Shown here: piece by piece, positions 1 to 64,000 of the stretch
Layout: each line of letters opens with the position of its first letter
How positions within the stretch are numbered: the first letter of the stretch is position 1
NCBI GenBank assembly: GCA_964057225.1
Contig: OZ059899.1
Coordinates: forward strand, 4,650,001 to 4,714,000
Source: Auanema rhodensis
Taxonomy: Eukaryota > Animalia > Nematoda
DNA length: 64,000 nucleotides
Reading direction: 5' to 3'
Notes under the pieces: generated by a model
Databases searched by the model: none
What the model was told of the DNA's origin: nothing
The model's input: only the letters and a program-made list of their open reading frames with translations
Program-made: the position numbers and the translations under genes

Positions 1-351
1 GATATAAGTTCACACTTATATCCTCGATTTTCACCCTGAAGAATCAATTTTTTCGTTGAATAACATTGTCCATCGTCTTTGCCTTGAAAAAAGGAATCTA
101 GAAGCATCTACTTTTTGCTAAATTATTTTGAAATTTTTCGAAAAAATTTTTGTCAAAATGTTTTTGGAAGCAATGTTGAGTGTACATGGAAACTCAACAT
201 ACACTAATGCATCATTTTTCAAACGATCATAACTGATTTTTGTATTAAGCGTTTCTCAATGTAGTATAGTGCATTCGATGCGGATTTTTAAGCTGCGTCG
301 ATCCGTGTTATCAGATTTCCGCTAGCTTAAAAATGCACCGAGATATCAACT
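1..351 (+). repeat. Representative satellite monomer containing several internal inverted repeats
   Basis: GATATAAGT(1-9)/ACTTATATC(14-22); TTTTTCGAAAAA palindrome (134-145); ATGTTGAGT(173-181)/ACTCAACAT(192-200); ATTTTTAAGCT(284-294)/AGCTTAAAAAT(324-334); ATATCA-AC-TGATAT across the monomer boundary (343-356). Confidence 0.95.
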
Positions 352-3300
352 GATATAAGTTCACACTTATATCCTCGATTTTCACCCTGAAGAATTAATT
401 TTTTCGTTGAATAACATTGTTCATCGTCTTTGCCTTGAAAAAAGGAATCTAAAAACATCTACTTTTTGCTAAATTATTTTGAAATTTTTCGAAAAAATTT
501 TTGTCAAAATGTTTTTGGAAGCAATGTTGAGTGTACATGGAAACTCAACATACACTAATGCATCATTTTTCAAACGATCATAACTGATTTTTGTATCAAG
601 CGTTTCTCAATGTAGTATAGTGCATTCGATGCGGATTTTTAAGCTGCGTCGATCTGTGTTATCAGATTTGCGCTAGCTTAAAAATGCACCGAGATATCAA
701 CTGATATATGTTCACACTTATATCCTCGATTTTCACCCTGAAGAATTAATTTTTTCGTTGAATAACATTGTCCATCGTCTTTGCCTTGAAAAAAGGAATC
801 TAAAAACATCTACTTTTTCCTAATTATTTTGAAATTTTTCGAAAAAATTTTTGTCAAAATGTTTTTGGAAGCAATGTTGAGTGTACATGGAAACTCAACA
901 TACACTAATGCATCATTTTTCAAACGATCATAACTGATTTTTGTATTAAGCGTTTCTCAATGTAGTATAGTGCATTCGATGCGGATTTTTAAGCTGCGTC
1001 GATCTGTGTTATCAGATTTGCGCTAGCTTAAAAATGCACCGAGATATCAACTGATATATGTTCACACTTATATCCTCGATTTTCACCCTGAAGAATCAAT
1101 TTTTTCATTGAATAACATTGTCCATCGTCTTTGCCTTGAAAAAAGAAATCTAAAAACATCTACTTTTTGCTAAATTATTCTGAAATTTTTCGAAAAAATT
1201 TTTGTCAAAATGTTTTTGGAAGCAATGTTGAGTGTACATGGAAACTCAACATACACTAATGCATCATTTTTCAAACGATCATAACTGATTTTTGTATTGA
1301 GCGTTTCTCAATGTAGTATAGTGCATTCGATGCGGATTTTTAAGCTGCGTCGATCTGTGTTATCAGATTTGCGCTAGCTTAAAAATGCACCGAGATATCA
1401 ACTGATATAAGTTCACACTTATATCCTCGATTTTCACCCTGAAGAATCAATTTTTTCGTTGAATAACATTGTCCATCGTCTTTGCCTTGAAAAAAGGAAT
1501 CTAGAAGCATCTACTTTTTGCTAAATTATTTTGAAATTTTTCGAAAAAATTTTTGTCAAAATGTTTTTGGAAGCAATGTTGAGTGTACATGGAAACTCAA
1601 CATACACTAATGCATCATTTTTCAAACGATCATAACTGATTTTTGTATTAAGCGTTTCTCAATGTAGTATAGTGCATTCGATGCGGATTTTTAAGCTGCG
1701 TCGATCCGTGTTATCAGATTTCCGCTAGCTTAAAAATGCACCGAGATATCAACTGATATAAGTTCACACTTATATCCTCGATTTTCACCCTGAAGAATTA
1801 ATTTTTTCGTTGAATAACATTGTTCATCGTCTTTGCCTTGAAAAAAGGAATCTAAAAACATCTACTTTTTGCTAAATTATTTTGAAATTTTTCGAAAAAA
1901 TTTTTGTCAAAATGTTTTTGGAAGCAATGTTGAGTGTACATGGAAACTCAACATACACTAATGCATCATTTTTCAAACGATCATAACTGATTTTTGTATC
2001 AAGCGTTTCTCAATGTAGTATAGTGCATTCGATGCGGATTTTTAAGCTGCGTCGATCTGTGTTATCAGATTTGCGCTAGCTTAAAAATGCACCGAGATAT
2101 CAACTGATATATGTTCACACTTATATCCTCGATTTTCACCCTGAAGAATTAATTTTTTCGTTGAATAACATTGTCCATCGTCTTTGCCTTGAAAAAAGGA
2201 ATCTAAAAACATCTACTTTTTCCTAATTATTTTGAAATTTTTCGAAAAAATTTTTGTCAAAATGTTTTTGGAAGCAATGTTGAGTGTACATGGAAACTCA
2301 ACATACACTAATGCATCATTTTTCAAACAATCATAACTGATTTTTGTATTGAGCGTTTCTCAATGTAGTATAGTGCATTCGATGCGGATTTTTAAGCTGC
2401 GTCGATCTGTGTTATCAGATTTGCGCTAGCTTAAAAATGCACCGAGATATCAACTGATATAAGTTCACACTTATATCCTCGATTTTCACCCTGAAGAATC
2501 AATTTTTTCGTTGAATAACATTGTCCATCGTCTTTGCCTTGAAAAAAGGAATCTAGAAGCATCTACTTTTTGCTAAATTATTTTGAAATTTTTCGAAAAA
2601 ATTTTTGTCAAAATGTTTTTGGAAGCAATGTTGAGTGTACATGGAAACTCAACATACACTAATGCATCATTTTTCAAACGATCATAACTGATTTTTGTAT
2701 TAAGCGTTTCTCAATGTAGTATAGTGCATTCGATGCGGATTTTTAAGCTGCGTCGATCCGTGTTATCAGATTTCCGCTAGCTTAAAAATGCACCGAGATA
2801 TCAACTGATATAAGTTCACACTTATATCCTCGATTTTCACCCTGAAGAATTAATTTTTTCGTTGAATAACATTGTTCATCGTCTTTGCCTTGAAAAAAGG
2901 AATCTAAAAACATCTACTTTTTGCTAAATTATTTTGAAATTTTTCGAAAAAATTTTTGTCAAAATGTTTTTGGAAGCAATGTTGAGTGTACATGGAAACT
3001 CAACATACACTAATGCATCATTTTTCAAACGATCATAACTGATTTTTGTATCAAGCGTTTCTCAATGTAGTATAGTGCATTCGATGCGGATTTTTAAGCT
3101 GCGTCGATCTGTGTTATCAGATTTGCGCTAGCTTAAAAATGCACCGAGATATCAACTGATATATGTTCACACTTATATCCTCGATTTTCACCCTGAAGAA
3201 TTAATTTTTTCGTTGAATAACATTGTCCATCGTCTTTGCCTTGAAAAAAGGAATCTAAAAACATCTACTTTTTCCTAATTATTTTGAAATTTTTCGAAAA

Positions 3301-6300
3301 AATTTTTGTCAAAATGTTTTTGGAAGCAATGTTGAGTGTACATGGAAACTCAACATACACTAATGCATCATTTTTCAAACGATCATAACTGATTTTTGTA
3401 TCAAGCGTTTCTCAATGTAGTATAGTGCATTCGATGCGGATTTTTAAGCTGCGTCGATCTGTGTTATCAGATTTGCGCTAGCTTAAAATTGCACCGAGAT
3501 ATCAACTGATATATGTTCACACTTATATCCTCGATTTTCACCCTGAAGAATCAATTTTTTCATTGAATAACATTGTCCATCGTCTTTGCCTTGAAAAAAG
3601 AAATCTAAAAACATCTACTTTTTGCTAAATTATTTTGAAATTTTTCGAAAAAATTTTTGTCAAAATGTTTTTGGAAGCAATGTTGAGTGTACATGGAAAC
3701 TCAACATACACTAATGCATCATTTTTCAAACGATCATAACTGATTTTTGTATTAAGCGTTTCTCAATGTAGTATAGTGCATTCGATGCGGATTTTTAAGC
3801 TGCGTCGATCTGTGTTATCAGATTTGCGCTAGCTTAAAAATGCACCGAGATATCAACTGATATAAGTTCACACTTATATCCTCGATTTTCACCCTGAAGA
3901 ATCAATTTTTTCGTTGAATAACATTGTCCATCGTCTTTGCCTTGAAAAAAGGAATCTAGAAGCATCTACTTTTTGCTAAATTATTCTGAAATTTTTCGAA
4001 AAAATTTTTGTCAAAATGTTTTTGGAAGCAATGTTGAGTGTACATGGAAACTCAACATACACTAATGCATCATTTTTCAAACGATCATAACTGATTTTTG
4101 TATCAAGCGTTTCTCAATGTAGTATAGTGCATTCGATGCGGATTTTTAAGCTGCGTCGATCTGTGTTATCAGATTTGCGCTAGCTTAAAATTGCACCGAG
4201 ATATCAACTGATATATGTTCACACTTATATCCTCGATTTTCACCCTGAAGAATCAATTTTTTCATTGAATAACATTGTCCATCGTCTTTGCCTTGAAAAA
4301 AGAAATCTAAAAACATCTACTTTTTGCTAAATTATTTTGAAATTTTTCGAAAAAATTTTTGTCAAAATGTTTTTGGAAGCAATGTTGAGTGTACATGGAA
4401 ACTCAACATACACTAATGCATCATTTTTCAAACGATCATAACTGATTTTTGTATCAAGCGTTTCTCAATGTAGTATAGTGCATTCGATGCGGATTTTTAA
4501 GCTGCGTCGATCTGTGTTATCAGATTTGCGCTAGCTTAAAAATGCACCGAGATATCAACTGATATATGTTCACACTTATATCCTCGATTTTCACCCTGAA
4601 GAATTAATTTTTTCGTTGAATAACATTGTCCATCGTCTTTGCCTTGAAAAAAGGAATCTAAAAACATCTACTTTTTCCTAATTATTTTGAAATTTTTCGA
4701 AAAAATTTTTGTCAAAATGTTTTTGGAAGCAATGTTGAGTGTACATGGAAACTCAACATACACTAATGCATCATTTTTCAAACAATCATAACTGATTTTT
4801 GTATTGAGCGTTTCTCAATGTAGTATAGTGCATTCGATGCGGATTTTTAAGCTGCGTCGATCTGTGTTATCAGATTTGCGCTAGCTTAAAAATGCACCGA
4901 GATATCAACTGATATAAGTTCACACTTATATCCTCGATTTTCACCCTGAAGAATCAATTTTTTCGTTGAATAACATTGTCCATCGTCTTTGCCTTGAAAA
5001 AAGGAATCTAGAAGCATCTACTTTTTGCTAAATTATTTTGAAATTTTTCGAAAAAATTTTTGTCAAAATGTTTTTGGAAGCAATGTTGAGTGTACATGGA
5101 AACTCAACATACACTAATGCATCATTTTTCAAACGATCATAACTGATTTTTGTATTAAGCGTTTCTCAATGTAGTATAGTGCATTCGATGCGGATTTTTA
5201 AGCTGCGTCGATCCGTGTTATCAGATTTCCGCTAGCTTAAAAATGCACCGAGATATCAACTGATATAAGTTCACACTTATATCCTCGATTTTCACCCTGA
5301 AGAATTAATTTTTTCGTTGAATAACATTGTTCATCGTCTTTGCCTTGAAAAAAGGAATCTAAAAACATCTACTTTTTGCTAAATTATTTTGAAATTTTTC
5401 GAAAAAATTTTTGTCAAAATGTTTTTGGAAGCAATGTTGAGTGTACATGGAAACTCAACATACACTAATGCATCATTTTTCAAACGATCATAACTGATTT
5501 TTGTATCAAGCGTTTCTCAATGTAGTATAGTGCATTCGATGCGGATTTTTAAGCTGCGTCGATCTGTGTTATCAGATTTGCGCTAGCTTAAAAATGCACC
5601 GAGATATCAACTGATATATGTTCACACTTATATCCTCGATTTTCACCCTGAAGAATTAATTTTTTCGTTGAATAACATTGTCCATCGTCTTTGCCTTGAA
5701 AAAAGGAATCTAAAAACATCTACTTTTTCCTAATTATTTTGAAATTTTTCGAAAAAATTTTTGTCAAAATGTTTTTGGAAGCAATGTTGAGTGTACATGG
5801 AAACTCAACATACACTAATGCATCATTTTTCAAACGATCATAACTGATTTTTGTATCAAGCGTTTCTCAATGTAGTATAGTGCATTCGATGCGGATTTTT
5901 AAGCTGCGTCGATCTGTGTTATCAGATTTGCGCTAGCTTAAAATTGCACCGAGATATCAACTGATATATGTTCACACTTATATCCTCGATTTTCACCCTG
6001 AAGAATCAATTTTTTCATTGAATAACATTGTCCATCGTCTTTGCCTTGAAAAAAGAAATCTAAAAACATCTACTTTTTGCTAAATTATTTTGAAATTTTT
6101 CGAAAAAATTTTTGTCAAAATGTTTTTGGAAGCAATGTTGAGTGTACATGGAAACTCAACATACACTAATGCATCATTTTTCAAACGATCATAACTGATT
6201 TTTGTATTAAGCGTTTCTCAATGTAGTATAGTGCATTCGATGCGGATTTTTAAGCTGCGTCGATCTGTGTTATCAGATTTGCGCTAGCTTAAAAATGCAC

Positions 6301-7015
6301 CGAGATATCAACTGATATAAGTTCACACTTATATCCTCGATTTTCACCCTGAAGAATCAATTTTTTCGTTGAATAACATTGTCCATCGTCTTTGCCTTGA
6401 AAAAAGGAATCTAGAAGCATCTACTTTTTGCTAAATTATTTTGAAATTTTTCGAAAAAATTTTTGTCAAAATGTTTTTGGAAGCAATGTTGAGTGTACAT
6501 GGAAACTCAACATACACTAATGCATCATTTTTCAAACGATCATAACTGATTTTTGTATCAAGCGTTTCTCAATGTAGTATAGTGCATTCGATGCGGATTT
6601 TTAAGCTGCGTCGATCTGTGTTATCAGATTTGCGCTAGCTTAAAATTGCACCGAGATATCAACTGATATATGTTCACACTTATATCCTCGATTTTCACCC
6701 TGAAGAATCAATTTTTTCATTGAATAACATTGTCCATCGTCTTTGCCTTGAAAAAAGAAATCTAAAAACATCTACTTTTTGCTAAATTATTTTGAAATTT
6801 TTCGAAAAAATTTTTGTCAAAATGTTTTTGGAAGCAATGTTGAGTGTACATGGAAACTCAACATACACTAATGCATCATTTTTCAAACGATCATAACTGA
6901 TTTTTGTATTAAGCGTTTCTCAATGTAGTATAGTGCATTCGATGCGGATTTTTAAGCTGCGTCGATCTGTGTTATCAGATTTGCGCTAGCTTAAAAATGC
7001 ACCGAGATATCAACT
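1..7015 (+). repeat. Variable 3/4/7-mer higher-order repeat domain
   Basis: The linked GATCCG/TTTCCG marker is at 304, 1707, 2759 and 5214 (spacings 1403, 1052, 2455 = 4, 3, 7 monomers). It is followed each time by the TGTTCATC monomer and the 350-bp TTCCTAATT monomer. The CAAACAATC marker is at ~2329 and ~4784 (2455 apart). Confidence 0.85.
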
Positions 7016-10000
7016 GATATAAGTTCACACTTATATCCTCGATTTTCACCCTGAAGAATCAATTTTTTCGTTGAATAACATTGTCCATCGTCTTTGCCTT
7101 GAAAAAAGGAATCTAGAAGCATCTACTTTTTGCTAAATTATTTTGAAATTTTTCGAAAAAATTTTTGTCAAAATGTTTTTGGAAGCAATGTTGAGTGTAC
7201 ATGGAAACTCAACATACACTAATGCATCATTTTTCAAACGATCATAACTGATTTTTGTATTAAGCGTTTCTCAATGTAGTATAGTGCATTCGATGCGGAT
7301 TTTTAAGCTGCGTCGATCTGTGTTATCAGATTTGCGCTAGCTTAAAAATGCACCGAGATATCAACTGATATAAGTTCACACATATATCCTCGATTTTCAC
7401 CCTGAAGAATCAATTTTTTCGTTGAATAACATTGTCCATCGTCTTTGCCTTGAAAAAAGAAATCTAAAAACATCTACTTTTTGCTAAATTAGTTTGAAAT
7501 TTTTCGAAAAAATTTTTGTCAAAATGTTTTTGGAAGCAATGTTGAGTGTACATGGAAACTCAACATACACTAATGCATCATTTTTCAAACGATCATAACT
7601 GATTTTTGTATTAAGCGTTTCTCAATGTAGTATAGTGCATTCGATGCGGATTTTTAAGCTGCGTCGATCTGTGTTATCAGATTTGCGCTAGCTTAAAAAT
7701 GCACCGAGATATCAACTGATATAAGTTCACACTTATATCCTCGATTTTCACCCTGAAGAATCAATTTTTTCGTTGAATAACATTGTCCATCGTCTTTGCC
7801 TTGAAAAAAGGAATCTAGAAGCATCTACTTTTTGCTAAATTATTTTGAAATTTTTCGAAAAAATTTTTGTCAAAATGTTTTTGGAAGCAATGTTGAGTGT
7901 ACATGGAAACTCAACATACACTAATGCATCATTTTTCAAACGATCATAACTGATTTTTGTATCAAGCGTTTCTCAATGTAGTATAGTGCATTCGATGCGG
8001 ATTTTTAAGCTGCGTCGATCTGTGTTATCAGATTTGCGCTAGCTTAAAATTGCACCGAGATATCAACTGATATATGTTCACACTTATATCCTCGATTTTC
8101 ACCCTGAAGAATCAATTTTTTCATTGAATAACATTGTCCATCGTCTTTGCCTTGAAAAAAGAAATCTAAAAACATCTACTTTTTGCTAAATTATTTTGAA
8201 ATTTTTCGAAAAAATTTTTGTCAAAATGTTTTTGGAAGCAATGTTGAGTGTACATGGAAACTCAACATACACTAATGCATCATTTTTCAAACGATCATAA
8301 CTGATTTTTGTATTAAGCGTTTCTCAATGTAGTATAGTGCATTCGATGCGGATTTTTAAGCTGCGTCGATCTGTGTTATCAGATTTGCGCTAGCTTAAAA
8401 ATGCACCGAGATATCAACTGATATAAGTTCACACTTATATCCTCGATTTTCACCCTGAAGAATCAATTTTTTCGTTGAATAACATTGTCCATCGTCTTTG
8501 CCTTGAAAAAAGGAATCTAGAAGCATCTACTTTTTGCTAAATTATTTTGAAATTTTTCGAAAAAATTTTTGTCAAAATGTTTTTGGAAGCAATGTTGAGT
8601 GTACATGGAAACTCAACATACACTAATGCATCATTTTTCAAACGATCATAACTGATTTTTGTATTAAGCGTTTCTCAATGTAGTATAGTGCATTCGATGC
8701 GGATTTTTAAGCTGCGTCGATCTGTGTTATCAGATTTGCGCTAGCTTAAAAATGCACCGAGATATCAACTGATATAAGTTCACACATATATCCTCGATTT
8801 TCACCCTGAAGAATCAATTTTTTCGTTGAATAACATTGTCCATCGTCTTTGCCTTGAAAAAAGAAATCTAAAAACATCTACTTTTTGCTAAATTAGTTTG
8901 AAATTTTTCGAAAAAATTTTTGTCAAAATGTTTTTGGAAGCAATGTTGAGTGTACATGGAAACTCAACATACACTAATGCATCATTTTTCAAACGATCAT
9001 AACTAATTTTTGTATTAAGCGTTTCTCAATGTAGTATAGTGCATTCGATGCGGATTTTTAAGCTGCGTCGATCTGTGTTATCAGATTTGCGCTAGCTTAA
9101 AAATGCACCGAGATATCAACTGATATAAGTTCACACTTATATCCTCGATTTTCACCCTGAAGAATCAATTTTTTCGTTGAATAACATTGTCCATCGTCTT
9201 TGCCTTGAAAAAAGAAATCTAAAAACATCTACTTTTTGCTAAATTATTTTGAAATTTTTCGAAAAAATTTTTGTCAAAATGTTTTTGGAAGCAATGTTGA
9301 GTGTACATGGAAACTCAACATACACTAATGCATCATTTTTCAAACGATCATAACTGATTTTTGTATCAAGCGTTTCTCAATGTAGTATAGTGAATTCGAT
9401 GCGGATTTTTAAGCTGCGTCGATCTGTGTTATCAGATTTGCGCTAGCTTAAAAATGCACCGAGATATCAACTGATATATGTTCACACTTATATCCTCGAT
9501 TTTCACCCTGAAGAATTAATTTTTTCGTTGAATAACATTGTCCATCGTCTTTGCCTTGAAAAAAGGAATCTAGAAGCATCTACTTTTTGCTAAATTATTT
9601 TGAAATTTTTCGAAAAAATTTTTGTCAAAATGTTTTTGGAAGCAATGTTGAGTGCACATGGAAACTCAACATACACTAATGCATCATTTTTCAAACGATC
9701 ATAACTGATTTTTGTATTAAGCGTTTCTCAATGTAGTATAGTGCATTCGATGCGGATTTTTAAGCTGCGTCGATCTGTGTTATCAGATTTGCGCTAGCTT
9801 AAAAATGCACCGAGATATCAACTGATATAAGTTCACACTTATATCCTCGATTTTCACCCTGAAGAATCAATTTTTTCGTTGAATAACATTGTCCATCGTC
9901 TTTGCCTTGAAAAAAGAAATCTAAAAACATCTACTTTTTGCTAAATTATTTTGAAATTTTTCGAAAAAAATTTTGTCAAAATGTTTTTGGAAGCAATGTT

Positions 10001-13000
10001 GAGTGTACATGGAAACTCAACATACACTAATGCATCATTTTTCAAACGATCATAACTGATTTTTGTATTAAGCGTTTCTCAATGTAGTATAGTGCATTCG
10101 ATGCGGATTTTTAAGCTGCGTCGATCTGTGTTATCAGATTTGCGCTAGCTTAAAAATGCACCGAGATATCAACTGATATATGTTCACACTTATATCCTCG
10201 ATTTTCACCCTGAAGAATCAATTTTTTCATTGAATAACATTGTCCATCGTCTTTGCCTTGAAAAAAGAAATCTAAAAACATCTACTTTTTGCTAAATTAT
10301 TCTGAAATTTTTCGAAAAAATTTTTGTCAAAATGTTTTTGGAAGCAATGTTGAGTGTACATGGAAACTCAACATACACTAATGCATCATTTTTCAAACGA
10401 TCATAACTGATTTTTGTATTGAGCGTTTCTCAATGTAGTATAGTGCATTCGATGCGGATTTTTAAGCTGCGTCGATCTGTGTTATCAGATTTGCGCTAGC
10501 TTAAAAATGCACCGAGATATCAACTGATATAAGTTCACACTTATATCCTCGATTTTCACCCTGAAGAATCAATTTTTTCGTTGAATAACATTGTCCATCG
10601 TCTTTGCCTTGAAAAAAGGAATCTAGAAGCATCTACTTTTTGCTAAATTATTTTGAAATTTTTCGAAAAAATTTTTGTCAAAATGTTTTTGGAAGCAATG
10701 TTGAGTGTACATGGAAACTCAACATACACTAATGCATCATTTTTCAAACGATCATAACTGATTTTTGTATTAAGCGTTTCTCAATGTAGTATAGTGCATT
10801 CGATGCGGATTTTTAAGCTGCGTCGATCCGTGTTATCAGATTTCCGCTAGCTTAAAAATGCACCGAGATATCAACTGATATAAGTTCACACTTATATCCT
10901 CGATTTTCACCCTGAAGAATCAATTTTTTCGTTGAATAACATTGTCCATCGTCTTTGCCTTGAAAAAAAAATCTAAAAACATCTACTTTTTGCTAAATTA
11001 TCTTGAAATTTTTCGAAAAAATTTTTGTCAAAATGTTTTTGGAAGCAATGTTGAGTGTACATGGAAACTCAACATACACTAATGCATCATTTTTCAAACG
11101 ATCATAACTGATTTTTGTATTAAGCGTTTCTCAATGTAGTATAGTGCATTCGATGCGGATTTTTAAGCTGCGTCGATCTGTGTTATCAGATTTGCGCTAG
11201 CTTAAAAATGCACCGAGATATCAACTGATATATGTTCACACTTATATCCTCGATTTTCACCCTGAAGAATTAATTTTTTCGTTGAATAACATTGTCCATC
11301 GTCTTTGCCTTGAAAAAAGAAATCTAGAAGCATCTACTTTTTGCTAAATTATTTTGAAATTTTTCGAAAAAATTTTTGTCAAAATGTTTTTGGAAGCAAT
11401 GTTGAGTGTACATGGAAACTCAACATACACTAATGCATCATTTTTCAAACGATCATAACTGATTTTTGTATTGAGCGTTTCTCAATGTAGTATAGTGCAT
11501 TCGATGCGGATTTTTAAGCTGCGTCGATCTGTGTTATCAGATTTGCGCTAGCTTAAAAATGCACCGAGATATCAACTGATATAAGTTCACACTTATATCC
11601 TCGATTTTCACCCTGAAGAATCAATTTTTTCGTTGAATAACATTGTCCATCGTCTTTGCCTTGAAAAAAGGAATCTAGAAGCATCTACTTTTTGCTAAAT
11701 TATTTTGAAATTTTTCGAAAAAATTTTTGTCAAAATGTTTTTGGAAGCAATGTTGAGTGTACATGGAAACTCAACATACACTAATGCATCATTTTTCAAA
11801 CGATCATAACTGATTTTTGTATTAAGCGTTTCTCAATGTAGTATAGTGCATTCGATGCGGATTTTTAAGCTGCGTCGATCCGTGTTATCAGATTTCCGCT
11901 AGCTTAAAAATGCACCGAGATATCAACTGATATAAGTTCACACTTATATCCTCGATTTTCACCCTGAAGAATCAATTTTTTCGTTGAATAACATTGTCCA
12001 TCGTCTTTGCCTTGAAAAAAAAATCTAAAAACATCTACTTTTTGCTAAATTATCTTGAAATTTTTCGAAAAAATTTTTGTCAAAATGTTTTTGGAAGCAA
12101 TGTTGAGTGTACATGGAAACTCAACATACACTAATGCATCATTTTTCAAACGATCATAACTGATTTTTGTATTAAGCGTTTCTCAATGTAGTATAGTGCA
12201 TTCGATGCGGATTTTTAAGCTGCGTCGATCTGTGTTATCAGATTTGCGCTAGCTTAAAAATGCACCGAGATATCAACTGATATATGTTCACACTTATATC
12301 CTCGATTTTCACCCTGAAGAATTAATTTTTTCGTTGAATAACATTGTCCATCGTCTTTGCCTTGAAAAAAGGAATCTAGAAGCATCTACTTTTTGCTAAA
12401 TTATTTTGAAATTTTTCGAAAAAATTTTTGTCAAAATGTTTTTGGAAGCAATGTTGAGTGTACATGGAAACTCAACATACACTAATGCATCATTTTTCAA
12501 ACGATCATAACTGATTTTTGTATTAAGCGTTTCTCAATGTAGTATAGTGCATTCGATGCGGATTTTTAAGCTGCGTCGATCTGTGTTATCAGATTTGCGC
12601 TAGCTTAAAAATGCACCGAGATATCAACTGATATAAGTTCACACTTATATCCTCGATTTTCACCCTGAAGAATCAATTTTATCGTTGAATAACATTGTCC
12701 ATCGTCTTTGCCTTGAAAGAAGAAATCTAAAAACATCTACTTTTTGCTAAATTATTTTGAAATTTTTCGAAAAAATTTTTGTCAAAATGTTTTTGGAAGC
12801 AATGTTGAGTGTACATGGAAACTCAACATACACTAATGCATCATTTTTCAAACGATCATAACTAATTTTTGTATTAAGCGTTTCTCAATGTAGTATAGTG
12901 CATTCGATGCGGATTTTTAAGCTGCGTCGATCTGTGTTATCAGATTTGCGCCAGCTTAAAAATGCACCGAGATATCAACTGATATAAGTTCACACTTATA

Positions 13001-16000
13001 TCCTCGATTTTCACCCTGAAGAATCAATTTTTTCGTTGAATAACATTGTCCATCGTCTTTGCCTTGAAAAAAGAAATCTAAAAACATCTACTTTTTGCTA
13101 AATTATTTTGAAATTTTTCGAAAAAATTTTTGTCAAAATGTTTTTGGAAGCAATGTTGAGTCTACATGGAAACTCAACATACACTAATGCATCATTTTTC
13201 AAACGATCATAACTGATTTTTGTATTAAGCGTTTCTCAATGTAGTATAGTGCATTCGATGCGGATTTTTAAGCTGCGTCGATCTGTGTTATCAGATTTGC
13301 GCTAGCTTAAAAATGCACCGAGATATCAACTGATATAAGTTCACACTTATATCCTCGATTTTCACCCTGAAGAATCAATTTTATCGTTGAATAACATTGT
13401 CCATCGTCTTTGCCTTGAAAGAAGAAATCTAAAAACATCTACTTTTTGCTAAATTATTTTGAAATTTTTCGAAAAAATTTTTGTCAAAATGTTTTTGGAA
13501 GCAATGTTCAGTGTACATGGAAACTCAACATACACTAATGCATCATTTTTCAAACGATCATAACTAATTTTTGTATTAAGCGTTTCTCAATGAAGTATAG
13601 TGCATTCGATGCGGATTTTTAAGCTGCGTCGATCTGTGTTATCAGATTTGCGCTAGCTTGAAAATGCACCGAGATATCAACTGATATAAGTTCACACTTA
13701 TATCTTCGATTTTCACCCTGAAGAATTAATTTTTTCGTTGAATAACATTGTCCATCGTCTTCGCCTTGAAAAAAGGAATCTAGAAGCATCTACTTTTTGC
13801 TAAATTATTTTGAAATTTTTCGAAAAATTTTTTGTCAAAATGTTTTTGGAAGCAATGTTGAGTGTACATGGAAACTCAACATACACTAATGCATCATTTT
13901 TCAAACGATCATAACTGATTTTTGTATCAAGCGTTTCTCAATGTAGTATAGTGCATTCGATGCGGATTTTTAAGCTGCGTCGATCTGTGTTATCAGATTT
14001 GCGCTAGCTTAAAAATGCACCGAGATATCAATTGATATAAGTTCACACTTATATCCTCGATTTTCACCCTGAAGAATTAATTTTTTCGTTGAATAACATT
14101 GTCCATCGTCTTTGCCTTGAAAAAAGGAATCTAAAAACATCTACTTTTTGCTAAATTATTTTGAAATTTTTCGAAAAAATTTTTGTCAAAATGTTTTTGG
14201 AAGCAATGTTGAGTGTACATGGAAACTCAACATACACTAATGCATCATTTTTCAAACGATCATAACTAATTTTTGTATTAAGCGTTTCTCAATGTAGTAT
14301 AGTGCATTCGATGCGGATTTGTAAGCTGCGTCGATCTGTGTTATCAGATTTGCGCTAGCTTAAAAATGCACCGAGATATCAACTGATATAAGTTCACACT
14401 TATATCCTCGATTTTCACCCTGAAGAATTAATTTTTTCGTTGAATAACATTGTCCATCGTCTTTGCCTTGAAAAAAGGAATCTAGAAGCATCTACTTTTT
14501 GCTAAATTATTTTGAAATTTTTCGAAAAAATTTTTGTCAAAATGTTTTTGGAAGCAATGTTGAGTGTACATGGAAACTCAACATACACTAATGCATCATT
14601 TTTCAAACGATCATAACTGATTTTTGTATTAAGCGTTTCTCAATGTAGTATAGTGCATTCGATGCGGATTTTTAAGCTGCGTCGATCTGTGTTATCAGAT
14701 TTGCGCCAGCTTAAAAATGCACCGAGATATCAACTGATATAAGTTCACACTTATATCCTCGATTTTCACCCTGAAGAATTAATTTTTTCGTTGAATAATA
14801 TTGTCCATCGTCTTTGCCTTGAAAAAAGGAATCTAAAAACATCTACTTTTTGCTAAATTATTTTGAAATTTTTCGAAAAAATTTTTGTCAAAATGTTTTT
14901 GGAAGCAATGTTGAGTGTACATGCAAACTCAACATACACTAATGCATCATTTTTCAAACGATCATAACTGATTTTTGTATTAAGCGTTTCTCAATGTAGT
15001 ATAGTGCATTCGATGCGGATTTTTAAGCTGCGTCGATCTGTGTTATCAGATTTGCGCTAGCTTAAAAATGCACCGAGATATCAACTGATATAAGTTCACA
15101 CTTATATCCTCGATTTTCACCCTGAAGAATCAATTTTATCGTTGAATAACATTGTCCATCGTCTTTGCCTTGAAAGAAGAAATCTAAAAACATCTACTTT
15201 TTGCTAAATTATTTTGAAATTTTTCGAAAAAATTTTTGTCAAAATGTTTTTGGAAGCAATGTTGAGTGTACATGGAAACTCAACATACACTAATGCATCA
15301 TTTTTCAAACGATCATAACTAATTTTTGTATTAAGCGTTTCTCAATGAAGTATAGTGCATTCGATGCGGATTTTTAAGCTGCGTCGATCTGTGTTATCAG
15401 ATTTGCGCTAGCTTGAAAATGCACCGAGATATCAACTGATATAAGTTCACACTTATATCTTCGATTTTCACCCTGAAGAATTAATTTTTTCGTTGAATAA
15501 CATTGTCCATCGTCTTCGCCTTGAAAAAAGGAATCTAGAAGCATCTACTTTTTGCTAAATTATTTTGAAATTTTTCGAAAAATTTTTTGTCAAAATGTTT
15601 TTGGAAGCAATGTTGAGTGTACATGGAAACTCAACATACACTAATGCATCATTTTTCAAACGATCATAACTGATTTTTGTATCAAGCGTTTCTCAATGTA
15701 GTATAGTGCATTCGATGCGGATTTTTAAGCTGCGTCGATCTGTGTTATCAGATTTGCGCTAGCTTAAAAATGCACCGAGATATCAATTGATATAAGTTCA
15801 CACTTATATCCTCGATTTTCACCCTGAAGAATTAATTTTTTCGTTGAATAACATTGTCCATCGTCTTTGCCTTGAAAAAAGGAATCTAAAAACATCTACT
15901 TTTTGCTAAATTATTTTGAAATTTTTCGAAAAAATTTTTGTCAAAATGTTTTTGGAAGCAATGTTGAGTGTACATGGAAACTCAACATACACTAATGCAT

Positions 16001-18222
16001 CATTTTTCAAACGATCATAACTTATTTTTGTATTAAGCGTTTCTCAATGTAGTATAGTGCATTCGATGCGGAATTTTAAGCTGCGTCGATCTGTGTTATC
16101 AGATTTGCGCTAGCTTAAAAATGCACCGAGATATCAACTGATATAAGTTCACACTTATATCCTCGATTTTCACCCTGAAGAATCAATTTTTTCGTTGAAT
16201 AACATTGTCCATCGTCTTTGCCTTGAAAAAAAAATCTAAGAACACCTACTTTTTGCTAAATTATCTTGAAATTTTTCGAAAAAATTTTTGTCAAAATGTT
16301 TTTGGAAGCAATGTTGAGTGTACATGGAAACTCAACATACACTAATGCATCATTTTTCAAACGATCATAACTGATTTTTGTATCAAGCGTTTCTCAATGT
16401 AGTATAGTGCATTCGATGCGGATTTTTAAGCTGCGTCGATCCGTGTTATCAGATTTGCGCTAGCTTAAAAATGCACCGAGATATCAACTGATATAAGTTC
16501 ACACTTATATCCTCGATTTTCACCCTGAAGAATTAATTTTTTCGTTGAATAATATTGTCCATCGTCTTTGCCTTGAAAAAAGGAATCTAAAAACATCTAC
16601 TTTTTGCTAAATTATTTTGAAATTTTTCGAAAAAATTTTTGTCAAAATGTTTTTGGAAGCAATGTTGAGTGTACATGCAAACTCAACATACACTAATGCA
16701 TCATTTTTCAAACGATCATAACTGATTTTTGTATTAAGCGTTTCTCAATGTAGTATAGTGCATTCGATGCGGATTTTTAAGCTGCGTCGATCTGTGTTAT
16801 CAGATTTGCGCTAGCTTAAAAATGCACCGAGATATCAACTGATATAAGTTCACACTTATATCCTCGATTTTCACCCTGAAGAATCAATTTTATCGTTGAA
16901 TAACATTGTCCATCGTCTTTGCCTTGAAAGAAGAAATCTAAAAACATCTACTTTTTGCTAAATTATTTTGAAATTTTTCGAAAAAATTTTTGTCAAAATG
17001 TTTTTGGAAGCAATGTTGAGTGTACATGGAAACTCAACATACACTAATGCATCATTTTTCAAACGATCATAACTAATTTTTGTATTAAGCGTTTCTCAAT
17101 GTAGTATAGTGCATTCGATGCGGATTTGTAAGCTGCGTCGATCTGTGTTATCAGATTTGCGCTAGCTTAAAAATGCACCGAGATATCAACTGATATAAGT
17201 TCACACTTATATCTTCGATTTTCACCCTGAAGAATTAATTTTTTCGTTGAATAACATTGTCCATCGTCTTCGCCTTGAAAAAAGGAATCTAGAAGCATCT
17301 ACTTTTTGCTAAATTATTTTGAAATTTTTCGAAAAAATTTTTGTCAAAATGTTTTTGGAAGCAATGTTGAGTGTACATGGAAACTCAACATACACTAATG
17401 CATCATTTTTCAAACGATCATAACTGATTTTTGTATCAAGCGTTTCTCAATGTAGTATAGTGCATTCGATGCGGATTTTTAAGCTGCGTCGATCTGTGTT
17501 ATCAGATTTGCGCTAGCTTAGAAATGCACCGAGATATCAACTGATATAAGTTCACACTTATATCCTCGATTTTCACCCTGAAGAATCAATTTTTTCGTTG
17601 AATAACATTGTCCATCGTCTTTGCCTTGAAAAAAGAAATCTAAAAACATCTACTTTTTGCTAAATTATTTTGAAATTTTTCGAAAAAATTTTTGTCAAAA
17701 TGTTTTTGGAAGCAATGTTGAGTGTACATGGAAACTCAACATACACTAATGCATCATTTTTCAAACGATCATAACTGATTTTTGTATTAAGCGTTTCTCA
17801 ATGTAGTATAGTGCATTCGATGCGGATTTTTAAGCTGCGTCGATCTGTGTTATCAGATTTGCGCTAGCTTAAAAATGCACCGAGATATCAACTGATATAA
17901 GTTCACACTTATATCCTCGATTTTCACCCTGAAGAATCAATTTTATCGTTGAATAACATTGTCCATCGTCTTTGCCTTGAAAGAAGAAATCTGAAAACAT
18001 CTACTTTTTGCTAAATTATTTTGAAATTTTTCGAAAAAATTTTTGTCAAAATGTTTTTGGAAGCAATGTTGAGTGTACATGGAAACTCAACATACACTAA
18101 TGCATCATTTTTCAAACGATCATAACTAATTTTTGTATTAAGCGTTTCTCAATGTAGTATAGTGCATTCGATGCGGATTTTTAAGCTGCGTCGATCTGTG
18201 TTATCAGATTTGCGCTAGCTTG

Positions 18223-21200
18223 AAAATGCACCGAGATATCAACTGATATAAGTTCACACTTATATCTTCGATTTTCACCCTGAAGAATTAATTTTTTCGT
18301 TGAATAACATTGTCCATCGTCTTCGCCTTGAAAAAAGGAATCTAGAAGCATCTACTTTTTGCTAAATTATTTTGAAATTTTTCGAAAAAATTTTTGTCAA
18401 AATGTTTTTGGAAGCAATGTTGAGTGTACATGGAAACTCAACATACACTAATGCATCATTTTTCAAACGATCATAACTGATTTTTGTATCAAGCGTTTCT
18501 CAATGTAGTATAGTGCATTCGATGCGGATTTTTAAGCTGCGTCGATCTGTGTTATCAGATTTGCGCTAGCTTAAAAATGCACCGAGATATCAACTGATAT
18601 AAGTTCACACTTATATCCTCGATTTTCACCCTGAAGAATTAATTTTTTCGTTGAATAACATTGTCCATCGTCTTTGCCTTGAAAAAAGGAATCTAGAAGC
18701 ATCTACTTTTTGCTAAATTATTTTGAAATTTTTCGAAAAAATTTTTGTCAAAATGTTTTTGGAAGCAATCTTGAGTGTACATGGAAACTCAACATACACT
18801 AATGCATCATTTTTCAAACGATCATAACTGATTTTTGTATTAAGCGTTTCTCAATGTAGTATAGTGCATTCGATGCGGATTTTTAAGCTGCGTCGATCTG
18901 TGTTATCAGATTTGCGCTAGCTTAAAAATGCACCGAGATATCAATTGATATAAGTTCACACATATATCCTCGATTTTTACCCTGAAGAATGAATTTTTTC
19001 GTTGAATAACATTGTCCATCGTCTTTGCCTTGAAAAAAGGAATCTAAAAACATCTACTTTTTGCTAAATTATTTTGAAATTTTTCGAAAAAATTTTTGTC
19101 AAAATGTTTTTGGAAGCAATGTTGAGTGTACATGGAAACTCAACATACACTAATGCATCATTTTTCAAACGATCATAACTGATTTTTGTATTAAGCGTTT
19201 CTCAATGTAGTATAGTGCATTCGATGCGGATTTTTAAGCTGCGTCGATCTGTGTTATCAGATTTGCGCTAGCTTAAAAATGCACCGAGATATCAACTGAT
19301 ATAAGTTCACACTTATATCCTCGATTTTCACCCTGAAGAATCAATTTTTTCGTTGAATAACATTGTCCATCGTCTTTGCCTTGAAAAAAAAATCTAAAAA
19401 CACCTACTTTTTGCTAAATTATCTTGAAATTTTTCGAAAAAATTTTTGTCAAAATGTTTTTGGAAGCAATGTTGAGTGTACATGGAAACTCAACATACAC
19501 TAATGCATCATTTTTCAAACGATCATAACTGATTTTTGTATCAAGCGTTTCTCAATGTAGTATAGTGCATTCGATGCGGATTTTTAAGCTGCGTCGATCT
19601 GTGTTATCAGATTTGCGCTAGCTTAAAAATGCACCGAGATATCAACTGATATATGTTCACACTTAAATCCTCGATTTTCACCCTGAAGAATTAATTTTTT
19701 CGTTGAATAACATTGTCCATCGTCTTTGCCTTGAAAAAAGAAATCTAGAAGCATCTACTTTTTGCTAAATTATTTTGAAATTTTTCGAAAAAATTTTTGT
19801 CAAAATGTTTTTGGAAGCAATGTTGAGTGTACATGCAAACTCAACATACACTAATGCATCATTTTTCAAACGATCATAACTGATTTTTGTATTAAGCGTT
19901 TCTCAATGTAGTATAGTGCATTCGATGCGGATTTTTAAGCTGCGTCGATCTGTGTTATCAGATTTGCGCTAGCTTAAAAATGCACCGAGATATCAACTGA
20001 TATAAGTTCACACTTATATCCTCGATTTTCACCCTGAAGAATCAATTTTATCGTTGAATAACATTGTCCATCGTCTTTGCCTTGAAAGAAGAAATCTAAA
20101 AACATCTACTTTTTGCTAAATTATTTTGAAATTTTTCGAAAAAATTTTTGTCAAAATGTTTTTGGAAGCAATGTTGAGTGTACATGGAAACTCAACATAC
20201 ACTAATGCATCATTTTTCAAACGATCATAACTAATTTTTGTATTAAGCGTTTCTCAATGTAGTATAGTGCATTCGATGCGGATTTTTAAGCTGCGTCGAT
20301 CTGTGTTATCAGATTTGCGCTAGCTTAAAAATGCACCGAGATATCAACTGATATAAGTTCACACTTATATCTTCGATTTTCACCCTGAAGAATTAATTTT
20401 TTCGTTGAATAACATTGTCCATCGTCTTCGCCTTGAAAAAAGGAATCTAGAAGCATCTACTTTTTGCTAAATTATTTTGAAATTTTTCGAAAAAATTTTT
20501 GTCAAAATGTTTTTGGAAGCAATGTTGAGTGTACATGGAAACTCAACATACACTAATGCATCATTTTTCAAACGATCATAACTGATTTTTGTATTAAGCG
20601 TTTCTCAATGTAGTATAGTGCATTCGATGCGGATTTTTAAGCTGCGTCGATCTGTGTTATCAGATTTGCGCTAGCTTAAAAATGCACCGAGATATCAACT
20701 GATATAATTTCACACATATATCCTCGATTTTCACCCTGAAGAATCAATTTTTTCGTTGAATAACATTGTCCATCGTCTTTGCCTTGAAAAAAGAAATCTA
20801 AAAACATCTACTTTTTGCTAAATTAGTTTGAAATTTTTCGAAGAAATTTTTGTCAAAATGTTTTTGGAAGCAATGTTGAGTGTACATGGAAACTCAACAT
20901 ACACTAATGCATCATTTTTCAAACGATCATAACTGATTTTTGTATCAAGCGTTTCTCAATGTAGTATAGTGCATTCGATGCGGATTTTTAAGCTGCGTCG
21001 ATCTGTGTTATCAGATTTGCGCTAGCTTAAAAATGCACCGAGATATCAACTGATATAAGTTCACACTTATATCCTCGATTTTCACCCTGAAGAATCAATT
21101 TTTTCGTTGAATAACATTGTCCATCGTCTTTGCCTTGAAAAAAGAAATCTAAAAACATCTACTTTTTGCTAAATTATTTTAAAATTTTTCGAAAAAATTT

Positions 21201-24200
21201 TTGTCAAAATGTTTTTGGAAGCAATGTTGAGTGTACATGGAAACTCAACATACACTAATGCATCATTTTTCAAACGATCATAACTGATTTTTGTATTAAG
21301 CGTTTCTCAATGTAGTATAGTGCATTCGATGCGGATTTTTAAGCTGCGTCGATCTGTGTTATCAGATTTGCGCTAGCTTAAAAATGCACCGAGATATCAA
21401 TTGATATAAGTTCACACATATATCCTCGATTTTTACCCTGAAGAATGAATTTTTTCGTTGAATAACATTGTCCATCGTCTTTGCCTTGAAAAAAGGAATC
21501 TAAAAACATCTACTTTTTGCTAAATTATTTTGAAATTTTTCGAAAAAATTTTTGTCAAAATGTTTTTGGAAGCAATCTTGAGTGTACATGGAAACTCAAC
21601 ATACACTAATGCATCATTTTTCAAACGATCATAACTGATTTTTGTATTAAGCGTTTCTCAATGTAGTATAGTGCATTCGATGCGGATTTTTAAGCTGCGT
21701 CGATCTGTGTTATCAGATTTGCGCTAGCTTAAAAATGCACCGAGATATCAACTGATATAAGTTCACACTTATATCCTCGATTTTCACCCTGAAGAATGAA
21801 TTTTTTCGTTGAATAACATTGTCCATCGTCTTTGCCTTGAAAAAAGGAATCTAAAAACATCTACTTTTTGCTAAATTATTTTGAAATTTTTCGAAAAAAT
21901 TTTTGTCAAATTGTTTTTGGAAGCAATGTTGAGTCTACATGGAAACTCAACATACACTAATGCATCATTTTTCAAACGATCATAACTAATTTTTGTATTA
22001 AGCGTTTCTCAATGTAGTATAGTGCATTCGATGCGGATTTTTAAGCTGCGTCGATCTGTGTTATCAGATTTGCGCTAGCTTAAAAATGCACCGAGATATC
22101 AACTGATATAAGTTCACACTTATATCTTCGATTTTCACCCTGAAGAATTAATTTTTTCGTTGAATAACATTGTCCATCGTCTTCGCCTTGAAAAAAGGAA
22201 TCTAGAAGCATCTACTTTTTGCTAAATTATTTTGAAATTTTTCGAAAAAATTTTTGTCAAAATGTTTTTGGAAGCAATGTTGAGTGTACATGGAAACTCA
22301 ACATACACTAATGCATCATTTTTCAAACGATCATAACTGATTTTTGTATTAAGCGTTTCTCAATGTAGTATAGTGCATTCGATGCGGATTTTTAAGCTGC
22401 GTCGATCTGTGTTATCAGATTTGCGCTAGCTTAAAAATGCACCGAGATATCAACTGATATAAGTTCACACATATATCCTCGATTTTCACCCTGAAGAATC
22501 AATTTTTTCGTTGAATAACATTGTCCATCGTCTTTGCCTTGAAAAAAGAAATCTAAAAACATCTACTTTTTGCTAAATTAGTTTGAAATTTTTCGAAAAA
22601 ATTTTTGTCAAAATGTTTTTGGAAGCAATGTTGAGTGTACATGGAAACTCAACATACACTAATGCATCATTTTTCAAACGATCATAACTGATTTTTGTAT
22701 TAAGCGTTTCTCAATGTAGTATAGTGCATTCGATGCGGATTTTTAAGCTGCGTCGATCTGTGTTATCAGATTTGCGCCAGCTTAAAAATGCACCGAGATA
22801 TCAACTGATATAAGTTCACACTTATATCCTCGATTTTCACCCTGAAGAATCAATTTTTTCGTTGAATAACATTGTCCATCGTCTTTGCCTTGAAAAAAGG
22901 AATCTAAAAACATCTACTTTTTGCTAAATTATTTTGAAATTTTTCGAAAAAATTTTTGTCAAAATGTTTTTGGAAGCAATGTTGAGTCTACATGGAAACT
23001 CAACATACACTAATGCATCATTTTTCAAACGATCATAACTAATTTTTGTATTAAGCGTTTCTCAATGTAGTATAGTGCATTCGATGCGGATTTTTAAGCT
23101 GCGTCGATCTGTGTTATCAGATTTGCGCTAGCTTAAAAATGCACCGAGATATCAACTGATATAAGTTCACACATATATCCTCGATTTTCACCCTGAAGAA
23201 TGAATTTTTTCGTTGAATAACATTGTCCATCGTCTTTGCCTTGAAAAAAGGAATCTAAAAACATCTACTTTTTGCTAAATTATTTTGAAATTTTTCGAAA
23301 AAATTTTTGTCAAAATGTTTTTGGAAGCAATGTTGAGTCTACATGGAAACTCAACATACACTAATGCATCATTTTTCAAACGATCATAACTAATTTTTGT
23401 ATTAAGCGTTTCTCAATGTAGTATAGTGCATTCGATGCGGATTTTTAAGCTGCGTCGATCTGTGTTATCAGATTTGCGCTAGCTTAAAAATGCACCGAGA
23501 TATCAACTGATATAAGTTCACACTTATATCTTCGATTTTCACCCTGAAGAATTAATTTTTTCGTTGAATAACATTGTCCATCGTCTTCGCCTTGAAAAAA
23601 GGAATCTAGAAGCATCTACTTTTTGCTAAATTATTTTGAAATTTTTCGAAAAAATTTTTGTCAAAATGTTTTTGGAAGCAATGTTGAGTGTACATGGAAA
23701 CTCAACATACACTAATGCATCATTTTTCAAACGATCATAACTGATTTTTGTATTAAGCGTTTCTCAATGTAGTATAGTGCATTCGATGCGGATTTTTAAG
23801 CTGCGTCGATCTGTGTTATCAGATTTGCGCTAGCTTAAAAATGCACCGAGATATCAACTGATATAAGTTCACACATATATCCTCGATTTTCACCCTGAAG
23901 AATGAATTTTTTCGTTGAATAACATTGTCCATCGTCTTTGCCTTGAAAAAAGGAATCTAAAAACATCTACTTTTTGCTAAATTATTTTGAAATTTTTCGA
24001 AAAAATTTTTGTCAAAATGTTTTTGGAAGCAATGTTGAGTCTACATGGAAACTCAACATACACTAATGCATCATTTTTCAAACGATCATAACTAATTTTT
24101 GTATTAAGCGTTTCTCAATGTAGTATAGTGCATTCGATGCGGATTTTTAAGCTGCGTCGATCTGTGTTATCAGATTTGCGCTAGCTTAAAAATGCACCGA

Positions 24201-27200
24201 GATATCAACTGATATAAGTTCACACTTATATCTTCGATTTTCACCCTGAAGAATTAATTTTTTCGTTGAATAACATTGTCCATCGTCTTCGCCTTGAAAA
24301 AAGGAATCTAGAAGCATCTACTTTTTGCTAAATTATTTTGAAATTTTTCGAAAAAATTTTTGTCAAAATGTTTTTGGAAGCAATGTTGAGTGTACATGGA
24401 AACTCAACATACACTAATGCATCATTTTTCAAACGATCATAACTGATTTTTGTATTAAGCGTTTCTCAATGTAGTATAGTGCATTCGATGCGGATTTTTA
24501 AGCTGCGTCGATCTGTGTTATCAGATTTGCGCTAGCTTAAAAATGCACCGAGATATCAACTGATATAAGTTCACACATATATCCTCGATTTTCACCCTGA
24601 AGAATCAATTTTTTCGTTGAATAACATTGTCCATCGTCTTTGCCTTGAAAAAAGAAATCTAAAAACATCTACTTTTTGCTAAATTAGTTTGAAATTTTTC
24701 GAAGAAATTTTTGTCAAAATGTTTTTGGAAGCAATGTTGAGTGTACATGGAAACTCAACATACACTAATGCATCATTTTTCAAACGATCATAACTGATTT
24801 TTGTATCAAGCGTTTCTCAATGTAGTATAGTGCATTCGATGCGGATTTTTAAGCTGCGTCGATCTGTGTTATCAGATTTGCGCTAGCTTAAAAATGCACC
24901 GAGATATCAACTGATATAAGTTCACACTTATATCCTCGATTTTCACCCTGAAGAATTAATTTTTTCGTTGAATAACATTGTCCATCGTCTTTGCCTTGAA
25001 AAAAGGAATCTAGAAGCATCTACTTTTTGCTAAATTATTTTGAAATTTTTCGAAAAAATTTTTGTCAAAATGTTTTTGGAAGCAATGTTGAGTGTACATG
25101 GAAACTCAACATACACTAATGCATCATTTTTCAAACGATCATAACTGATTTTTGTATTAAGCGTTTCTCAATGTAGTATAGTGCATTCGATGCGGATTTT
25201 TAAGCTGCGTCGATCTGTGTTATCAGATTTGCGCCAGCTTAAAAATGCACCGAGATATCAACTGATATAAGTTCACACTTATATCCTCGATTTTCACCCT
25301 GAAGAATCAATTTTTTCGTTGAATAACATTGTCCATCGTCTTTGCCTTGAAAAAAAAAATCTAAAAACATCTACTTTTTGCTAAATAATTTTAAAATTTT
25401 TCGAAAAAATTTTTGTCAAAATGTTTTTGGAAGCAATGTTGAGTGTACATGGAAACTCAACATACACTAATGCATCATTTTTCAAACGATCATAACTGAT
25501 TTTTGTATTAAGCGTTTCTCAATGTAGTATAGTGCATTCGATGCGGATTTTTAAGCTGCGTCGATCTGTGTTATCAGATTTGCGCCAGCTTAAAAATGCA
25601 CCGAGATATCAACTGATATAAGTTCACACTTATATCTTCGATTTTCACCCTGAAGAATTAATTTTTTCGTTGAATAACATTGTCCATCGTCTTCGCCTTG
25701 AAAAAAGGAATCTAGAAGCATCTACTTTTTGCTAAATTATTTTGAAATTTTTCGAAAAAATTTTTGTCAAAATGTTTTTGGAAGCAATGTTGAGTGTACA
25801 TGGAAACTCAACATACACTAATGCATCATTTTTCAAACGATCATAACTGATTTTTGTATCAAGCGTTTCTCAATGTAGTATAGTGCATTCGATGCGGATT
25901 TTTAAGCTGCGTCGATCTGTGTTATCAGATTTGCGCTAGCTTAAAAATGCACCGAGATATCAACTGATATAAGTTCACACTTATATCCTCGATTTTCACC
26001 CTGAAGAATTAATTTTTTCGTTGAATAACATTGTCCATCGTCTTTGCCTTGAAAAAAGGAATCTAGAAGCATCTACTTTTTGCTAAATTATTTTGAAATT
26101 TTTCGAAAAAATTTTTGTCAAAATGTTTTTGGAAGCAATCTTGAGTGTACATGGAAACTCAACATACACTAATGCATCATTTTTCAAACGATCATAACTG
26201 ATTTTTGTATTAAGCGTTTCTCAATGTAGTATAGTGCATTCGATGCGGATTTTTAAGCTGCGTCGATCTGTGTTATCAGATTTGCGCTAGCTTAAAAATG
26301 CACCGAGATATCAATTGATATAAGTTCACACATATATCCTCGATTTTTACCCTGAAGAATGAATTTTTTCGTTGAATAACATTGTCCATCGTCTTTGCCT
26401 TGAAAAAAGGAATCTAAAAACATCTACTTTTTGCTAAATTATTTTGAAATTTTTCGAAAAAATTTTTGTCAAAATGTTTTTGGAAGCAATGTTGAGTGTA
26501 CATGGAAACTCAACATACACTAATGCATCATTTTTCAAACGATCATAACTGATTTTTGTATTAAGCGTTTCTCAATGTAGTATAGTGCATTCGATGCGGA
26601 TTTTTAAGCTGCGTCGATCTGTGTTATCAGATTTGCGCTAGCTTAAAAATGCACCGAGATATCAACTGATATAAGTTCACACTTATATCCTCGATTTTCA
26701 CCCTGAAGAATCAATTTTTTCGTTGAATAACATTGTCCATCGTCTTTGCCTTGAAAAAAAAATCTAAAAACACCTACTTTTTGCTAAATTATCTTGAAAT
26801 TTTTCGAAAAAATTTTTGTCAAAATGTTTTTGGAAGCAATGTTGAGTGTACATGGAAACTCAACATACACTAATGCATCATTTTTCAAACGATCATAACT
26901 GATTTTTGTATCAAGCGTTTCTCAATGTAGTATAGTGCATTCGATGCGGATTTTTAAGCTGCGTCGATCTGTGTTATCAGATTTGCGCTAGCTTAAAAAT
27001 GCACCGAGATATCAACTGATATATGTTCACACTTAAATCCTCGATTTTCACCCTGAAGAATTAATTTTTTCGTTGAATAACATTGTCCATCGTCTTTGCC
27101 TTGAAAAAAGAAATCTAGAAGCATCTACTTTTTGCTAAATTATTTTGAAATTTTTCGAAAAAATTTTTGTCAAAATGTTTTTGGAAGCAATGTTGAGTGT

Positions 27201-30200
27201 ACATGCAAACTCAACATACACTAATGCATCATTTTTCAAACGATCATAACTGATTTTTGTATTAAGCGTTTCTCAATGTAGTATAGTGCATTCGATGCGG
27301 ATTTTTAAGCTGCGTCGATCTGTGTTATCAGATTTGCGCTAGCTTAAAAATGCACCGAGATATCAACTGATATAAGTTCACACTTATATCCTCGATTTTC
27401 ACCCTGAAGAATCAATTTTATCGTTGAATAACATTGTCCATCGTCTTTGCCTTGAAAGAAGAAATCTAAAAACATCTACTTTTTGCTAAATTATTTTGAA
27501 ATTTTTCGAAAAAATTTTTGTCAAAATGTTTTTGGAAGCAATGTTGAGTGTACATGGAAACTCAACATACACTAATGCATCATTTTTCAAACGATCATAA
27601 CTAATTTTTGTATTAAGCGTTTCTCAATGTAGTATAGTGCATTCGATGCGGATTTTTAAGCTGCGTCGATCTGTGTTATCAGATTTGCGCTAGCTTAAAA
27701 ATGCACCGAGATATCAACTGATATAAGTTCACACTTATATCTTCGATTTTCACCCTGAAGAATTAATTTTTTCGTTGAATAACATTGTCCATCGTCTTCG
27801 CCTTGAAAAAAGGAATCTAGAAGCATCTACTTTTTGCTAAATTATTTTGAAATTTTTCGAAAAAATTTTTGTCAAAATGTTTTTGGAAGCAATGTTGAGT
27901 GTACATGGAAACTCAACATACACTAATGCATCATTTTTCAAACGATCATAACTGATTTTTGTATTAAGCGTTTCTCAATGTAGTATAGTGCATTCGATGC
28001 GGATTTTTAAGCTGCGTCGATCTGTGTTATCAGATTTGCGCTAGCTTAAAAATGCACCGAGATATCAACTGATATAATTTCACACATATATCCTCGATTT
28101 TCACCCTGAAGAATCAATTTTTTCGTTGAATAACATTGTCCATCGTCTTTGCCTTGAAAAAAGAAATCTAAAAACATCTACTTTTTGCTAAATTAGTTTG
28201 AAATTTTTCGAAGAAATTTTTGTCAAAATGTTTTTGGAAGCAATGTTGAGTGTACATGGAAACTCAACATACACTAATGCATCATTTTTCAAACGATCAT
28301 AACTGATTTTTGTATCAAGCGTTTCTCAATGTAGTATAGTGCATTCGATGCGGATTTTTAAGCTGCGTCGATCTGTGTTATCAGATTTGCGCTAGCTTAA
28401 AAATGCACCGAGATATCAACTGATATAAGTTCACACTTATATCCTCGATTTTCACCCTGAAGAATCAATTTTTTCGTTGAATAACATTGTCCATCGTCTT
28501 TGCCTTGAAAAAAGAAATCTAAAAACATCTACTTTTTGCTAAATTATTTTAAAATTTTTCGAAAAAATTTTTGTCAAAATGTTTTTGGAAGCAATGTTGA
28601 GTGTACATGGAAACTCAACATACACTAATGCATCATTTTTCAAACGATCATAACTGATTTTTGTATTAAGCGTTTCTCAATGTAGTATAGTGCATTCGAT
28701 GCGGATTTTTAAGCTGCGTCGATCTGTGTTATCAGATTTGCGCTAGCTTAAAAATGCACCGAGATATCAATTGATATAAGTTCACACATATATCCTCGAT
28801 TTTTACCCTGAAGAATGAATTTTTTCGTTGAATAACATTGTCCATCGTCTTTGCCTTGAAAAAAGGAATCTAAAAACATCTACTTTTTGCTAAATTATTT
28901 TGAAATTTTTCGAAAAAATTTTTGTCAAAATGTTTTTGGAAGCAATCTTGAGTGTACATGGAAACTCAACATACACTAATGCATCATTTTTCAAACGATC
29001 ATAACTGATTTTTGTATTAAGCGTTTCTCAATGTAGTATAGTGCATTCGATGCGGATTTTTAAGCTGCGTCGATCTGTGTTATCAGATTTGCGCTAGCTT
29101 AAAAATGCACCGAGATATCAACTGATATAAGTTCACACTTATATCCTCGATTTTCACCCTGAAGAATGAATTTTTTCGTTGAATAACATTGTCCATCGTC
29201 TTTGCCTTGAAAAAAGGAATCTAAAAACATCTACTTTTTGCTAAATTATTTTGAAATTTTTCGAAAAAATTTTTGTCAAATTGTTTTTGGAAGCAATGTT
29301 GAGTCTACATGGAAACTCAACATACACTAATGCATCATTTTTCAAACGATCATAACTAATTTTTGTATTAAGCGTTTCTCAATGTAGTATAGTGCATTCG
29401 ATGCGGATTTTTAAGCTGCGTCGATCTGTGTTATCAGATTTGCGCTAGCTTAAAAATGCACCGAGATATCAACTGATATAAGTTCACACTTATATCTTCG
29501 ATTTTCACCCTGAAGAATTAATTTTTTCGTTGAATAACATTGTCCATCGTCTTCGCCTTGAAAAAAGGAATCTAGAAGCATCTACTTTTTGCTAAATTAT
29601 TTTGAAATTTTTCGAAAAAATTTTTGTCAAAATGTTTTTGGAAGCAATGTTGAGTGTACATGGAAACTCAACATACACTAATGCATCATTTTTCAAACGA
29701 TCATAACTGATTTTTGTATTAAGCGTTTCTCAATGTAGTATAGTGCATTCGATGCGGATTTTTAAGCTGCGTCGATCTGTGTTATCAGATTTGCGCTAGC
29801 TTAAAAATGCACCGAGATATCAACTGATATAAGTTCACACATATATCCTCGATTTTCACCCTGAAGAATCAATTTTTTCGTTGAATAACATTGTCCATCG
29901 TCTTTGCCTTGAAAAAAGAAATCTAAAAACATCTACTTTTTGCTAAATTAGTTTGAAATTTTTCGAAAAAATTTTTGTCAAAATGTTTTTGGAAGCAATG
30001 TTGAGTGTACATGGAAACTCAACATACACTAATGCATCATTTTTCAAACGATCATAACTGATTTTTGTATTAAGCGTTTCTCAATGTAGTATAGTGCATT
30101 CGATGCGGATTTTTAAGCTGCGTCGATCTGTGTTATCAGATTTGCGCCAGCTTAAAAATGCACCGAGATATCAACTGATATAAGTTCACACTTATATCCT

Positions 30201-32955
30201 CGATTTTCACCCTGAAGAATCAATTTTTTCGTTGAATAACATTGTCCATCGTCTTTGCCTTGAAAAAAGGAATCTAAAAACATCTACTTTTTGCTAAATT
30301 ATTTTGAAATTTTTCGAAAAAATTTTTGTCAAAATGTTTTTGGAAGCAATGTTGAGTCTACATGGAAACTCAACATACACTAATGCATCATTTTTCAAAC
30401 GATCATAACTAATTTTTGTATTAAGCGTTTCTCAATGTAGTATAGTGCATTCGATGCGGATTTTTAAGCTGCGTCGATCTGTGTTATCAGATTTGCGCTA
30501 GCTTAAAAATGCACCGAGATATCAACTGATATAAGTTCACACATATATCCTCGATTTTCACCCTGAAGAATGAATTTTTTCGTTGAATAACATTGTCCAT
30601 CGTCTTTGCCTTGAAAAAAGGAATCTAAAAACATCTACTTTTTGCTAAATTATTTTGAAATTTTTCGAAAAAATTTTTGTCAAAATGTTTTTGGAAGCAA
30701 TGTTGAGTCTACATGGAAACTCAACATACACTAATGCATCATTTTTCAAACGATCATAACTAATTTTTGTATTAAGCGTTTCTCAATGTAGTATAGTGCA
30801 TTCGATGCGGATTTTTAAGCTGCGTCGATCTGTGTTATCAGATTTGCGCTAGCTTAAAAATGCACCGAGATATCAACTGATATAAGTTCACACTTATATC
30901 TTCGATTTTCACCCTGAAGAATTAATTTTTTCGTTGAATAACATTGTCCATCGTCTTCGCCTTGAAAAAAGGAATCTAGAAGCATCTACTTTTTGCTAAA
31001 TTATTTTGAAATTTTTCGAAAAAATTTTTGTCAAAATGTTTTTGGAAGCAATGTTGAGTGTACATGGAAACTCAACATACACTAATGCATCATTTTTCAA
31101 ACGATCATAACTGATTTTTGTATTAAGCGTTTCTCAATGTAGTATAGTGCATTCGATGCGGATTTTTAAGCTGCGTCGATCTGTGTTATCAGATTTGCGC
31201 TAGCTTAAAAATGCACCGAGATATCAACTGATATAAGTTCACACATATATCCTCGATTTTCACCCTGAAGAATGAATTTTTTCGTTGAATAACATTGTCC
31301 ATCGTCTTTGCCTTGAAAAAAGGAATCTAAAAACATCTACTTTTTGCTAAATTATTTTGAAATTTTTCGAAAAAATTTTTGTCAAAATGTTTTTGGAAGC
31401 AATGTTGAGTCTACATGGAAACTCAACATACACTAATGCATCATTTTTCAAACGATCATAACTAATTTTTGTATTAAGCGTTTCTCAATGTAGTATAGTG
31501 CATTCGATGCGGATTTTTAAGCTGCGTCGATCTGTGTTATCAGATTTGCGCTAGCTTAAAAATGCACCGAGATATCAACTGATATAAGTTCACACTTATA
31601 TCTTCGATTTTCACCCTGAAGAATTAATTTTTTCGTTGAATAACATTGTCCATCGTCTTCGCCTTGAAAAAAGGAATCTAGAAGCATCTACTTTTTGCTA
31701 AATTATTTTGAAATTTTTCGAAAAAATTTTTGTCAAAATGTTTTTGGAAGCAATGTTGAGTGTACATGGAAACTCAACATACACTAATGCATCATTTTTC
31801 AAACGATCATAACTGATTTTTGTATTAAGCGTTTCTCAATGTAGTATAGTGCATTCGATGCGGATTTTTAAGCTGCGTCGATCTGTGTTATCAGATTTGC
31901 GCTAGCTTAAAAATGCACCGAGATATCAACTGATATAAGTTCACACATATATCCTCGATTTTCACCCTGAAGAATCAATTTTTTCGTTGAATAACATTGT
32001 CCATCGTCTTTGCCTTGAAAAAAGAAATCTAAAAACATCTACTTTTTGCTAAATTAGTTTGAAATTTTTCGAAGAAATTTTTGTCAAAATGTTTTTGGAA
32101 GCAATGTTGAGTGTACATGGAAACTCAACATACACTAATGCATCATTTTTCAAACGATCATAACTGATTTTTGTATCAAGCGTTTCTCAATGTAGTATAG
32201 TGCATTCGATGCGGATTTTTAAGCTGCGTCGATCTGTGTTATCAGATTTGCGCTAGCTTAAAAATGCACCGAGATATCAACTGATATAAGTTCACACTTA
32301 TATCCTCGATTTTCACCCTGAAGAATTAATTTTTTCGTTGAATAACATTGTCCATCGTCTTTGCCTTGAAAAAAGGAATCTAGAAGCATCTACTTTTTGC
32401 TAAATTATTTTGAAATTTTTCGAAAAAATTTTTGTCAAAATGTTTTTGGAAGCAATGTTGAGTGTACATGGAAACTCAACATACACTAATGCATCATTTT
32501 TCAAACGATCATAACTGATTTTTGTATTAAGCGTTTCTCAATGTAGTATAGTGCATTCGATGCGGATTTTTAAGCTGCGTCGATCTGTGTTATCAGATTT
32601 GCGCCAGCTTAAAAATGCACCGAGATATCAACTGATATAAGTTCACACTTATATCCTCGATTTTCACCCTGAAGAATCAATTTTTTCGTTGAATAACATT
32701 GTCCATCGTCTTTGCCTTGAAAAAAAAAATCTAAAAACATCTACTTTTTGCTAAATAATTTTAAAATTTTTCGAAAAAATTTTTGTCAAAATGTTTTTGG
32801 AAGCAATGTTGAGTGTACATGGAAACTCAACATACACTAATGCATCATTTTTCAAACGATCATAACTGATTTTTGTATTAAGCGTTTCTCAATGTAGTAT
32901 AGTGCATTCGATGCGGATTTTTAAGCTGCGTCGATCTGTGTTATCAGATTTGCGC
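18223..32955 (+). repeat. Tandem duplication of a 21-monomer (7370-bp) block
   Basis: Rare variants recur exactly 7370 bp apart: A9+CACCT 19385/26755, GATATAATTT 20701/28071, AAATTGTTTTT 21911/29281, CTAAATAATTTTAAA 25381/32751. Confidence 0.92.
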
Positions 32956-35000
32956 TAGCTTAAAAATGCACCGAGATATCAATTGATATAAGTTCACACA
33001 TATATCCTCGATTTTTACCCTGAAGAATGAATTTTTTCGTTGAATAACATTGTCCATCGTCTTTGCCTTGAAAAAAGGAATCTAAAAACATCTACTTTTC
33101 GCTAAATTATTTTGAAATTTTTCGAAAAAATTTTTGTCAAAATGTTTTTGGAAGCAATCTTGAGTGTACATGGAAACTCAACATACACTAATGCATCATT
33201 TTTCAAACGATCATAACTGATTTTTGTATTAAGCGTTTCTCAATGTAGAATAGTGCATTCGATGCGGATTTTTAAGCTGCGTCGATCTGTGTTATCAGAT
33301 TTGCGCTAGCTTAAAAATGCACCGAGATATCAACTGATATAAGTTCACACTTATATCCTCGATTTTCACCCTGAAGAATGAATTTTTTCGTTGAATAACA
33401 TTGTCCATCGTCTTTGCCTTGAAAAAAGGAATCTAAAAACATCTACTTTTTGCTAAATTATTTTGAAATTTTTCGAAAAAATTTTTGTCAAAATGTTTTT
33501 GGAAGCAATGTTGAGTCTACATGGAAACTCAACATACACTAATGCATCATTTTTCAAACGATCATAACTGATTTTTGTATTAAGCGTTTCTCAATGTAGT
33601 ATAGTGCATTCGATGCGGATTTTTAAGCTGCGTCGATCTGTGTTATCAGATTTGCGCTAGCTTAAAAATGCACCGAGATATCAACTGATATAAGTTCACA
33701 CTTATATTCTCGATTTTCACCCTGAAGAATTAATTTTTTCGTTGAATAACATTGTCCATCGTCTTTGCCTTGAAAAAAGAAATCTAAAAACATCTACTTT
33801 TTGCTAAATTATTTTGAAATTTTTCGAAAAAATTTTTGTCAAAATGTTTTTGGAAGCAATGTTGAGTGTACATGGAAACTCAACATACACTAATGCATCA
33901 TTTTTCAAACGATCATAACTGATTTTTGTATTAAGCGTTTCTCAATGTAGTATAGTGCATTCGATGCGGATTTTTAAGCTGCGTCGATCTGTGTTATCAG
34001 ATTTGCGCTAGCTTGAAAATGCACCGAGATATCAACTGATATAAGTTCACACATATATCCTCGATTTTCACCCTGAAGAATTAATTTTTTCGTTGAATAA
34101 CATTGTCCATCGTCTTTGCCTTGAAAAAAGAAATCTAAAAACATCTACTTTTTGCTAAATTATTTTGAAATTTTTCGAAAAAATTTTTGTCAAAATGTTT
34201 TTGGAAGCAATGTTGAGTGTACATGGAAACTCAACATACACTAATGCATCATTTTTCATACGATCATAACTGATTTTTGTATTAAGCGTTTCTCAATGTA
34301 GTATAGTGCATTCGATGCGGATTTTTAAGCTGCGTCGATCTGTGTTATCAGATTTGCGCTAGCTTAAAAATGCACCGAGATATCAACTGATATAAGTTCA
34401 CACTTATATCCTCGATTTTCACCCTGAAGAATTAATTTTTTCGTTGAATAATATTGTCCATCGTCTTTGCCTTGAAAAAAGGAATCTAAAAACATCTACT
34501 TTTTGCTAAATTATTTTGAAATTTTTCGAAAAATTTTTTGTCAAAATGTTTTTGGAAGCAATGTTGAGTGTACATGGAAACTCAACATACACTAATGCAT
34601 CATTTTTCAAACGATCATAACTGATTTTTGTATTAAGCGTTTCTCAATGTAGTATAGTGCATTCGATGCGGATTTTTAAGCTGCGTCGATCCGTGTTATC
34701 AGATTTGCGCTAGCTTAAAAATGCACCGAGATATCAACTGATATAAGTTCACACTTATATCCTCGATTTTCACCCTGAAGAATTAATTTTTTCGTTGAAT
34801 AATATTGTCCATCGTCTTTGCCTTGAAAAAAGGAATCTAAAAACATCTACTTTTTGCTAAATTATTTTGAAATTTTTCGAAAAAATTTTTGTCAAAATGT
34901 TTTTGGAAGCAATGTTGAGTGTACATGGAAACTCAACATACACTAATGCATCATTTTTCAAACGATCATAACTAATTTTTGTATTAAGCGTTTCTCAATG

Positions 35001-35035
35001 TAGTATAGTGCGATTTTTTTTTTTTCGAAAAATTT
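35001..35035. other. Inversion junction between oppositely oriented satellite arms
   Basis: TAGTATAGTGC|G|A-T12-CGAAAAATTT. The forward monomer stops at monomer position 272 (35011). The reverse monomer begins at about monomer position 147, with its T6 run extended to T12 (35014-35025). Confidence 0.97.
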
Positions 35036-38000
35036 TAAAATAATTTAGCAAAAAGTAGATGTTTTTAGATTCCTTTTTTCAAGGCAAAGACGATGGACAA
35101 TGTTATTCAACGAAAAAATTAATTCTTCAGGGTGAAAATCGAGGATATGAGTGTGAACTTATATCAGTTGATATCTCGGTGCATTTTTAAGCTAGCGCAA
35201 ATCTGATAACACAGATCGACGCAGCTTAAAAAACCGCATCGAATGCACTATACTACATTTAGAAACGCTTAATACAAAAATAAGTTATGATCGTTTGAAA
35301 AATGATGCATTAGTGTATGTTGAGTTTCCATGTACACTCAACATTGCTTCCAAAAACATTTTGACAAAAATTTTTTCGAAAAATTTCAAAATAATTTAGC
35401 AAAAAGTAGATGTTTTTAGATTCCTTTTTTCAAGGCAAAGACGATGGACAATGTTATTCAACGAAAAAATTAATTCTTCAGGGTGAAAATCGAGGATATA
35501 AGTGTGAACTTATATCAGTTGATATCTCGGTGCATTTTTAAGCTAGCGCAAATCTGATAACACAGATCGACGCAGCTTAAAAATCCGCATCGAATGCACT
35601 ATACTACATTGAGAAACTCTTAATACAAAAATCAGTTATGATCGTTTGAAAAATGATGCATTAGTGTATGTTGAGTTTCCATGTACACTCAACATTGCTT
35701 CCAAAAACATTTTGACAAAAATTTTTTCGAAAAATTTCAAAATAATTTAGCAAAAAGTAGATGTTTTTAGATTCCTTTTTTCAAGGCAAAGACGATGGAC
35801 AATGTTATTCAACGAAAAAATTAATTCTTCAGGGTGAAAATCGAGGATATAAGTGTGAACTTATATCAGTTGATATCTCGGTGCATTTTTAAGCTAGCGG
35901 AAATCTGATAACACGGATCGACGCAGCTTAAAAATCCGCATCGAATGCACTATACTACATTGAGAAACGCTTAATACAAAAATAAGTTATGATCGTTTGA
36001 AAAATGATGCATTAGTGTATGTTGAGTTTCCATGTACACTCAACATTGCTTCCAAAAACATTTTGACAAAAATTTTTTCGAAAATTTTCAAAATAATTTA
36101 GCAAAAAGTAGATGTTTTTAGATTCCTTTTTTCAAGGCAAAGACGATGGACAATGTTATTCAACGAAAAAATTAATTCTTCAGGGTGAAAATCGAGGATA
36201 TAAGTGTGAACTTATATCAGTTGATATCTCGGTGCATTTTTAAGCTAGCGCAAATCTGATAACACAGATCGACGCAGCTTAAAAATCCGCATCGAATGCA
36301 CTATACTTCATTGAGAAACTCTTAATACAAAAATCAGTTATGATCGTTTGAAAAATGATGCATTAGTGTATGTTGAGTTTCCATGTACACTCAACATTGC
36401 TTCCAAAAACATTTTGACAAAAATTTTTTCGAAAAATTTCAAAATAATTTAGCGAAAAGTAGATGTTTTTAGATTCCTTTTTTCAAGGCAAAGACGATGG
36501 ACAATGTTATTCAACGAAAAAATTAATTCTTCAGGGTGAAAATCGAGGATATAAGTGTGAACTTATATCAGTTGATATCTCGGTGCATTTTTAAGCTAGC
36601 GGAAATCTGATAACACGGATCGACGCAGCTTAAAAATCCGCATCGAATGCACTATACTACATTGAGAAACGCTTAATACAAAAATAAGTTATGATCGTTT
36701 GAAAAATGATGCATTAGTGTATGTTGAGTTTCCATGTACACTCAACATTGCTTCCAAAAACATTTTGACAAAAATTTTTTCGAAAATTTTCAAAATAATT
36801 TAGCAAAAAGTAGATGTTTTTAGATTCCTTTTTTCAAGGCAAAGACGATGGACAATGTTATTCAACGAAAAAATTAATTCTTCAGGGTGAAAATCGAGGA
36901 TATAAGTGTGAACTTATATCAGTTGATATCTCGGTGCATTTTTAAGCTAGCGCAAATCTGATAACACAGATCGACGCAGCTTAAAAATCCGCATCGAATG
37001 CACTATACTACATTGAGGAACGCTTAATACAAAAATAAGTTATGATCGTTTGAAAAATGATGCATTAGTGTATGTTGAGTTTCCATGTACACTCAACATT
37101 GCTTCCAAAAACATTTTGACAAAAATTTTTTCGAAAAATTTCAAAATAATTTAGCAAAAAGTAGATGTTTTTAGATTCCTTTTTTCAAGGCAAAGACGAT
37201 GGACAATGTTATTCAACGAAAAAATTAATTCTTCAGGGTGAAAATCGAGGATATAAGTGTGAACTTATATCAGTTGATATCTCGGTGCATTTTTAAGCTA
37301 GCGCAAATCTGATAACACGGATCGACACAGCTTAAAAATCCGCATCGAATGCACTATACTACATTGAGAAACGCTTAATACAAAAATAAGTTATGATCGT
37401 TTGAAAAATGATGCATTAGTGTATGCTGAGTTTCCATGTACACTCAACATTGCTTCCAAAAACATTTTGACAAAAATTTTTTCGAAAATTTTCAAAATAA
37501 TTTAGCAAAAAGTAGATGTTTTTAGATTCCTTTTTTCAAGGCAAAGACGATGGACAATGTTATTCAACGAAAAAATTAATTCTTCAGGGTGAAAATCGAG
37601 GATATAAGTGTGAACTTATATCAGTTGATATCTCGGTGCATTTTTAAGCTAGCGCAAATCTGATAACACAGATCGACGCAGCTTAAAAATCCGCATCGAA
37701 TGCACTATACTACTTTGAGAAACTCTTAATACAAAAATCAGTTATGATCGTTTGAAAAATGATGCATTAGTGTATGTTGAGTTTCCATGTACACTCAACA
37801 TTGCTTCCAAAAACATTTTGACAAAAATTTTTTCGAAAAATTTCAAAATAATTTAGCAAAAAGTAGATGTTTTTAGATTCCTTTTTTCAAGGCAAAGACG
37901 ATGGACAATGTTATTCAACGAAAAAATTGATTCTTCAGGTTGAAAATCGAGGATATATGTGTGAACTTATATCAGTTGATATCTCGGTGCATTTTTAAGC

Positions 38001-39399
38001 TAGCGCAAATCTGATAACACAGATCGACGCAACTTAAAAATCCGCATCGAATGCACTATACTACATTGAGAAACGCTTAATACAAAAATAAGTTATGATC
38101 GTTTGAAAAATGATGCATTAGTGTATGTTGAGTTTCCATGTACACTCAACATTGCTTCCAAAAACATTTTGACAAAAATTTTTTCGAAAAATTTCAAAAT
38201 AATTTAGCAAAAAGTAGATGTTTTTAGATTCCTTTTTTCAAGGCAAAGACGATGGACAATGTTATTCAACGAAAAAATTAATTCTTCAGGGTGAAAATCG
38301 AGGATATAAGTGTGAACTTATATCAGTTGATATCTCGGTGCATTTTTAAGCTAGCGCAAATCTGATAACACAGATCGACGCAGCTTAAAAATCCGCATCG
38401 AATGCACTATACTACATTGAGAAACGCTTAATACAAAAATTAGTTATGATCGTTTGAAAAATGATGCATTAGTGTATGTTGAGTTTCCATGTACACTCAA
38501 CATTGCTTCCAAAAACATTTTGACAAAAATTTTTTCGAAAAATTTCAAAATAATTTAGCAAAAAGTAGATGTTTTTAGATTCCTTTTTTCAAGGCAAAGA
38601 TGATGGACAATGTTATTCAACGAAAAAATTAATTCTTCATTGTGAAAATCGAGGATATAAGTGTGAACTTATATCAGTTAATATCTCGGTGCATTTTTAA
38701 GCTAGCGCAAATCTGATAACACAGATCGACGCAGCTTAAAAATCCGCATCGAATGCACTATACTACATTGAGAAACGCTTAATACAAAAATTAGTTATGA
38801 TCGTTTGAAAAATGATGCATTAGTGTATGTTGAGTTTCCATGTACACTCAACATTGCTTCCAAAAACATTTTGACAAAAATTTTTTCGAAAAATTTCAAA
38901 ATAATTCAGCAAAAAGTAGATGTTTTTAGATTCCTTTTTTCAAGGCAAAGACGATGGACAATGTGATTCAACGAAAAAATTGATTCTTCAGGGTGAAAAT
39001 CGAGGATATGTGTGTGAACTTATATCAGTTGATATCTCGGTGCATTTTTAAGCTAGCGCAAATCTGATAACACAGATCGACGCAGCTTAAAAATCCGCAT
39101 CGAATGCACTATACTACATTGAGAAACGCTTAATACAAAAATTAGTTATGATCGTTTGAAAAATGATGCATTAGTGTATGTTGAGTTTCCATGTACACTC
39201 AACATTGCTTCCAAAAACATTTTGACAAAAATTTTTTCGAAAAATTTCGAAATAATTTAGCAAAAAGTAGATGTTTTTAGATTCCTTTTTTCAAGGCAAA
39301 GACGATGGACAATGTTATTCAACGAAAAAATTAATTCTTCATTGTGAAAATCGAGGATATAAGTGTGAACTTATATCAGTTAATATCTCGGTGCATTTT

Positions 39400-42300
39400 T
39401 AAGCTAGCGCAAATCTGATAACACAGATCGACGCAGCTTAAAAATCCGCATCGAATGCACTATACTACATTGAGAAACGCTTAATACAAAAATTAGATAT
39501 GATCGTTTGAAAAATGATGCATTAGTGTATGTTGAGTTTCCATGTACACTCAACATTGCTTCCAAAAACATTTTGACAAAAATTTTTTCGAAAAATTTCA
39601 AAATAATTCAGCAAAAAGTAGATGTTTTTAGATTCCTTTTTTCAAGGCAAAGACGATGGACAATGTTATTCAACGAAAAAATTTATTCTTCAGGGTGAAA
39701 ATCGAGGATATGTGTGTGAACTTATATCAGTTGATATCTCGGTGCATTTTTAAGCTAGCGCAAATCTGATAACACAGATCGACGCAGCTTAAAAATCCGC
39801 ATCGAATGCACTATACTACATTGAGAAACGCTTAATACAAAAATAAGTTATGATCGTTTGAAAAATGATGCATTAGTGTATGTTGAGTTTCCATGTACAC
39901 TCAACATTGCTTCCAAAAACATTTTGACAAAAATTTTTTCGAAAAATTTCAAAATAATTTAGCAAAAAGTAGATGTTTTTAGATTCCTTTTTTCAAGGCA
40001 AAGACGATGGACAATGTTATTCAACGAAAAAATTAGTTCTTCAGGGTGAAAATCGAGGATATAAGTGTGAACTTATATCAGTTGATATCTCGGTGCATTT
40101 TTAAGCTAGCGCAAATCTGATAACACAGATCGACGCAGCTTAAAAATCCGCATCGAATGCACTATACTACATTGAGAAACGCTTAATACAAAAATCAGTT
40201 ATGATCGTTTGAAAAATGATGCATTAGTGTATGTTGAGTTTCCATGTACACTCAACATTGCTTCCAAAAACATTTTGACAAAAATTTTTTCGAAAAATTT
40301 CATTATAATTTAGCAAAAAGTAGATGTTTTTAGATTCCTTTTTTCAAGGCAAAGACGATGGACAATGTTATTCAACGAAAAAATTAATTCTTCAGGGTGA
40401 AAATCGAGGATATATGTGTGAACTTATATCAGTTGATATCTCGGTGCATTTTTAAGCTAGCGCAAATCTGATAACACAGATCGACGCAGCTTAAAAATCC
40501 GCATCGAATGCACTATACTACATTGAGAAACGCTTAATACAAAAATTAGTTATGATCGTTTGAAAAATGATGCATTAGTGTATGTTGAGTTTCCATGTAC
40601 ACTCAACATTGCTTCCAAAAACATTTTGACAAAAATTTTTTCAAAAAATTTCAAAATAATTTAGCAAAAAGTAGATGTTTTTAGATTCCTTTTTTCAAGG
40701 CAAAGACGATGGACAATGTTATTCAACGAAAAAATTAATTCTTCAGGGTGAAAATCGAGGATATAAGTGTGAACTTATATCAGTTGATATCTCGGTGCAT
40801 TTTTAAGCTAGCGCAAATCTGATAACACAGATCGACGCAGCTTAAAAATCCGCATCGAATGCACTATACTACATTGAGAAACGCTTAATACAAAAATTAG
40901 TTATGATCGTTTGAAAAATGACGCATTAGTGTATGTTGAGTTTCCATGTACACTCAACATTGCTTCCAAAAACATTTTGACAAAAATTTTTTCGAAAAAT
41001 TTCAAAGTAATTCAGCAAAAAGTAGATGTTTTTAGATTCCTTTTTTCAAGGCAAAGACGATGGACAATGTTATTCAACGAAAAAATTAATTCTTCAGGGT
41101 GAAAATCGAGGATATAAGTGTGAACTTATATCAGTTGATATCTCGGTGCATTTTTAAGCTAGCGCAAATCTGATAACACAGATCGACGCAGCTTAAAAAT
41201 CCGCATCGAATGCACTATACTACATTGAGAAACGCTTAATACAAAAATTAGATATGATCGTTTGAAAAATGATGCATTAGTGTATGTTGAGTTTCCATGT
41301 ACACTCAACATTGCTTCCAAAAACATTTTGACAAAAATTTTTTCGAAAAATTTCAAAATAATTCAGCAAAAAGTAGATGTTTTTAGATTCCTTTTTTCAA
41401 GGCAAAGACGATGGACAATGTTATTCAACGAAAAAATTTATTCTTCAGGGTGAAAATCGAGGATATGTGTGTGAACTTATATCAGTTGATATCTCGGTGC
41501 ATTTTTAAGCTAGCGCAAATCTGATAACACAGATCGACGCAGCTTAAAAATCCGCATCGAATGCACTATACTACATTGAGAAACGCTTAATACAAAAATA
41601 AGTTATGATCGTTTGAAAAATGATGCATTAGTGTATGTTGAGTTTCCATGTACACTCAACATTGCTTCCAAAAACATTTTGACAAAAATTTTTTCGAAAA
41701 ATTTCAAAATAATTTAGCAAAAAGTAGATGTTTTTAGATTCCTTTTTTCAAGGCAAAGACGATGGACAATGTTATTCAACGAAAAAATTAGTTCTTCAGG
41801 GTGAAAATCGAGGATATAAGTGTGAACTTATATCAGTTGATATCTCGGTGCATTTTTAAGCTAGCGCAAATCTGATAACACAGATCGACGCAGCTTAAAA
41901 ATCCGCATCGAATGCACTATACTACATTGAGAAACGCTTAATACAAAAATCAGTTATGATCGTTTGAAAAATGATGCATTAGTGTATGTTGAGTTTCCAT
42001 GTACACTCAACATTGCTTCCAAAAACATTTTGACAAAAATTTTTTCGAAAAATTTCATTATAATTTAGCAAAAAGTAGATGTTTTTAGATTCCTTTTTTC
42101 AAGGCAAAGACGATGGACAATGTTATTCAACGAAAAAATTAATTCTTCAGGGTGAAAATCGAGGATATATGTGTGAACTTATATCAGTTGATATCTCGGT
42201 GCATTTTTAAGCTAGCGCAAATCTGATAACACAGATCGACGCAGCTTAAAAATCCGCATCGAATGCACTATACTACATTGAGAAACGCTTAATACAAAAA

Positions 42301-42750
42301 TTAGTTATGATCGTTTGAAAAATGATGCATTAGTGTATGTTGAGTTTCCATGTACACTCAACATTGCTTCCAAAAACATTTTGACAAAAATTTTTTCAAA
42401 AAATTTCAAAATAATTTAGCAAAAAGTAGATGTTTTTAGATTCCTTTTTTCAAGGCAAAGACGATGGACAATGTTATTCAACGAAAAAATTAATTCTTCA
42501 GGGTGAAAATCGAGGATATAAGTGTGAACTTATATCAGTTGATATCTCGGTGCATTTTTAAGCTAGCGCAAATCTGATAACACAGATCGACGCAGCTTAA
42601 AAATCCGCATCGAATGCACTATACTACATTGAGAAACGCTTAATACAAAAATTAGTTATGATCGTTTGAAAAATGACGCATTAGTGTATGTTGAGTTTCC
42701 ATGTACACTCAACATTGCTTCCAAAAACATTTTGACAAAAATTTTTTCGA
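39400..42750 (-). repeat. 5-monomer (1755-bp) tandem duplication
   Basis: ORF pairs 39404/41159 and 39507/41262. SNP markers at 40643/42398 and 40922/42677 are all 1755 bp apart. Confidence 0.85.
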
Positions 42751-42969
42751 AAAATTTCAAAATAATTTAGCAAAAAGTAGATGTTTTTAGATTCCTTTTT
42801 TCAAGGCAAAGACGATGGACAATGTTATTCAACGAAAAAATTAATTCTTCAGGGTGAAAATCGAGGATATAAGTGTGAACTTATATCAGTTGATATCTCG
42901 GTGCATTTTTAAGCTAGCGCAAATCTGATAACACGGATCGACGCAGCTTAAAAATCCGCATCGAATGCA

Positions 42970-45900
42970 CTATACTACATTGAGAAACGCTTAATACAAA
43001 AATAAGTTATGATCGTTTGAAAAATGATGCATTAGTGTATGTTGAGTTTCCATGTACACTCAACATTGCTTCCAAAAACATTTTGACAAAAATTTTTTCG
43101 AAAAATTTCAAAATAATTTAGCAAAAAGTAGATGTTTTCAGATTCCTTTTTTCAAGGCAAAGATGATGGACAATGTTATTCAACGAAAAAATTAATTCTT
43201 CATTGTGAAAATCGAGGATATAAGTGTGAACTTATATCAGTTAATATCTCGGTGCATTTTTAAGCTAGCGCAAATCTGATAACACAGATCGACGCAGCTT
43301 AAAAATCCGCATCGAATGCACTATATTACATTGAGAAACGCTTAATACAAAAATTAGTTATGATCGTTTGAAAAATGATGCATTAGTGTATGTTGAGTTT
43401 CCATGTACACTCAACATTGCTTCCAAAAACATTTTGACAAAAATTTTTTCGAAAAATTTCAAAATAATTCAGCAAAAAGTAGATGTTTTTAGATTCCTTT
43501 TTTCAAGGCAAAGACGATGGACAATGTTATTCAACGAAAAAATTGATTCTTCAGGGTGAAAATCGAGGATATGTGTGTGAACTTATATCAGTTGATATCT
43601 CGGTGCATTTTTAAGCTAGCGCAAATCTGATAACACAGATCGACGCAGCTTAAAAATCCGCATCGAATGCACTATACTACATTGAGAAACGCTTAATACA
43701 AAAATTAGTTATGATCGTTTGAAAAATGATGCATTAGTGTATGTTGAGTTTCCATGTACACTCAACATTGCTTCCAAAAACATTTTGACAAAAATTTTTT
43801 CGAAAAATTTCAAAATAATTTAGCAAAAAGTAGATGTTTTTAGATTCCTTTTCTCAAGGCAAAGACGATGGACAATGTTATTCAACGAAAAAATTAATTC
43901 TTCATTGTGAAAATCGAGGATATAAGTGTGAACTTATATCAGTTAATATCTCGGTGCATTTTTAAGCTAGCGCAAATCTGATAACACAGATCGACGCAGC
44001 TTAAAAATCCGCATCGAATGCACTATACTACATTGAGAAACGCTTAATACAAAAATTAGATATGATCGTTTGAAAAATGATGCATTAGTGTATGTTGAGT
44101 TTCCATGTACACTCAACATTGCTTCCAAAAACATTTTGACAAAAATTTTTTCGAAAAATTTCATTATAATTTAGCAAAAAGTAGATGTTTTTAGATTCCT
44201 TTTTTCAAGGCAAAGACGATGGACAATGTTATTCAACGAAAAAATTAGTTCTTCAGGGTGAAAATCGAGGATATAAGTGTGAACTTATATCAGTTGATAT
44301 CTCGGTGCATTTTTAAGCTAGCGCAAATCTGATAACACAGATCGACGCAGCTTAAAAATCCGCATCGAATGCACTATACTACATTGAGGAACGCTCAATA
44401 CAAAAATAAGTTATGATCGTTTGAAAAATGATGCATTAGTGTATGTTGAGTTTCCATGTACACTCAACATTGCTTCCAAAAACATTTTGACAAAAATTTT
44501 TTCGAAAAATTTCAAAATAATTTAGCAAAAAGTAGATGTTTTTAGATTCCTTTTTTCAAGGCAAAGACGATGGACAATGTTATTCAACGAAAAAATTAGT
44601 TCTTCAGGGTGAAAATCGAGGATATAAGTGTGAACTTATATCAGTTGATATCTCGGTGCATTTTTAAGCTAGCGCAAATCTGATAACACAGATCGACGCA
44701 GCTTAAAAATCCGCATCGAATGCACTATACTACATTGAGAAACGCTCAATACAAAAATAAGTTATGATCGTTTGAAAAATGATGCATTAGTGTATGTTGA
44801 GTTTCCATGTACACTCAGCATTGCTTCCAAAAACATTTTGACAAAAATTTTTTCAAAAAATTTCAAAATAATTTAGCAAAAAGTAGATGTTTTTAGATTC
44901 CTTTTTTCAAGGCAAAGACGATGGACAATGTTATTCAACGAAAAAATTAATTCTTCAGGGTGAAAATCGAGGATATAAGTGTGAACTTATATCAGTTGAT
45001 ATCTCGGTGCATTTGTAAGCTAGCGCAAATCTGATAACACAGATCGACGCAGCTTAAAAATCCGCATCGAATGCACTATACTACATTGAGAAACGCTTAA
45101 TACAAAAATAAGTTATGATCGTTTGAAAAATGATGCATTAGTGTATGTTGAGTTTCCATGTACACTCAACATTGCTTCCAAAAACATTTTGACAAAAATT
45201 TTTTCGAAAAATTTCATTATAATTTAGCAAAAAGTAGATGTTTTTAGATTCCTTTTTTCAAGGCAAAGACGATGGACAATGTTATTCAACGAAAAAATTA
45301 ATTCTTCAGGGTGAAAATCGAGGATATATGTGTGAACTTATATCAGTTGATATCTCGGTGCATTTTTAAGCTAGCGCAAATCTGATAACACAGATCGACG
45401 CAGCTTAAAAATCCGCATCGAATGCACTATACTACATTGAGAAACGCTTAATACAAAAATTAGTTATGATCGTTTGAAAAATGACGCATTAGTGTATGTT
45501 GAGTTTCCATGTACACTCAACATTGCTTCCAAAAACATTTTGACAAAAATTTTTTTACGAAAAATTTCAAAATAATTTAGCAAAAAGTAGATGTTTTTAG
45601 ATTCCTTTTTTCAAGGCAAAGACGATGGACAATATTATTCAACGAAAAAATTAATTCTTCAGGGTGAAAATCGAGGATATAAGTGTGAACTAATATCAGT
45701 TGATATCTCGGTGCATTTTTAATCTAGCGCAAATCTGATAACACGGATCGACGCAGCTTAAAAATCCGCATCGAATGCACTATACTACATTGAGAAACGC
45801 TTAATACAAAAATCAGTTATGATCGTTTGAAAAATGATGCATTAGTGTATGTTGAGTTTCCATGTACACTCAACATTGCTTCCAAAAACATTTTGACAAA

Positions 45901-48900
45901 AATTTTTTCGAAAAATTTCAAAGTAATTCAGCAAAAAGTAGATGTTTTTAGATTCCTTTTTTCAAGGCAAAGACGATCGACAATGTTATTCAACGAAAAA
46001 ATTGATTCTTCAGGGTGAAAATCGAGGATATGTGTGTGAACTTATATCAGTTGATATCTCGGTGCATTTTTAAGCTAGCGCAAATCTGATAACACAGATC
46101 GACGCAGCTTAAAAATCCGCATCGAATGCACTATACTACATTTAGAAACGCTTAATACAAAAATAAGTTATGATCGTTTGAAAAATGATGCATTAGTGTA
46201 TGTTGAGTTTCCATGTACACTCAACATTGCTTCCAAAAACATTTTGACAAAAATTTTTTCGAAAAATTTCAAAATAATTTAGCAAAAAGTAGATGTTTTT
46301 AGATTCCTTTTTTCAAGGCAAAGACGATGGACAATGTTATTCAACGAAAAAATTAATTCTTCAGGGTGAAAATCGAGGATATAAGTGTGAACTTATATCA
46401 GTTGATATCTCGGTGCATTTTTAAGCTAGCGCAAATCTGATAACACAGATCGACGCAGCTTAAAAATCCGCATCGAATGCACTATACTACATTTAGAAAC
46501 GCTTAATACAAAAATAAGTTATGATCGTTTGAAAAATGATGCATTAGTGTATGTTGAGTTTCCATGTACACTCAACATTGCTTCCAAAAACATTTTGACA
46601 AAAATTTTTTCGAAAAATTTCAAAATAATTTAGCAAAAAGTAGATGTTTTTAGATTCCTTTTTTCAAGGCAAAGACGATGGACAATGTTATTCAACGAAA
46701 AAATTAATTCTTCAGGGTGAAAATCGAGGATATAAGTGTGAACTTATATCAGTTGATATCTCGGTGCATTTTTAAGCTAGCGCAAATCTGATAACACAGA
46801 TCGACGCAGCTTAAAAATCCGCATCGAATGCACTATACTACATTTAGAAACGCTTAATACAAAAATAAGTTATGATCGTTTGAAAAATGATGCATTAGTG
46901 TATGTTGAGTTTCCATGTACACTCAACATTGCTTCCAAAAACATTTTGACAAAAATTTTTTCGAAAAATTTCAAAATAATTTAGCAAAAAGTAGATGTTT
47001 TCAGATTCCTTTTTTCAAGGCAAAGATGATGGACAATGTTATTCAACGAAAAAATTAATTCTTCATTGTGAAAATCGAGGATATAAGTGTGAACTTATAT
47101 CAGTTAATATCTCGGTGCATTTTTAAGCTAGCGCAAATCTGATAACACAGATCGACGCAGCTTAAAAATCCGCATCGAATGCACTATATTACATTGAGAA
47201 ACGCTTAATACAAAAATTAGTTATGATCGTTTGAAAAATGATGCATTAGTGTATGTTGAGTTTCCATGTACACTCAACATTGCTTCCAAAAACATTTTGA
47301 CAAAAATTTTTTCGAAAAATTTCAAAATAATTCAGCAAAAAGTAGATGTTTTTAGATTCCTTTTTTCAAGGCAAAGACGATGGACAATGTTATTCAACGA
47401 AAAAATTGATTCTTCAGGGTGAAAATCGAGGATATGTGTGTGAACTTATATCAGTTGATATCTCGGTGCATTTTTAAGCTAGCGCAAATCTGATAACACA
47501 GATCGACGCAGCTTAAAAATCCGCATCGAATGCACTATACTACATTGAGAAACGCTTAATACAAAAATTAGTTATGATCGTTTGAAAAATGATGCATTAG
47601 TGTATGTTGAGTTTCCATGTACACTCAACATTGCTTCCAAAAACATTTTGACAAAAATTTTTTCGAAAAATTTCAAAATAATTTAGCAAAAAGTAGATGT
47701 TTTTAGATTCCTTTTTTCAAGGCAAAGACGATGGACAATGTTATTCAACGAAAAAATTAATTCTTCATTGTGAAAATCGAGGATATAAGTGTGAACTTAT
47801 ATCAGTTAATATCTCGGTGCATTTTTAAGCTAGCGCAAATCTGATAACACAGATCGACGCAGCTTAAAAATCCGCATCGAATGCACTATACTACATTGAG
47901 AAACGCTTAATACAAAAATTAGATATGATCGTTTGAAAAATGATGCATTAGTGTATGTTGAGTTTCCATGTACACTCAACATTGCTTCCAAAAACATTTT
48001 GACAAAAATTTTTTCGAAAAATTTCATTATAATTTAGCAAAAAGTAGATGTTTTTAGATTCCTTTTTTCAAGGCAAAGACGATGGACAATGTTATTCAAC
48101 GAAAAAATTAGTTCTTCAGGGTGAAAATCGAGGATATAAGTGTGAACTTATATCAGTTGATATCTCGGTGCATTTTTAAGCTAGCGCAAATCTGATAACA
48201 CAGATCGACGCAGCTTAAAAATCCGCATCGAATGCACTATACTACATTGAGGAACGCTCAATACAAAAATAAGTTATGATCGTTTGAAAAATGATGCATT
48301 AGTGTATGTTGAGTTTCCATGTACACTCAACATTGCTTCCAAAAACATTTTGACAAAAATTTTTTCGAAAAATTTCAAAATAATTTAGCAAAAAGTAGAT
48401 GTTTTTAGATTCCTTTTTTCAAGGCAAAGACGATGGACAATGTTATTCAACGAAAAAATTAGTTCTTCAGGGTGAAAATCGAGGATATAAGTGTGAACTT
48501 ATATCAGTTGATATCTCGGTGCATTTTTAAGCTAGCGCAAATCTGATAACACAGATCGACGCAGCTTAAAAATCCGCATCGAATGCACTATACTACATTG
48601 AGAAACGCTTAATACAAAAATAAGTTATGATCGTTTGAAAAATGATGCATTAGTGTATGTTGAGTTTCCATGTACACTCAACATTGCTTCCAAAAACATT
48701 TTGACAAAAATTTTTTCGAAAAATTTCATTATAATTTAGCAAAAAGTAGATGTTTTTAGATTTCTTTTTTCAAGGCAAAGACGATGGACAATGTTATTCA
48801 ACGAAAAAATTAATTCTTCAGGGTGAAAATCGAGGATATAAGTGTGAACTTATATCAGTTGATATCTCGGTGCATTTTTAAGCTAGCGCAAATCTGATAA

Positions 48901-51900
48901 CACAGATCGACGCAGCTTAAAAATCCGCATCGAATGCACTATACTACATTGAGAAACGCTTAATACAAAAATAAGTTATGATCGTTTGAAAAATGATGCA
49001 TTAGTGTATGTTGAGTTTCCATGTACACTCAACATTGCTTCCAAAAACATTTTGACAAAAATTTTTTCGAAAAATTTCATTATAATTTAGCAAAAAGTAG
49101 ATGTTTTTAGATTCCTTTTTTCAAGGCAAAGACGATGGACAATGTTATTCAACGAAAAAATTAATTCTTCAGGGTGAAAATCGAGGATATATGTGTGAAC
49201 TTATATCAGTTGATATCTCGGTGCATTTTTAAGCTAGCGCAAATCTGATAACACAGATCGACGCAGCTTAAAAATCCGCATCGAATGCACTATACTACAT
49301 TGAGAAACGCTTAATACAAAAATTAGATATGATCGTTTGAAAAATGATGCATTAGTGTATGTTGAGTTTCCATGTACACTCAACATTGCTTCCAAAAACA
49401 TTTTGACAAAAATTTTTTCGAAAAATTTCATTATAATTTAGCAAAAAGTAGATGTTTTTAGATTCCTTTTTTCAAGGCAAAGACGATGGACAATGTTATT
49501 CAACGAAAAAATTAGTTCTTCAGGGTGAAAATCGAGGATATAAGTGTGAACTTATATCAGTTGATATCTCGGTGCATTTTTAAGCTAGCGCAAATCTGAT
49601 AACACAGATCGACGCAGCTTAAAAATCCGCATCGAATGCACTATACTACATTGAGGAACGCTCAATACAAAAATAAGTTATGATCGTTTGAAAAATGATG
49701 CATTAGTGTATGTTGAGTTTCCATGTACACTCAACATTGCTTCCAAAAACATTTTGACAAAAATTTTTTCGAAAAATTTCAAAATAATTTAGCAAAAAGT
49801 AGATGTTTTTAGATTCCTTTTTTCAAGGCAAAGACGATGGACAATGTTATTCAACGAAAAAATTAGTTCTTCAGGGTGAAAATCGAGGATATAAGTGTGA
49901 ACTTATATCAGTTGATATCTCGGTGCATTTTTAAGCTAGCGCAAATCTGATAACACAGATCGACGCAGCTTAAAAATCCGCATCGAATGCACTATACTAC
50001 ATTGAGAAACGCTTAATACAAAAATAAGTTATGATCGTTTGAAAAATGATGCATTAGTGTATGTTGAGTTTCCATGTACACTCAACATTGCTTCCAAAAA
50101 CATTTTGACAAAAATTTTTTCGAAAAATTTCATTATAATTTAGCAAAAAGTAGATGTTTTTAGATTTCTTTTTTCAAGGCAAAGACGATGGACAATGTTA
50201 TTCAACGAAAAAATTAATTCTTCAGGGTGAAAATCGAGGATATAAGTGTGAACTTATATCAGTTGATATCTCGGTGCATTTTTAAGCTAGCGCAAATCTG
50301 ATAACACAGATCGACGCAGCTTAAAAATCCGCATCGAATGCACTATACTACATTGAGAAACGCTTAATACAAAAATAAGTTATGATCGTTTGAAAAATGA
50401 TGCATTAGTGTATGTTGAGTTTCCATGTACACTCAACATTGCTTCCAAAAACATTTTGACAAAAATTTTTTCGAAAAATTTCATTATAATTTAGCAAAAA
50501 GTAGATGTTTTTAGATTCCTTTTTTCAAGGCAAAGACGATGGACAATGTTATTCAACGAAAAAATTAATTCTTCAGGGTGAAAATCGAGGATATATGTGT
50601 GAACTTATATCAGTTGATATCTCGGTGCATTTTTAAGCTAGCGCAAATCTGATAACACAGATCGACGCAGCTTAAAAATCCGCATCGAATGCACTATACT
50701 ACATTGAGAAACGCTTAATACAAAAATTAGTTATGATCGTTTGAAAAATGACGCATTAGTGTATGTTGAGTTTCCATGTACACTCAACATTGCTTCCAAA
50801 AACATTTTGACAAAAATTTTTTTACGAAAAATTTCAAAATAATTTAGCAAAAAGTAGATGTTTTTAGATTCCTTTTTTCAAGGCAAAGACGATGGACAAT
50901 ATTATTCAACGAAAAAATTAATTCTTCAGGGTGAAAATCGAGGATATAAGTGTGAACTAATATCAGTTGATATCTCGGTGCATTTTTAATCTAGCGCAAA
51001 TCTGATAACACGGATCGACGCAGCTTAAAAATCCGCATCGAATGCACTATACTACATTGAGAAACGCTTAATACAAAAATCAGTTATGATCGTTTGAAAA
51101 ATGATGCATTAGTGTATGTTGAGTTTCCATGTACACTCAACATTGCTTCCAAAAACATTTTGACAAAAATTTTTTCGAAAAATTTCAAAGTAATTCAGCA
51201 AAAAGTAGATGTTTTTAGATTCCTTTTTTCAAGGCAAAGACGATCGACAATGTTATTCAACGAAAAAATTGATTCTTCAGGGTGAAAATCGAGGATATGT
51301 GTGTGAACTTATATCAGTTGATATCTCGGTGCATTTTTAAGCTAGCGCAAATCTGATAACACAGATCGACGCAGCTTAAAAATCCGCATCGAATGCACTA
51401 TACTACATTTAGAAACGCTTAATACAAAAATAAGTTATGATCGTTTGAAAAATGATGCATTAGTGTATGTTGAGTTTCCATGTACACTCAACATTGCTTC
51501 CAAAAACATTTTGACAAAAATTTTTTCGAAAAATTTCAAAATAATTTAGCAAAAAGTAGATGTTTTTAGATTCCTTTTTTCAAGGCAAAGACGATGGACA
51601 ATGTTATTCAACGAAAAAATTAATTCTTCAGGGTGAAAATCGAGGATATAAGTGTGAACTTATATCAGTTGATATCTCGGTGCATTTTTAAGCTAGCGCA
51701 AATCTGATAACACAGATCGACGCAGCTTAAAAATCCGCATCGAATGCACTATACTACATTTAGAAACGCTTAATACAAAAATAAGTTATGATCGTTTGAA
51801 AAATGATGCATTAGTGTATGTTGAGTTTCCATGTACACTCAACATTGCTTCCAAAAACATTTTGACAAAAATTTTTTCGAAAAATTTCAAAATAATTTAG

Positions 51901-52100
51901 CAAAAAGTAGATGTTTTTAGATTCCTTTTTTCAAGGCAAAGACGATGGACAATGTTATTCAACGAAAAAATTAATTCTTCAGGGTGAAAATCGAGGATAT
52001 AAGTGTGAACTTATATCAGTTGATATCTCGGTGCATTTTTAAGCTAGCGCAAATCTGATAACACAGATCGACGCAGCTTAAAAATCCGCATCGAATGCAC
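42970..52100 (-). repeat. 11-mer block duplicated, with the second copy expanded to a 15-mer by an internal 4-mer duplication
   Basis: Markers 43139/47002, 43368/47231 and 43967/47830 are offset 3863 (11x351+2). 47830/49234 is offset 1404. The +2-bp insertion at 45557/50824 and ORFs 45827/51094 are offset 5267 (15x351+2). Boundaries are approximate. Confidence 0.82.
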
Positions 52101-55100
52101 TATACTACATTTAAAAACGCTTAATACAAAAATAAGTTATGATCGTTTGAAAAATGATGCATTAGTGTATGTTGAGTTTCCATGTACACTCAACATTGCT
52201 TCCAAAAACATTTTGACAAAAATTTTTTCGAAAAATTTCATTATAATTTAGCAAAAAGTAGATGTTTTTAGATTCCTTTTTTCAAGGCAAAGACGATGGA
52301 CAATGTTATTCAACGAAAAAATTAATTCTTCAGGGTGAAAATCGAGGATATAAGTGTGAACTTATATCAGTTGATATCTCGGTGCATTTTTAAGCTAGCG
52401 CAAATCTGATAACACAGATCGGCGCAGCTTAAAAATCCGCATCGAATGCACTATACTACATTGAGAAACGCTTAATACAAAAATAAGTTATGATCGTTTG
52501 AAAAATGATGCATTAGTGTATGTTGAGTTTCCATGTACACTCAACATTGCTTCCAAAAACATTTTGACAAAAATTTTTTCGAAAAATTTCAAAATAATTT
52601 AGCAAAAAGTAGATGTTTTTAGATTCCTTTTTTCAAGGCAAAGACGATGGACAATGTTATTCAACGAAAAAATTAATTCTTCAGGGTGAAAATCGAGGAT
52701 ATATGTGTGAACTTATATCAGTTGATATCTCGGTGCATTTTTAAGCTAGCGCAAATCTGATAACACAGATCGACGCAGCTTAAAAATCCGCATCGAATGC
52801 ACTATACTACATTTAGAAACGCTTAATACGAAAATCAGTTATGATCGTTTGAAAAATGATGCATTAGTGTATGTTGAGTTTCCATGTACACTCAACATTG
52901 CTTCCAAAAACATTTTGACAAAAATTTTTTCGAAAAATTTCAAAATAATTTAGCAAAAAGTAGATGTTTTTAGATTCCTTTTTTCAAGGCAAAGACGATG
53001 GACAATGTTATTCAACGAAAAAATTAATTCTTCAGGGTGAAAATCGAGGATATAAGTGTGAACTTATATCAGTTGATATCTCGGTGCATTTTTAAGCTAG
53101 CGCAAATCTGATAACACAGATCGACGCAGCTTAAAAATCCGCATCGAATGCACTATACTACATTTAGAAACGCTTAATACAAAAATAAGTTATGATCGTT
53201 TGAAAAATGATGCATTAGTGTATGTTGAGTTTCCATGTACACTCAACATTGCTTCCAAAAACATTTTGACAAAAATTTTTTCGAAAAATTTCAAAATAAT
53301 TTAGCAAAAAGTAGATGTTTTTAGATTCCTTTTTTCAAGGCAAAGACGATGGACAATGTTATTCAACGAAAAAATTAATTCTTCAGGGTGAAAATCGAGG
53401 ATATAAGTGTGAACTTATATCAGTTGATATCTCGGTGCATTTTTAAGCTAGCGCAAATCTGATAACACAGATCGACGCAGCTTAAAAATCCGCATCGAAT
53501 GCACTATACTACATTTAGAAACGCTTAATACAAAAATAAGTTATGATCGTTTGAAAAATGATGCATTAGTGTATGTTGAGTTTCCATGTACACTCAACAT
53601 TGCTTCCAAAAACATTTTGACAAAAATTTTTTCGAAAAATTTCATTATAATTTAGCAAAAAGTAGATGTTTTTAGATTCCTTTTTTCAAGGCAAAGACGA
53701 TGGACAATGTTATTCAACAAAAAAATTAATTCTTCAGGGTGAAAATCGAGGATATAAGTGTGAACTTATATCAGTTGATATCTCGGTGCATTTTTAAGCT
53801 AGCGCAAATCTGATAACACAGATCGGCGCAGCTTAAAAATCCGCATCGAATGCACTATACTACATTGAGAAACGCTTAATACAAAAATAAGTTATGATCG
53901 TTTGAAAAATGATGCATTAGTGTATGTTGAGTTTCCATGTACACTCAACATTGCTTCCAAAAACATTTTGACAAAAATTTTTTCGAAAAATTTCAAAATA
54001 ATTTAGCAAAAAGTAGATGTTTTTAGATTCCTTTTTTCGAGGCAAAGACGATGGACAATGTTATTCAACGAAAAAATTAATTCTTCAGGGTGAAAATCGA
54101 GGATATATGTGTGAACTTATATCAGTTGATATCTCGGTGCATTTTTAAGCTAGCGCAAATCTGATAACACAGATCGACGCAGCTTAAAAATCCGCATCGA
54201 ATGCACTATACTACATTTAGAAACGCTTAATACGAAAATCAGTTATGATCGTTTGAAAAATGATGCATTAGTGTATGTTGAGTTTCCATGTACACTCAAC
54301 ATTGCTTCCAAAAACATTTTGACAAAAATTTTTTCGAAAAATTTCAAAATAATTTAGCAAAAAGTAGATGTTTTTAGATTCCTTTTTTCAAGGCAAAGAC
54401 GATGGACAATGTTATTCAACGAAAAAATTAATTCTTCAGGGTGAAAATCGAGGATATAAGTGTGAACTTATATCAGTTGATATCTCGGTGCATTTTTAAG
54501 CTAGCGCAAATCTGATAACACAGATCGACGCAGCTTAAAAATCCGCATCGAATGCACTATACTACATTGAGAAACGCTTAATACAAAAATCAGTTATGAT
54601 CGTTTGAAAAATGATGCATTAGTGTATGTTGAGTTTCCATGTACACTCAACATTGCTTCCAAAAACATTTTGACAAAAATTTTTTCGAAAAATTTCAAAA
54701 TAATTTAGCAAAAAGTAGATGTTTTTAGATTCCTTTTTTCAAGGCAAAGACGATGGACAATGTTATTCAACGAAAAAATTAATTCTTCAGGGTGAAAATC
54801 GAGGATATAAGTGTGAACTTATATCAGTTGATATCTCGGTGCATTTTTAAGCTAGCGCAAATCTGATAACACAGATCGACGCAGCTTAAAAATCCGCATC
54901 GAATGCACTATACTACATTGAGAAACGCTTAATACAAAAATAAGTTATGATCGTTTGAAAAATGATGCATTAGTGTATGTTGAGTTTCCATGTACACTCA
55001 ACATTGCTTCCAAAAACATTTTGACAAAAATTTTTTCGAAAAATTTCAAAATAATTTAGCAAAAAGTAGATGTTTTTAGATTCCTTTTTTCAAGGCAAAG

Positions 55101-56699
55101 ACGATGGACAATGTTATTCAACGAAAAAATTAATTCTTCAGGGTGAAAATCGAGGATATATGTGTGAACTTATATCAGTTGATATCTCGGTGCATTTTTA
55201 AGCTAGCGCAAATCTGATAACACAGATCGACGCAGCTTAAAAATCCGCATCGAATGCACTATACTACATTGAGAAACGCTTAATACAAAAATAAGTTATG
55301 ATCGTTTGAAAAATGATGCATTAGTGTATGTTGAGTTTCCATGTACACTCAACATTGCTTCCAAAAACATTTTGACAAAAATTTTTTCGAAAAATTTCAA
55401 AATAATTTAGCAAAAAGTAGATGTTTTTAGATTCCTTTTTTCAAGGCAAAGACGATGGACAATGTTATTCAACGAAAAAATTAATTCTTCAGGGTGAAAA
55501 TCGAGGATATAAGTGTAAACTTATATCAGTTGATATCTCGGTGCATTTTTAAGCTAGCGCAAATCTGATAACACAGATCGACGCAGCTTAAAAATCCGCA
55601 TCGAATGCACTATACTACATTGAGAAACGCTTAATACGAAAATCAGTTATGATCGTTTGAAAAATGATGCATTAGTGTATGTTGAGTTTCCATGTACACT
55701 CAACATTGCTTCCGAAAACATTTTGACAAAAATTTTTTCGAAAAATTTCAAAATAATTTAGCAAAAAGTAGATGTTTTTAGATTCCTTTTTTCAAGGCAA
55801 AGACGATGGACAATGTTATTCAACGAAAAAATTAATTCTTCAGGGTGAAAATCGAGGATATATGTGTGAACTTATATCAGTTGATATCTCGGTGCATTTT
55901 TGAGCTAGCGCAAATCTGATAACACAGATCGACGCAGCTTAAAAATCCGCATCGAATGCACTATACTACATTGAGAAACGCTTAATACAAAAATTAGTTA
56001 TGATCGTTTGAAAAATGATGCATTAGTGTATGTTGAGTTTCCATGTACACTCAACATTGCTTCCAAAAACATTTTGACAAAAATTTTTTCGAAAAATTTC
56101 AAAATAATTCAGCAAAAAGTAGATGTTTTTAGATTCCTTTTTTCAAGGCAAAGACGATGGACAATGTTATTCAACGAAAAAATTGATTCTTCAGGGTGAA
56201 AATCGAGGATATGTGTGTGAACTTATATCAGTTGATATCTCGGTGCATTTTTAAGCTAGCGCAAATCTGATAACACAGATCGACGCAGCTTAAAAATCCG
56301 CATCGAATGCACTATACTACATTGAGAAACGCTTAATACAAAAATAAGTTATGATTGTTTGAAAAATGATGCATTAGTGTATGTTGAGTTTCCATGTACA
56401 CTCAACATTGCTTCCAAAAACATTTTGACAAAAATTTTTTCGAAAAATTTCATTATAATTTAGCAAAAAGTAGATGTTTTTAGATTCCTTTTTTCAAGGC
56501 AAAGACGATGGACAGTGTTATTCAACGAAAAAATTAGTTCTTCAGGGTGAAAATCGAGGATATAAGTGTGAACTTATATCAGTTGATATCTCGGTGCATT
56601 TTTAAGCTAGCGCAAATCTGATAACACAGATCGACGCAGCTTAAAAATCCGCATCGAATGCACTATACTACATTGAGAAACGCATAATACAAAAATAAG

Positions 56700-59600
56700 T
56701 TATGATCGTTTGAAAAATGATGCATTAGTGTATGTTGAGTTTCCATGTACACTCAACATTGCTTCCAAAAACATTTTGACAAAAATTTTTTCGAAAAATT
56801 TCAAAATAATTTAGCAAAAAGTAGATGTTTTTAGATTCCTTTTTTCAAGGCAAAGACGATGGACAATGTTATTCAACGAAAAAATTAATTCTTCAGGGTG
56901 AAAATCGAGGATATAAGTGTGAACTTATATCAGTTGATATCTCGGTGCATTTTTAAGCTAGCGCAAATCTGATAACACAGATCGACGCAGCTTAAAAATC
57001 CGCATCGAATGCACTATACTACATTTAGAAACGCTTAATACGAAAATCAGTTATGATCGTTTGAAAAATGATGCATTAGTGTATGTTGAGTTTCCATGTA
57101 CACTCAACATTGCTTCCAAAAACATTTTGACAAAAATTTTTTCGAAAAATTTCAAAATAATTCAGCAAAAAGTAGATGTTTTTAGATTCCTTTTTTCAAG
57201 GCAAAGACGATGGACAATGTTATTCAACGAAAAAATTGATTCTTCAGGGTGAAAATCGACGATATGTGTGTGAACTTATATCAGTTGATATCTCGGTGCA
57301 TTTTTAAGCTAGCGCAAATCTGATAACACAGATCGACGCAGCTTAAAAATCCGCATCGAATGCACTATACTACATTGAGAAACGCTTAATACAAAAATAA
57401 GTTATGATCGTTTGAAAAATGATGCATTAGTGTATGTTGAGTTTCCATGTACACTCAACATTGCTTCCAAAAACATTTTGACAAAAATTTTTTCGAAAAA
57501 TTTCATCATAATTTAGCAAAAAGTAGATGTTTTTAGATTCCTTTTTTCAAGGCAAAGACGATGGACAATGTTATTCAACGAAAAAATTAGTTCTTCAGGG
57601 TGAAAATCGAGGATATAAGTGTGAACTTATATCAGTTGATATCTCGGTGCATTTTCAAGCTAGCGCAAATCTGATAACACAGATCGACGCAGCTTAAAAA
57701 TCCGCATCGAATGCACTATACTACATTGAGAAACGCTTAATACAAAAATAAGTTATGATCGTTTGAAAAATGATGCATTAGTGTATGTTGAGTTTCCATG
57801 TACACTCAACATTGCTTCCAAAAACATTTTGACAAAAATTTTTTCGAAAAATTTCAAAATAATTTAGCAAAAAGTAGATGTTTTTAGATTCCTTTTTTCA
57901 AGGCAAAGACGATGGACAATGTTATTCAACGAAAAAATTAATTCTTCAGGGTGAAAATCGAGGATATAAGTGTGAACTTATATCAGTTGATATCTCGGTG
58001 CATTTTTAAGCTAGCGCAAATCTGATAACACAGATCGACGCAGCTTAAAAATCCGCATCGAATGCACTATACTACATTTAGAAACGCTTAATACAAAAAT
58101 AAGTTATGATCGTTTGAAAAATGATGCATTAGTGTATGTTGAGTTTCCATGTACACTCAACATTGCTTCCAAAAACATTTTGACAAAAATTTTTTCGAAA
58201 AATTTCATTATAATTTAGCAAAAAGTAGATGTTTTTAGATTCCTTTTTTCAAGGCAAAGACGATGGACAATATTATTCAACGAAAAAATCAATTCTTCAG
58301 GGTGAAAATCGAGGATATATGTGTGAACTTATATCAGTTGATATCTCGGTGCATTTTTAAGCTAGCGCAAATCTGATAACACAGATCGACGCAGCTTAAA
58401 AATCCGCATCGAATGCACTATACTACATTGAGAAACGCTTAATACAAAAATCAGTTATGATCGTTTGAAAAATGATGCATTAGTGTATGTTGAGTTTCCA
58501 TGTACACTCAACATTGCTTCCAAAAACATTTTGACAAAAATTTTTTCGAAAAATTTCAAAATAATTTAGCAAAAAGTAGATGTTTTTAGATTCCTTTTTT
58601 CAAGGCAAAGACGATGGACAATGTTATTCAACGAAAAAATTAATTCTTCAGGGTGAAAATCGAGGATATAAGTGTGAACTTATATCAGTTGATATCTCGG
58701 TGCATTTTTAAGCTAGCGCAAATCTGATAACACAGATCGACGCAGCTTAAAAATCCGCATCGAATGCACTATACTACATTTAGAAACGCTTAATACGAAA
58801 ATCAGTTATGATCGTTTGAAAAATGATGCATTAGTGTATGTTGAGTTTCCATGTACACTCAACATTGCTTCCAAAAACATTTTGACAAAAATTTTTTCGA
58901 AAAATTTCAAAATAATTCAGCAAAAAGTAGATGTTTTTAGATTCCTTTTTTCAAGGCAAAGACGATGGACAATGTTATTCAACGAAAAAATTGATTCTTC
59001 AGGGTGAAAATCGACGATATGTGTGTGAACTTATATCAGTTGATATCTCGGTGCATTTTTAAGCTAGCGCAAATCTGATAACACAGATCGACGCAGCTTA
59101 AAAATCCGCATCGAATGCACTATACTACATTGAGAAACGCTTAATACAAAAATAAGTTATGATCGTTTGAAAAATGATGCATTAGTGTATGTTGAGTGTC
59201 CATGTACACTCAACATTGCTTCCAAAAACATTTTGACAAAAATTTTTTCGAAAAATTTCATTATAATTTAGCAAAAAGTAGATGTTTTTAGATTCCTTTT
59301 TTCAAGGCAAAGACGATGGACAATGTTATTCAACGAAAAAATTAGTTCTTCAGGGTGAAAATCGAGGATATAAGTGTGAACTTATATCAGTTGATATCTC
59401 GGTGCATTTTCAAGCTAGCGCAAATCTGATAACACAGATCGACGCAGCTTAAAAATCCGCATCGAATGCACTATACTACATTGAGAAACGCTTAATACAA
59501 AAATAAGTTATGATCGTTTGAAAAATGATGCATTAGTGTATGTTGAGTTTCCATGTACACTCAACATTGCTTCCAAAAACATTTTGACAAAAATTTTTTC

Positions 59601-60300
59601 GAAAAATTTCAAAATAATTTAGCAAAAAGTAGATGTTTTTAGATTCCTTTTTTCAAGGCAAAGACGATGGACAATGTTATTCAACGAAAAAATTAATTCT
59701 TCAGGGTGAAAATCGAGGATATAAGTGTGAACTTATATCAGTTGATATCTCGGTGCATTTTTAAGCTAGCGCAAATCTGATAACACAGATCGACGCAGCT
59801 TAAAAATCCGCATCGAATGCACTATACTACATTTAGAAACGCTTAATACAAAAATAAGTTATGATCGTTTGAAAAATGATGCATTAGTGTATGTTGAGTT
59901 TCCATGTACACTCAACATTGCTTCCAAAAACATTTTGACAAAAATTTTTTCGAAAAATTTCATTATAATTTAGCAAAAAGTAGATGTTTTTAGATTCCTT
60001 TTTTCAAGGCAAAGACGATGGACAATATTATTCAACGAAAAAATCAATTCTTCAGGGTGAAAATCGAGGATATATGTGTGAACTTATATCAGTTGATATC
60101 TCGGTGCATTTTTAAGCTAGCGCAAATCTGATAACACAGATCGACGCAGCTTAAAAATCCGCATCGAATGCACTATACTACATTGAGAAACGCTTAATAC
60201 AAAAATCAGTTATGATCGTTTGAAAAATGATGCATTAGTGTATGTTGAGTTTCCATGTACACTCAACATTGCTTCCAAAAACATTTTGACAAAAATTTTT
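56700..60300 (-). repeat. 5-monomer (1755-bp) tandem duplication
   Basis: CGACGAT at 57260/59015, TTTTCAAGC at 57656/59411 and AAATCAATTC at 58290/60045. Boundaries are approximate. Confidence 0.85.
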
Positions 60301-63300
60301 TCGAAAAATTTCCAAATAATTTAGCAAAAAGTAGATGTTTTTAGATTCCTTTTTTCAAGGCAAAGACGATGGACAATGTTATTCAACGAAAAAATTAATT
60401 CTTCAGGGTGAAAATCGAGGATATAAGTGTGAACTTATATCAGTTGATATCTCGGTGCATTTTTAAGCTAGCGCAAATCTGATAACACAGATCGACGCAG
60501 CTTAAAAATCCGCATCGAATGCACTATACTACATTGAGAAACGCTTAATACAAAAATTAGTTATGATCGTTTGAAAAATGATGCATTAGTGTATGTTGAG
60601 TTTCCATGTACACTCAACATTGCTTCCAAAAACATTTTGACAAAAATTTTTTCAAAAAATTTCAAAATAATTTAGCAAAAAGTAGATGTTTTTAGATTCC
60701 TTTTTTCAAGGCAAAGACGATGGACAATGTTATTCAACGAAAAAATTAATTCTTCAGGGTGAAAATCGAGGATATAAGTGTGAACTTATATCAGTTGATA
60801 TCTCGGTGCATTTTTAAGCTAGCGCAAATCTGATAACACAGATCGACGCAGCTTAAAAATCCGCATCGAATGCACTATACTACATTGAGAAACGCTTAAT
60901 ACAAAAATTAGTTATGATCGTTTGAAAAATGATGCATTAGTGTATGTTGAGTTTCCATGTACACTCAACATTGCTTCCAAAAACATTTTGACAAAAATTT
61001 TTTCAAAAAATTTCAAAATAATTTAGCAAAAAGTAGATGTTTTTAGATTCCTTTTTTCAAGGCAAAGACGATGGACAATGTTATTCAACGAAAAAATTAA
61101 TTCTTCAGGGTGAAAATCGAGGATATAAGTGTGAACTTATATCAGTTGATATCTCGGTGCATTTTTAAGCTAGCGCAAATCTGATAACACAGATCGACGC
61201 AGCTTAAAAATCCGCATCGAATGCACTATACTACATTGAGAAACGCTTAATACAAAAATTAGTTATGATCGTTTGAAAAATGATGCATTAGTGTATGTTG
61301 AGTTTCCATGTACACTCAACATTGCTTCCAAAAACATTTTGACAAAAATTTTTTCGAAAAATTTCAAAATAATTTAGCAAAAAGTAGATGTTTTTAGATT
61401 CCTTTTTTCAAGGCAAAGACGATGGACAATGTTATTCAACGAAAAAATTAATTCTTCAGGGTGAAAATCGAGGATATAAGTGTGAACTTATATCAGTTGA
61501 TATCTCGGTGCATTTTTAAGCTAGCGCAAATCTGATACCACAGATCGACGCAGCTTAAAAATCCGCATCGAATGCACTATACTACATTTAGAAACGCTTA
61601 ATACAAAAATAAGTTATGATCGTTTGAAAAATGATGCATTAGTGTATGTTGAGTTTCCATGTACACTCAACATTGCTTCCAAAAACATTTTGACAAAAAT
61701 TTTTTCGAAAAATTTCAAAATAATTTAGCAAAAAGTAGATGTTTTTAGATTCCTTTTTTCAAGGCAAAGACGATGGACAATGTTATTCAACGAAAAAATT
61801 AATTCTTCAGGGTGAAAATCGAGGATATAAGTGTGAACTTATATCAGTTGATATCTCGGTGCATTTTTAAGCTAGCGCAAATCTGATAACACAGATCGAC
61901 GCAGCTTAAAAATCCGCATCGAATGCACTATACTACATTTAGAAACGCTTAATACAAAAACAAGTTATGATCGTTTGAAAAATGATGCAGTAGTGTATGT
62001 TGAGTTTCCATGTACACTCAACATTGCTTCCAAAAACATTTTGACAAAAATTTTTTCGAAAAATTTCATTATAATTTAGCAAAAAGTAGATGTTTTTAGA
62101 TTCCTTTTTTCAAGGCAAAGACGATGGACAATGTTATTCAACGAAAAAATTAATTCTTCAGGGTGAAAATCGAGGATATAAGTGTGAACTTATATCAGTT
62201 GATATCTCGGTGCATTTTTAAGCTAGCGCAAATCTGATAACACAGATCGGCGCAGCTTAAAAATCCGCATCGAATGCACTATACTACATTGAGAAACGCT
62301 TAATACAAAAATAAGTTATGATCGTTTGAAAAATGATGCATTAGTGTATGTTGAGTTTCCATGTACACTCAACATTGCTTCCAAAAACATTTTGACAAAA
62401 ATTTTTTCGAAAAATTTCAAAATAATTTAGCAAAAAGTAGATGTTTTTAGATTCCTTTTTTCAAGGCAAAGACGATGGACAATGTTATTCAACGAAAAAA
62501 TTAATTCTTCAGGGTGAAAATCGAGGATATATGTGTGAACTTATATCAGTTGATATCTCGGTGCATTTTTAAGCTAGCGCAAATCTGATAACACAGATCG
62601 ACGCAGCTTAAAAATCCGCATCGAATGCACTATACTACATTTAGAAACGCTTAATACGAAAATCAGTTATGATCGTTTGAAAAATGATGCATTAGTGTAT
62701 GTTGAGTTTCCATGTACACTCAACATTGCTTCCAAAAACATTTTGACAAAAATTTTTTCGAAAAATTTCAAAATAATTTAGCAAAAAGTAGATGTTTTTA
62801 GATTCCTTTTTTCAAGGCAAAGACGATGGACAATGTTATTCAACGAAAAAATTAATTCTTCAGGGTGAAAATCGAGGATATAAGTGTGAACTTATATCAG
62901 TTGATATCTCGGTGCATTTTTAAGCTAGCGCAAATCTGATAACACAGATCGACGCAGCTTAAAAATCCGCATCGAATGCACTATACTACATTTAGAAACG
63001 CTTAATACGAAAATCAGTTATGATCGTTTGAAAAATGATGCATTAGTGTATGTTGAGTTTCCATGTACACTCAACATTGCTTCCAAAAACATTTTGACAA
63101 AAATTTTTTCGAAAAATTTCAAAATAATTCAGCAAAAAGTAGATGTTTTTAGATTCCTTTTTTCAAGGCAAAGACGATGGACAATGTTATTCAACGAAAA
63201 AATTGATTCTTCAGGGTGAAAATCGACGATATGTGTGTGAACTTATATCAGTTGATATCTCGGTGCATTTTTAAGCTAGCGCAAATCTGATAACACAGAT

Positions 63301-64000
63301 CGACGCAGCTTAAAAATCCGCATCGAATGCACTATACTACATTGAGAAACGCTTAATACAAAAATAAGTTATGATCGTTTGAAAAATGATGCATTAGTGT
63401 ATGTTGAGTTTCCATGTACACTCAACATTGCTTCCAAAAACATTTTGACAAAAATTTTTTCGAAAAATTTCATTATAATTTAGCAAAAAGTAGATGTTTT
63501 TAGATTCCTTTTTTCAAGGCAAAGACGATGGACAATGTTATTCAACGAAAAAATTAGTTCTTCAGGGTGAAAATCGAGGATATAAGTGTGAACTTATATC
63601 AGTTGATATCTCGGTGCATTTTCAAGCTAGCGCAAATCTGATAACACAGATCGACGCAGCTTAAAAATCCGCATCGAATGCACTATACTACATTGAGAAA
63701 CGCTTAATACAAAAATAAGTTATGATCGTTTGAAAAATGATGCATTAGTGTATGTTGAGTTTCCATGTACACTCAACATTGCTTCCAAAAACATTTTGAC
63801 AAAAATTTTTTCGAAAAATTTCAAAATAATTTAGCAAAAAGTAGATGTTTTTAGATTCCTTTTTTCAAGGCAAAGACGATGGACAATGTTATTCAACGAA
63901 AAAATTAATTCTTCAGGGTGAAAATCGAGGATATAAGTGTGAACTTATATCAGTTGATATCTCGGTGCATTTTTAAGCTAGCGCAAATCTGATAACACAG

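Follow-up and report, generated by a model that had tools for sequence, protein, structure and literature searches.

Strand switches inside satellite arrays are well described for human chromosomes. A survey of ~8,000 human centromeres revealed hundreds of them in beta-satellite and HSat3 arrays, at random positions and in numbers that scale with array length, and they were interpreted as by-products of array expansion and dynamics (10.64898/2026.07.22.740206). The active human CEN1 array, composed of alpha-satellite higher-order repeats, contains an inversion of ~1.4 Mb (10.64898/2026.07.22.740206). A second group of related structures are the inverted Alu repeats studied in yeast, fragile quasi-palindromes whose geometry allows hairpins or cruciforms in principle. 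In the yeast assays cited here, recombination between inverted repeats is about 300-fold lower with a 100-bp spacer than with one of 12 bp, and mismatches near the centre reduce it further (PMC10164571).

Among nematodes that eliminate DNA, the satellites of eliminating Caenorhabditis species have units of 150-160 bp (PMC13370393), and units of 11, 23 and 65 nt are found in Mesorhabditis. The genome of Auanema rhodensis (strain APS4, named A. rhodense in the preprint) was published as a 180.9-Mb HiFi/hifiasm/Hi-C assembly, whose repeats were clustered by strand-invariant k-mers with no discussion of their orientation (10.64898/2026.08.27.747507). DNA breaks in this species occur at a 29-nt palindromic motif (10.64898/2026.08.27.747507). 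The assembly analysed here (GCA_964057225.1) has 180,911,798 bases and includes a nematode-type mitochondrial COX1 in which TGA stands for Trp. The germline-restricted tandem repeats AT-1 and AT-2 of this same genome are among the closest known counterparts of the array described below: they too form multi-megabase arrays, in terminal autosomal blocks of several chromosomes.

The locus lies in a window of 64 kb (positions 4,650,001-4,714,000 of the 21.47-Mb contig OZ059899.1, hereafter C7), which consists entirely of one 351-bp satellite with 32% GC. The repeats on its two sides belong to the same family, face in opposite directions and meet at a clean joint. This abrupt flip within one homogeneous array, with no foreign DNA at the joint, is what is seen in the human arrays, from which the locus differs by its host, a nematode, by its 351-bp repeat and by a setting that appears to be germline-restricted, somatically eliminated and not centromeric. 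Satellite strand switches are thus already known and this junction is another example. It is probably a genuine and old break-and-rejoin junction in germline-restricted satellite DNA that now acts as a passive barrier to homogenisation. By itself it is of little importance, as such switches are known and many exist in this genome; it provides a base-resolved case, from DNA that is presumably germline-restricted, in a nematode whose soma lacks ~61% of the genome.

Anatomy of the junction

The preliminary description of this DNA had reported that the array changes strand once. TRF arrays, BLAST strands and base skew all place a single change point in the window. The forward array (plus strand, 1-35011) comprises 99.8 copies with 97% matches and the reverse array (minus strand, 35020-64000) 82.6 copies with 98% matches according to TRF; both arms are also seen in tiling with BLAST, and in alignment to the consensus monomer the forward match likewise stops at 35011. 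A single monomer compared by BLAST to the window yields 101 plus-strand matches, the last at 35015, and 83 minus-strand matches, the first at 35027. The sign of both the GC and the AT skew flips between 34 and 36 kb.

Alignment to the consensus defines the joint at base level. The forward array fits the consensus up to monomer position 133, which is position 35011 of the window; its last unit, on the plus strand at 34879-35011, is therefore incomplete and covers monomer positions 1-133 only. The reverse array fits from 35020, where it begins at monomer position 7 and is read downwards. Between the arms there are only the 8 nt GATTTTTT at 35012-35019, delimited by alignment to the forward and reverse consensus, so that the reported lack of unique or mobile DNA between them holds. 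This filler matches the consensus of neither arm, and together with the T6 of the right arm it creates a run of T12 where the usual monomer has T6. From its letters it could correspond to forward positions 144-150 following a skip of 10 nt; it could also be a product of T-tract slippage or of microhomology. The junction is read from the published hifiasm contig, and a 28-mer spanning it occurs once in the 181-Mb genome when up to 2 mismatches are allowed. The window contains no N runs or gap markers, its only letters being A, C, G and T, and the junction is therefore not a scaffold join but sits within the contig.

The monomer does not have the features of a gene: ORFs of at least 90 aa, tRNAs and Rfam matches (E<=0.1) are all absent, and a coding or RNA-gene origin is rejected on these negatives. 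Literature searches with 18-20-mers of the monomer or with the 351-bp satellite size gave only an unrelated plant paper.

When the two arms are folded onto each other, the best axis is i+j=69905, with 96.4% complementarity across 3 kb, and every other axis gives 35% or less. This axis includes the pair C34878:G35027 that had been proposed. A 12-nt palindrome, TTTTTCGAAAAA, is common to all 351-bp monomers, both in individual sequences and in the consensus. One copy (34873-34884) lies at the symmetry axis C34878/G34879 of the left arm and another (35021-35032, centred on C35026/G35027) at the start of the right arm, and these copies on the symmetry axis account for a few extra paired bases at the spacer. 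Inward pairing ends at A34885:T35020 and leaves 134 nt unpaired (34886-35019), in agreement with the spacer of ~130 bp first estimated; this spacer consists of the incomplete last unit of the left arm, which has no partner on the right, together with the filler. The predicted DNA fold of 34860-35045 features a 26-bp stem closing around the spacer loop.

Seen at larger scale, the symmetry is limited. Ungapped complementarity reaches 97-99% per monomer over 23 monomers (~8.1 kb) only, after which an indel shifts the register. The arms are also unequal in size, the right one ending at C7:4,731,261 for a total of 46.2 kb and the left orientation extending ~2.8 Mb leftwards. The giant near-palindrome with arms of at least 29 kb, which had been presented as a feature in its own right, is not supported as such: it is the automatic result of flipping a homogeneous array, its arms being no more alike than one would expect of any pair of segments from this satellite, with no mirror register. 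The fragility expected from such a structure fares no better. Unlike in the fragile yeast Alu repeats, the spacer here is 134 nt and the arms diverge by 2.2%, which by analogy with the yeast data cited above would mean that the junction is not a strong substrate for hairpin or cruciform formation. On the same data, the structure would be tolerable and its persistence would need no special explanation.

Variant domains on the two sides

Between the left and the right consensus monomer there are only 2 differences in 351 positions, and 10 polymorphic columns separate the arms. Variants found only on the left are 107C (23% of monomers), 306A (40%) and the linked pair 313G/316G (33%). Those found only or mainly on the right are 96T (52%), 118A (23%) and the linked pair 339A/340A (22%). 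A 21-mer with 339A/340A has 19 exact matches in the whole genome, all on the minus strand and all within C7:4,690,294-4,714,186. The 21-mer with 313G/316G has 169, all on the plus strand; the 100 matches listed span C7:4,493,151-4,598,862 and 33 matches are in the left arm of the window. New variants have spread locally on each side and never cross the junction.

These numbers are small when set against the whole satellite. A conserved 20-mer of the monomer is found 62,642 times in forward and 56,594 times in reverse orientation, which amounts to about 119,000 monomers or ~42 Mb, 23% of the assembly, nearly equally divided between strands by this count. In samples taken along the contig, the bulk of the C7 array is of a general type (96A/257T/306G/313A). 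By the same sampling, the left-arm type makes up some 190-215 kb immediately left of the switch, and the right-arm type gives way to the general type toward the edge of the array. The earlier suggestion of a stably maintained inversion point inside the array is well founded in this respect, as the junction looks long-maintained and private variants stay on their own side.

The homogenisation of monomers within the arms, and never across, makes the switch a passive barrier between two variant domains. The switch point halts the spread of new repeat variants, found in 19 copies on one side and 169 on the other among ~119,000, and their confinement bears on how arrays homogenise. The k-mers unique to the junction, together with those private to each arm, are markers for assembly checks and for tracking this block through elimination.

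An assembly misjoin, in which real but non-adjacent pieces of 351-bp array were connected in opposite orientation, for example by a chimeric read, would also produce an abrupt change of variant profile at the junction. The eliminated repeat blocks of this genome, over 90% repeat, have a HiFi coverage of ~29-fold compared to 236-fold for retained DNA, and 11 Mb of repeat-rich sequence was left unplaced (10.64898/2026.08.27.747507). The T12 homopolymer with its 8-nt filler is unusual, too. Several observations nevertheless make this explanation unlikely. A join inside a contig devoid of Ns must exist in at least one read, and the usual HiFi fold-back artefact has mirror-identical arms, which are absent here. 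The authors of the assembly report that most reads from repeat blocks map uniquely through small-scale variation (10.64898/2026.08.27.747507). Equally clean switches are found at several other places, and on either side the private variants form one uninterrupted domain that reaches up to the junction.

Array layout and germline-restricted context

On C7 the satellite covers about 0.8-4.73 Mb, roughly a 3.9-Mb array, according to sampling along the contig. In this sampling the monomers are on the minus strand between 0.8 and 1.887 Mb, on the plus strand between 1.887 and 4.685 Mb and on the minus strand again at 4,685,020-4,731,261. A map of orientation domains would be a small addition to the published genome description with its strand-invariant clustering. 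The reverse block that begins in the window is the last block of the array and meets unique DNA at monomer phase 187.

The plus stretch is broken at three sampled places. One of these is an insertion of ~17 kb, from C7:4,563,513 to about 4,580,500, with several ORFs of 200-444 aa, one of which codes for an integrase core and a chromodomain (Pfam rve 3.2e-09, Chromo 2.6e-08). These domains point to a probable chromoviral or Maverick/Polinton-like origin of the insertion. An identical private satellite variant flanks it on both sides.

The same satellite has at least two other clean switches. The pattern search for switches covered gaps of 130-160, a range that does not include the gap of the window junction (164), and is no census of them. 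At C7:1,886,768/9 the joint is blunt, the minus array ending at monomer position 71 and the plus array starting at 155. At C3:~436,991 (0.437 Mb) the plus array ends at position 45, which falls in the loop of a short hairpin predicted there, and the minus array starts at 95, with a 1-nt overlap. Further orientation changes are implied on C1 and elsewhere on C3. There is no evidence for a breakpoint hotspot or hairpin apex common to the switches: their phases differ (133|7, 45|95 and 71|155), and in the window junction the break of the reverse arm falls at the margin of the TTTTTCGAAAAA palindrome and not at its centre.

An inversion with a partner breakpoint had been among the origins first proposed. 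The switch at C7:1,886,768/9 is not its reciprocal in monomer phase: a single 2.8-Mb inversion for both C7 junctions, starting from 71|155, predicts 70|154 and the phases observed in the window are 133|7. If the second break of a simple inversion had fallen at the array edge, the reverse block should end at phase 134; it ends at 187. Reciprocity could be hidden by later deletions.

The ends of C7 (1-1500 and 21,465,005-21,466,504) are composed of another satellite, in which the AT-1 FISH probe of the preprint (ACATACCAAGTGCACATCACGTGTACAT) can be read and whose orientation is opposite at the two ends. TTAGGC telomere repeats are absent from the 1,500 bp examined at each end. The 351-bp repeat presumably is AT-2; the main text of the preprint gives no AT-2 unit size (10.64898/2026.08.27.747507). 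From its position and its fit to the terminal blocks described, the array in the window appears to be germline-restricted and eliminated from the soma.

A near-perfect palindrome is found ~50-61 kb to the right of the switch, at C7:4,735,030-4,746,269, with arms of 5,564 nt, 1 mismatch and a spacer of 112 nt. Its centre is a degenerate fragment resembling the 351-bp satellite, which itself switches strand. TTAGGC/GCCTAA seeds are mirrored inside the palindrome at C7:4,740,292/345 and 4,740,949/1,002, and the former mark a candidate break site, ~55 kb right of the switch. As the switch is distal to this candidate site, it would lie in germline-only DNA.

This setting bears on the possibility that the junction is a functional element, either the mark of a centromere or chromatin sub-domain or the source of a hairpin RNA from which small RNAs would arise that silence or mark the eliminated satellite. 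The switch does coincide with a sharp boundary between variant domains, and the satellite accounts for about 23% of the germline genome and appears to be eliminated. A transcript crossing the junction would be predicted to fold into a very long double-stranded RNA, as the modelled stem closes. A role of this kind is nonetheless highly improbable. The centromere sub-domain put forward at first loses its support if, as it seems, the array is germline-restricted DNA that the soma discards, and the preprint has no occurrence of "centromer" (10.64898/2026.08.27.747507). Switches occur at many places, at differing phases and with no shared motif, and their human counterparts are randomly placed by-products (10.64898/2026.07.22.740206); the monomer, with no ORF, tRNA or Rfam match, does not argue for function either. 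From this absence of indications the junction seems to have no function of its own.

A particular version of this idea would have germline read-through at convergent switches generate long hairpin double-stranded RNA from the 351-bp satellite, and thereby small RNAs that mark all its copies. In this way ~42 Mb of satellite, spread over several autosomes, would be designated heterochromatin or destined for removal from the soma, and the switch would be a functional trigger instead of a scar. There is very little chance that this is so.

Mirror order and the originating event

A fold-back event copies a broken end in reverse, and the head-to-head arms and short spacer of the junction have this classic geometry. 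Both arms were cut into monomers and aligned, and each left monomer i, counted outward, was compared with each right monomer j. The mean number of differences per 351-bp monomer is 7.74 between left and right monomers (97.8% identity), 6.95 among left monomers and 6.07 among right monomers; similarity between the arms thus does not exceed that among the copies of one arm. The mirror diagonal has a mean of 7.62 differences versus 7.64-7.84 at offsets of -6 to +6. The permutation test of this diagonal gave p=0.13, and the mirror partner has a mean rank of 33 out of 82. The five innermost monomer pairs differ at 8, 3, 6, 6 and 7 bases.

Every diagonal was also scanned, in mirror and anti-mirror order, for stretches of 4-12 similar monomers, and none stood out convincingly from shuffles. 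One of its eight settings (anti-mirror, 6 monomers) has a nominal, uncorrected p=0.015, a signal that is gone with runs of 8 or 12. Applied to the left arm by itself, the scan recovers a duplication of 21 monomers with 0 differences, which shows that the method is able to detect such structure.

The fold-back-type palindrome 55 kb away shares with the junction its head-to-head arms and a spacer of about 110-135 nt, but it has strict mirror order with a single mismatch while the arms of the switch lack mirror order and are 2.2% apart. A recent fold-back inverted duplication, in which a broken or hairpin-capped end was copied back so that the right arm mirrors the left, is therefore extremely improbable in spite of that near-perfect neighbour, given that no mirror register exists in direct alignment (offset 0), with shifts of up to 6 monomers or along any diagonal, that the innermost pairs already differ, that the arms are less similar than monomers within one arm and that each arm has private variants at frequencies of 20-50%. 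The fold-back scar of the preliminary description has left no mirror signature and, as a recent event, is refuted by these tests. An ancient fold-back erased by turnover is not distinguishable from an inversion.

The break-and-rejoin origin favoured here would start with a rearrangement at double-strand breaks that joined a forward array broken after position 133 to a reverse array broken at position 7. The event might be an inversion or the insertion of a piece in inverted orientation, or else a fold-back that has since lost its mirror signature. End-joining or template switching in the T-tract may have sealed the joint, leaving 8 T-rich bases. Since then, unequal exchange has duplicated and homogenised monomers within each arm and not across the junction. 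The repair pathway, the age and the neutrality of the junction are deduced in this scheme, which is built on the anatomy of the joint, the missing mirror order, the private variants and the recurrence of switches.

The left arm has a tandem segmental duplication at 17335-33029 of the window, with a unit of 21 monomers, an offset of 7,370 bp and ~2.1 copies. Its identity is 99.76% and some runs of at least 12 monomers are identical. It is the result of a recent unequal exchange inside one arm.
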